This document shows positions 1 through 64,000 of a DNA stretch of 64,000 nt, one piece after another. A program made the position numbers and the translations under genes. Under the pieces are notes generated by a model. That model was not told where the DNA came from, searched no databases, and saw nothing but the letters and a program-made list of their open reading frames with translations. The number at the start of each line of letters is the position of its first letter. The stretch's first letter is position 1. The stretch comes from Yuukianura sp. NJ FZ-2021 (Eukaryota): NCBI GenBank assembly GCA_046563655.1, contig CM102290.1:7688001-7752000 (forward strand), read 5' to 3'.

Positions 1-564
1 AGCAACGGTAGATTTCGAAATCTGTCATTAATCTCCGACATCTTGGTAGACAATTTACGACATCTTTTGTCACTCCACTGATTTACATTTACGTCGACAA
101 AAAACCTGTCAAACGACTAGGATTCTGAAGATGTTCCACCAGTGACTCAACATTATTCAACACACGGATGAAACAAGAAAATCCGAAATGTTCATAACAA
201 AAAAGTCACGACAGTGACAGCGTTCAGTACGAGGTCAGGCGCTCAAAAAACAGCTTGGGGCAGCATTTTTTCTCAAAGAAACGCAGCTTCTCTTATTACG
301 TTACAAAATTTACTGTCTCCAAGAGAAATCCTGCTAAAAGACTTTTATTATAATTTTACCAGTGACCTAATAAATACTGCACCGGAATTTCCAGAATACT
401 GTCCGTGCGTTGCATTCTCGAGGAACAGACAACCTTTAACAATGAATGCCTTTGCCTTGACGAAATTGGAATTGATATTTTGAAAACGACCACAACAGCC
501 TACAAAAAAAAAACAAAAACACGACAAATTTTCAAAAATTGACGCCACCATATCAGACAACAAA

Positions 565-2980
565 ATGGTAAGTTAATTCGCATGCGTAGCATTTTTTCCA
601 AAAATGGATATTTGCTCAAAATCTCTTCCTAAACTCGATGACATCAGAATCCAAAGTTCAAATTTTCCAAATTTAAAAGTAGTAAATTCCTCAACTGGCG
701 GGTAATAGAGTGAAAAATGTACTGAAAGAGGCCAAAACTGAATTTCCCAAATTTTTTCTGAACACATTGTCTGGTCTTTGCCTAAAAACGCTATAGCGCA
801 GGGAATCGCAGGGAAAATTCATGCGCTTCGAATGACTATAGAGCCGTTCCCTGCCAATTCTTATACCGTAGAATACCTCAAACTTGGTAAGTTAGAAGTG
901 TGATTCCCTCGGAAAAATATTATAAAGTAGAGGTAACCCGGTTGAGTACACTGTTTTACCACGATATAGTCTCTTGTTCAATCAGTTCAGGTGATTGTGG
1001 GTGGATTAGGTTGATGTGTGGGGTTAAAACAGTTATTTCCAATGTGCGTCAAATTTAGTTACCACTGAGAGAGCCCAGTTATTATAGTAAAGGTGTCACA
1101 AGGAACTTCTGGGGGATGCTTGACCCGTTAGTGCTCGTTATGAAGATTTGAAACGTAGGCTCAATCTGTCATTGAAAGATTCAGTAAGTGTTAAGTGCTT
1201 GTCCTGGCATGGCATGATATTCATACTCATCATTCCAATTAGCTCCAACACCTTGAAAGTTACTTACCACTTTCCATTTCCAATCCATATTTTAACATGA
1301 GGCCATCCCACTGAGTCAGCATAGTTGTGGCCGTGTTGAGCACAGGACTAGTTCCCAGTTGAATTTTAGTTGACCCTAGATGATTTTAAAACAATTTAGT
1401 TAGCATTACCTTCAAAGAATCTCTAGAAGAAATCTATTGTTACTTTGGAAATTTTAATCATCAATTTTCTGATTTAGTTCAAGAAAGTGCGTAAGTTTTG
1501 CAAACGGCATCACACCAAGCTAACTTCAGAAACTTATGAATACGAAGTTTTCGTCAATGAAGAAAGGACAATGGAATTTGGAATGGAAAGCACCATGGGT
1601 CAGGTCGATGAACGCATTGCCTTTGGACCAATGGCCAAAGGTCAGAAGAGATATGGAAGTACAGCTAGGCGACCAGCCAAAGAAGATGCTCAAGGATTCC
1701 CATATACAGTTCGAGGTGGGGACACTCTTCAAGGACTGGCTGTGAAGTTTGGTGTCACGGTAAGTTTCAACACCTACCCTATATAAGGCAAAGGCGGGTT
1801 CACACCGGACCACTGGATGGATTTTCCATCCACTGGACGGCAATCCAGTCGTTCACACCAGATTTACTTTCTCTCGATGGATCATCTAGAGAAAGTTTGG
1901 GTGGATTTTTTATCTATGGACTGGATTTTCGTTCGTACATCGAAAAAAAAATCCATCCATGGAAATTTTTCTCACTGGATTCTGGAGAGATATTTTTCAC
2001 TGGAGAGATGAGAGAAACGATCCAGAACAAAAGCACTCATTGTCAGTTCAACTTTTTGGTCTGCATCGAAATCCATCCATGGAAAAAATATCCAACGTCC
2101 TTTTTCCCTAAAATCCGACGAGAACTAGACAAAATTTTATCCATGAAAAAGATAGATGGAGTTGATGGATCCAGTATTCCGGTGTGAACCCGCCTTAAAT
2201 ATAACCTCCATGAAACATTTCCTGGACACTTTCCATTGATCATTTCGTGTATTGCAGACTGAGCAGATACGACGAACAAACCAGTTGTGGACAAACGACA
2301 GTCTATTCCTCCGTGATAAGCTCATAATCCCCATCCCTGTTCCGCATCTGGACAATGGAAATAAACTAAATGGACAATCCTCAACCTCTTCCCTTGTGTC
2401 CTCTGGTTCCTCTGTTCCAGAATGTCGAAGTAGTGCAACTACCAATGGCAGCACCAGTCTAAACCAAGCCTCTCAAACACTTTCCAATGGCATATCATCT
2501 ATGTCAGAGGAACTGAGTTACCATTCTCCTGAACCCATGAGCACTGGAAGTAAACACTGGACTCATCCACTGAGTGACTCATTCGAGTATGACGATGGAC
2601 TCACAACTCCTGATTCAATCAAGCTGGACACGGACACTCCACCGAGTCCAAATTTCGGAACGGCCAACGACTCTCATCCGAATGGTGCTATGCCTTACGC
2701 TGAAAAAGGAACTGGAGACTCCGGACAACACCTTGTCAGTGACCACTCTGACAAAACTGCTAGTGAGTTCCTGTCTCGAATCGATATTGCTATAGCCTCA
2801 ACTAAACAAAAGACGCTGCCCAACGCACAGACGTGTCAACCTTGGGTAACTTTTGAGTCTGACAGTGAATCAGAGCAGCACCTTAACCGATCTGGGACAT
2901 CAGTCCTTGCTCATGGTCGTCAACTACGCCATTCTCTACGGAAACTTGAAAAGAAACAAGAAGAGCTATTTCAACTGTAA
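565..2980 (+). CDS. LYSMD1/2-like: LysM-domain protein, LYSMD1/LYSMD2-like. Exons 565-567 (tentative, ATG only), 1478-1759, 2258-2980; alternative start ATG 1571
   Basis: The LysM motif YTVRGGDTLQGLAVKFGVT|TEQIRRTNQLWTNDSLFLRDKLIIP is split by a phase-0 GT(1760)-AG(2257) intron. It also has the upstream RYGST motif, an EFLSRIDIAIASTK helix and a C-terminal QEELFQL, all typical of animal LYSMD1/2. Stop TAA at 2978-2980. The first exon is uncertain. Confidence 0.88.
1791..2196. mobile_element. MITE in the LysM-gene intron, probably PIF/Harbinger-like
   Basis: Exact 19-bp TIR AAGGCGGGTTCACACCGGA (1791-1809) / TCCGGTGTGAACCCGCCTT (2178-2196), extending to ~28 bp with 2 mismatches. The interior is rich in TCCAT/ATGGA and CTGGA/TCCAG motifs and has no coding capacity. 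The superfamily call is inferred from the GGC..TTCACAC terminus and the TTA on the right flank. Confidence 0.75.
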
Positions 2981-3265
2981 CGGGCTCACTCACACTTACT
3001 AAAATCTCATCATCACCTCTTTGGAAGTGTGAACGACTGAAATGCAAATGCAACTATTTCCACCGATAAAACTCCATGCAAGAAATCTAAGTCATCCCTG
3101 ATACCATATATTTATGGTGTAATATAACCATGAAATAAGATCAAAAGAGACTTCAAACAGAAATAAATATGTCAATTACGGCTATTTAAGAACTATGGAT
3201 ACTTTCACTTACCGAAACTGGCAACGAAAGTTGGTCTTCTTGTTACTGATAAACAGCATTTCCTT

Positions 3266-5068
3266 TCATTCGCCAAATCCACTGTCACCGGATGGACTGA
3301 CATATGGGGCCGGTGAAATCGAAAGTTCGCGGTCTCGTCCATTGAGAATATCGTCGGCAACTAGCTTAAGGTCTAGGTCATTTGCTTCAATTTCAGAGTA
3401 AAAATCGTGATCGAAGAAGTCTTCAAATAAAATGACGAGATCATCATCGGCGTCCACCTCTGCGTTATTAGCTCCAACAGTATCCTGCAATAAAAAAGAT
3501 CAGAGATCAATCAGATACGAGATTCGGATATCATTGGTTAATTAAGACTTTGAATTGATTATGGCGAAATTAATCGGAATTCTAAAAAAAATGCTGCGAC
3601 ATCATATTCATATGTGTAATAATAATCACTACCATTCGCATCACGTTACAAAACCCAACAAAGCTTAGCAAAAAAGCAAAGCATATCCAATTTCAGTGGC
3701 ATAATCAACAGAGATGTAGCTAACAAAGCTTTTTAGAATTTGAATCACAATTAACTTGAATAAAAATTTTCCCATTGTGCGAAATGGGGTTGGCTGGGAA
3801 TGAGTGCGAGTCTGAAATTTGCACGCATATTTAAGCGACTTCCAAAGATTCTCTATTGTGCTAAATCGAAATCCGAATTCATTTTCGCAAATTACTGTTC
3901 TGCCGAGTTTAAGCAGGACAATCGTTTGGAAAATGTGGCAACTCTGCCTTCCAAAGCCAACTTCGTCTTTTGGCGTTACTTCTTTTCATTAAAACACAAC
4001 ACCTTTAGCATAAAAAAACATGTACGATGTAGGCAGAGGACATTCAACTGGATCAAGTGACCAGGATAATGATATTCGTACTCACATTTTCAGGTACATT
4101 GTTTTGTGGTCCATACGACAGTGGCTCCTCGTTCGACACTTCTTCCTGGTTGCTAGGACTTACATGTTCAGGCGCAATATCTTGTTGTCCAGTTGACACT
4201 GGTACCTCTTCATCCTCTGATTCCTGTTCTTCCTCGCTGCTAATTACATTTCTCCGTCTGTTTTGTTGTCCAGTGGACATTCGAACCTTGTCCTCGTCTG
4301 ATTCCTGTTCTTCGTCGCTGCTAATTACATTTCTCCTTCTGTTTTGTCGCCGAGTTGACATTCGCACCTCATCCTCATCTGATTCTTGTTCTCCGTCGCT
4401 GTTAAGTACATTTTGCAGTACAATGTTTTGTTGTCCAGGTGACACTGGTTCCTCGTCGGAATCCTGTTCTCCGTCGCTAGTATTTACATTCTCAGGTACA
4501 ATGTTAGGTGCGTCAACTGGTAGTTGGAGTTGGTCCGATGTTTCTTGTTCTGGATCTACTATCACCGGCTTAATTCTTAGAAAGTCGTCAAAAATACGTG
4601 GATCGATTGTAGAGGCCACTACCGGTGGTGTGACGACACATTTTTTAAAAACTTCAGCAACGTGTATATTGCTAGCCTCGGGTTTTGCTGTCCTAAGTAG
4701 TTTGGTTTGTATCCTCTCTGCTTCCCTCCAGTGCATGAGCGTGGGCGAATGGTCTAAAATTTTAACCAGCAATAATAAATTACTTGGCAAAAAACGGTGC
4801 CATATTTGGCGTTGAGCAGTGATGATCTCATTCATTAGTCATTTTGCCTGATTCCTAGTTGTCTAGTTTCTAAAAACTAAACGATCAATTTCGACTTACT
4901 CCTGGCCTCCCAATTCACTTTTGTTCCAGTATAACCAGGTGGAAGATTCAGTTTTTTAACTTTGATTACCGGAGTGAAGGTTTTAAGTGATATCCAAATA
5001 GCACTCTTCTTTCTTTTCGCTTCTATCATTTTTGCACGTTTTCTCCTTTTTGGTTCTGTCGGTCCCAT
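3266..5068 (-). CDS. Hypothetical protein (~350 aa) with a basic N-terminus and acidic 27-aa repeats; predicted exons 5068-4900, 4753-4086, 3484-3266
   Basis: Canonical minus-strand junctions join in phase: AGGA|gtaagt...ttttag|AC (phase 1) and AAT|gtgagt...ttgcag|GAT (phase 0). The frame stays open across the repeats (SDEEQESDEDEVRMSTGQQNRRRNVIS). No recognisable domain; the start codon is uncertain. Confidence 0.55.
4090..4500. repeat. Coding tandem repeat, ~81-bp unit, about 5 diverged copies
   Basis: A TC(C/T)TGTTCT motif recurs near 4221, 4302, 4383 and 4461 (period 81, 81, ~78), always preserving frame. Confidence 0.85.
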
Positions 5069-8000
5069 TGAACAATGTAACTTCGAGCACTGGCTTTGTA
5101 GTGTAAAGGATAACTGGAAACCGTACACAAGTACACACCATCCTGAGCTCCACGAAGACTAGGATTGTTGAGGTCAGCAGGCGACTTCCTCGCTGGACGC
5201 AGGGCTTTGTGGACTACTGTGGGGTGGGAGTACAAATCCGACGGGTGGAAATTAGAAATAAGCAGAGTTACATTTTATCATTTAGTTGTTGATGTCATTA
5301 GAATGCTCGACAATGTAAAGAAAGGAATTTTAGTTACGTGACGTCATCTTACACGTCGCCGGCAGTCAGGTTTACAGTCCGTAGCAGTCAGGTTTAAACG
5401 TGTTAATAACGTCAGATGCGGCTAGGATAAGGTTATTTGTACTCCTTAAATAGTTCTACCCCTGCACGTCGTCCAGCAGATCCAAGACCCAAAACATGTG
5501 TAAAAACCATACAAACCTTGGGATAACAGTATACATGCGATTTGCCTTGTAATCATGATTTCATGATGAAATTGTACTCACCTGGAATTGTTTTATCACT
5601 GAAGTTGTGCCTGTCTCTGCATAGTCGTCATCAGGTATAAAATCGCAGCAAATTAAAATTCAAAATTACCTTACCTTTGTCAGTAAAAGTTCAAAGTATA
5701 ACGACTTCGAGTATGCTTCTCGGTTGGGATAAGGTTTAACGACAGTCAGGTAGTCACACAGTGTAGCCCTTCCGGCAAACTTTAGTGGTCCTGGTTAGAA
5801 TGGGTGGCTACATTGTGCGGCAACTTATGTTGCCACTTCCGGATAGGTTGGATTAAACTAGCTACTTAAGTTGCCATTCAGCTATAGCCCCCTGGGATAC
5901 CCACTAACAATAGAGGAGTGACTACAGCGTGGTTGCAATGATGATCGGTAATCCTTACTTCAACCTGCTTTTCTCATTTATCACATCGCTCGGATTTAAA
6001 AACAGCGCCAATAATAGCAAGCTTCTGTTTAAAAGAAATTTTCACCTCTCTAACGCCATCTCTCATCTGGGATTTTGTACAGAAAAACTGGCAGTGGCAT
6101 TCCTTTTTACACACGTAAATCAAATCATTGCAAACATTTTCTATCTAAAATTGGCTCCAATACAAAATGGCTGCTTGAAATGCCCAGTTCTCTTTTTGTT
6201 CAAATGAAATCCTAGGTGAAAGTGACAGAGGCCAGCCTTCTGCTGAGGCTGTATGGTTAATGACAGGAAATGAATCATTGGATCCCTTGAGATTGGCTGT
6301 CGTCGTCAGTGTCACCAGGGACTTGACTAGGCAAGAGGAATAAATCCTCTTCTTCACTGGAATAGTGAACCCCTTCTGGATGCACTACTGAAGAATAATG
6401 GAACTATGGAACTCCATGAACATCCCTCACAAAAGCAGTCACCACATAATCGCTTCCCAAAGTTCGTTCAACCTCTACCGCCACCACCACCACCCCTAAT
6501 TTCCTTCCGCCTTCAAGTGTTAGTTGTGATAGGCTGATGGCTTTCACTCCCGAGGTTACGTTAATTAAGCTTCCAAGAAATTAGACTGGTAAAACTAGGG
6601 CATAGTCTGAATCTTGATTTGGCTAACGGTGTCGTCGTCCTTAGCTTGAAAGTAGAATGCTTTTTAAGAAAGTCGAATATGGCTTAACACGGGACATTTT
6701 GGAACAGAATTTTGTTTGAAGGCTGGAGGGGGACGCTGAGCCAAAAACTTTGGAAGGCATTGACTCGTGTAATCGAATATGAAATCAAGCTAACGCTGGC
6801 AAGGTCTCTTAAGGTCCTCTCCATTCACCTGGAAGCTGGAACGGCTCGGAGCATGCTGCGTGACGTTAAGTTAGGCCTGGGTGACGAAGGATCTTGAGAG
6901 TGAAGTGGATTTGGAAGTCAAGATCTTATTAGTACCACACCGGTAAAACTCTAGAGAAGATCAGCAATATAGCTCAAGTCCTCTGACAAAGATGGTAACT
7001 AATGACGGAATTGGCAGACACTGGTTCTTGGTTCAGCGATTTTTGGAAGCGGTGCGCCTGGAGCTGAAGCTCTTCAGAAAGAAGAAACATTTGATGCAGC
7101 AGAGCCCTGCGGACGTTTCTGGCCTCGCATAATAAAGGCTTTTCTTCCAGAAAAGTGAAAGAAGGTTCGATGAGTCCTGGTTGAATGCCTATGTCGCCAC
7201 GGGGGGAACAAGATCACCTAACCTAAGAAGATCAGCTTATGCCCTCCACAACACTAAACCCCAACAAAAGTATTATTCACTATCCAAATCTCTACTAAAT
7301 CAATAACCCATCCTAAGCCCCACTTTCTTTCCTCCGGACCTGATGGGGAAAAAAAAGAAAGCCAAAATTCACTTTTGGGGCAAGCAGTATGAAATTTCTA
7401 CCCAAAAGCCTTATAACGAAAAGAAAATTCGATTTCGTTTAGAAACAACTTTGGAGTTTTCTGAGTCATGCTTTTTTTTTTAAATTACGACTACGGTTTA
7501 CTTTAGAAAAAGTCGAAAAAATGTCTACTTTCTCGACATTTCTATTTGTGTTAAAATTTTTTAAACACTGACGAATGCGGCAAGAAATGAAGGAAAGCAT
7601 GGCAAGAAATGAAGGAAATGAATTTTTTCCGAAATTTATTTGTGTTCGTTTTCACTATTGGGACGTTTTATATCATTTTCAATCGTTTTCCACACAAAAA
7701 AAAATTGGTGGGAAACGTATGTATGTTTTTGGACTTTGTCGTTTTTGAACTTTTGCGAAAATGAAAGGAAGGGAGGACCCTTCCCTTCAAGAACAAAAAT
7801 TTCACTTTCGCCCCAAACCCACTTAAAACTTACTTTTACACTATAAAACGTTGTTTTAGCGAAAAAAATTGAAAATGTCAAACTGGACCGAAAATTTTTC
7901 GGATCCAGGAAAAAAACATTTTTTTTTAAACAAGTTTTTCGAAAAAGTCTTCCGCTTTCTTTTCTCTCAAAGACGTGCTAAACTATTTCCAACCGTTTTC

Positions 8001-9424
8001 CGAAAAAAAAATTAATTTTTTTAAAAGTTTGCAGTGTACCCAAGACGTTTCGGGCGATTTATGAATTTGCAAAATCTTCCACCGTTTCCATAAGCATCGG
8101 TATAAGGTCCCATACACTGTACTACTGAAGTATGTAGGACAAAATTTTAGTTTCAAGGACAGTAAAAATCATACCGTCTGAGGACAAAATTATAAGTCTA
8201 TATTGGTGCTTAAAATCACAACTAACTTTCACCTTTGTAAATATTTAATCAGCAAAACACATCGACATTCTGTAAGACTACACTCTGTGTTTTTCCTTTG
8301 AACGGTAACTTAAACACCGAAATGACTCTAAAGCATCAAAAGGTCAAAGAGAATACAAAAGAAGAGCAGCAGAGCTTCAAAGTTCAACAAACATCGTTTC
8401 TTGTCTTGTGTTAAAATTTGAAAAGTTTTTTTTCAGAAATGGTCGTGAGTGGATACTGCCGCGATAGTTTCTCCCGCTGGTCGTGGATACTGCAAAGGAA
8501 TTGTGTGGATGGAACGGGAATAAGGCCGCTTTTGCTTTTATCCAGCAACTTTTGCAAGTCCCAATCTAGCCTCTTCCTACTGCTGCTGCTGCTGGATTTG
8601 AAGCGCTTTTTTTATTGAAAAGAACATTTCTTCTTTTGGACGAAGAGAATAGGATGAAGATGAAAAGAAAGAAGAAAAACAGATTTGAACACAAAAGATG
8701 ATTGGGACTGGAAGAGTGTTTGGAATCGCTGCCTTTTTTTAACAATCTTTCGTTTTTTAACAATTTTGTTTGGAATCAGTTGCGGACTCTCCAGCAGAGC
8801 CAATGTCATGAACACGTTGAAATGGTATAAAAATATACTTTTGAAATGTATCGAAATGAACAGAAATTATGGCCACGTCCCAAAATCTGCCGGAAGTTTC
8901 TCATTTTGAAAGTGGAAGTTTTCAAGAGGATCGGACATAAACGGACGTCAGCAGGAAAATGGTTTCGGTCCAATGGATTTCCCGGCAGGGAGACAACGAC
9001 AACGTTAGTCACAAGTGCGTTGGACAGAAGATGATTGATGTGAAAGCATAGTGTTACTCAAAACGATTTGTAAATAAGTTAAAGGTCATTTCTGTCTAAA
9101 GCATATTTCTCGCTTATTTCATATTCAATCACATCTGCTTACTTACTTAAAGTTTCAAATTTTGAAAGTAAAAACTTTATATGAGGCATTTTTTTTCGGG
9201 GAAAGTTTCTGTAAATTAAAAGAAAGTTTAAGATTTTTTGCTAACTTTTACCCCAGACGACTCTACGAGCATAAAACTATTTCCCTCAGGAAAACTTCTC
9301 TTTCGTTTTTGGTTTTGCTTTTCACAACATTTTTTAAAAAGAATGATTGGGCTACACTACTATTTGTCTTAATTTTTGCTACAATTGCAATAAAATCAGT
9401 TTAGCAGAAACCATTAAGCCTTCC

Positions 9425-11170
9425 ATGAAGAGGATGAGAATGAAGATGTTGTTCTGTTGTTATTTGTGGTAAGACATAAGGAATTGTTTTTGTTTGAGAC
9501 AGCGACTTGACCTCAATTTATTTTTATCTACTAAATATAAAAAGAAAAAAGTATCTAACTACTACGAATGAAACAAAATGGTTTAATTTGAGGCTTTGAT
9601 TTTTCGAGTGTATTTACTGAAATTTTGGTAAAATCAAAAAATGAGCGGAGGACGAAGAAAAAGGGAAAGTGTGGTGGAAACAATTTCCAAAATTGACTCT
9701 GCTGATTTGATGCGCCAATTGTCTGAAGCTGGTTGATTTGTCCATACAATCACACTGTGTACTTGAATTAAGCTTAAGTTTGAAATTAGTTTTGGATTGC
9801 TCAGGTACCCTGCGGAGATTGGACTTATTGACTACGGTATAAAATGAAAGACAAAGTCTGCCAGACGAACACTGCACATACTTTGTTGTTCAAATAGAAA
9901 AACGGAACTTTGAAAAAAGTTTGTTGTGGAAGCGCGTCTCCTCTCTTCCGATTTGTTTCTATTAAGGTTCCCTTGGGACACTTCCTGAAATGGATTCCAA
10001 AACCCTGCGCCTCTTGACTTGCCTCGTCTGTTCCTGGCATCTAATTGTTTCCGAAGCAGAAGGCAGCGGCGGGAATTCTCGGATTGTCCAAAGATCCGAC
10101 GGCTGTGGGCCTCATCCTCTAGTGGCTCTTGTTGCAGCATCTCGTCCCTACGGTAGGTTTCAATTCTAATCTTGATTTCTGCATCTATTGTGAATGAGCT
10201 ACATACGAACAACCCACCAAAAATAATTTAAAGAAATTTGAAAAATTCAAGGAGTATATGCCCCTCTTCTCCCGCCGCTTTTGAAACCAAAACCGGAAAG
10301 TTACATCTCTATTAAGTGTCCTACTTTCTCTGTCTACTTTGTACGCAGAACATTCAGTTACATACTTCCGCTGGAATCATTTGCATTGGAACTTAACCCA
10401 TGGCATGCCACGGGTTAGGTAAAGCTTATCCCATGAAAAGTTATTTCTACCCGGAAGGTGAGACGATCCTTGCATTCAGTAGCTCAGTTCCTGACAAGGT
10501 TTTGTGGAAAGAATAAACTTTCTGCTAGGAAAAATTGAGTTGTCAAATTGACGGGTTTTTACTAGAAGTAAGACAATCCAACCCAATTTTAGTGAGGAAC
10601 GAGCGGAAAAGCAAATTTTATGCCACATTTAGATATGACTATGACACAAAAAGAATAGAGCTGTAATTTTTCATCCTACGCTTCCAGAATAAAACTGAAA
10701 TTATTTCATAAAATCCGCCTTTTCTTTTCAGTTCCCGTCTTTTGAATCCTTTGCAATATGACCTTTGTGATATTAAAATTTTACCTTTTACCTTTTCACG
10801 TTTACTCACGAAAACCGTAGTACGTGAACTTTCAGTTTGAGAGAAAACTCAGATCAATACTTTTTAATACAAAGCCTTAAAAAACGAAATTACAAATTAA
10901 AAAAAAAACAAATGTGTAGGTTCGGGTCCGGCTCCAAGCCTGAGTGAAGTTCTTCGAACAGCCAAGGCAAATCCAGACGTTTGGGCGACGATGAGCATCT
11001 TGTTGAGACGCTATGATGACTGTATTCGTGCTGGTGATGGACTCCATTTCAAGCGTGCCGCTGGAATTCCTAGTTCAAATCCATTCAAGTCAACTGAAGA
11101 AATGTGGGAAGATCGACTTTCTTCTCCGACGGAAGATTTGTTCCAGTTTCCAACATTTTTTACAAAGTAA
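9425..11170 (+). CDS. Candidate small secreted protein / peptide precursor (~116 aa); predicted exons 9425-9468, 10358-10413, 10920-11170
   Basis: The last exon follows tgtgtag and is open for 83 codons: GSGPAPSLSEVLRTAKANPDVWATMSILLRRYDDCIRAGDGLHFKRAAG...FFTK*. Two upstream GT-AG exons join in phase to give a signal-peptide-like N-terminus (MKRMRMKMLFCCYLCYILPLESFA). The upstream exon choice is speculative. Confidence 0.4.
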
Positions 11171-12284
11171 AAAAAATCCGGGAGACAGTTGCCTGTTCTT
11201 GAAAAAAAATTGGTTATAGAAAAGTAAAAAAATTTTTTTTTGATGCTTTCATTTACACGTCTCAAAAATTATGTACCCCAAAATTAATAACTTTTTTTGA
11301 CCTTGCAAATAAAATTTCACGAAAAGGAAAATGTGAGACTTTAGACGGTTTTATTTTTAAAATGGATTTGGTGGTAGAAAATGTTTGAAAGAACAGGAAG
11401 CCCCTAGCTCGGTAAATATTTTGTGTCCAATTTGGGAAAGTTTTTTTTTCAAAGATTTAATATAAAAAAGAGAAAACTTCCAAAGTTTGTTGCGTGACAC
11501 GGGTAGGAAAGTAGGATAAAGCAGAAAAAATGTAAAAACTGTGCGTAAAAAACACGGGAACCATGTAATTTTGCAGGCCTTTGGCTAACTTCCTCCCGAT
11601 CCAAATCCCATTCCACCAGCTTTCACCGTGAAGCCTATACTGAACCAAGAGTAAACACAGAAAATACTATACGCCTTTTTATTATTTCCACTTTCATTTT
11701 TCTTTTCCCAGGTAAATTTCAACTTCCGAACTTCGAAAAAGGAACAAGTTTGAGTTCCAAAGTTTTCCTTTGTACAATCACCACATCACAATATGCTTTG
11801 TGTATGTTCCACTTTTCTCTTTCATTTGTGCCCAATTTATCGTCACGGTTTGGAAAGAAACTTGTCGATGACACGTGGGTGGTGGTAAAAGTTTACTCAT
11901 TTTTTTTTAAAACGGAACTGTTTTCAATAAATAGCAAAACAAACGCTAACATTCACACCATTACGATTGTCGTAAACGAAAACATTTAAATTTTTGGAGC
12001 TAGGTTGGGAAAAACTTTCAACTTAAATTTAGTGTATGCCTGCAGCTACTATCTCAGTAAAATCTGTGAATTTTTTTAAGGTAGTGAAAGTAGTGAAAGT
12101 AAATTTTGGAGGTAATCATGCTTGGAATCCAATCCAGAATGACTCCCAGTACTTAGTATGCCTCCGCTTCCTTCCAAAGTTTCCACTTGAACCAACCACT
12201 AAAAATACGTTCACTTTCTCTCTGCCTTCCCTGGAGACAACTACTACTACCACGAAAGCAGTAGAAACCTTTGGTTTAGACTCA

Positions 12285-13654
12285 CGAGGCATGCTTTTTC
12301 ACGTGATCTCGAAATTTTGAATTTTAGAGTTATAGTCGAGTTCCTGATGTAAGCACAAACATTGCGGTGGTAGTATTAGTTGCGAATGCAAAAAAAAAAA
12401 AAAAAATTCTAAAAATTCTACCCCAGTATTTGAACCCGCGTCCCCCGCCTCAAAGGACAAAAAACGCCCAGACGCTTTCTCACTCGCCGCGCAAGAGAAA
12501 CTATGGACACCTGGACTGAAAATTCCCCTTTTTGTCGTCGACACAAAAACGACTTTTTCAAAGCTAACATTAATTTTAAAAACTCCATTTTTTTTTTCAA
12601 AAAATGGACGTAAATCCAATCGAAATTTCGAAAAAGTTCGTCAAAATTGTTGAGTATGAGTTCGGGGAGTATAATTTAAACACTATGTGAGAAAGTACAG
12701 ACGCTTTTGCTGACAAGTTGTACTCAACTTTCCTCCAGCTCCTTGATGGCATTGTTTTTGGAGAAGAAGAGGACTTGATAGCTCAAGACAAAGGGAAAGT
12801 CAAAAGTTTCTCCCAATAGTCATTTCAAAAACGTTCCACAACCTTGTTTTTAAACATTTTTTTGAAAAAATGGATGAAAATTTTGAATCTGACAATGAAA
12901 GTATTGATGCCAACGAAATCCCTTTACACGAAAAGAAAAGAATACTGGATTTTGTTGACTTACATCCTAACTACAGCCTACCTACACTAAAACGTAAAGG
13001 ATGTGCTTCACTTCCATCCAAATCTCGTCTACCCTTTTGGAGAAAGCAAGTTTTGGAAGGAGGAACGAAAAGAGAAAAGCTACGCCAAATTAAAAAGTTT
13101 GTGCTTCAAAATTTCGTGGCTTCACGTGACTCAGGCAAAATCCTCCGGCCAAAAAATCTGGAACAGTGGGGAATTCAAAAGGCAACCGAAATTCAAGCAA
13201 AATTTTTTTAGAGCAAGTAGAAGTTGGGCTGACAATTTTAAATCAAAACATCGAATTAAAAGTCGTCGAATAAACCTTCTCCTAAGCCGTCACGTAGTTT
13301 CAACTTCAGAGGATCTCATGGAGAAAGCAGGGTGGTTTCAAGTGAGAGTGAAGGAGAAAATGAAAAATATAAAATTAATTTTCACCCGTGAGGAAGTCCT
13401 TTTTGTGTCGACGACAAAAAGGGGAATTTTCACTCCAGGTGTCCATAATTTCTCTTGCGCGGCGAGTGAGAAAGCGTCTGGGCGGTTTTTGTTCTTTGAG
13501 GCGGGGGACGCGGGTTCAAATACTGAGGTAGAATTTTTTTTTTTTTTTGGCGTTCGCAACTAAAACTACCAACAAAATGTTTGTGCTTACATCAGGAACT
13601 CGACTATAACTCTAGAATTCCAAATTTCGAGATCACGTGGAAAAGCATCCCTCG
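12285..13654 (+). mobile_element. Tc4/Tc5-type (Tc1/mariner-pogo related) DNA transposon, internally deleted and non-autonomous
   Basis: ~270-bp imperfect TIRs (12285-~12560 and ~13389-13654) start CGAGG and end CCTCG. TCA flanks both ends (12282-12284 and 13655-13657) and the reconstructed empty site is CTCAG, matching CTNAG. The interior encodes an N-terminal transposase fragment. Confidence 0.9.
12870..13388 (+). pseudogene. Truncated, frameshifted transposase: HTH CENP-B/Tc5-type DNA-binding region only, no DDE domain
   Basis: ORF 12870-13211 continues, after removing one T from the T7 run at 13203-13209, into FFRASRSWADNFKSKHRIKSRRI. This resembles the F-x-AS-xx-W-xxx-FK-xx-H-x-I motif of Tc5/CENP-B HTH domains. 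The frame then runs directly into the right TIR. Confidence 0.75.
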
Positions 13655-16600
13655 TCAGAAACTATGGAAGTGGGTTCAGATTACACTTTCTACTTTCCCT
13701 GTTAGACAAAAGCCTGTCTCTTGACGTTCTTGTGTTTTTTTCATTATTAAAAACAAAACAAAAAACACATTGGCACCTCTTAGGCTTCTCTTGAGCCAAA
13801 AACCAAAGTTTTCTCATTAGATCATAACGGAGGCTAACGCTTCGAGCAGAACTTAAATTAAACAATTTGGGCCCACTTACACTTTCACCCTAGGGAAAGT
13901 GCGCCAAAGAATTAATTTAAATTCTAAATTTGTAATTTCTTTCCCCCACAACTTCCGGAAACTTACAACAGCCACCTAATAATCATCATTTGTAGAAACT
14001 ACTGCGTTTCGAGGCAGCACTGAGTCTGTGTGTTCAAATTTTCACAAAACGGAGGTCATTTTTTGGGAAATGGACCTCGTTCTCACGAAAAAATTTTGGA
14101 AATGAAACGGGGTCTACAAAAGGAGAGAAATACATTTGGAAAATGGACTCTACTACTACTCCCGACTACTCTTTAGGAAAATTTGAAAATGAGGAAACTT
14201 AAAGTTGGTCCTAACTAAAGTGGACGTGTGAGAAATGAAGGGAAATTGAAAAATTGACAGAGGTTAATGGGTATGGAGGGATCCGTGGAGGGAAAAAAAT
14301 GGTGGAACTTATGGATTTTTCTTTAGTTTGTTGGTGGTTAGGTTACACTATCTTCGGGGCAAGTATAAAGTGGGTGCTACTGAACCGCCTGGTTTTTCTG
14401 GGAAATGTCATTCATTACTTTTTGCTCCACCGCGGAGGGGATGGTGGGGCCTTCCACCCGCCACCAGTTTCTTCTTCTCATTCCACCAAACATAGGAGAA
14501 TTGAATTTGGGAAGGGAAAGTGTGAAAGAGCTAAAGTGAAAAGGAATATGAAAAGAGAGAAGAAAAAACTTTTCAACTAATCAACTCTAAAATCACAAAA
14601 TTGAAAAGTTTAAGCATACAAGCATACTTAAGCTTAGCTTTAGAGTTAGAGTCAAAAAAAATTTGGCGAAAATTAAGCCGAACTAAATTCAACTTCCTCG
14701 AAGATTTCCTGAAAAAAAAAAGCCTTTCAAAACCCAGCTACTTTTAAATTAAATTTTAAAAATGTCAAGTATAACTAAATATCTAATCACTTTAAAACAT
14801 TTACTTGTGCAAAAGCGGCAACAAACGAAGAAATTAGGAAGATACAATGTTGGTAGCGATAATCAGATCAATATTTTGTCAAATGAATTGAGTGAAAGCT
14901 GTCTAAGTCGTTTCCCATTTTTTAAAACGGAACTTTTTTTTTTTAAATCTAAAGAAAGTCATCAATTTCAATTCATTCCTTCCTGGGTTCGGAATTGGTG
15001 AAACTTGGTTGTCTCTAGTGTTTCAAATAAGCTAAACCATTTTTCTTCTTCTTTAAGAAAAAGAAAGGAGACGAACATCTTTTGGATTCTCGTTTAACTT
15101 CGCATGACTTAAATGTTGGTGAGCTTCGCCACACTTATAGTTTTTTTGGAATCTAGAATTAGAAAGTAGATTTTAAATTCCGAATGTTTTGTGGAACGCC
15201 ACAGTAAGCACTGAGTAGGACTTTTTCCCTGTTCGAAAAAACTTTTCTTTTTTCTCTGCGTTAGTTGGCTCCTCTGTCTCTGTGCTCTCCAACCTACACA
15301 CAAGAGCATGAAAGCGCTGGAAAACCTTTTTGGCAGCGCTTCCTTCGCTGCAGCGTTTTCTTTGAAGCCATTCGAGCCACAACTCTTGACTCGACCTCAC
15401 GTCACAGCTCCACTTTCTCCCTGAAACGCTATCCACAACACATGGAACCAACACAAACCTACCCCGAGCTAGTGCTTGTGGCCTAACCAAACCTAGCATA
15501 GAGTTCAAGTCCCTTCACAGGTCAGTCGGCCAGGTCAACTAAATTTCCGAGGGTCAAAGGTCAATCTTACTCATCTTTCAGTGATTGCTTTTCTATTGGT
15601 GAACTCTTTTGGAAATGGACAACACTCAGTTTTAGTTTTTCCTTTAACTCAAAGTATTGCCGGAGTGGGATAATAAGGTTCTGAGGTGCTCAAATTCATC
15701 GGTTTGAGTTGTTTTTCAAATGCAAGTTGTTTGTGGACTTGAAGATTGAAGACCATTTTCCCAAAATCCCTTCGGAAAGGTAACTTTTTGTTTCAGAATA
15801 AAAACAAAAGAAGAAACAGGAGAAAGTAGTCTTGTGGGATATCAATCCTCATGGAGTTCTGACTTCAAGTTGAACATTATACAGTGTGGAGACAGAAGGC
15901 TGTAGAGCGCTCAAGATCATTTTCCTTGGTAAAAACGAAAGAAAGCTGGAGCATCGTTTTCCCTAAAGATTTTCTCCTCCTCATCAAAATCCCATTCCAC
16001 TATTTTTATTTTACCCAAGAAAAAAAAACTGTGCAGGCGGTTTCAACGGTTTTCTCCATTATTGCTTTCAGAGCCCCAACAGGGTCGAAGAAAAAGTTAA
16101 AGCATTGCCCTGCAATGTTCAGAAAAAATGAAACTTTCAAAAACTTTCTAAAAATCTGCTTTAGAAGCTACCAGAAGTTTAAAAAAAACCTTTTCGTCAT
16201 TTTGTTTTGAAAAGAACGATTCCCCCCAAAAAAAAAACACTTTTCGAAAGAAAGCGACTAATTTAGAATTTTAGAAACTAAAGAAATAATGCATTGTCAT
16301 TTCAACCATCAATATTACAATGCAAGAAAAGATTGGAATTTAAGTTAAAAAATGAATTGCTTTTCCTTTTATTCAAAATTACCTACCTATACGTGGAATT
16401 TGGGAAAATGAGACAGGAGCAATCTGTTTTCTATGAGCAAATAGAACAGTGGTAGCATTTTGGTTTAGAAGGAAAAGGCGGGTTCTTTTGAAAATCAAAC
16501 AGCCATTCATATCCCTGCAGTTAATAAGACAAAAATCTGACAAGATACGTTTTATTGTTATACCTTCCCGGTCGTTCTCTAACGGCTGGCTTGTAGTTGC

Positions 16601-19600
16601 AGCCAATGACAAGTGGAAATTGATGATTGAAAGCAAAATGTAATTTCAAATGGAATCTAGAAAGATACTCACTCTACTTTGTGATTAATGCCGCCAAATT
16701 TTGCCATTCTAGCCTAATATTTTTTTTTTCAAAATTTCAAAATTTAGGTGTGCCACTTTGGAATATGTCAGTCCAATTGCTTCAACGTCTGACACCTACA
16801 ATCTGTCTCATTTTATTGATTACAGGTGAGAAAATTTTCATTTGAAAGTTAAAATTTAAAATTTAATTAAATTTTAAAATTGTGAAGTGAAAGTTAGGAC
16901 AAGCGTTTGTAGGGCTACGCCAAACAGGTAAAGGTTTGAAAATTTTGAAATTTTAAAATTTAAATTCGAACCTTAGTTTCTCTTCTTGTACAAAACAGAA
17001 AATACAAAATGTTCTTTGTTTCTGGATTTGACATCCGCATTCCCTTGCGTCCCACTAACCGGATCCTCGACTCCTGTCGATTGGCCTCCTTTTTTGAAAT
17101 AATTCATTCAAATTTAAATTGGTTTCTCTCTACCTTCACTTTTTCACGTTCTCTTCACATCTTTGTTGTGAATAATAATTTAAATTTAGGCAAAACTATA
17201 AGGAGGAAAGTCAGTTTTAGAATAAAAGGAAGCTACAAAGTTTTTTTTTGCTCATTCTATTCTAAAGACAGCTTTTGTTATAAAAAGAAAAGAAAAAATC
17301 TTGAGAAGTTTTTAACTGCTGTTCTAGAAAGTTAGCCTATGAAATTCCGCCGTTTAAAAACTCAAGTTCTAAAAAAAAGTTTTGTTCCCAGCGAAAGTAA
17401 ATCATAAGAAAATGTAAATGGAGCTTAGAAGACTCTCTTATGACCAAATTATGCAAGTGCGGTTGGGGGGAAGTTTAAATCGCGCACGTTTCATTGAATT
17501 TGCTTTCACTTTTTGCTTTCTCTTTCCTCGTTCAGTTGTTAGGGTACTGCTGCTATTAATTTTTGGCTTTTCTTTTTAAAAATAATGGGAGTGAGTAACC
17601 TAACTCTAACTTTGTCCGAAACCATAATTTTGGCTTAATTTAATTTCGAATGCCTGAGAGCCTGCGGGGAAGCGGTTGCCCTGTGTCTCTGTCACATACT
17701 CAGACTTTCACCTCAAAGTTCTCCGAACTTATAGATAAAATTGTGCTTTCTCTTTGGTCGTGTCCTAACGTAGGAAGATAGGAACAAACTTAACCTAAAG
17801 CATAGGAAGTTTGGTGGGATATGGAAGCTAGAAATTGCAGAGAAAACACTGGAAGCTACAAACGAAACTTAGATTTTCCTCGAAAACGCTTTCACGTTAC
17901 ACTTGGAGTACTACACTCTGCCCAAAAGTGGAAATTTTGGCATGGAATCCCGTGTGGGAAAAAAAGGAAGGAGAAAGTTTCATTTCATCGCATTTCCGTA
18001 GCCACAAATTACTTGTGTGGAGAATCAAAATCAATTGATTCGGAAGGTAATTGGATTTGTAATATTTAATTTAGCCTAAGTGTTTGGTGGAAGGTCAACA
18101 GAAAAAGGCGGGATGAAATGAGCATTTCAAAAGAAACATTTCAAATTAATTGAAAATGAAACAAACAATCCCATCTAAACTTAATTTAACGATTCTCAGC
18201 AACAGTACTCATAAGTAATTTAGTGCGGTATATTCGGATAATAACAAAAAAAAATACAATTTAAAAAAACGACTTTGCTAGTCCTCGTTAAATCTCATTT
18301 TTTAAATTTTATCCAAAGTGTTTGGTTTGCTGTTACGATGAAAACTATTTCAAAATTTAAATTTGTGTTTTTTTGTCTTTCGCCTTTTATTTGTTTTCAC
18401 TCTAAAAGGCATAAGTTAGCCTAACCTAGCCAACCTCGCCCATCTCCAATCTTTGATTCCCTCCTAAATTCAATAAAACTGTGCGAACAACTCATTTCTT
18501 TGGGTTCTTGACTCTCAAGTTGAAGAGGGTGGAAATAGCGGGAATTTATGAGACTCGTGATAACGTAAGTAAGCTTGCCCTAAGTCCTTTCCATGTGGTT
18601 CCACCACAAACTTACTTTAATTGGTTCCATGTTAGCAGTTTGCTCTTGTCTTCCCTTCACTTCCACTTCGCCCTTTACTTTTTTCCATATTAATGAAGAC
18701 AAGGTTAGGTTTCGAAAGAGAAAGTTCCCCATAGACACAAAACACACGGAATTTGTCCTCCGCAAACAAAGGCCGAAGTGGCTGCTGGAGAAAGCAGGGA
18801 AGGTTTGAGTGCCCTCAGAAGGTGGATCCATTGTCAACTGAAGTCAGTGGCATAACCAAGAAGCCCACGAGCCAAAGTCAGGTTAAACCAAAAGTCTCAA
18901 TGGACTTCCAACTTCCGAACACAACGTTTCACGATCCGACTAGTCTCCAAGGCATTTCCGCAGACACGCAAAGGCTTCTTGTGTTGACACAGACGAACAA
19001 TCGGAACTTCCAAGAAGAAGAAGGCATGTGTCACCCGTCATCGAGTTCTTAAGGCCTGACAGATAGGCAAATAATTCCAAAAGATCAGCCTCTTCTTCAA
19101 CTTACAGAGATGAGCTGTTTTACCTTTAGAATTTAGTTGGTTCGGGTTTTTTCGTATCAAGGATTAGGTGATGGTAAGGTTGGAGTTAAGATTAGCTTTC
19201 ACTTTGAGTTGATAATGTTAGTAGCAAGGTCAGATTCGGCTCTTCGCCCAAATTTTCTACCAATTTCGAACTCTTTAGTTGTGTTTTTTTTTAAATTAGC
19301 GGAGCGGTGGCTCCTATTCAGCTCTATTTCCATAAGGAATGAAGCTGTGGTGAGTTTTGGTAGGAAATGAAAGAAAATGGAAATCCTTCTTAGCCCATTA
19401 TCCGCTTTCTTTCTGTCAAAGTACTTTTCCTTGTCCTTGGAGGACACGGATCCTGCAATGGATCTCACAAAAGACGAAGTTGAATAAGAAGAAAAGTACT
19501 TTTCTTTTTTCTTTGAGGAATTCCAATAGGAACGAATTGGCAGAGCGGCATATGGGGGGACTTTGAAATCCACTTTGGGACTTGTATGGCCTAGGAGAAG

Positions 19601-22600
19601 GAAAGAAGCTTTAAGAAGAAAAAATGGAATGAACTGTAACTGAGAATCGATTCTATAGAGCGACAGAAAGCAGCAGGTTTCTCGTACTGGCAAATATTCT
19701 ATTAACATGATACCAGTTCAATTGCCACATCTACAAACAAACCATTTAAAGTCCAGGGGTTTGTGCAAAAAAGAAATACAAATCCAACTTTGAATGTTGT
19801 TCGGATGCTACAGGTGCTTTTGGTAAAGAAAGCCATTGGCAACAATTTCCCGGTCTAATAACACTTAACAACTTGTCGACAAAAGTCAATACCAAAGCTC
19901 TATTTAACTTACTCGCGTTTTTGGTTTCTCACCGAAATTCGAAGTTTTGTTAACATAAACTTAGTTTTTTGTAGTAAAAACGTTTCTTTCATTTATAAAT
20001 TTAGACCTTTTGTGAAAATTAGCCTCCTACCGTCTCTGTTCTAAGTTCAAACAGGTTGGTTCTAAAATGGAAATCCTATGATGCCTTTGGTCAGGTTGGA
20101 AATTTGATTACGTTGGAGGAAATTAATTTATTCCGAGAATATTCGGAATGGAAATCCTTCGCTTTCAATTATTACAACAGAGAGGGTGTCATGGACGTCT
20201 GAGAGTGTTTGTATCTCTCCCGCTTTGTTTTGTTCTTTGGATAGGAGCAAAGGGACTAAATTTATGAGACATAGGGTATTTATTTCAGTAGAATTCCAAC
20301 GACAGCGGTGAAACCTCCATGTTGTACTGCCAAACAAATGGGCTCAAAGGTTCCCACTCTCTTCTCCTTCCAGGAAGTGGCACAAATCCTTGAGATCCTA
20401 CACGAGCTTTGGAAATAACAATAACTTAACGCCACAAACCTTAATTTCTCTGGAGATGACTCCTTCCTGAACTTTATTCGTTTGCCTTTTAATGTCGAAA
20501 AGGCAATAAGCCATTTCATTTCTCAAATGACTTTTAATCAAAATCCAAACAATTAAAATAAAAAGAATTAAAATAATATAGCAAGCAGAAGTAAATTCAG
20601 CTTTTGAAGTTGACAAAAGCGAAAGAGAAAGTAAAATTTTAGTTTGAGTTAAGAAGGTTTGCCTTTCTTCTTAAACTGAGCTGTGTAACTTTTCGGACTT
20701 TTACAAAAGCTCTACCGTGCGGAAATCGCCACGTTAAAACGTTTTTCTAAAAAAAAAACGTTAGAGCTATAGATTGACGTTAAACTGCTCCAAGTTGCGG
20801 TAAATACGTAAATCCTGGTGCTCCAAAACAAAAGCCTAAGCTACTATAAATTTCTTGGCTTCTAAGAAATTTTCTGTGCTCCTAAAAAATTTCTGATGGA
20901 AGTTTAATTTCCCTCGTTCCCTTTGATGACAACTGAATTTCCAAAAAGTCGTTCAATTTCCTTTATATGGCTGCTATGAATTTGAAAGTAGGTCACTTTC
21001 TCTTTTGCTCTGCCCGTTGCGTGGACCCTGGTTGACCTAACCTAACCTTTAGTTTCACTCCTAAGGCAAAAAATGGAAAGTCTCCTGTCGGCAAGGTTTT
21101 CGGTGGAAGACAGAGGCCCTTTTGACACTGTAGTGAAAGTAAGTAAGCAGAAAGGTAGGACTTTATGCTAGAAAGCATGGGAAACCAACTGTAGTCAAAC
21201 AACAGCAAAAACTTCCATTTCTCTGCTGTCACTAAACTATGTATGCTTCATCAAATATTCACAAGGAAAATGTTAGGCTAAGGGAAGGCATAGACTGCAA
21301 TGGTTCAACTTGGACAGCCAGCACACCGTTCGTTGTACGTCCAGCACTCTTCCGTGGTAGTAAAGTTGTAACGTACGAAGTTGTGCTTCAACTACTAACT
21401 CACTCCAGTAGTGTGCCACTTGCTCTGCAGTATGTACTCGTGATGGGTTGGAATGTTTGGAATTGGGCTAAGTTCCAAAAGGAAAGCTAGGTTACCTAAC
21501 CTTACATTTTTGATTTACTTTTGGCTTTTGAGGAAACGAACTTTTCATGTCAAATTAAACAGACCTGCATAAACAAATTGGAACTCCGACTTTTTTCTAA
21601 TTTTAAAATTTTTTAGCAAGAACTTTTTGTTCTAAAAGTTTTTGGTTTGTGGTCTTACGAAAAAGATTTATTCTGGTAAAACTTTTTTGAAAATGCAATT
21701 TTCAAGACGACAAAAGGTGAAGCATGGGGAGTTGTTATCTTGTCACTCTTCTTTTTTTTTCTTTTGAATAAAAAGACACTCGGGTTTACTATTTTTTCAT
21801 GTTTCATGTCATTCCTAAAAAAAATACAACGCTAGTTCAAAATTTTGGAAATGACTGAAGTTAGCTTTCACCGTCTGTATTTGCACTTTGCTAGGTAACT
21901 GAAAGTAAAGTCATTTCCACAGGAAATGGAGCTGTACAAGGCACTTTTTCTTTTACCACACTCTGAAAAAAATCTGGCAGAAGCTTTTATCATGGCGCGT
22001 ACTTTGAAAATATAAATTGTAGCGCACATTTCCGTCGAGCCTTCGGTATTTCCTTACGCCGTAGTGAGTGGTTGGAACCCATTTTATGCTGTACGTAGAC
22101 GTGAGGTTATTGCTCCAGATACAAGATATGAGACAACACTATTTGTTTTGTTATGTCCTCGACAACAGCAGCAATAACGCTTACTTTTAATGCTCATAGT
22201 AGCGTCATATCTTCTTATAGCTCATTTTACACAATATACACAAGGTTAGGTTTACATGAGGTTGTTCAATCAGAAATCTCAGAATTTATACAATACGCAA
22301 AAAAGTAGAGTGACATGAACTCTCAATGACCTCGAGTTAGCGTAAAAAACAAGATTAAGGAAGAAACGACTTTGGTGTTTGGCAATTTTTTAGGCTCGAT
22401 TGGATCGTTTTCGGTTGTCCGAAATGGAGCATTGTTATTTTTTTTTCTTTTGGCTGTCGAAACTTATTTGCTAGAAGAAACCATACGGAAAGTATTACAT
22501 GTCAACATTAATTTCCAACTAAGAACTGGCCATTTGCTCCCCTATTTCTTTCATGTTTCTTTCCAAAATGGATCCCTGAGCTACGAAGACCTTATGAATG

Positions 22601-23728
22601 TTATCATACTTCAGAGAGAAATGAAAGCAGCAGAAGGGATTTCCCCTTTGGAAAATGCGTTGCAAAAGAGGCGACTTTCTGGAAGGCAGGAACGGTTACG
22701 CTTCAGTTCCAGAATATGCATAATGGATGGTCGTTTCAGATGGAGCGAACTACCGCCACCAATTTATTAGGCTATGAATGTCTTAGTCACTGCTCACTCC
22801 AGGATGTCTCCTGCGTCGTCAAGGCAGGATTACAACAGACAGGCATTTTCTCTCCAAATTTAAAACCTGACACCACTCACCTTGTCTAAAACTTTCAAAT
22901 AAATTTCAGATTGTGGTTTCTTTTGGTTACAAAATGACAGGAACACTTTTGGTTTCCAAATTAACTTGGAAGTGGTGTAAAGTGAAAGTTAATTTTTCCT
23001 TCTGCGGTATGTTTTTCTCTATATTGTATAAACTCTCAGAACTTCAAGTTGAAGTCCTCAACCAAACAAAGGAACGTTAAAACTGAAAATGTAGAAGAAT
23101 GTCATTTCACAGCTTTGAAATTGTTACACAAGTTAGAAAGAAAAGCGCTTCCTTTGATGTTTTCTCAACTTTTGAACAGAAACTCAAACAAACCAAATTC
23201 TTTAGAGGAAGCCTAACAAAACACAAAACTAAGCAATTGAATGTAGTTGTAGTAGCAAGCTTTAAATGTAAACTAGTGACTGCGAAGTAATATTGAAATA
23301 TTGCAGGAAATTTCTGCTTTTGTGTTCAAAAACTACAGAAAAAGCGGAGGTTTTGTGTGATACAGTTTGAAAAGTAAAACGAGAGGTGAAAGCAAGCTTT
23401 CACCTCGCTCTTTCGGACGGAAGTGGAACTACGACGTTACCTTCGCTTTCACCTTGAATGCGAATTCCATGGGTAGAGGAGGCAGTCGATCCAAAAAACA
23501 CTGGATAAAAAACGCTCCACATCCTTTAGGCCTCATTCATATATCAAAACTTTTCTTTTTTCAAACAATCCTACATTAAATTTTTTAGAATTTATTCTAC
23601 TTACTCAAAAACAGAAAGCGGAGCTTTCAGCCTTTCAGCTATTCACCCTTTGAAAGGAATCTACGTACAGCAGAAGCTTTCCGTCTGGCGCAAGATTGCT
23701 ATAGCTCCCATTTATACAAATGCGCTAA

Positions 23729-23938
23729 CAGGTTATGCCATAACTCCGATTTTTTTAAATCACGAAAATAACAATTTTGGAGCAATTTTGTTTGTTTTCA
23801 CGATAACTTTTGAAATTTTTTAATATTCACGTTGCTGAGTCGTAGTTTTGATTTCGAATTGCTAAAGCAACGGAGCCGCGTCAGATGTGTGGTTTAAAAA
23901 ATTTGAAAATTTGAAAAATTGAGTTATGCTATAACCTT
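23729..23938. mobile_element. Small degenerate MITE (possibly Kolobok-like)
   Basis: Imperfect inverted ends AGGTTATGCCATAACTC (23730-23746) / GAGTTATGCTATAACCT (23921-23937), with TTAA at the right flank; ~210 bp, non-coding. Confidence 0.45.
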
Positions 23939-25328
23939 TAAAAAAACAAAATTTCGATTTAAACAACCTAGGTCTGGCGCTAGCAAGTGACGAGAAACTT
24001 GAATTCACTAATTTCAGAAATAATATAATTTTTCAAACAAAAAGCTTAACTGACTTTGAGTTATAAACTTGTCTAAAAAGTCATCGCCAATGATCAGATA
24101 CTCCAGTAACAAGGGAGTGAATTATTGAGAACTTATCTAGAAAAGTTTTACTTGAGTCTACTATATACTTATATAGTTACTTAGAAATCCGAAGTTTGAA
24201 GTATTGGGAGAGGAAGATGCGAAGGAAAGTGCTCGTCCTCAGAGAACTCAACAAAAACGAACCATTTTCCATCAAAAAGAAAGTTCTGGAGGCGTTTTTT
24301 TAAAGATTCTACAGTGGAATCCCTGTCGAGCGTTTTCAATGAGACGAATTACTAACAGTCAGAATCCCTCTATACCAAAAGTACTTTGCACCAGAGACGG
24401 CACATTGGGACGTGAAATCGATTTCTCTTTTAAACTGAAAACTTTTGATGTTCATGCCGCCAAAGAATCGTTTGAAATATTGGTTCATTTTTATAAAAAT
24501 ATAAAAGAACTGAACTTTTGCTCCAAAATTTAAACATGAAGCGGACTTTTTTTTGACTTTGTGTACATAGTTCCTCAGATGTATTTTATAGGTTACTACA
24601 TTTTCGTGTTTACGTTGTTTAAATTGGCTCTGTATATTTAACATCAAAGTGAGTTGAATATTTCTTGTTTTTGGAGTAAAAGAGAAAATTTGAATTGAAA
24701 AGAAAGTTGCCTTTTGTGAAATAATGATTTATCAAGGCGGGGATTATGAACTGTCAGCTTTAGCATTTTCAATTAATCATCACTAGCATTAAATAATTAA
24801 ACAAAGCATCTGGATAGTCTTCCTTTTCAAAAAAAATAGGCAGAGAGCTTCTCGGGTTTTTCCTTTTTATTCATAACTTTCAATTTTCTCAAAAAAAAGT
24901 AGTTGAGGTAGCGCTCTTTTTTTTCACTTTTGCGGGTAGCGTATTCTTGACCTTGAGAGTAAAGGTCACATGGGGTGAAACCAAATATATTTGTTGAACT
25001 TCATTTTTTATAGAATGGTTGTGATGCTACTTGTAAATTGCAGTTCCATTTTTGGAGTAATTTTGCTTTTGAGTGTAAACAACTTTTTTTGAGTGACTTT
25101 TGAGTTGCAGGAGAGGCTGAATGAGGACGTTGAGAAAACAATACCAAAGTCCGCTCGTTTCATCAATTCCTCTGTGGCTAACTCTTGTGTAAATAAAATG
25201 TACTTGGAAAAGTACACAAATCAAAGCCCGAGATGGTAAATAATAAAACATTACAGTTGCAATGCATCAAAAAATTCTTTTCGGGCATCTTCTCTTCAAA
25301 GTGCAAAAGTGGAACGGCATCAAAACCT

Positions 25329-25909
25329 GTTTTTTTTTGTTTAAACCAGGTTTTTTCGGTTTAAACCAAAGCTTCAGAGAATTCATCCATGCCTGACCTA
25401 GGATCAGTGTGAAATGTATTAAAATGGGTGACACACCTTTCTGGTTGATTTCCACTAACTTTTAATTAAGAAAACTTTTCGAATTAAGTTGAAATTTAAA
25501 CTAAACTGAAACAAAAAAAATTCTAAAACTGCTACAACGCTTAATACAACAAAACATAACAAACGAAACACAACAAGTGTGCTTGGTGTTTGGAAAAAAC
25601 TATAAATATTTAATACACCTTTTAACGATTTTAGCCTTAAAATGAAATAGAGTACGGAACAGTAATGGAATAACAATGAATACGCTTCAGTCCGTATATT
25701 CCGAAAAAAAAAATATGGAAAGCCACAAAAGTCTAGCTGTAGGGTTCTCAAGAAGAAAGTGAAAAAAAGTTTGACAGAAACCGACAAAAACAGACTTCCT
25801 ATCCAACTATTTCGATTTTTCTTTTCATTTTGCATGAAATTCTTTCTTTGGTTTAAACCGTGGTTTAAAACATCGTTTAAATCAAGTGGTTTAAACCAGC
25901 AATACCATG
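25329..25909. repeat. Probable DNA-transposon remnant with clusters of palindromic GGTTTAAACC subterminal motifs
   Basis: GTTTAAACC occurs twice at 25339-25367 and about four times (some degenerate) at 25850-25897. No clean TIR or TSD found. Confidence 0.35.
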
Positions 25910-27689
25910 ATCAAAAACAAATAATATGCGCAAAAAGAGTTCAACAAACTTTGACCTATATAGTAGTTCAGATTCGTTTGCTACTAAATTGTTAGTTTCT
26001 CTTAAAACTTTTGGACAGTTTGGTTCTGATTTTATTGAAAAAACGCCAAAGGTCTGTTGTTATGCGAATTAACTAATTACTTTTTAGTTTAAATTGACAG
26101 CGGACTTTCACTTGTCCACTAAAGCTATTTCCCATTTGGAGAATAAGAGACACTACGGGAGCTTTTGTTTTTGCTCACTCACAGATTCATTGCACATCTC
26201 CTTTTCATCTCCATTTACCGTTCCACTTTCCAAAATTTCAATTTGTTTCGTTTCCGGCGACAGTGTTGTCAGTTCCCAGAACGTTGCGGGAGGCCCCTTG
26301 TCTCCTGTATGGTTGTCATAGTGAGCAGTTGTGTGACATTGGCAGGGGGCCCTTGGACTATGGTAGACACAAGATTTATCTTTGGTAGTCAAATCCATCT
26401 CTAGCTCTGCCATGAAGTCGTTCATTGCAAACAGTTCTACAGAATTTCCACTTTTGTTGATGGAGAAAGATGAAGAGGTAGGCGGGGACCTTGTGCGGCT
26501 GATGCAGGCACTTCGTCCATCCTAATGGAATGAAATGAATGATGAAAGAGGTGAAGAAGGTCATGAAAAATGTGGAGTCGACGGTCCCTTGACTTCAAAA
26601 AAAGAAAGAAAAAACCATCCACTTTCACTGAACAGGGAATCACAATTCATTGATCTACGCTCTGCGGCACAAATTGCCAATTTATTACTTCCACTGACCA
26701 CTGCCCACTTTGTGAAAAAGAATTAAGTAGTTCTAAGTTGCTTCTACTTCGATTTGAAGGGTTTGAGTACTTTGGTTGTGTTTTATACGAAGAGATGAAG
26801 TTTTATTTAACAAAAACTGTAAAAAAAAAAAAAAATAGCTTGTCTACTTTTTTCTGGACTTTGACTGCAAACAAAATGGATTCCGCAGTAAATTTTATTT
26901 TGCCTCAAACGTCGAAATTCGAATTTGTAAATTGAAAAAGGAGCTTAAAAACGTTATAAACCATTTCAGAGGCGATTCAAAAAACGGATCAAAGGATTTG
27001 AATTTTTTTTAAATATATGAAGTAGATCTGTCAAACCAGACGCCATTTCTCACGCCTGAATAATTTTAAGATGGATCAAAACTCGTATTGACAGAAAGAC
27101 GCTTTTATAATTGCATTTTATCTTGTTTCATTGTGGTATTTCTCACAAAAATTCTTCAAAGGAAATTTTTCTCGGTTGAGTGTTGTAACATATAGAATAG
27201 ATAAATAAATAGTAACTATATAGTAGGTTGTGGAGAATTCGTGTGTACATGTTTTCACTTTTTGTCAAAATAATTTAGAACTATAGAATTCAAAAGCTGA
27301 AAAAAAATAACAGAAAGTCATTAAAATTCAAAGCCTTTTTGAGGAATATTACGTAACAAAAATAAAGTCTACTTAGCTTTTTTCCTGTCGATTCAGCTTC
27401 ATTACATTACTTTCAGCATCATCTTTCAGCATTAGTCTCATTTAAATAATTTTATTTTAAGCTTTAATGTAACTGACAACTTTCTACATCGCTTGTAGCA
27501 GCTTACTTGTAATGTCTTCAAAAAGGCATGAATTAAAAAAAATCTCTGTCCCAGGTTTACGTCAAATTCCACATTCAAACATTGTACAAAATTTGGAAAA
27601 TGTCTGTAGCAAAAATTGATACAAAGAAGTCACATAATTCATTCCAAGTAGGAACAATTTCTAAGATAAAATCAACGGTTCCATGCCAT

Positions 27690-27852
27690 TGCATCAATTG
27701 CATTGTGTCAACGACAATTGTATCAATTTGAATTGCATCAACGGCTAATTGTATCAACGAGCCAATTGTATCAACTGGAGAATTGTGTCAACTGGCGAGT
27801 TATAACTGGGAAATTGTATCAACTGGGAAATTGTGTCAACTGGTAAATTATG
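27690..27852. repeat. Minisatellite of ~15-18-bp units (AATTGTATCAACTGG-like), about 9 copies
   Basis: Repeated ATTG(T/C)(A/G)TCAA cores are directly visible. Confidence 0.8.
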
Positions 27853-29536
27853 CTTCAAAATTTTCTTTAGAAAAACAGACGTCATTAATTTTTTTTCCAG
27901 TTAACTAACTAATACTCAAACATTGTTCTATAAAAGAAAACAAAAATTTTACTCTGCATTAACACAATAATGCAACAACGGAACCACTTGGAAATGAAAG
28001 CACTGAAACTAAATCAAAGCTAAATCGTAACTTAAAAAACTTTACGTTAATAATGAAATTAGGAACCTAACCGAAAAAAAAATCAAATTAAACGTAGAAA
28101 CTGACATTGTGTGCAATTACAAGCAAATATTTGGAAGTGGTTCAGTTACCATAATTTTCAATAATTTTCAAAAGACGGGGTTCAAGGTCACGATATTTCT
28201 TCCTCTGAGGTTCTGCTATATTGGGATGGGAATCTATGGGAAATTTAAAAAATTCTAGCACGCTGTTTTTTAAAAACATCATCACATCTAACTTTCTAGC
28301 GTATTGCGTATAGAAAAAATCAACATTAGGCTAAAAAATTCCGTAACATGTATGCGAACTTGTTATGTTGGTAAAAATTAGTATCTTTTATTATTTGGCA
28401 TTATAAAGTAGAATCTCTTGTATATATTGGTTCAAGAATTCAAAAACTTGAGTCAATAATTTAAAAGTTTAGAGAAGTTGGTGAAAGTCGTGAAAGAATA
28501 ACAAGGAAAAAGTCCCGACATTTTTGCTTTCCTTTCGTAATGCAAATGTGAGCATTAAGTGTGAATATGATTTCCACTGAATATTTAAAGCTCAGCAAAG
28601 AAGAAGTAGAAAACGGAGGCTGCAGAAAGGTTTAGAAATTTTCTTAGAGCCGTTACAGCTTCAGCCGGTTTTTGTAGTCCAGGGATTAGGGTTGAAATAA
28701 GGAAAAAGCCTTGTGAATTTCACCTGTTTCCTTCTTCTTCCCGAAGTTTTTCCCCACATTCACTCCTGGGAAACTTCAAGCTAAAATGTAGGAGGCCCTT
28801 CACAAGGAACTTTTGTGCAGGGAAAGCAAAGGGAGGGTTAGGTTGGCTTGGCTAGAAAGAACGTTGCGTCTCACAAGCCTAAGCGACCCAAATTCCCGCA
28901 TTTGATCCTGGAAATGATGAGTAAGGACTTGCCTTCGCTTGGTTCCTTTAGTCTGCCCTCACTCTGCCACAATCCACATGGCACAACTTTCTTCGTCTCC
29001 CTTCCAACCACGATATCCCAAGGAACTTTCCCTTCAATAGTTACTTCCCGCGCTTCCGAAACTTCATAAGGACTCCAGAATCCAGGGACTGCACAAGTGG
29101 TTACACATACTGAAACCAACTTAGTGAGTAGTTATGGTGATTCGTTAGTCTTTGTCTTCTAATACTAAACGACTCCTCTGCGGATACACATTCATCTTCT
29201 CTCCGTGTTTTCTCCCCTTCGATCCACGAATCCTCTTGGATTTATGTTCCATGGCAAAAGACAACTTTAATTGACTTGTCACCAGCTTACAAAGAACATC
29301 TTCTTTATCCAGTTTTAGTTTCGACAACAACATCTTCTCGAGGTGTTAGTCGAACAATGCAAGGTGGTAATTTTCTGACTCAAAGAGAACAAAAAAGACT
29401 AGGTTAGGTTCCAAAACTTTTCTGAGATGTTCTTTAAAAGTGCACATTAGAATAATTTGAAACAAAAGAAAGTGAAAATCCTCTTAGTTGTTTTGTTTGG
29501 AAACTTTATTAGTTAATTAGCGTACGCTGATTAGTG

Positions 29537-32500
29537 ATGAGGGTGATACAAAAACAGAATCCGGGAAGGAACATAAAGAGGCCAAAGAAGCGGTCCTGTT
29601 CGTCTTTCCGTACTTTCACGTTCCTTCTGTTTTGTTTGTTTCGACTTGAGGTAGGTTCTGCTGGAAATCCGGATGCGAAACGACTCTATGATGACCTCCT
29701 GTCCAACTACAATAAACTTGTGCGACCCGTCGTCAACGTCACTGATGCTCTCACTGTCAATATCAAGCTCAAACTGTCACAACTGATCGATGTGGTAAGA
29801 TTTACAAATAAAATTTACGCTTGTTTTGTTCCATTTTCAATTTCAAGTTTTATCCAAAATCCTAAACTCAAGCTATAATTTTTGAACATTTGATGTCAAA
29901 TTGGTGATCGATTGTTGTCATTCTAAAGAATGCACCGCACTTAAACACTTATGCTATTGGTTTCATTTTTTTTTGCGACAACAACAATACTCTCAGTGCT
30001 CTTATTTTGAATCAGTGTACCGTGCGTTAACTGTAGGGAAAAAAAATCCATTTATCCCCTTTCCAGCCAACTACTTTTCATACAAAATGTGCCAATATAA
30101 ATTTTCAGACCTTGAGAGGTCAAAGGTTGCAGTTGTTTTTTTTTATTTCATTTTTTGTGAGAAGTCTTGTTGTGATTAAGGGTCACGAAGATCACGTTCT
30201 AAGGTCAATGGCCAGGAGATCTTAAGAGATTAGACTTAATTATTTATGAGCAAAATTTCTCACTTCTAGTTTGATCATCCTTGGGTCTCAACTTTCTCTC
30301 TGGTCTAAAACCATGCCCGTTTGTGCCGTATTTCATTGGGCTTGTGCCATCATGACTTTTCTTGAGGCTCAGAGGAAATTTCTTTTTGCTTCCTTCGTAA
30401 GAAAGTTGGTTAGAATTTTGACACTTGCTTCAACTGTGAAAGATGGTTTCATGGTTTCTCAACCTAGAAGATGATGGGGAACGTTCGTAGAGTAAGCTAC
30501 AAAACCTAACCTAACCAAGTAACTTTTCTGTGCTCTTCTTCAGGAAAAGTATAAGAGCAAGCACACCATCCCTCGGTTGACTGAACATTTGTGCCTCTAC
30601 TCTGCTCCTCCATTTTCTCCCAGAAACTAATTGTTGGAAAGTAGAAAGTAGCAGTCCCCACTACTTTCTTCAGTAGTCACCACTTTTCCTTTTGCTGTGA
30701 CTTTCTTCCTCGACTGCTCCGAAAGAGCATGAAATTGCGAATTCCATAAGGTTCCCAGGAAATAATCTGATTAGTGTGGTCCTCACTCCCTATTGGATAT
30801 TCGAGTAAACAAGAATCATGGCTGGTGCCTGCAGTGGTGGTAGTGGCGGTTGTGTGGCTGAAAATGAAAGGACGCTTGAGGCCAATATGAATCACAATGT
30901 GATCCATTCGATGTGATAGATAACTTCAACTTTACCCGCTTTTTCCTCCTATTTTTCCGCCGGGCATTGGTGAAATGAAGGCTGAACTCTGAAGGTTTTT
31001 GCATACTATACTTGGACTTGTGACCGCAAGACACACAATAAGCTCGATACGAACTAACCAACAGCAAAACTACCAAATTTAAAATTTTTTTTAGTTAAAA
31101 ATGATTTAATGGCAGCTATGAGGTCACACCTTGCAAAATTTTTATTCGACCGTGTGAATATTACATTCGTTTAGCGTTTGCTGAGAGGGCTTAAAAGTTG
31201 AAAATTTATCTCCTATTTAAGTTTAACGGTGTTTGAGGATCATTTTGTAGTCGATTTGGCGTAGGAGTTTATGCTTCTGTTAACGTACAAAACCATGACC
31301 AGCATGCTTTAGAAGACGAAAGAATGTGGAATTGGTCAAAAGTACGACAGAGGAAAACAACCATATCACCATCATCCCACAAACTACCAGCCTCAGTTAT
31401 TCCGCTCAAACTTCCAAAATTGCCAATACTTTTGGTTCATTTTCTTCAAAAGTACCCAGTATAAACCGAGTTCACCACAACAGCCAAAGATCTCTTCGTG
31501 AGGAGAGGATAGACGGACCAGAAGGCGCTTCAGAGGGACGTCGTTACCGTCAGGGTAATTGCGCCAAGTGCTCTCATTCCATTCCGCTTCCATCGATTGA
31601 GAATATGAAGACAGAAGGACTTTTGGAAGAAAGTGGGACTGGATTAGGAAATAAGAAAGCTCAGTTCCAGCGAACACAGCGCTTTAATCTTGAGGACTTT
31701 ATTCCACTTTCCCCAATTCCAAAATCACCCGCCACACTCTTCGGCCACTTTCACACTACCAAAAAAAAGCATCGTCTAACCTAACTTTTCCAAATCAAAC
31801 AGCTAACAAACCCGCAGAGAAGATTTTCAAGTACTGGGGATTCCTTTCCAATAACGTTCCAAAAACCTTTGGCTACAAGAAAACTATCTACTGAAAATTT
31901 CAAGTCAGGAAAGCTAACCACACCAAAAGACCTCACAGACACCCTCAGGCTTTGATATAATTTGTTTGCGAGCCAAAATTTAAAATCGATGTTAGTAGAA
32001 ACTTGGGGACTCAATTAAGATTGAGCGGTTAGAATCTAATGAAAGAATTTTAGACAGAAAACTGAATTTGGCAAGAAGAGGAGCAGAGAAAATCTAATCT
32101 TAAAAACCAATTTTCTTCTAACCTTGTGGATGTGTGAACTTAATTACCGCCTCTTAAGAACTACATCCCGCCAACCTCACCTAACGTAATAGAAAGAAAG
32201 ATAATCTAACGTAATCCAAGGGACAACGTAGCCTAAACTAATCTGACGGCGAAAAAAATTGAGAGCTTAACCTAATCAAAACGAAGAAACCGACTTCAGG
32301 CGTTGTTTTTTCAAGTTTTGTACAAATTTCTGAGATTTAGTGACTTCCAAAGTCTGGATTGATGACAACTGGGCGTTTCACTCGATTTGATTTGGAATTA
32401 GAGAGAGAAAGGAAAGCGTTGAAGCACTGCTTTGACTCGGCTCAATCCTGGAATGGATTGTATTGATTGGCGAAACGGTGGCTCCCGTTTACTACGCCTT

Positions 32501-35500
32501 CAGTGTTCAAACTGTCAAGAGACCAAGCAGCAGTCTCCGTTTTGTTTCAAATTCTCCCGCCTCTGGAAAAGCGACTTGAGTCTCCACTGTCAGGAGCCCT
32601 TCATCTATTAATTATTCATAGACTTTGTGCTTTCATAGTTGCTCTAGGACTCATGCAGTCTATTCCTCCCGGATTAAGTCCAGAAGCATCCAGGAAAGAC
32701 GCAGAGTTTGGCACAAGGAAACGCAAAGACCATTTGCAATACTTATGAAGATTAAAACAAATTGGGAACCATTTTAGGAAATTGTCTCACTTAAGACTAT
32801 CCCTCCAGCTCAGCTTCAAAATTTCAATTCACAATTATGCTGATTTCAGCTTATGAAAAAAATCTCAATTTTTCCTATCGTGACAGTATACCCAAAGAAA
32901 AATGCTAAAGATCCCGCTAAAAGTCGATTTTTTAAAGCTTGACATGTTTACCAAACCGACGCAAGATACAGCTCAATTTCTCAAAAAACTGAGAATCGAC
33001 CCGGGAGACTTCCGGAATTCTCTTGGAGACCAGACCCTTTCCTGTTTTTGAAAGAAAAACTTTTTTGGCCTTCACACGTTGAAATACAAGAACGTGACAC
33101 TTTCAGTGCCACTGGCCACACCATCTTTTACGTCCTCCCAAGTGATTTTTACGTCAAAGAAGTAAAAGGAAAGATGTTAAAGCGGAATAGGAACTTTCCC
33201 TGTTCCCTAAGTCAACACTTTGGACGTCCATTGTTGTCTCACGGACTTTATCGTTGTTGACACTCCGTTCATTTACATTCACTTACCTTAGGAAGAAGAA
33301 GTTCTAGTGCAAACACAAGGAAATACAAGCCGCAGCATAACTTTCCACTGATGTGTCAACAACCATACACTTCGGAAGTACTCCTGCTACTGCCATAATG
33401 TATTCCCTCTGACTTCGACTTAAGAAGTGTTTGAGGGCAGATTAGTTTCCATACACACATGAAAAAGGAAGTTTACGGCTACTTTCTCTTTTCTAAAATT
33501 CTATAACGTCCATGAGACCTAACCAATTTCAATAGTTCGCACAATCGTCAGACTTACCCAACTCTTCAATCCTTTTCTTCAACTTTACCACAACTGTGAC
33601 TTTCAGCTGAAAAAATATCAACTTGACATGAAATGTTAAAGTTTCATCACTAATGTTTCCCTTTCTTAACAAAAAAAGTTTTTCTACTTACTGAAAGTGA
33701 AAACATAGTCTTGTAACAATTTTTCTTTTTGGTCTTTTCTTGTAGAACCTCAAGAACCAAATCATGACAACGAATTTATGGGTGGAACAGGTAAGCAGTT
33801 ATGTCTCTATGTCACTTTTAAGAAAAAAGAAAAGAAAAGTGTCCCTGTTACATGACAGTACAGGGGTTTTTGTGGCAGCGGTTTTTTTTTAAGTAAAAAC
33901 GAAGGAAAACTACTCATTTTTAGCAAAGCTAATGAGAAAAGTTGTGTCTTTTTTTTGGAAAAAGACACAGTATATACACTAGAGAGAGAGAAAGAAAAAG
34001 AGCGAAAAGTTTAGCAAAGATCTGTTAACTTCTTTTTCAAATTTCACACGAGAATTGTGTCCATTTTAAATTAAAAATTGATTTTTGACTTTTAAATTTA
34101 AAAAAAAATCTTTTTTAACAATTTTGTGGATGTGATTTTTCATTTTGTTTTATTGATTCTTAATAGTATTGGAACGACTACAAGCTCAAATGGAATCCCA
34201 ATGAATACGGCGGAGTCAACATGCTTCACGTTCCGTCAGATCACATTTGGCGACCCGACATTGTAATGAAACACCGAAGAATTCCAAAGCGTCTTACTAA
34301 ATCAATGAATTGTCTGTTTTTTTTTCTAATTTGATTCTCATTGTTTGGTTTTTCTTTAGGTTCTGTACAACAAGTAAGGAATCACGTCTTCAATTATTCC
34401 TAGTAGAACTACAACTCTCTAGCATCAAAGTCCCTTTGCTCTCTCCGTTCTATTTTTCTAGTAACAATCCTACTCCTTTCTATCACAAATTGAACCCAAC
34501 TCTGTTCAAAAGTTCCACGCTTTCTTCTAAAATCCAAACGTAACTTTCCCAAGGGTGCAAAGGAAGGAACGCCTTCCATACCAATTGAGTGAAAGTCCAT
34601 AAAGTTACAAATGACCACCACAGTGGAGAGAAGGCGCCTCTTTTTAAAATGAACGTATTCGACTTTGAATAGAGATGTCTTCTTCTTGTGTGCGTGTATT
34701 TTAAATTTCAGTGCTGACGGGAATTTTGAAGTGACGCTGGCCACAAAGGCTACACTCTACCATGATGGGAAAGTGGAATGGAGACCGCCTGCAATATACA
34801 AGTCTTCCTGTGAGGTCAGTGGATCCTTGCAGACTGAAAGATGTACTATTGGTATATGTACCTAGAGATGTTGAAAGTAAATTGCCTAGGGATGTGCGGA
34901 CAAAATAGAAAGTTACGTTAGCAACACAAGTGTTAGAATGTCAACTTACGAAGGAAAAATTGGCGTGTAAAATCAGAGCTAAGTTTTTTTTTCTACCGAA
35001 TGTCTCTGCTTCCTCATTTCATTCTTTGGAAAGAATTTTCACAGGGAGATTTTTAAAGAATTTCGTCGCTCATCTTCTTTTTGAATGGAAGTGCCAAAGT
35101 GAAAGCAGAGAGGCGGAAAGAGTTGATGTAGAAAAATTAATAAAACTTTTTTTCAGAAGCTAAAGTTTTCTCCAGAGAGTTCCAAATGTAAAAAATAGGA
35201 ATAGGAAATTCCAAGTAAAGATTTCTTTTTAAAGATTCTTACCGGTTGAGCATTTTGTTCATTCCGTTAGCCTTTTAAATCAAAAACAATTAATTTCCAA
35301 ATCAATTTTTTTTAGATGTCTTGACCTTATGATAATTATGACCATTGACCTCACAAAAGTTTCTGTCTGCTTGTTTTAGATCAACGTCGAGTACTTTCCG
35401 TTTGACGAACAAACATGCGCAATGAAATTCGGTTCATGGACATATGACGGCTATCAAGTAAAAATATTTGTTTCTTCTGAGATTTGAAAACTTCAAATCT

Positions 35501-37684
35501 CGAATTCGCGATGATTCAGTTGACCTCTGACCTCCGTTTTGAAATTTGACGTTGTAGGTGGACTTGAGGCATATTGATGAGCAAGTGGGGTCAACTGTAG
35601 TTCCGGTTGGAGTTGATTTGAGTGAATTCTACCTGTCTGTCGAATGGGATATTCTGGACGTGCCGGCTGTACGACATGAACGTTATTATACCGTAAGATT
35701 CCTTTTTGGAAGAAAGAGAAAGGCTATGGCCTACTTTGAAAGGCCATTTGAACAGAGGATGCCATGAATGCTAACGATGACGAGTTCTTTTTCCTTTTGT
35801 CAAAATATTTTTTAGTGCTGCGAGGAGCCATATTTAGATATAACATTTAATATAACAATGCGAAGGAAGACACTGTTCTACACTGTAAATCTAATTATAC
35901 CATGCATGGGAATTTCCTTCCTCACAATCCTCGTCTTCTATCTTCCGTCCGACTCTGGAGAGAAAGTAAGTAAGCAAAAAAAAGAAGAGTTTTAGTAAAG
36001 AAAAGCACACGGACTATGTAATCTAAATTGGAGACTTCTAGAATCCAAAGTAGGAAAATCCAGAGTAGAGAAAGTCTTAGTTTGTTTCATTTTCACTTCC
36101 CAGGTGAGTCTCTCGATCTCCATTCTGCTGTCTCTGACTGTCTTCTTTCTCCTTCTGGCCGAAATTATTCCACCAACGAGTTTGGTAGTTCCACTCCTAG
36201 GAAAATTCGTACTTTTTACTATGATTCTAGACACTGTGAGGTAAGAAACGTAACGAAACAGGGTTCTAAAGCCATCCGTTTCAAAAACTGTTTAGAATTT
36301 TTAGCATTTAGACTAACACCATCACGCCTCCTAGGAATGGTTCTTGGATTTTTATTGTTTTCCATTTTCAGCATTTGTGTCACAGTGGTGGTGCTCAATG
36401 TTCACTTTCGAACGCCACAGACGCACACAATGGCTCCTTGGGTTCGACGAGTATTTCTTCACATTCTGCCACGGTTACTCGTAATGAGGAGGCCTCAGTA
36501 CTACTTGGAAAGGTACAAAATTTCAAAAAAAGCAAAGAAAAAAAGTTGGAAGATGACAAAAGCTTTTGTGCTTGGAGTGAGAGGCAACATTTTGAACTTC
36601 CTGTTCAAACCTTAACCAAACCTGCAACCAGCCATCCGGTATAATTTTGTCGTTATTTCTAAAGGCTTTCAGGGAAGTCGGGACAGACCTTAGGTTCAGC
36701 CGCTGGCTCAAGGTTTCTCGTCCGAACTTGCACGGGACTTGAACTTAGACCATCACTTTCGCTTCATGATCCTCTTCAACTAAGAGATGCTCTTGGATTT
36801 GGAGGTCTTCTGACTGGGCACTCGGCGCATGACTACTCTCCAAGGTAAGTGTGCACACGTCAATCAAATCTTAAATTTCCAGCAGGAGGTCAAGATGTGC
36901 TCAAATTTTTAAACAACTTTTCAGTCTAATAGGAGTCTTTGAAATTCGGAGTTTTGAGAAAAGTGGAGTTTTGTTCAAAGTTTTTGCAATTTCGATATTG
37001 CAAAACTTTGAAAACTTTTGTTTTCTCTAGAAAACAACTTGTTTGTTGAAGCGTTTAAAGAATTTTTTGGCAACTTATTTGGAAATCCCGCTGCGAACTT
37101 GGCAATATAGCTAGACCCGTCAATGTTTTTAGAACTGAAGTTGAAAATTATTGTTTTTAGCCAAGAAGTGGCTGATGCTCTAGGACTGAACGGAAGCTGC
37201 AAGTTGCATGGAATGCCGCCTCCACCGCCCCCACCAGTACCATCCAGAACCTCCTCCCATCCCCTCCTTCGTAAGAACAATTTAAGTGACTTGGATGGAG
37301 ACGATTCACCAAAAGAAGGGGACGAAATACCCGGGTCTTCCAGAACTTGTTGTCCGGAAGTAGCCAAGGCAGCCTACAGTGTTCGCTTCATTGCAGATCA
37401 TACGAGGAGAGAAGAAGAAACTATTCGGGTATAACCTATTCAACCTAACTTTAATTCAGTGCAAAACATAACCTCACAATTTACCCTAACATTTCTAGGT
37501 CAAAGAAGATTGGAAGTACGTCGCAATGGTGCTGGATCGCCTCTTTCTTTGGATATTTACACTCGCTGTTGTCGTCGGAACAGGCGGAATCATTTTGCAA
37601 GCACCGACACTCTACGATGATCGCGACCCCATTGACTTTCCAACTACAAACGTTATATCAAGAGTAACCAAAAGGCCTGTTTAG
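29537..37684 (+). CDS. nAChRalpha3: Nicotinic acetylcholine receptor alpha subunit, alpha3-like (~596 aa, 13 coding exons): 29537-29794, 33746-33790, 34167-34262, 34360-34373, 34712-34814, 35380-35457, 35558-35692, 35816-35965, 36104-36240, 36372-36512, 36665-36844, 37161-37428, 37499-37684
   Basis: All junctions are GT-AG and the exons sum to 1791 nt in frame. Motifs: [12 protein letters not shown], Cys-loop [15 protein letters not shown], loop B WTYDG, and vicinal cysteines YYTCCEEPY that mark an alpha subunit. TM2-TM3 [44 protein letters not shown] matches insect alpha3. TM4 region reads [18 protein letters not shown]. The N-terminal start is less certain. Confidence 0.93.
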
Positions 37685-40600
37685 GTTTAGGTTGAGTCTA
37701 AGTTAACTAACCTAAACTAACTAACCTTAGATTCACTTTGACTTGTTAAGGTAATAACTTACGTTTGAACGCATTTCTACTATTTTTTGTCTCTAAAACT
37801 ACACTCAAACTTTTAAAATTCCACACATTTTGGATAGGGTTAAAACCCTTTTAAGTTAACAAATTCAAACAAAAATGCTCAAATTTTTTCTCTTTGATCC
37901 AAAAAAGTTAAGCTACAAATCGGTTACGGCCCGCTGAATGTTACAAAGTGTTACGCAAATATTAAAGTTTTTCAAACGAAAAAGTTTTCCATCCCCAGAA
38001 AAGTTGTTTTCAAATTCCAAAATCCTGAAAATAGGATCATCTCATAGTGTAACTGGAGACAAAATTGAAAGAAAAAGTTGAACGGTTTTAACCTATGCCT
38101 ATTTTAATTTTATGGAGGCATTACTGATGGAACATTTTGAGAAGAAGAAAAAAGTTTTTAAAACTTTCGACTCAAGCCCAATCGAAGACAAACTTAGAAA
38201 ACTTCATTGGAGTTGAAATCAAACCGACTTTCAACTTTAAGAGTTAAGATTCTTAACTTAAGAAATGCGTTCATAGAAAGAAAAAAAAATTATGTACTTA
38301 TAAGAAATATTTCATTCCTATTTGTAAGTATACAAATGGTGATGTTAACACTTCAGAAGTGATTAATTTGAAAGCCAACCCTGTGATTCTATATTTGATA
38401 TTCAATCGTAGCACTATTGACCTCTACTTAATTAATTGGGGTCAACTTTCAACTTTATAATATTAATTAGGTAAGCACACTAACACTACGTACAGTTAAC
38501 TAGTGAAATGTAGAAAAAATTGTTGGCTCAAAGGCTTTCCTACATTTCGGAATGTAAAATGCTCACTCTCGAGATATTTCTAAATATTTAGCCGTAAGAT
38601 ATTAATGTTCTTTTGATCTTTCCACTTTTCCAATGATCTTTATATTACTTTAGCCTATGCCTAAGTATTTAGTTCAGCGTACATAAAAATACTAAATGAA
38701 ATCCATGAAAATTCGACTTCATTTACGTTAACATGTCATGTGTAAAGCTCGTATAAATGTAGACTGTTATGCCATGCATTATGATTTTTGTTACCTACGA
38801 CATGTACAACTTAGCATGAAAATTTTTCAACATATTATAACAATTCACAGGATACACAAACAATATTTCTATAAAACTACTGCTTTTATAACTACTTGTT
38901 TTTAACGTGCAAACGTAAGTTTGTTTGGCTTTGTTGATGTTTTTGTTTTGTGCACTTACCGGACAAATTTTAGTATATGTGACAATAAAAGTGATTTGAT
39001 GCGTGAAACAGCTCATAGGTTGTGCGTGCACATTAGTGACGCCGATTAAGTTGTAATTATCCAACTTAATATTATTATTTTAAGTCTTAAAGAAACTTAT
39101 GTTCAACAAACTTTGTTAAGTTTTAGCGCTTCGTTTTCTTTCTGTAAGACAACTTTATGAATTCATCAAAATTATTAAATAGAAAATGATTTTTTTTTAT
39201 CAAACCCATGTAAACACTTTGTTGAAAACTTCAAAAATCATGTTGGACCACACCATAATTACATACAATTAAGTTGTCAACTGTGAAACAAAACAATGTA
39301 AGTATTGTACTACAATTACTCCTTAATTATAACTAACAAGTAAGCACAATTGTTCCAGTAAACTCAGAAATGGCAGACTTCAATTTAAGAAATAACTGTT
39401 GCAATTTTATATTTTTGACAAATTTCAAAATTTCTGTTCTTAGGAAAGTCAATAATTTAAAATGCAGAGTCGTGCTGCGAATTCTGTCCAAGGTCTTGAC
39501 AGAAGATACTTCCTTGGTTGAGCGCCTTTTCCGTTAAATTTTTAGGCTCCGTTTAATTTTCTCTTGGATTTTGTTTATGTTTCCTTCCAGAAAACTCCAA
39601 GTCTAAAAGTGTAGAAGGAGCAACACGAAGCCTCATTAAGTTTCAGCAGCAGGAACTCTTCCTTCTAGAAGACTTTTGACTAATTTCCAACAAGGAAATT
39701 GCAAGGAAAGGCTAAAGGAAAGCTGCTTTAATTCCCCCAGTTCTCCAACCAAGTCCCTCAGCACTTTCCTTGCGTGTTATTGAAATACAAACATGAGCTT
39801 CCCAAATGGATCCAACTTTTGAATTCTGAACAGTCTGAAACCTTCTTCTGATTTAGGGCAACGCTAACAAGACTCTATAGGAGAAAGCATTAGTCTGCAT
39901 AGAAGACAACGAGAACGAACCTTCTTCGACTCTTAACACTTGAAGCTATTGTCTTCTCTTAAATAAAGCCTCCTTTTAAGTATTAAATTTTGAGCTCCTA
40001 AAGTAGTTTCTTACTTCAAAGAAAGTAGACTCTTCACCTCACAACCTTTTTTTTTTTGGGAAAAAATCTGACACCAAATTAATCAAAATTTCATTGAGAA
40101 CAAAAACCCTTTCTTTTTCTAGGAAGTGCTGCTTCGTAGAAGATAGTCAGCGACAAAACTAAAAAAAAGTGTAGTTTATGTCTCAAATTTCGAAATTAAG
40201 TGTTCTCACTCTGCCTCCAGAACATCCTAGCGTTAACGTTGGTTACAAAACCTCATTTGTTATGCTGGCGTTTCAAATTTTGAGCTAAAGGTGTCGGATT
40301 TTGAACCAGCGCATGTCATCTCAAGCTTTGGGACTGAGGCGTTAGGGGCGTGACCTTAAGTCGATGACCTTTGAGCAGTTTGGCGCATGTCTTTTAACCG
40401 GAGATGAAAGAGGATTGACTTTCATTTGTCAAAGGAAGTTAAGGACGCTTGATCTATGGGGATATCAGTTTCAGGATGATCGTGACTCCCGTAAGGCTGA
40501 AGTCAGACAAAGCGAATTTGTGTGAGTCCAAAAATCCTAACAACCCAAGACATGATTGTCACCTCCATCCTTTTCATCCAGAAAAAAAAATCAATCAATT

Positions 40601-42381
40601 CTTGAGACATGACTTGTAGAGTTGAATGAAAGTGTGACATGGAAAACCCTCGTTCCAATCTTCGGTTTCTACTGTAACTCAGAGAGTGTTCCCATGTTCC
40701 AACTATATTCAAGTGAAAACTGAGTTGAAATGAGAACATGAAAATTTTGATTATCAAACATCACTTTCACGACATCATCTGCAGACGATCAACTTGAGAA
40801 TCAAAGATCATCACCAGAACATCATCTTTTATTGAAGCACTCTAGTCATCCCCTTCATCCCATCACTACCAGACAATTGCTGTTTTTAAAAAATAAAATT
40901 TTTTTAGAAAGATTTCGAAAAAAAAATTGGAAAAAAATATTCACTCTAACTTTCTCCTCTCTTTACTCTCCTAGAATTTATACAGAGCGGGCTGTCAACA
41001 TTTTTCAAAAATAAAAATATAAAAGCAGCGTGGTTGGTACAAGGAAAGTTCTTAACATTTCAATTTCGAGCTTGTTTGAAAAGAATAAAATTCTCTTCGG
41101 TAACCTAAAAATCGTACAACTTGTAATCAGAAACAAGGTTTTTTCGAGAAAATTGCTGAATTTTTTTTTACTGTTGATCAAATCGAGCGTTGCAAGAAGT
41201 AGTTATTGATGAATTTCCTACAAACAAGGACAAGTACTACAAGCACCTACATTTGAATGCAAAAAAAAACTAAGTTTTGGTTTGGGTTCAAAGATTTTGG
41301 AAAAACAATGGGATCGGTGAGTCTCTTCTCTTTGGTTGCAGATGAATGAGAATTTGGCGAGAAAGGAATCAGAATAAAAGACACATCCTGATTAAAGTAA
41401 GCTCAAGAAGAAGTTTTTCGAATTCGTTTTCTTTCGCTGGGAGAGGACGAAACTTCATGAATAATACAAAAGATTGGAATAATGTATTCGACCAACCCAG
41501 CGCCATAGAAGAGAGATAGACGAAAAGGAAGCGCAACGACCAGCGTGTCTAAAAGAGCCCTCTTTGCTTAGAGCACATAGAGACATCACCAAGACGATAG
41601 AATCTTCATGATCTGAATCTAGGCTTCCAGAAATGGGTCCTCTGTTCCTCCGTCAAGTGTCACTGATGAGACTTCCTAGTTCTAAACTATGATGACAATA
41701 CAATTCCCCTCTTCAACTTCATGACTATACGAACCCATTCTACGGCGTTGCTAACCATCTCCTCGTTCAGCTTTTTTAGACAAGCCTCTTCAGTTGTGCT
41801 GCAACCATGGGACAAGTCAGCGGTCAGCACAAAAAGTCACTACACAATTCCCACATTTTTCATTCTGACAAAAAAACAATTTCAGCCTAAAAAGGTTCCA
41901 AACTTTTGAATGTTTCTTGATGTTGTTCTTTTTCAGAGTGAAAGCACGAGACGACTCCAAGTCAAAAAGTTTCGTTTTTAATTTGATTACTGCCAGATCT
42001 GTTCTAAATTACTAAAAAAAAAGTTGGCGAAGCGTAAGCCTAATTGTTAATTAAAACAAAGTTTTGAACTGTTTAAACAGGACAAAAGCGACAGCTGTCA
42101 GGCATATATACTCACTTGGTGATCCTATTACCTTGTTAGTTAAAAAAGTTTTCAAGAAAAGAGATTTCAGAGAAACAGGTTGACAGTGTAACAGCATTTG
42201 TTGACAACTCCACTTCAGTTCAGAAACTTTAATAAAGGCATTTCAAAATATTTCAAAAAGTTTGAAAAACTGAAACTCTACTAAAAAAAAGACGAAAAAA
42301 GCGTTTTTTTTTCTGTTTCTTGCCAGCAGCAGCTCTAAATCAAATTTTTGTATTCGAGACGAATTGTTCTCGGAATGACTT

Positions 42382-42399
42382 TAGCTCCCCCTGGTGGCA
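42382..42399 (-). promoter_or_regulatory. CTCF-like insulator motif
   Basis: The minus strand reads TGCCACCAGGGGGAGCTA, close to the CTCF core CCACCAGGGGGCGC (one mismatch in the core), within otherwise AT-rich intergenic DNA. Motif match only. Confidence 0.45.
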
Positions 42400-45300
42400 G
42401 AAATTGTTCCTGGAATTGATCCCCGGGAGGCGAATTAGACTCTCGGGACATTCTAGAATGTTCGGCTACGTTTGAAGGTATGGAAAATCTGGTGTTTGGA
42501 TTCATTTGTTCCTAAGTGGGCATAAGTGGGTGAGATTAGACTACTTCTGTCATATTCCCCCAGCATCTCCATTTGGTAGGCTCTTCAGTTGCCAAAGGAG
42601 AGGTACTTGGACCGGAACGTGGATGGAATCTGGAACTCTAACGACCAAAGTATGATCTTCATCTGGGAACATGTACTTTTCGCTGGATTTGAAGTTTGTG
42701 ATGATGGGCGTGGACCAAATCCCTTGGCAATTCCAATGTTGTCGATGGCTATAAACGGAATTAACAAGTCCAATTTCCTTATGTAATGCCAAAACTATGT
42801 CCACTTGACGTTACTATTTCTAGCCTCAAAAGAACCAATAACAGCTTAGCCTAAAGCCGCTTCTGAAATAACACAATTTCCTCTGCGTATCATATTCTAC
42901 AACTTCTTAATATTTCTACCATCTTGAATCCCTTTCTTCCGAAGAATTTTGGAACTGAAACGAGAAACTGCTTTTTCTTGAACGGAGAGAGAAAGGATCA
43001 CAATTTGGTAAAAAGGAAACATGACTTTCCATTTTTATTTTGTATTCTAAAAGTAAAAGACCAAATCCATCATACCATTTACTGATTTATCAAAATTTGA
43101 AAAGAAGTTGGTATAATGGAATTGGAATTTGAGAGAAAAAGAAAAGCAGAGCTAAAGTAGTGCATGGCATTTCATGTCATATTTCTCTTGCCTTCCTTTC
43201 AAATTTTTTGCACCTTCAAAGGATTTGTTTTGTAGGAGAATTGGAATAGATTTTACCAATTTCGAAATTGTTTTTTTTTTTACTATTTCAGACACTAACT
43301 CCTTCGTAATCTATTTATTAAAGCAAAAATGCAAGCATTGTATAACCAAATGTTTATCTTTGTCTAAAACAAAGAGGCAAAAAAATTATCAAGTCTTTTT
43401 TTTTGAAAAAAATCTAAAAGAAGTGAGGTTTTAAGAAATGGTTTAAAGCGTAGCTTGAAACACAAAAGGCTGAGCGAAATGTCAAAAGTTGCAGCACTGT
43501 TGTTAAAAATATATTGAAATATCTTGAAATAATTTCAAGTATTTCACATAATAAATATTCCAAATTAAGTGACTCTTGAAACCAGAATTTTGAAATAGTA
43601 AAACCAAAGCCTCTGCAGGCAACGAAAAATGGAGAGTCGAACTAATCTGAACTTTCTTTCTCGCACCAAGAATGTTTAAACTCAATTGAATTCAAAACAA
43701 TTGAAAGTAGCATAAAATCAGTCCCTAAGCTCTGTGTCAAAGCAACAAGGCTTTAGAACCCTGCTCACGTCCTTCAACAATCTACACCAACACTTTTCCC
43801 CCTGCCTGCCTGCTCTCTCTTTTCTAAAATGAAAATCACTAAAGAACACTCCAAGCGTTCGAATTATTTGAAATTTCATTTTTCACAACCTTAGTTTAGT
43901 TTTCTTTGGAAGCAAATTGCTAATAACTTTCAACTTTTTTTTTAGAAAAAAAATATTTCCCGTGAGTTTTGAAGTATCTCGTTTCCCATTGGCATTTTTT
44001 AAAACCAAACCTAGAGAAAGTGGATTAGAAAGCACTATGTCTAATCAATTTTTGTGAATTTTTTTGGGAAAAAAATGTCATTTCCCTAGACGTTAAGGTT
44101 ACGTTAGGCTAAAGTGTGTAGATAGGGGTCGAGGTTTGCGAGGAAGCCAGAGAAAGTACTTGGAGAAAGTGGTTTTAAAGGCCCTCATCATCACTTTCGA
44201 AGGCCTTGGCACTTGGAGTCGCTTATACTTGGATTTTGAAGCATGATAGAAATCAAGCCACAGCTATTGATCCACCCTTAAACAAGATCCACTTTATGGT
44301 GGGGCTACGAAAGACACCTTCAAGCGGTCTCCTCCTCGACGATTCTCAAAATTCTAGAAGAATCAAACCCATTCCATCACCATCACCCATTGCCACTCAC
44401 TTCCAAGTCACCGTTGAGCCAGTGGAGCTCAATCAATATAAAGAAATCCAATCCTCAGTCAATCTGACTCAGCAGAAGACTCATACAGTAGTATACAGCA
44501 CAAAAGTCATTTGACTCCCGTGACAATTCGCACGACAAGTAAAAAGAGAGATCGAATTCTGGAGTTGTTGGACGAAGTTACTTGAAGTTCAAAAGCTTTT
44601 TTTTTCAAAGCGGAAAGTCCAAAATCAATTTTTGGTTATTTTTTGATTCGGTTTTGCTAAAAAGTTCATGTGTCTCGTGATGCTAAATTTTGCGTTGGTG
44701 GACTGACATATAACTAGGTAACTTTGGTTAACTTATGTTAACTTTGCTAGGTAACTATCTTGGAATTACCTTTGAGACATTACTGAAAATCTAACGAAAT
44801 GGGTAATGTTTATGAACTTTTCTTTTCCTCCGAACCGCTAGAGAATACGCTAAAGATTTGATTTCCTTAGATTTCCTTTGGAAGGAAGGAAAAATTCTGG
44901 CGAGTAAAAAATTCCAATAAGAAGTTTTAACGTTAGATCTATTCTGATTTTGAGTCTTTTTAAAATATTTTGATTACGGAAATTTGGTATCATGTGATTC
45001 CCTGTTGAAGAATCCTTTTGAGTTTCCTGGAATTTCTGAACCAAGATCAAAGATCTCCCAGGTTTCTGCTTCGAAGCGGCGTCTTTTTATGAATTCCAAT
45101 TCCACCAAAGTCCCTCAAGTATTCTGATCATTAGAAAGGCTCTGCACGATCTTTCAGTACTTTCCCTTTCCAACATTAGTCTTTGTACAAGGCTTAAGGT
45201 ACGAACTTTACTTCTTTTTTAAAGTGGGAATGAAGCCTCTGAACCAAATCCTATTGGAGATGGGGAACTACAGAAGTGATCTCTGCATAGCAACGAATCC

Positions 45301-47865
45301 AAAGTCCACTTCCAAATCCGGATGATGTTTAATGAGTGTGAAGGCTTTTGCTATGAAAATTCAGCAGAAGTACCCAGCAATTCAGAATCCACAAAAACCT
45401 CGATTCCCCCAGCACCACAACTGCTGCTTGGCTCCTATTGTAAGGTTTTTGTAATCCGCCTCCAAGGACGACACTTTTCCGTTCCCACGCTACCGTTAGT
45501 CCCTCCTTCCCATCACACCAAAAACTAACAACTAAGGAAATGGCTATAAAAGCGGAAATATTCTTCCCTGGTCTTGCTTAACGAGCGTAACCAAAGTACG
45601 AAGCAGTGGAAAGTAGGAACAACCTCCTCCGACACACAACTTACAGCAGGAGACAAGAATCGTCGTTATTTTCTATCCCTTCCCTCCTGGAATTTCCAAC
45701 TACAATTTTAACATTATATAAGAATACAACTTTAAAAAGAAGCCAGGAAAAGTGTCAAGAAGCACGCGGCTGCTTTAACATTTTCACTTCTGAAGCCTCT
45801 ATACAATGCTTTCAGAACGATGACGCTCTACACGCTTTCTTGCGTTTTGCGCTTTAAAAATTATGACGCATAAAGCCACTGATTGGATGGATTCCGTTCT
45901 GAAGGGATTCGGCTAAAAAAGAAATTCCGACTAACAAGTAATAATGAGATCCACTCATGAGATTAATCATTACTCGTAACTTACGTAGTACTTACAAAGA
46001 AATCTGTCTTCTGGTACAGGAATCTAATAAAAGGCGGGTAGAATCCAATTCGGATTGATCCTAAGGATAGATAGGTTTTTGGGATTTGAGAATGTAAGGT
46101 AAACAGGTTCAAATCATCCGCCCGTCTTTTTCTACAGCAGAAGAGGCTTCTTCCCGAGGGAAAATTGGAGAAAAGGAAAAAGAAAGCATTTTTTTCTTGT
46201 CAGATTTTTTCTTTTTTTTTCTGTTCGTTGCCAACTTCCTCTTCAAATTCTTTCCAATTCCAAAGTACCTTAATTTCTAGGGAATTCTACAACTTCTAAA
46301 GCCGTGCCATTGTAAGTATTGTAAAAAAGAAAACTGTTCTCAACTGCTAGGTATTACGTAATCTTGAATTAGTAAGTCTCAGCTCTTAATTTCTTCAGTT
46401 TTAAACTTTTAGGAGCCAAAATTTCGTCATTTCAAGTCTGCGAATTGAACCGTTATGAATTCTTTGAGCCCCAATTTTTCGAAATTTAAAAGCTTACATT
46501 TTGTTTTTGTAAATTTCCTTCTGAGCTTAAGTTCTATTTAAATAATTTTCAAGAAAAGGAAACTTTCGAGTCCAAAATATCCATATTCATGAAGTACTAT
46601 ACCATTATAAATCAAAAAACCTAGAAACCAAAGAAGGTCAAAGGTTAGCAGCAACATGTCATTCCCATTGCCTGTCACTTTTCATTCTTGACGAAACAAG
46701 TTTTAAGGATTAATCCAACCCACTTTTCTAACAGTTGACCACATTGTCTTTTTTTTACGGTTGACAGGAGCCAAGCGTGGACCATTTCAAAATAAATGCC
46801 GATGTGTTTTAAGCCAAAAACTAGCTGGCAAAGGTGAGGCCTCTTTCCGGAGTTGAAAAAACAAGACTTTGGCTCTAAGCTTGACGCCATAAGAAGAAAA
46901 GGTATCCGTAGAATTGAAAGTGAAAGTTTTGGCGGCGGTAGTGAAAGTTGAAGAAGTTTATAGATTTGACCCGCCTCTCATCATAAAGTTCTATAAGGCT
47001 TTTCATTTTCCCCCTTCCCCTTAACTGAACTTTGGAGGCTGTAAATCCTGTCGGCAATGAAAAAACTTCAACTAGGTTAGGCAGTGTTCCAACCTAACTT
47101 TACAAGAAAAGGTAACAACAACTGTAAAACTATTTCTTGTGAATTTAAAAACAAAAAAGCAGACAGGAGAAACAAAAAAAGCTCCTCATGGATAAAATCC
47201 TTTCGACGAAGCTCTGTTTTCCTGGAATGAAGTTATTCCAGAGCCTCGTTTGGCTATATGTCCCCAGACACTAACTGGAGTTGAAGTGCCTTGACAAGGC
47301 CCCCCTTCTATAGGCTAGGTTATGGTAACTTTTCAAGTCTCTCTGGAAGAGTTCAGGGTATGTTAGGGGGCCCTTATTGACTGAAGGGAACGATAGAAGT
47401 TTAATCAAGCTTCAGAATAGGTCCGAAACGAAGGAACTTCCTTTTTCAACAAATGTTTCCATAACTTTCTCTAACTTTTTTTGGGGTTAAGAATTTCCTA
47501 AGTCCCGATTCATAATTAACTTGAGTCAGACATCACCTTTGGTTCTTCCAAACCCCGCAAAGTCCAACAGCTTTCTTCATCAGAAATTTAGTAATGTTCA
47601 GCAAAAATAAGAGTCTCGACGTCAGTCATCTTCCCATTTCATTCTTGTTCAGCAAACAATTTTTTGGGTAGAGCAAATGAAATATGGATCCAATTTGAAG
47701 ATTAAAAATTTAATGAAATTCAGTGCCACTGCCACAAAACTTTGACTTTTCTTTCGTTTCCTTCGAGTCGTTCAACCCTTGACACAAATCTGACGTTTTC
47801 ATTAATTAAAATTTTCTGAAAAAACTTTTAAACTTTAATAAGACTTCTTGCAAAGACGATATAAG

Positions 47866-48217
47866 TAAGTATCGTCAGATCAGTTATAGAGAATTCCCTT
47901 GCAGAATATTGTTGACCTTGAACTCTGATATTGTCAGACGTCACTTGAGGTCATCGGAATAATTGTATCCGAGTCGTCAATGATCCAAGCCCGCAAACCG
48001 CTTCCGAATCGTAAACGGAGCATTAACCTTGGTTGACCTTTGACACTATTAGAGATCACTTGAACTAAATCCAAAAACTGATTTTAGTCATCAGCTCAGT
48101 AGTTACTAATTAAACGAAACCGCTTAGAAATCGGCTTAGAAAATTATAAGCATTACAGACGTACTCACGGAAGGACGGACGAACAAGACGATCTCTTTAA
48201 ATATCTGACGATACTTA
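47866..48217. mobile_element. Helentron/HINE (DINE-1-like) non-autonomous element
   Basis: Exact 15-bp inverted termini TAAGTATCGTCAGAT (47866-47880) / ATCTGACGATACTTA (48203-48217). A GACG-type microsatellite remnant lies near the right end and TGACCTT motifs occur inside. The interior aligns by eye with ~53085-53205. Confidence 0.7.
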
Positions 48218-48486
48218 ATGAAAGTATACCTTGCCGTTCTCTGCACGTTTACAATTTTCCAATATTTCTGGCTTTGATTCACTTATGTGTAAAAGAATAA
48301 CAATCAAACAGTTTGCGATTGGTAAAAAATGGTTTGCTTATAAAAATCACAATCATGCACAGCCTTTGTGCCATTCCTGTGGAGTAGGGAATCGATAATC
48401 AAGTTAGGAATCAAACAAAGTGAAAAAAAGTTTGAACTTAAAATAATTTTGGAACAAAAATTTCAGTTCGTTCAATTTCAGAAATT

Positions 48487-50389
48487 ATGACAGACTGTTA
48501 TACGTTCCTTTTTGGTCCCATGGACGTTACAGGCAGTGTCCTTCCCTGTATAGGATTAGCTGAACAACTACGTGACAGGCGACACAAAGTTGTATTTGCA
48601 ACGCCTATGAGTTGGAAAGGAAAGCTGGAACCGCTCGGTTTCATCGAAGAATTATTGGACGCGCCTACGTCAAACGAAGGTCCAAACCACGCAACAGGAG
48701 AAACAAATGAGGCCGACAATAAGGTTGCACAAATTTTGGCTAAATCCTGTGCCGCCGCTCGGTTACCTCCCATTGAGCGACACGAAGCTTTGCATCTTGA
48801 AGTTTGGACGGAACTTTTTAACCAAAACAAAAATCACATCAAAAGTTGAAAGAAATCATGAACAAAGTGAAACCGCACGTGGTAATTGCTGATCAACTAG
48901 TTCATGTACCAGCATTAATGGATAACGGTAAATCCAATAATTTAACAATAAATAAGCTAAGTCTTACCCATGCATACTGTGAACTATGTTAGAATGTTGA
49001 CCTTGACAAATTCGGAGAGGTCAAAAACACTTGGTTCATATACCAAAGTTACCCCTCTCAATATCAGAGGAACAACTTTTGATTATTAAGTTTATTTTTC
49101 TGGTTAATATTAAAAAGGTCAATGACCTTGACCTTTCACCTAGTAGAAGGTCATAGATCCGGATGTTATTCAATAGTGAATGAACGCCCGTCATGAGATG
49201 TCAATCGGTGAAAACCGTAATGAAATTGGTCCAGTAGTTTCGCAGATAATTGTCGAACGATACAGACGGACGGACGGACGGACAGAAATATAAATGAATA
49301 AGATTATAAGGTAGTTATTATTAAAATTGGTATCCAAATTTGTTATGACGGCAGGGACTCCGTGGATGCTTTTCGTTACTTACAATCCCATCGGAATATC
49401 CACCATGAATGTCCCGCCATCTTGTTCTGGGTATGGAGAAGATAGTGACCGCAGTCTATGGAAAAGTTATGACGACAAAGCCGAAGAGGTATATCGAAAT
49501 TTTGTTCAAGATATTAAGAAGTGGAATATCGGAAATGGCGGGCCGCCAGACGAATTCACATTTCCTAATTTCGTCAAACCTTCGCCTTGGGGGAATTTGT
49601 ACATGTACCCAATTGAGTTGGATTATACTCCGCTTCGTCCAAATCCACCGAATTGGCATCGTTTCGACACCTTCGTAAGAAATACTGAAGGAAGCTTTCA
49701 AATACCGGAGAAACTGAAGACAGGTCATGGGAAACTTGTGTATTTCTCCATGGGTACGATTGGATCAGCAGACATTGACCTCATGAAGAGACTCATCAAA
49801 ATACTTGCCAAATCACCAAACAGATTCATTGTGTCAAAAGGTAAATTAAAATTTCAAAAAATCAAATTTTTGATTGATTTTTATAACTTTGAATACTTTT
49901 TAGGACCCCTGGGGGATGAATTTGACCTGGCTGACAATATGTGGGGAGGGAATAGCGTTCCCCAGACGAGAGTGCTGCCATTGGTTGACCTTGTGATTAC
50001 CCACGGGGGGAACAACACTGTGACAGAGTCTTTCTACTTTGGCAAAAGGACGTTAGTTCTAGGGCATCTTTGGGATCAATTAGGTTAGCATCTCTTATAA
50101 ATGCCAGAGTTCTAAAACGTTGTTTTGGTTAATAGTTTTTTTTTTTTTTTGGAAAACGTTAGATAATGCACAACGAATACACGAAACTGGCCTGGGTTTG
50201 CGTTTGGACCCATACGAGGCTACTGAGGTAGAACTCCTACGCAGCATTGAGCACCTACTGGCGGATGACCTCTTGGAGAGAAGAATGAAATCTATTGCCA
50301 AAAGAATTCAATCCAGCAAAGGCGAATCTGCAGCCGCAGATTTGATCGAAAGCATCGCAAAGAATAATCCAGTTGGAGCAACATTTTGA
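48487..50389 (+). pseudogene. UGT: UDP-glycosyltransferase (GT1, cytosolic mite/bacterial type) copy 1, with a 1-bp frameshift; exons 48487-48927, 49355-49840, 49904-50083, 50163-50389
   Basis: Colinear with copy 2, but AAT CAC ATC AAA AGT TGA replaces AAT CAA CAT CAA AGG TTG (one A missing at ~48836), giving a stop at 48847-48849. Downstream exons are intact and include VPQTRVLPLVDLVITHGGNNTVTESFYFG...DQ. Could be an assembly error. Confidence 0.8.
48950..49304. mobile_element. Helitron/Helentron-like insertion in intron 1 of UGT copy 1
   Basis: This intron is 427 nt versus 69 nt in copy 2. It contains TGACCTTGACCTTT, AATTGGTCCAGTAGTTT and a (GACG)n microsatellite at ~49265-49283, and ends in ATAAGAT. 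Confidence 0.6.
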
Positions 50390-51184
50390 ACCAAGTTCGG
50401 GTTTATTCTATCGTGATTTTCAAAAGAAGTATTTTTATCTTGCTGATATTGTAAAAAAAAAAAAGAGCACTCTACGCTATGGTACTGAATTGATGTGGCG
50501 TCAAATTGAAATTACGGTCGACTTTATTCGAGAAAAAATTAAACATAAAGCAAAACACGAATGTCTCGACCTTGAATTTGATGAAAAAAAAACTCAAGAG
50601 ATGTTTTCCTCAATTCTGTGCGGGAAAGACAATTGGAAACCACGATTGCATTAATCTTGCTTTTTCTAATCTACTAACATTGATTGATCGCTATCTCATG
50701 ACAAAACCTTGTTACTCTAGCTCAAATTATAAATAAAAAGATTTACTTTCAACAAGTTTTTTTTGGATTTGGATTCAATTAACCCGTTTATCAAGTTTTT
50801 ATTTTTTAATTTTTTTTTTGCTGATTGACAGGTTAAGTGTGGTGCTTAAAAACGCGGACTTACATACAGCACGATCTGCGCATTGCACAACAAGTTAAGT
50901 AAAACGACAAGTTACTAACCTTGAGTTCTCGTCACTTTCAAAATTTTGCATTATCTCTGGCTTTGATTTGCTTTTATCTAAAAGAGTTGCAATCCAACAA
51001 TTTGGTTTTGTTAAAAAATGGTGAGCTTATAATAAGCAAAAACACGTAAAGCTTCCTGCCACTCCAGCATCAGCGGAGCCAATCTGTAATTAATTTAAGT
51101 AGTAATCAAAAAAGTATAAAATAGGAAAGTTTGAGTTAAAAATCATTCTTTAGGAAAATTTCAGTCCTTGCTGTTTCAGAAATC

Positions 51185-52706
51185 ATGGCAGATTGTTACA
51201 CGTTCCTGTTTGCTCCAATGGACGGCACAGGTAGTGTGAATCCTTTAATAGGATTAGCCGAACAACTGCTTCACAGGCGGCATAAGGTCGTATTCGCCAC
51301 GCCCGTAAATTGGAAAGGAAAACTGGAAGCGCTCGGTTTCATCGAAGAATTGTTAGACGCGCCTGCGTCAGACGAAGATCCAAACAATGCAACAGAGCAA
51401 CAAAATCGCGGCGACAAGTTTGCACAAATTTTGGCTAAATCCTGTGCTGCGGCTCGGTTACCACCAATTGAGCGACATGAAGCTTTGCATCTTGAAATTT
51501 TTGCGGAACTTTTTAACCAAAACAAAAATCAACATCAAAGGTTGAAAGAAATCATGAGCAAAGTAAAACCGGACGTGGTAATCGCTGATCAAGTCATTCA
51601 TATACCAGCATTAATGGATAGCGGTAATTTCAATAATTTAAGAGGAATAATAAATATGATCGAATTGAAAAGATAATTGGTGGTGGCGTTAGGTACTCCG
51701 TGGATACTTTGCGTTCTTTACAACCCCATCGGAATCTCGAGGACTCCCGATGCCCCTCCACCATATTCTGGATATGCAGAAGATAGTGATCGAAGTCTAT
51801 GGAAAAGTTATGACGACAAAGCCAAAGAGGTATATCGAGATTTTGTTCAAGATATTAAGAACTGGAATATCGAAAATGGCGGGCCGCCAGACGAATTCAC
51901 CTTTCCTAATTTCGTCAAATCTTCGCCCTGGGGAAATCTTTACATGTATCCAATTGAGTTGGATTATACTCCGCTTCGTCCAAATCCACCGAATTGGCAT
52001 CGCTTCGACACCTTCGTAAGAAATACTGAAGGAAGCTTTGAAATTCCAGAGAAACTGAAGACAGGTCAAGGGAAACTTGTGTATTTCTCTATGGGCACAA
52101 TTGGATCAGCAGACATTGACCTCATGAAGAGACTCGTCAAATTACTCGCAAAGTCACCAAACAGATTCATTGTGTCGAAAGGTAAATTTTATAAAAAGTC
52201 AAATTTTTATTTTCATTTTGACAACTTTAAATATTTGTAGGACCCAGAGGAGATGAACTCGAACTGGCTGACAATATGTGGGGAGAGAATAGCGTTCCCC
52301 AGACGAGAGTGCTGCCATTGGTTGACCTTGTGATTACCCACGGGGGGAACAACACAGTGACAGAATCATTCTACTTTGGCAAACGGACGTTAGTTCTAGG
52401 ACATCTATGGGATCAACTCGGTTAGAAATTCTTTCACTTGAAAATTTTACACAATTTGAATAATGGCGAAACACATTTTTCCAAATCGTAGATAATGCCC
52501 AGCGTATTCACGATACTGGCTTGGGCTTGCGTCTAGATCCCTATAAGGTTACTCAGGACCAACTCCTAAACAGCATTGAGCGATTACTGGCCGATGACCT
52601 GTTGGAGAGAAGAATGAAATCTATTTCAAAACGAATTCAATCCTCCAATGGCCAATCCGCAGCGGCAGATTTGATTGAAAACATTGCAGCAAAATGCCGA
52701 GTGTAG
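51185..52706 (+). CDS. UGT: UDP-glycosyltransferase (GT1, cytosolic mite/bacterial type) copy 2, intact, 440 aa; exons 51185-51623, 51693-52181, 52241-52420, 52492-52706
   Basis: Exons total 1323 nt in frame with GT-AG junctions. Motifs: KLVYFSMGTIGS, RFIVSKG, and the UGT signature VPQTRVLPLVDLVITHGGNNTVTESFYFGKRTLVLGHLWDQLDNAQR. There is no signal peptide and no C-terminal TM helix, unlike canonical insect or vertebrate ER UGTs. Confidence 0.92.
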
Positions 52707-53059
52707 AACAACAATTTAAAAACACTTTAAGTTTACTGGTTCACGACTTGCAATTTGCAAACTCTATAAGCTTTCTATTCCTTCCATATTTTGGCGACTT
52801 TTACAGGTTGTGTACTGCTCTGTTTGTCTGTAACAGGCTTTAATTGTATGAAAATCATTTAAAACAACGAAACAGGTACCATGAACCACTTTAATTGCTA
52901 CAACCCTATGCAATTCTTATTTCATTCGGAATCATTTATTAAATTCTCAATTCATATTTCATAGCATAGTGATTTTCACATTTTGGTCTCGTAGACATGC
53001 ATTGTGCAAGACACTGTGGAAAAAGTACAAAAAACTGTCATTGTAGATTGGCATCGGAT

Positions 53060-53817
53060 CCCCGCATTCCCCTTCCGAGTCTGCACATCCGTTTCCGTGA
53101 TGTAAATGGAGCATAACCTTGACCTATGACACCAATATAGGTCACTTAAGGTGAATCCAAAAACTGATTTTTAGTCGCCTGGAGGTTTGTAGTTACTCAT
53201 TAAAAAGCTGCAAGGTCACAAAGTTGTTGTCTCAATGCGATGAACACCTTTTGTAAGGGTCATTTTTTTGATTTCCGTGAAAAAATGTGCTTGACCTTGA
53301 CCTTTGACCCGGAAATTGGCCACTTCCGGTCAAACCAGAGACCGATTAGTCACCCCTGTACCATGTGGAGGTCATCTGCGAAGACAGGTTGAAAATCGGT
53401 ATTGTGATTCCTGAGTTATAGACGCGCGTAGAATGAGCGACGCCATTTTGCAACTTTCATCGTCTATATCTCCAGAACCGTAGGTCAAAGGTCAAGGTCA
53501 CCTACAGCAAAGTTGTTCCCCTCAATGAAATGAACAACTTTTGTACAGGCCATTTGTCCAAATTCCGTCGAAAATGTACTTGACCTTGACCTTTGACCCG
53601 GAAGTTGGCCACTTCCGGTCAAACCGAAAACCACTTATCCACCCCTGGACCATGTGCAGTTCATCTGTGAAGACAGATTGAAAATCGGTCCAGCGGTTCC
53701 AGAGATGTTGTGGCTAGTATAGTCGGACGGACAGACGGACGGACAGACGGACGGACAGACGGACGGACACACTGACGGACGGCCATTACGATCCCTATAA
53801 GTATCTGACGATACTTA
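53060..53817. mobile_element. Helentron/HINE (DINE-1-like) element with a ~289-bp internal tandem duplication
   Basis: The right end ATCTGACGATACTTA (53803-53817) is identical to that of the 47.9-kb copy and forms the hairpin TAAGTATC-tgac-GATACTTA. It carries a (GACG/GACA)n microsatellite at ~53725-53782 and duplicated blocks starting AAGTTGTT at 53221 and 53510, each with TGACCTTGACCTTTGACCCGGAA. The left boundary is not defined. Confidence 0.72.
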
Positions 53818-55419
53818 ATAAAGATAGATAATTTGGATGGATGTATAATTTGTAAAGTTCACTTGGATTTAGTACCACACGTTAAAGAAATGGCAGTTAA
53901 GCATTCCTTTTAAAAAGGGATTTTGCTTTTAAAGCAAAACAGCAAAAAAAAAAGCTATTTCCAGCAAAAACCGAAGCATCACCTTTTAGAAAGGAACACT
54001 GATCTTAAGAAGAAACTTAATAAGAAGGAACTCAATGCCTCAATTTAATTTATAGCAAAATGTTTAATAGGCATCGATTGTACCATTTTTGTGAATCTCT
54101 ATGAATGTTTTTATCAAGTATTACACATAATTTCTGTGTGCAATTTATTTGAAAAATGACCATGAATTTCAATTAGAAAGGGAAAATCGACTGGTTTGTT
54201 AGCAAGCCTAATTCCAAATTAGCTTTTTTCTACTCTCCTGTCCCATTTTCTGCATCTGTGGAAAGTAAACGCCCATAATGTACAGAGAGATTCATTGTGA
54301 CAAGGAGAGAATGGAAAGCAAGCAGCAAAAAGAAGAAAAAATCAGAGACGTACAGAACGAGCACGGGAACACTTTTGTTGATGAATGTCCTCCGGTTTGA
54401 TTGTCGAAATTCAAAAGATTCGGCGCTTTTTCTTTTTTCACCAGCCTTTTCACCGAAAAAACCTGAAATGGAGAACCGTCGACGAAGAGAAACGAAATTT
54501 TGGCTTTGGTTAGAGCCAAAGGGGAAATGAAAAAAAAAACGGAAAAACCGAAAAAACGAGGAGCAGAAAAAACGGTAACTTTTTCTTCCATTTCATTCTA
54601 CCCATTTTTTTCTTTCAAAATCCGCGGCGGGCATTCTCTGTTTCTCCCTCGCTTTGGCTGCTAAAGGCTCCACTGGAATGCCGTGTCTTTCCAGGAGGTT
54701 GAGCAGGAGCAGGGGAGGGAAGTTTTGAATTTGCGACTGGCTTCTAGCTCTGCTTTCACTTTCTCCTTCATCCTCTACCAGACGAGTCGTGCGTCGGTTT
54801 CCCCTGCTCTTGCCCTACTCCAAACCTTGTTTGCCAGAAGAGAAAACAAGAAAAAATTAAACCGAATCGAGTTCTTTTTTTCAAAAATTAATTTGGGCTA
54901 AATCGTACTTTTCTTGTTTTCCTGTATTCCTGTGCGCTGTTTTCAATTTTTATCAATTTGTTTAAAAAGTTGTCTTTTCTATTTGTTTTTTTTTATTTTG
55001 AAAAAATAACATTTACCCACACAAAATGTTTCGAAATTTCTCCTTTTACATTCTCTGTTTGCTTCCTCGTGATTTGAAATCTGCTTGATCTTGTCATACC
55101 ACAAAATCCAAAATCCTGTTTTTCAAAAAAAAACACCACAACTACTCTTACCCGCGTAAACCTGAAGTGCAAATTCCATTGCAGGAAACCAAGTGCATTA
55201 CAGAGTAAAAGTGAAAGTGGAAAATTGAATTCTGACTGTCTCTGCGTTGTTGTAGTAAATGAAATTTTTAGAACCAAGTTTGGTGCCATTTGTAGTTCGC
55301 ACGAGAGTGTTTGAAATTGAAGGATTTGAGAATGACTTGACCTGACGGGAATTTTTTTTAGCGGTGTGGTGAAAACTGTCCAGTACTTTGTGCTTACGTT
55401 GAAATTGAGCAATAAAGCA

Positions 55420-58400
55420 ATGTGTTACCTTTGGATGATTCTGTTCCTCAGTGCCACTGGAGCCTGGAGACCAGCTCTCTCTGGAAATCCAGATGCAAAG
55501 AGATTATATGACGAACTCCTGTCCAACTACAATAAGTTAGTACGTCCAGTCGTCAATACTTCGGACGTCCTCAATGTCCAAATTAGACTCAAACTATCAC
55601 AGCTCATTGATGTGGTAAGTTCTAAATGTTGCAAACGCAAAAAAATACAAGTAGGGCCAAATGAAATTTTCCAAGGGTTTTATTTCTGGCTCAGTTTATA
55701 GGCCTAAATTGGTAGCCAAACCACATATTGTTTGTTAAAAGACCCGGGAGGAGAAAGTCATGGCCAAATAAATAGAAGAAAAGGGGGAGAAAGAACGAAG
55801 AAACTTTGTCTTAAAGTTAAGCTCCTTAAGATCTTCTTATTTTCTCATTAGAGTCTCCAATGGAACCTAGGAGGTCTCCCTACTTTTTTGGAAAGTCTCC
55901 CGGGCATTTCCTTCTTTCTCCAGCTTTTCAAAAAAGCCATGGGGGTTATGGGTGGAAAAAGGCGGGAAAGAATGCCCAGTATTTCGTTTTTGAATAAACG
56001 TCATGCTTCCAGGAATTGGTGGGAACGTTGACATGTGACGGAGGGACATTGGGCTTTTGGGGAGAGACGCATCCTAGAACTCCAAAGTTTGCACAGAGCT
56101 TTCTCCAACTTTCACCGTTTCCGTAGCCTAGACGTTGTCACATTTAAAGCGACGACGGGAAAACCAAGTCCTGTGTCTATCACCACCTTGTTGTGGTTTC
56201 AGCCTAACCTAAAGGCTGGAAGGCAGAAGTGGAGTTATTATTGATGAATTCTAACAAAGATACTCTTGAAGGGCCGTTTCCTTTAGTGTTTTTGGGCCTC
56301 GAGGGCTGGAATGGAGTCTTATTAGAACATATTAGATGAAAGACCTTATTTATTACTTGAGATCTTCAAGTAAAAGATTTGAGCTTCAAAAAGACAATAG
56401 AAGATCAACGTCTTTGCGTCAGGCCGGAGGGGGACAAAGTTGAAAGCAAAAGACGATGTCACTGCTGTAACTTTCTCCGCTGGGAAAGTTACGGAGTGAC
56501 GATGATATTGATTCCGAAAAGCAGAACAAGAGCAGAAATCACTCGTTTTCAGGCGAACGCTTCAACTTTTTTTCAGTTTTTTTTTGCAGCACAAAGATGT
56601 TACGATAAAAAAGGAAACGTTAGGGTAACTCTAAACAACAGAAATGTTCCACATAGAAAAAGATTGTCAACGACCAAAACTTTTTTTGTGCGTCTTGCTT
56701 ATTTGAACACCACAAAAAATTGAAAGTTTTGTTGGGAACATTGCAGTTCCAAATTTCCGGTCAAGAATGATGTTAAAATTGGGAAAGTTGTGTTTGCAGA
56801 AAATAGTTGAGGGGTATAAGGCATATTCGATTGCGGTTGGGAAAGGATTTTGTAGATGAAAGAAAAGTGTCATGAGGTATTGCAGGAATTGGCTGAATTG
56901 ATGAATTTTTTCCTCAGGTTCTCAGCACTCTGTATCATGCTCCTCCGTTCATCTTTGTCACTCACACTGAAACCAACAGAGCATGAAAAAAACGGAGAAA
57001 AAAACGAGAAACCTCCAGTCAAAAAAAAAAATTCTCCAAAAAAAACTCCAATACCACATCTTTCAGCATTTTTCATCTAAAAAAACGATTCTTTGTTTCA
57101 CTCGTGTTCTGTACAATGTTTGTGGCATTTCCTTTTCTCATGACATGCGAATTCACGACGTGCAAATATTTTGTTGGAGCAGAAAAATATCCATTTCCGT
57201 TTTTTATTTCAAAAACAGCTTTTCGAATTTGCCCTCCAGAAAAAAAGAATACCAGTTTATACAAAAAGTTCACAAACCTATTTTTGAATTTGTACCTGGC
57301 CCATGAAATATTCGTAATTTAAAAAAATGGTTTCACATGGTGTTTTTCGGATTTTCTGGATTGATCTGTACTTACAAATTCATAAAGTATGACACGTTGG
57401 TGAGATAGTGGCAAAGAAAAATTGGTTTTTCCAAAAATGTCAACTTCGTAATGCTCAACATCTTCAAAACTAAATGTGTTTCTTACAGTATGATTCCGAA
57501 AAGTAATGCTGTTTGTTTCCCTCATGTTACGTTTTAGATTGAATGAATTTGATCCCGCAAAACACTTTTTGAACCATTTGAAACTGTTTTGAAAAAAACA
57601 GTTTGAAGATCATTAGAAATGATCTAAGCAGTACGCCAGTGTTGAGACTCTATTCCAAACTAAGAACTCAAATCGAGGTTTGACATTTTTGAAGAATTAA
57701 AAGTCCTCTCACAATAAAAATACATTATGATCGCAATTTTCAGGCCAACGTAAAAAAAATCACTTTTTTTTTGTGTAAACTCCCCTAAAACTTTCTCTTC
57801 TTCATGAATCCTATTGAGAGAGTCAATAAAGACAAGGCATTTTTCCAAAAACGTTCTAACGTAAAAGATGTGTTGTAATTTTTTTACTTTCCTTGTTTCA
57901 CTTTTAACAACAATTTTTTACATGTGAATGCATAGGGCGGGGCTATCGATTTCCCGCATAACTTTTGTAGAAATTTGTTTTCTCGTATTCCTCATTTTCT
58001 CGACAAAAGTTATTTGATTTTGAGGAATTGGGTGGTTGATTTACCAATTTCAAGTATTCAATGCTTTTTTGAAAATTTACTGTTATTTCCTTGTGCGTAT
58101 TAATTCTAATTTTGTTTTCAGAATTTGAAAAACCAAATAATGACGACCAACTTGTGGGTGGAGCAGGTACGTCATAAAAACACTTCAATTCAATTTATTG
58201 TCTAAGTTGAAATTACTAATTCCAGTGAAAACGACAGTTAACAAGTTGGGTAGAATACATACAGTCTGTTCCCAAAGAACCTTACAAGTAGGAATTAAAC
58301 TTTATTTATGACCTGTCTATTGGATTTTCCAGAACTTGGGTCGAAAAGTACAGAGCTTTCTTTGAATACACTCTTAACCCAAGCATGTATTCTTCATAAT

Positions 58401-61400
58401 CAGTTCATTCAAAAATATAAAAAATCTTCCAAACTGCCAAAACGCAAATCAGAACCACTCCCACCACGTCCATTTTTGTTTCTTAATAGCCTTTTTAATT
58501 AATTCACTTTATAATATTCTAGGAGAAAAGGAGAATCTCTGTAGATATTTGGCACCCTTGAGTCCTTTTCTAAGAGCCAACCCATTTTCTCACCGAATTT
58601 CACTTACCTAAACTGCTAATTACCCCAGTTAATAGAAGCTAGGCAAGAGGAGGAAAAAGGAAGTTCGTTGTGCGCGGGAGGCCTAATGGCAATTCTTCCA
58701 GATCGACTGCCAAGGCCAAAACAGAGCCAGTCATCATCATCTAAAAGGCGGAGGGAAGATGAGGTTTTTTGTGTGTGTGTTCACTAAGCCTCTCTTTTAA
58801 AGACCTAACCTAAACACTTTCCCCAAGGACAAAGGAAAAGTTCCTCACTTCCCCGGCAAAAGTAGAGGAGAAAATGGGCCAGAGAGGCTGCGGAAGATTT
58901 GATCTCAAAAAATAGAGAAGCATAAATCATCATTAATGGACAGAGTATGATGAGGCTACGAGAGAAAAGAAAGTGTGGGAGAAGGAAGTGTCAGGTTATG
59001 CTCACCTCATGATCTCACTCTCTTCCAGGAAGTCCAAAGGACTTCTACACTTTTTTACGTTAACAATTTCAAAAAATGATAAAAGAAAACTAAAATTTAG
59101 GAAGGGTAGAAAAGTTTCTTCTTGAACGACCTACGGACCCTTAGCTTTTCTTCTGTTTATTAAATTTAGGTTAGGTTAAGTTAGCTTTTAGTCTCTTCTA
59201 AGTTCGAAGTGAAACTTTTGGTAGGCCCTTAATACTCCCCCTCCTTATAAATTATTGTGAGAGGACAAAGGGGAAACGGAAAACTTATTCCTTTCCTTGT
59301 ATGTCACATTATTGTTAGGTTCCTTTGAACTTGGAGACAATTCAACAAAAGAAAGGCAAGGAAAGGCTTTCACCGAGGCTTTCCGCTTTTACTTTCACTT
59401 TCTTCCACAATTAGCTTTTACATCAATCCTATCCAGAGAAAAAAAATTCAAAGAAGTTTTTTTAGACAGAAAAAACGAAGGATTTTTTTTCGTTTTACTT
59501 GACTCGTTTGTTATTATGCCTGGAACACACAGGGGAGTGGAGGAGGTGCGTGCGTGCTAAACTTTCACATGCCCCTAAAACCCCACATTTTCCAAAGCCT
59601 CTGAGCTCTGTTTCGTTTTTGACGAGTGAAAGTGAAAGGTCTTGGATTTATGGCCTCAACGTAGCCATAGTTTATCCCGCTTTCTTTTCGTAGCCCATGA
59701 ATTTTTTTTTGAAATTCAACGATGATATTGGATAAAAAATGAAAGCGAAAGAGTTATAGGGTGAGGTTGAGGATGATTGAAAACGATAGAATTGAAAACG
59801 TCGTTTGAAAAATTCAAACAAGATTATTTTTGATACTGCGTTGTTGTTGCCTTTCTTTTCATAACTTCCTTTTTGATTTTTTTTTCTAAATTTGAACATT
59901 TAGTATTGGTATGACTATAAACTTCACTGGGAACCAAATGAATACGGAGGAGTGCGCATGCTCCACGTTCCAAGCGACCATATCTGGAGACCTGACATTG
60001 TAAGATTTTTGAGAAAGAAATACGTTCAAAATGAAAAAAATACGCCTTGCTAATAAAATTTGAACATCATTTTTCAGGTTCTGTATAACAAGTAAGTTTA
60101 ACTTTGAAAATCAAATTTTAATTTTTCAAAATATTTATTAGTTTTCCAAATTTTTCATACTCAGATTTTCTGTGGAATGTGCGATTCGTTTTAGAGAAAG
60201 ATCAATTCGAATTAAAATATACATTCATTGTGACAGCAAAATGAGTTTTCGAATTTAATAATTTTGAAATAAATTTAGAATTTGCGTAGTAAAATTTTGA
60301 AAAGTGAAAAATTGAAACAAAGCAAAGTTAATTTCATGTTCCCACCGTATACTTAACGCTTTAGTAAAACAGAGTTGCAGTCACTTTCATACCTTTTTTG
60401 ACACACCTAAACTGTAATTCTTTGTAAATAATTTAATAGCCTAAAAGCCACAAAGCTAATCCCCAACTTTCTTTCGGTAAACACAGTGCAGATGGAAATT
60501 TTGAGGTAACACTTGCAACAAAAGCGACAATTCATCACACGGGTCTCGTTGAATGGAAACCGCCTGCCATTTACAAATCCTCTTGTGAGGTAAACACAAT
60601 GTTGAAAAATGACAAGGAATACGCTGGCATATTCTTTTCAAATTTTTTCAAAAAAAAATTCATTTTTTTTAAAGATTGATGTAGAGTACTTTCCCTTTGA
60701 TGAACAAACGTGCATTTTAAAATTTGGAAGTTGGACATATGACGGCTTCAAAGTGGATTTGAGGCACTTCCAGGAAAATGAATCCACAACAATAGTTACG
60801 GATGGAGTAGATTTAACTGAATTTTATATTTCGGTAGAATGGGATATTTTAGAAGTTCCGGCCGAAAGGTAACAGAATTTAAAAAGCGATTCATATGTGA
60901 GGCTTGTTCCAAACTTTAGTTCGTCATGCGTTTTCCCACTTTTTTTTAACTTTCCAATCCTTTCGTTCGAGAAAAAAAAGTTTTTTAATCGAAAGTTTTT
61001 GATTAGATTGAATTGAAATTGCACGAGATTGGTGTGAGAGAACAAAAAAGGCGGCGAAAAGCTGAAATTGAGTTTGGAACAATCCGTTTTGGTAGACAAA
61101 CTTTGACTTTAGGGATTTGAGTAATTGTTTTTCTATTTTAATTTTTAGGCACGTCAAGTACTATACTTGCTGTGACGGTGATTGTCAATTTCACAGAAGC
61201 CAACAATTTTGAAAAAAAAGCCGTTAGAACAGCAGGCACTTTCAAAAAAAAAGAACAACAGTCGTCTCAAAATACAAAATTGAATTTTCAAAAGTTTCAA
61301 AAATCAAATCCATTTTTCATCTTACACTTTCTAAGTTTAATGTCATTGTTCGTCCTATAGGAAAATGTATTTTTTTTTATTTGGGAGTTTTTCAAAATAC

Positions 61401-62660
61401 CGAAAGATTTATTTTGCTATTCGTGCAAATATTTTTAATTAAAGAGAAAGTAACGTAGTTCATGGCCGATTATTAAGATTAGCAATTCAGCGTTCCTTCT
61501 CACTTTGGGAAAAGTTGTTGACCATTGGAAAGGATTTTGGAGTTGATGAGGTTCCCACGGTATCCAGTCATTTGGAAGTGCCTCTAGACGGAAAGTGCGG
61601 CTCTTGAAAATGGTTGGCTTCTGGAGAAAGTGACTAACTTTCTGTTTGGAACCTTATCTCGGTAAGCCTTCCTTTCATCACTGTTTTTCCCAGTGTCCAG
61701 CTTCATCCATTTCTCAAAATCAGTTGACAGCCTTTCATGCAGTACTGGACTCTTTAAAAGCTCCACGTTAACGATCAACGTGACCCCATTTGACCCAAAG
61801 TCCATTTTAGTCAAACCTCAAAAAATGTAAATGGACGTTCGTTGTTTGAGCTTTGGTGACAAGGGGATATAAAATGTAAACCGTGTTCGACAATTTGATT
61901 TGCGAAACATAGAGTCCTATGATCCTAATACTGTAAGCTGAGGCTGTGCAGAACGTGGTTTGAAAAAGGAACGTGGCTGGAACTGTTCGGTAGTACTAGT
62001 AGTTAATGAACAGTGGTTTTGTTTGAATGGATTAGACATCACGTTTAACATTACAATGCGACGGAAGACTCTGTTCTACACGGTGAACTTGATTATTCCG
62101 TGTATGGGAATTTCGTTCCTGACTGTGCTCACTTTCTACCTGCCATCCGATTCTGGAGAGAAGGTAAAGGCATAGCTTTCACTTTGATTACTAATTGACA
62201 ATTGACTGGAAAACTACTTGGAAGGTGTTAAGTTCTACTGTTGAAGTGACTGTTCTAGGTGACTCTGGCCATCTCCATCCTCATTAGTCTTCACGTGTTC
62301 TTCCTCCTCGTGGTGGAAATTATTCCACCGACGAGTTTAGTCGTTCCACTACTTGGGAAGTATCTCATCTTCGCCATGATCCTAGTCTCAATAAGGTACA
62401 CATAACCTAAACTTGTTTCAAAATTTTATTATTATTATTTTAAATATCAATTTATTTGAGAAAAGAATGAAGAAATTTTGGAAAATAGTTAACTTTCTCT
62501 TTTCATTCCGCAGCATCTGTGTCACCGTGGTAGTTCTGAATGTACATTTCCGTTCCCCACAGACGCACACAATGGCCCCTTGGGTCCGCCGCGTCTTTCT
62601 GCATATTCTGCCACGACTCTTAGTGATGCGGAGGCCTCAGTACTGCATGGATACGCACAG
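55420..62660 (+). CDS. nAChRalpha4: Nicotinic acetylcholine receptor alpha subunit, alpha4-like, 3'-incomplete; exons 55420-55614, 58122-58166, 59904-59999, 60078-60091, 60487-60589, 60675-60868, 61149-61177, 61650-61661, 62036-62163, 62259-62395, 62514-62660; remainder beyond the window
   Basis: Signal peptide followed by [12 protein letters not shown], Cys-loop [15 protein letters not shown], and YYTCCD. TM2-TM3 [46 protein letters not shown] carries the SLHVFF/VVE/KYLIFAM signature of insect alpha4. All junctions are GT-AG except the acceptor of exon 61650-61661. Confidence 0.9.
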
Positions 62661-64000
62661 GTAAGTCCATTCCAAGTGCCGTTTCAATTAATCCAAGTCC
62701 ATGGACCCACTTTCCAAGCACTTTGGCACTTGCTCACTTCCTCTCCAGAGGCAAAGGAGTTATTAATGCAAAAGCTCCCCTCTGCTTGAATGTCATTTCC
62801 GGCCTATGCGCTCCACTAAACAAATTGCCAATTAAAAACCACGTCTAAAACGCCTTCCTTTGGCCTCGAGAGTCGATGGAACCGGAGAGGCACTTTCTTA
62901 CTGTCAATATTTTCACTAATTTTGAAACGTTGACGTACATCCACCAGGCATGTTTTAATCACTTTGAAGTTTTTAAATTCCAGGTTGACTTACTCAGCCC
63001 AGATTAATTTCCTGTTTTCTTAGGCGACCGCCAGTCACGCACTGTTTTTGTAAAGCTTTTAACATGTGCGGTTCAAGTCAAAGAGAAAGTTAAACTAAAC
63101 TGAGCTAACTTTTGAGAATTCCAAATTAAAGTTAATGAAATGGTCGGTTCCATCCAGTTATCTCCCTCTGCGGTGCAATTTCGAAGTTTGAAAGTTTGTC
63201 TCAAAGTACAACGTAAGTAAAGAAATCTTTTGCGAGAAACTGTCCCTTCCAGTCACTTCAACCGAAAAATTCTTGCTAAACTTTCACTTTTGTCATTTTG
63301 TGTTTGTTTCAAACAAGTTGAGGTTCTGATTACCAAGAAGTTTAAGTCAAATGTGGCAGGTTGAAAGGAGAGAACCAACAACGTTCCAGTAAAAGCTAAA
63401 CTTTGACAAAGTAAACATGAGAGATGACAGAGGACCCTACGGCCAGATTCATTCCACAGCTTTTAGAAGAAACGACTTTCCGAGAAAGAGCTACTTGTTC
63501 TAGTACTAGCATAACCTCACGTTCAGAAATGTTGATGGACAGGCGAGGGCCTCGCTTTCACCGTGTCTTTCCAAAGGCAGCTCCAGAAAGTAGCTCATCC
63601 CGTTCCAAAAGTCATTGTTTGAAGAAGCATAAGTGGAAGGGAAGTGGATGAGGAGCGAGGGCTTTTGCGAAAACAAGCGACTTGGCATCATAGGATGGCA
63701 TTTGTCCATAATGAACTTTCAGGCTCCGAGCACTGGAAGCTGGGACTGGAGCGCTGGGAGCCTGTCGCTGCTAAATATGGCATTTGCCGGTTTGCCTTTT
63801 ATCTCCTCCTTCCAAGTCCTACTCCCTTGTCACTCCTGTCATGCCCATCTTCATGTAGTTCATAAGGCCTCACAGCATCCTTTTCCCCGTCAACATTTCA
63901 GAATTGTGCGACTTCCACTTTCGCCAGTTTCCGAACTTTGACAATTGGACTTGGAGTCTCAAGTCTAGCTTTTTCTGTCTCAAAAACCCTGTGACACGTT

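Follow-up and report, generated by a model that had tools for sequence, protein, structure and literature searches.

The locus studied here raises the question of how an nAChR alpha4-like gene of Yuukianura sp. NJ FZ-2021 supplies the loop C residues EPYL, given that the exon ending in CCD and the large exon beginning with DITFN join in frame without them. Neonicotinoids act on the insect-type receptor to which the alpha4 subunit belongs, and the agonist pocket includes the Tyr of loop C. An earlier note on the window (the whole stretch of DNA analysed, 64,000 nucleotides) had placed these residues on a 12-nt microexon behind a GG acceptor and had offered three alternatives for it: a real GT-GG intron, a recent AG>GG mutant allele or a base-call error.

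The gene and its exons were delineated as follows.

55420..62660, + strand: nAChR alpha4-like gene, first 11 exons (tblastn with P0081, boundary reading, open frame, Pfam)
55420-55614, 58122-58166, 59904-59999, 60078-60091, 60487-60589 and 60675-60868, + strand: exons 1-6 of the alpha4-like gene
61149-61177, 61650-61661, 62036-62163, 62259-62395 and 62514-62660, + strand: exons 7-11 of the alpha4-like gene

The gene extends past 62660, and the 11 exons give an open reading of 366 aa once the 12-nt microexon is included. The joined reading holds the Cys-loop (C-x13-C) and the loop C sequence YTCCDEPY with its vicinal Cys and xPY, the latter part requiring the microexon. Pfam detects PF02931 at 60675-60866 (E 1.9e-17) and PF02932 on the next two large exons (E 1.1e-07 and 1e-11), and among the 120 matches listed the named top ones are alpha4 or 'alpha-like' subunits of many arthropods, so that the alpha4 assignment made previously holds. 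By tblastn, the 62259 exon is 100% identical to the springtail alpha4 P0081 over 45 aa and the next 50 aa are 94% identical to it. There was no identical protein in the database; matches to exon 60639-60869 reached at most 82% identity at 86% query coverage, and a single one reached 87% identity, yet with 40% coverage. Judged by these similarities, the gene is an nAChR alpha subunit of the alpha4 orthology group, and an intact arthropod nAChR alpha4 gene, closest to springtail alpha4 among the compared proteins, would be the best explanation. Its 10 introns all have GT donors and nine have AG acceptors, the sole non-canonical splice site within them being the GG acceptor at 61648-49.

The region around this acceptor is organized as follows.

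61149..61177, + strand: 29-nt exon for (R)HVKYYTCCD, ending one base into the following codon
61178..61649, + strand: 472-nt intron with GT donor (GTGATT) and GG acceptor, with no counterpart in related loci
61650..61661, + strand: 12-nt microexon for loop C EPYL: rest of the Glu codon, Pro-Tyr-Leu, base 1 of the Asp codon
61662..62035, + strand: 374-nt canonical GT-AG intron (GTAAGC...TAG), with no counterpart in related loci
62036..62163, + strand: exon carrying the last part of loop C as well as TM1, encoding (D)...SGEK and starting DITFN

The 29-nt exon lies between tttttag and gtgatt, and gattag stands directly before the exon at 62036. Between the two exons is the 12-mer AACCTTATCTCG (61650-61661), with tttGG (61648-49) immediately upstream of it and GTAAGC immediately downstream. 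Splicing via this 12-mer restores EPYL in frame, while skipping it gives CCD-DITFN and keeps the frame as well. The two nearest AGs are of no use as acceptors, that at 61625-26 leading to a stop after three codons and that at 61629-30 to a frameshift with a stop within exon 62036; there is no AG between 61630 and 61665. None of the 78 in-frame, stop-free AG...GT/GC candidate exons within 61178-62035 encodes xPYx. The pattern A[AG]CCNTAYNNNG has five matches on both strands of the 64-kb window, one of them in this intron, and a chance origin of the 12-mer is excluded because only about 0.05 matches are expected in 858 nt even before the Leu, the phase and the GTAAG donor are demanded. This confirms 61650-61661 as the sole possible source of EPYL. 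On all these points (the exon ends CCD and DITFN, the position of the EPYL piece and its flanking GG and GTAAGC, the two unusable AGs and the in-frame skipping) our analysis agrees with what had been described before. The branch motif close to the acceptor is likewise present, with a correction of its distance: CTAAC lies at 61634-61638, and its likely branch A (61637) is at a distance of 12 nt from the intron's final base. Between this motif and the GG lies a pyrimidine run (TTTCTGTTT, 61639-47, judged by eye), so that GT...GG termini, a major-type CTAAC and a pyrimidine tract are all present in intron 61178-61649.

The five sequencing sets listed were all taken as DNA and none as RNA. The sequence was compared with contigs from them, in which minor variants may have been lost and which showed no splice joints. 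Three contigs cover the GG site: X1 rec 8 (61493-62700), X3 rec 19 (61503-61721, with no differences to the window) and X4 rec 27 (61530-62242). They represent two samples from two studies, X4 having a sample, a study and an organism label of its own. From 61494 to 61683 they have no listed difference. In a further X4 contig (rec 26), exon 61149-61177 and its donor are unchanged. Elsewhere X1 and X4 do show differences from the window, so they are not mere copies of the assembly. The GG at 61648-49 is real, a genuine feature of the DNA that cannot be put down to a base-call error or a private allele. The idea of a sequencing or assembly error with A as the true base at 61648 has nothing in its favour except the prior rarity of GG acceptors, and with GG found in three contigs from two studies, whose two samples bear different organism labels, it deserves hardly any credence; as a base-call error it is refuted. 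A recent AG>GG mutant allele is unlikely too, because the two labels that share GG differ by about 1% in introns, and a repeat described below puts an exonic C at position -2. Of the three alternatives originally proposed, the real GT-GG intron would thus be the best remaining one.

The coding sequence appears to be maintained. The contigs show only five differences in 750 nt of exon, all of them synonymous third-position changes, against 29 variable places in 1551 nt of intron. With the open 366-aa reading, this makes the alpha4 gene look functional and under constraint. EPYL is needed as well, the region being identical in all ten fetched relatives that reach loop C. It is from coding constraint alone that we infer use of the GG acceptor.

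In related loci this part of the gene is undivided. Loop C is contiguous in one frame in 54 of the 80 metagenome loci, and in every locus having the TM1 start (36/36) it is contiguous with it, none being split. Two of these loci, L001 and L003, the most identical on exon 60675-60868 (82%) among loci with full query coverage, have a single exon from (R)NEKFY through TM1. For L006, no loop C/TM1 motif was found downstream of its match. In another locus, L025, CCEE is joined out of frame to RKTLFY. Measured against these loci, both introns beside the microexon are lineage-specific, a feature that had been overlooked in the earlier note. A blastn search for further copies of either intron found none in the window or the 80 loci and returned only a self inverted repeat.

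The 3' end of the GG intron resembles the end of the exon upstream of it.

61156..61177, + strand: direct-repeat copy 1, exonic, AAGTACTATACTTGCTGTGACG (anchored extension, alignment)
61628..61649, + strand: direct-repeat copy 2, intronic, AAGTGACTAACTTTCTGTTTGG, holding CTAAC, the pyrimidine run 61639-61647 and GG 61648-49

The 22 nt before the microexon align with the last 22 nt of exon 61149-61177 with 17 identities, four mismatches and two gaps. The anchored repeat score of 9 was equalled at 2 of 9054 genomic positions and in 3 of 5000 shuffles, and 14 other acceptor flanks score 1-2, none attaining 9. When each intron was tested separately, 1/2000 shuffles matched the score of the GG intron, and the next-best of the gene's 10 introns scored 5. 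Taken over three controls, the p value of the direct repeat is about 2e-4 to 6e-4. Where the intronic copy has CTAAC and a pyrimidine run, the exonic copy has CTATAC and TTGCTGT, and this gain in the intronic copy suggests selection for splicing there. As far as the alignment tells, the 3' end of the GG intron is a diverged copy of the end of the upstream exon, again something that had been overlooked, and with an exonic CG as the ancestral state at the acceptor position, the site may never have been AG. A candidate second repeat 3' of the microexon (CATCAC..GTTT against the start of exon 62036) was not significant, 802 of 4873 controls scoring as high, and no flanking repeat was found for intron 61662-62035 in the shuffle test.

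The two ends of the GG intron also pair with each other.

61184..61222, + strand: 5' arm of the stem (terminal inverted repeat), beginning 6 nt past the donor (blastn inverted match, MFE and centroid fold)
61599..61634, + strand: 3' arm of the stem, ending 3 nt before the putative branch A

Pairing of the 45 nt at the start of the intron with the 55 nt at its end gives a duplex of -34.3 kcal/mol, a value attained by none of 2000 shuffles and none of 1163 genomic tiles, eleven other introns giving duplexes of -4 to -23. Intron 61662-62035 has no unusual stem. The fold of the whole stretch 61149-61680 (532 nt, including the entire intron) is unremarkable (z = -1.55; an equally good fold in 5 of 100 shuffles), the terminal stem alone standing out in it. 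The repeat and the stem share 7 nt, so one may partly be a by-product of the other.

We consider it probable that intron 61178-61649 is a young inserted intron, that it is spliced as GT-GG and that duplicated coding sequence furnished its 3' signals. Two new phase-1 introns, 12 nt apart, would have cut an ancestral single loop C/TM1 exon and so stranded EPYL on a 12-nt microexon. For the upstream one, some 450 nt would have been inserted within the coding exon, about 22 nt of target sequence being duplicated in the process; the exonic duplicate would have remained coding, and the second would have become the 3' end of the intron, where mutation produced a CTAAC motif, a short run of pyrimidines and, as the last two bases, GG. 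The major spliceosome would remove 61178-61649 with its GT and GG ends, and this may be favoured by the strong branch motif, placed 12 nt before the acceptor, by the lack of a competing AG from 61630 to 61665 and by the strong GTAAGC donor that would define the microexon, and the terminal stem possibly helps by bringing the donor beside the branch site. An inverted repeat, one of the hallmarks of a transposon, is present at the ends of the intron. No other copy of the intron was found in the window or the 80 loci, and a 22-nt target duplication is long for a transposon; both points speak against the insertion reading. Against the GT-GG reading itself, the 12-nt gap between branch site and acceptor is shorter than in the other introns of the gene, where CTAAT/TTAAC-like motifs, read by eye, lie about 24-30 nt upstream of the acceptor.

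The GG might also be a crippled site, unused or hardly used, in which case the microexon would be skipped to give an in-frame alpha4 without EPYL, either a recently fixed loss-of-function product or a subunit with a structural role and no agonist binding. Skipping does keep the frame, the roughly 1% divergence between the two samples is too short for an unused 12-nt exon to decay, and an A-to-G change at -2 normally abolishes a 3' splice site: in the available part of PMC8987850, acceptors with G at -2 usually fail, SLC26A4 c.919-2A>G leading to exon skipping. Nevertheless we regard such a crippled site as unlikely, since both samples preserve the 12-mer in its phase together with the strong donor, the five exonic differences are without exception synonymous, every fetched relative reaching loop C keeps EPYL and the signals acquired by the intronic repeat copy suggest selection for splicing. 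The same in-frame skipping would serve a regulated microexon, in which a weak GG gives tissue- or stage-dependent inclusion and subunits with and without EPYL are both used. Regulated microexons are frequent in neuronal genes, and TGC is the enhancer motif of SRRM4-type microexons, but there is no TGC in 61620-61649, and the relatives, whose loop C does not form an exon of its own, cannot make an EPYL-minus subunit. Even though fly and human non-canonical sites are often alternative, as far as they are covered in the available parts of PMC4528330 and PMC4176328, regulated inclusion seems to us quite improbable here.

A minor-spliceosome (U12-type) GT-GG intron, in which a short spacing between branch site and acceptor would tolerate a non-AG end, is a very remote prospect. 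A U12 branch site is TCCTTAAC-like and lies 10-15 nt from the 3' end; the distance of 12 nt from the branch A to the 3' end fits this short spacing, and TGACTAAC matches about five of the eight positions of the consensus, but the motif fits the major-type CTAAC. Eight U12-type GT-GG introns are indeed given for human and mouse in PMC1557818 (Table 2, the part of that paper available). The present donor, GTGATTGTC, is however unlike GTATCCTTT of the fly U12 examples (PMC4528330 File S4) and, set against the same examples, reads GTGATTGT and not the U12 5' splice site GTATCCTT; in addition, springtails are extremely depleted in minor introns according to the available text of PMC10639083.

Going beyond the reading of a young GT-GG intron that we prefer, one may imagine, with considerable doubt, an insertion caught before its acceptor became canonical, with branch site, pyrimidine tract and acceptor all taken from duplicated receptor coding sequence. 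The 39/36-nt stem would juxtapose donor and branch site so that the spliceosome takes the GG 12 nt downstream, and the weak GG site would make inclusion of the agonist-binding EPYL adjustable, with an agonist-blind isoform unique among arthropods. More practically, if the lineage must use the GG acceptor for a subunit able to bind, gene predictors would yield a wrong alpha4 without EPYL, and any target-site comparison for the species would then be misled. The locus would also be an unusually legible case of intron birth, in which the ancestral exon is known from relatives and the duplicate is still recognisable and reshaped into splicing signals. It would not be new in kind, either as a non-canonical dinucleotide or as an intron gained by insertion. 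In the literature on insect nAChR microexons, springtail splicing and Collembola nAChR, no account of a microexon in loop C came to light; the papers there concern alternative splicing in fly circadian neurons and minor introns, and those on Collembola nAChRs do not appear to treat gene structure.

GT-GG introns are rare, yet already described. In the available part of PMC4528330, the fly has six annotated GT-GG introns, five of them with RNA-seq junction support, and its U2-type GT-GG 'rule-benders' share with the present intron the GT donor, the GG acceptor and ordinary major-type signals. Fly Cys-loop receptors are among the genes concerned, GluClalpha having two GT-GG junctions and one GT-CG and pHCl a GT-AT (PMC4528330 File S4), while fly nAChRalpha4 has a GA-AG coding intron for which the available text gives no alternative, an exception at the donor, unlike the acceptor here. 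The parallel has limits, as the three coding GT-GG junctions of the fly all have a very similar GT-AG alternative, whereas here there is none in frame, and the fly cases are supported by RNA-seq while the present intron is known from DNA alone (PMC4528330, same part). The BANP GT-GG intron, conserved across vertebrates, is likewise in a coding gene and kept over time, here between two close samples; in BANP, GG replaced an AG still present in fishes, whereas our repeat suggests descent from an exonic CG (PMC4176328, available part).

For the proposed origin, the closest likeness is with the gained introns of Daphnia pulex, for which the available part of PMC4202315 describes insertion at staggered breaks that left direct repeats at opposite ends, with 8 bp of the former upstream exon at the intron 3' end in one case. 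Absence in relatives, a direct repeat and a copy of former exon at the 3' end are all common to the two. The Daphnia introns differ in their acceptors (118 of 120 are GT-AG, none with a non-AG acceptor in that part of the paper, against GG here) and in their mean length of about 78 bp (PMC4202315) against 472 bp. Like the neuronal microexons (3-27 nt, in frame), the present one, 12 nt long, keeps the frame; it belongs to a neuronal receptor gene and alters a ligand-binding surface. The neuronal microexons are defined by regulated inclusion in RNA, whereas ours is read from DNA and is without TGC in 61620-61649. The non-conventional and intermediate introns of euglenids, as presented in the available part of PMC4770533, also combine a non-canonical border with a stem uniting the intron ends; the likeness is formal only, the organisms being unrelated and the present intron having a normal GT donor, a branch motif and a pyrimidine tract.

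The first eleven exons of the nAChR alpha4-like gene (55420..62660, forward strand) are separated by ten introns, all of which begin with GT and nine of which end in AG. The sole exception is the intron at 61178-61649 (472 nt), which ends in GG at 61648-49, directly before a putative 12-nt microexon for the loop C residues EPYL. The exon ends, the 12-mer and the GG and GTAAGC on either side of it lie where the earlier note had placed them:

61149-61177, + strand: upstream exon, preceded by tttttag, ending TGC TGT GAC G, then gtgatt
61650-61661, + strand: microexon AACCTTATCTCG, with tttGG on its 5' side and GTAAGC on its 3' side
62036, + strand: start of the downstream exon, with gattag immediately before it

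Translation of the possible joins bore out what that note had read from the sequence: with the 12-mer joined in, the loop C reading is restored with EPYL, and with it left out the product reads CCD-DITFN, lacking EPYL and still in frame. As also claimed, the two nearest AGs are of no use as acceptors, 61625-26 leading to a stop after three codons and 61629-30 to a frameshift and a stop within the downstream exon; from 61630 to 61665 the sequence has no AG at all. The sole boundary shift that leaves the mRNA identical, one base leftward, gives a GG...TG intron, and GT...GG is therefore the least unusual description. A search for another source of EPYL covered 61178-62035: of its 78 candidate exons bounded by AG and GT/GC, in frame and free of stops, none encodes xPYx. 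The relaxed pattern E-P-Y-x occurs five times in the whole window, both strands included, once in the GG intron; a chance match of the 12-mer was rejected once phase, the Leu and a GTAAG donor were also demanded.

By sequence similarity the gene belongs with the alpha4 subunits. In a protein search with exon 60675-60868, 1377 of 1392 candidates matched at E <= 0.001, the named ones among the best 120 being arthropod alpha4 or 'alpha-like' nAChR subunits, and Pfam recognized Neur_chan_LBD and Neur_chan_memb. The exons were laid out by tblastn with a springtail alpha4 protein (P0081), which matches exon 62259-62393 at 100% identity over 45 aa and the 50 aa that follow at 94%; the source animal is thus probably springtail-like. 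With the microexon included, 366 aa are open across the eleven exons. Among the compared contigs of public sequencing runs (see below), the five exonic substitutions in 750 nt are all synonymous third-position changes, and 29 intronic places vary in 1551 nt; the gene is under purifying selection and is not a decaying copy. An 85-nt intron (60590-60674, + strand) splits its Cys-loop between SSCE and IDVEY, a stretch that forms one exon in three related genomic fragments (P0021, P0024, P0025); in the tandem paralogue the corresponding position is interrupted by an intron (34818-35379).

The earlier note had left open a base-call error or an AG>GG mutant allele at the acceptor. Five public runs, none recorded as RNA, span the stretch, and the contigs of four were compared over 60400-62700. 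Three contigs cover the dinucleotide:

61493-62700: run X1, record 8; 4 differences from the window, all elsewhere
61503-61721: run X3, record 19; 0 differences
61530-62242: run X4, record 27; 9 differences, the nearest at 61683

None of the three differs at 61648-49, which refutes a base-call error as far as contigs, from which minor variants can drop out, can show. Since the X1 and X4 contigs depart from the window elsewhere, they do not just reproduce the assembly. GG is also present in X4, for which organism label, sample and study are all different, and this makes a private mutant allele unlikely.

The orthologous comparison that the earlier note had called for places the unusual intron in an evolutionary context. 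Conserved loop C sequence was read in all ten fetched relatives reaching it. Among 80 related loci from a metagenome scan, loop C is contiguous in one frame in 54, and it is contiguous with TM1 in all 36 having the TM1 start, being split in none. In six genomic loci (L001, L003, L004, L045, L053, L059) an exon starts at (R)N.K, the position of intron 60869-61148 in the window, and runs unbroken through loop C to TM1; three window pieces tile the single exon of L001 and L003. The loop C stretch of the window's second alpha-subunit gene (29663-37675) also lies within one exon. Judged from these alignments, both introns flanking the microexon are new in the lineage. In a metagenome contig of another organism (L025:678-760), KFYSCCEE is followed directly by an out-of-frame RKTLFYTVN and the PYLDI..FN..R stretch is absent from the DNA; a deletion, a pseudogene or mis-assembly may account for this.

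The GG intron itself carries marks of how it may have arisen. Its last 22 nt (61628-61649, AAGTGACTAACTTTCTGTTTGG), just 5' of the microexon, repeat in diverged form the final 22 nt of the upstream exon (61156-61177, AAGTACTATACTTGCTGTGACG). The two copies align with 17 identities, 4 mismatches and 2 single-base gaps, and the anchor of this alignment is the splice junction itself. Its anchored extension score, 9, was matched by 2 of 9054 positions across the window, by 3 of 5000 flank shuffles and by none of 14 other acceptor flanks (scores 1-2). When all ten alpha4 introns were tested, this one alone was exceptional (1 of 2000 shuffles), the next best scoring 5 (34 of 2000). In the intronic copy exonic CTATAC has become CTAAC, TTGCTGT has become TTTCTGT and the final GACG has become TTGG, acceptor position -2 aligning to an exonic C. 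From this alignment to the exon end, the branch motif, pyrimidine tract and acceptor dinucleotide would therefore all descend from coding sequence.

The ends of the intron are also complementary: 61184-61222 pairs with 61599-61634 (blastn inverted match), a terminal stem that the MFE and centroid folds both contain. None of 2000 shuffles and none of 1163 genomic tiles matched its duplex energy of -34.3 kcal/mol, and the end duplexes of eleven other introns range from -4 to -23. The stem base lies 6 nt past the donor and 3 nt short of the putative branch A (61637); GG follows 12 nt on, then directly the 12-nt exon and the GTAAGC donor. Between the stem arms (61211-61430, + strand) the intron is length-polymorphic among the contigs, all variants falling in this loop:

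after 61371: insertion of 12 nt, X1 and X3
after 61374: insertion of 9 nt, X4
after 61243: insertion of 11 nt, A-rich, X4
at 61342: deletion of 10 nt, X3

New Daphnia introns have been described as arising at staggered breaks, the inserted sequence having a direct repeat of its target on either side (PMC4202315), and the GG intron has the same footprint as those described there. From its sequence, the locus looks like a case of intron gain through insertion and target duplication, a known kind. A DNA transposon would likewise leave a direct repeat together with inverted ends, and the intron would then be derived from one; however, the duplication is long for such an origin and blastn found no other copies of the intron in the window and the 80 loci. 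This proposed origin, with its repeat, stem and lineage specificity, goes beyond what the earlier note had observed.

GT-GG introns are rare but already described. In fly they number 6 of about 60,000, with junction support for 5 (PMC4528330 Table 3), and Table 2 of PMC1557818 gives eight U12-type examples from human and mouse; the GT-GG intron of BANP is conserved across vertebrates (PMC4176328). The three coding GT-GG junctions of fly in File S4 of PMC4528330 (GluClalpha twice, hts) are each paired with a closely similar GT-AG alternative, whereas the alpha4 GG intron has none. Fly Cys-loop receptor genes account for six non-canonical junctions listed there (GluClalpha GT-GG twice and GT-CG once, pHCl GT-AT twice, nAChRalpha4 GA-AG once, this last a coding intron with no alternative listed), and such genes thus recur among the rule-benders in that supplement. 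The present locus would add a case both to the non-canonical GT-GG introns and to the introns that arose by insertion with target duplication, two known kinds, and loop C makes the setting of the predicted GT-GG intron biologically pointed. Our searches of the literature on insect nAChR microexons, Collembola nAChR and springtail non-canonical splicing turned up no mention of a loop C microexon.

We think it probable that 61178-61649 is spliced out as a GT-GG intron by the major spliceosome. Use of the GG would be favoured by the lack of any rival AG, by a consensus branch motif close to the acceptor and by exon definition from the strong donor downstream, and perhaps also by the terminal stem. 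The main rival, in which GG does not function and the microexon is left out, draws on the usual outcome of A-to-G changes at -2, which is skipping (PMC8987850), and seems to us rather unlikely; a regulated mixture of included and skipped forms, though conceivable, is one we hold to be improbable. A U12-type intron is unlikely, as the donor is unlike GTATCCTTT (PMC4528330 File S4) and minor introns are reported to be strongly depleted in springtails (PMC10639083).

Upstream of alpha4 and in tandem with it lies the second nAChR alpha-type gene (29663-37675, + strand), in which loop C (about 35815-35845) shares an exon with TM1 and has a canonical intron before it, between YYT and CC. A 14-nt microexon for VLYNN, flanked canonically by AG and GTAAG, is present in both genes and therefore appears older than their duplication:

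60078-60091, + strand: VLYNN microexon of alpha4
34360-34373, + strand: VLYNN microexon of the second receptor gene

The open frames at 51677-52706 (+ strand), just upstream of alpha4, look glycosyltransferase-like by eye and include a THGG..N..E-like stretch, which we take to be a glycosyltransferase motif; the first frame, of 187 aa, matched no Pfam family at E <= 0.001. A short tandem repeat at about 53700-53830 reads as repeated SVCP in one frame and as repeated TDRR in another.
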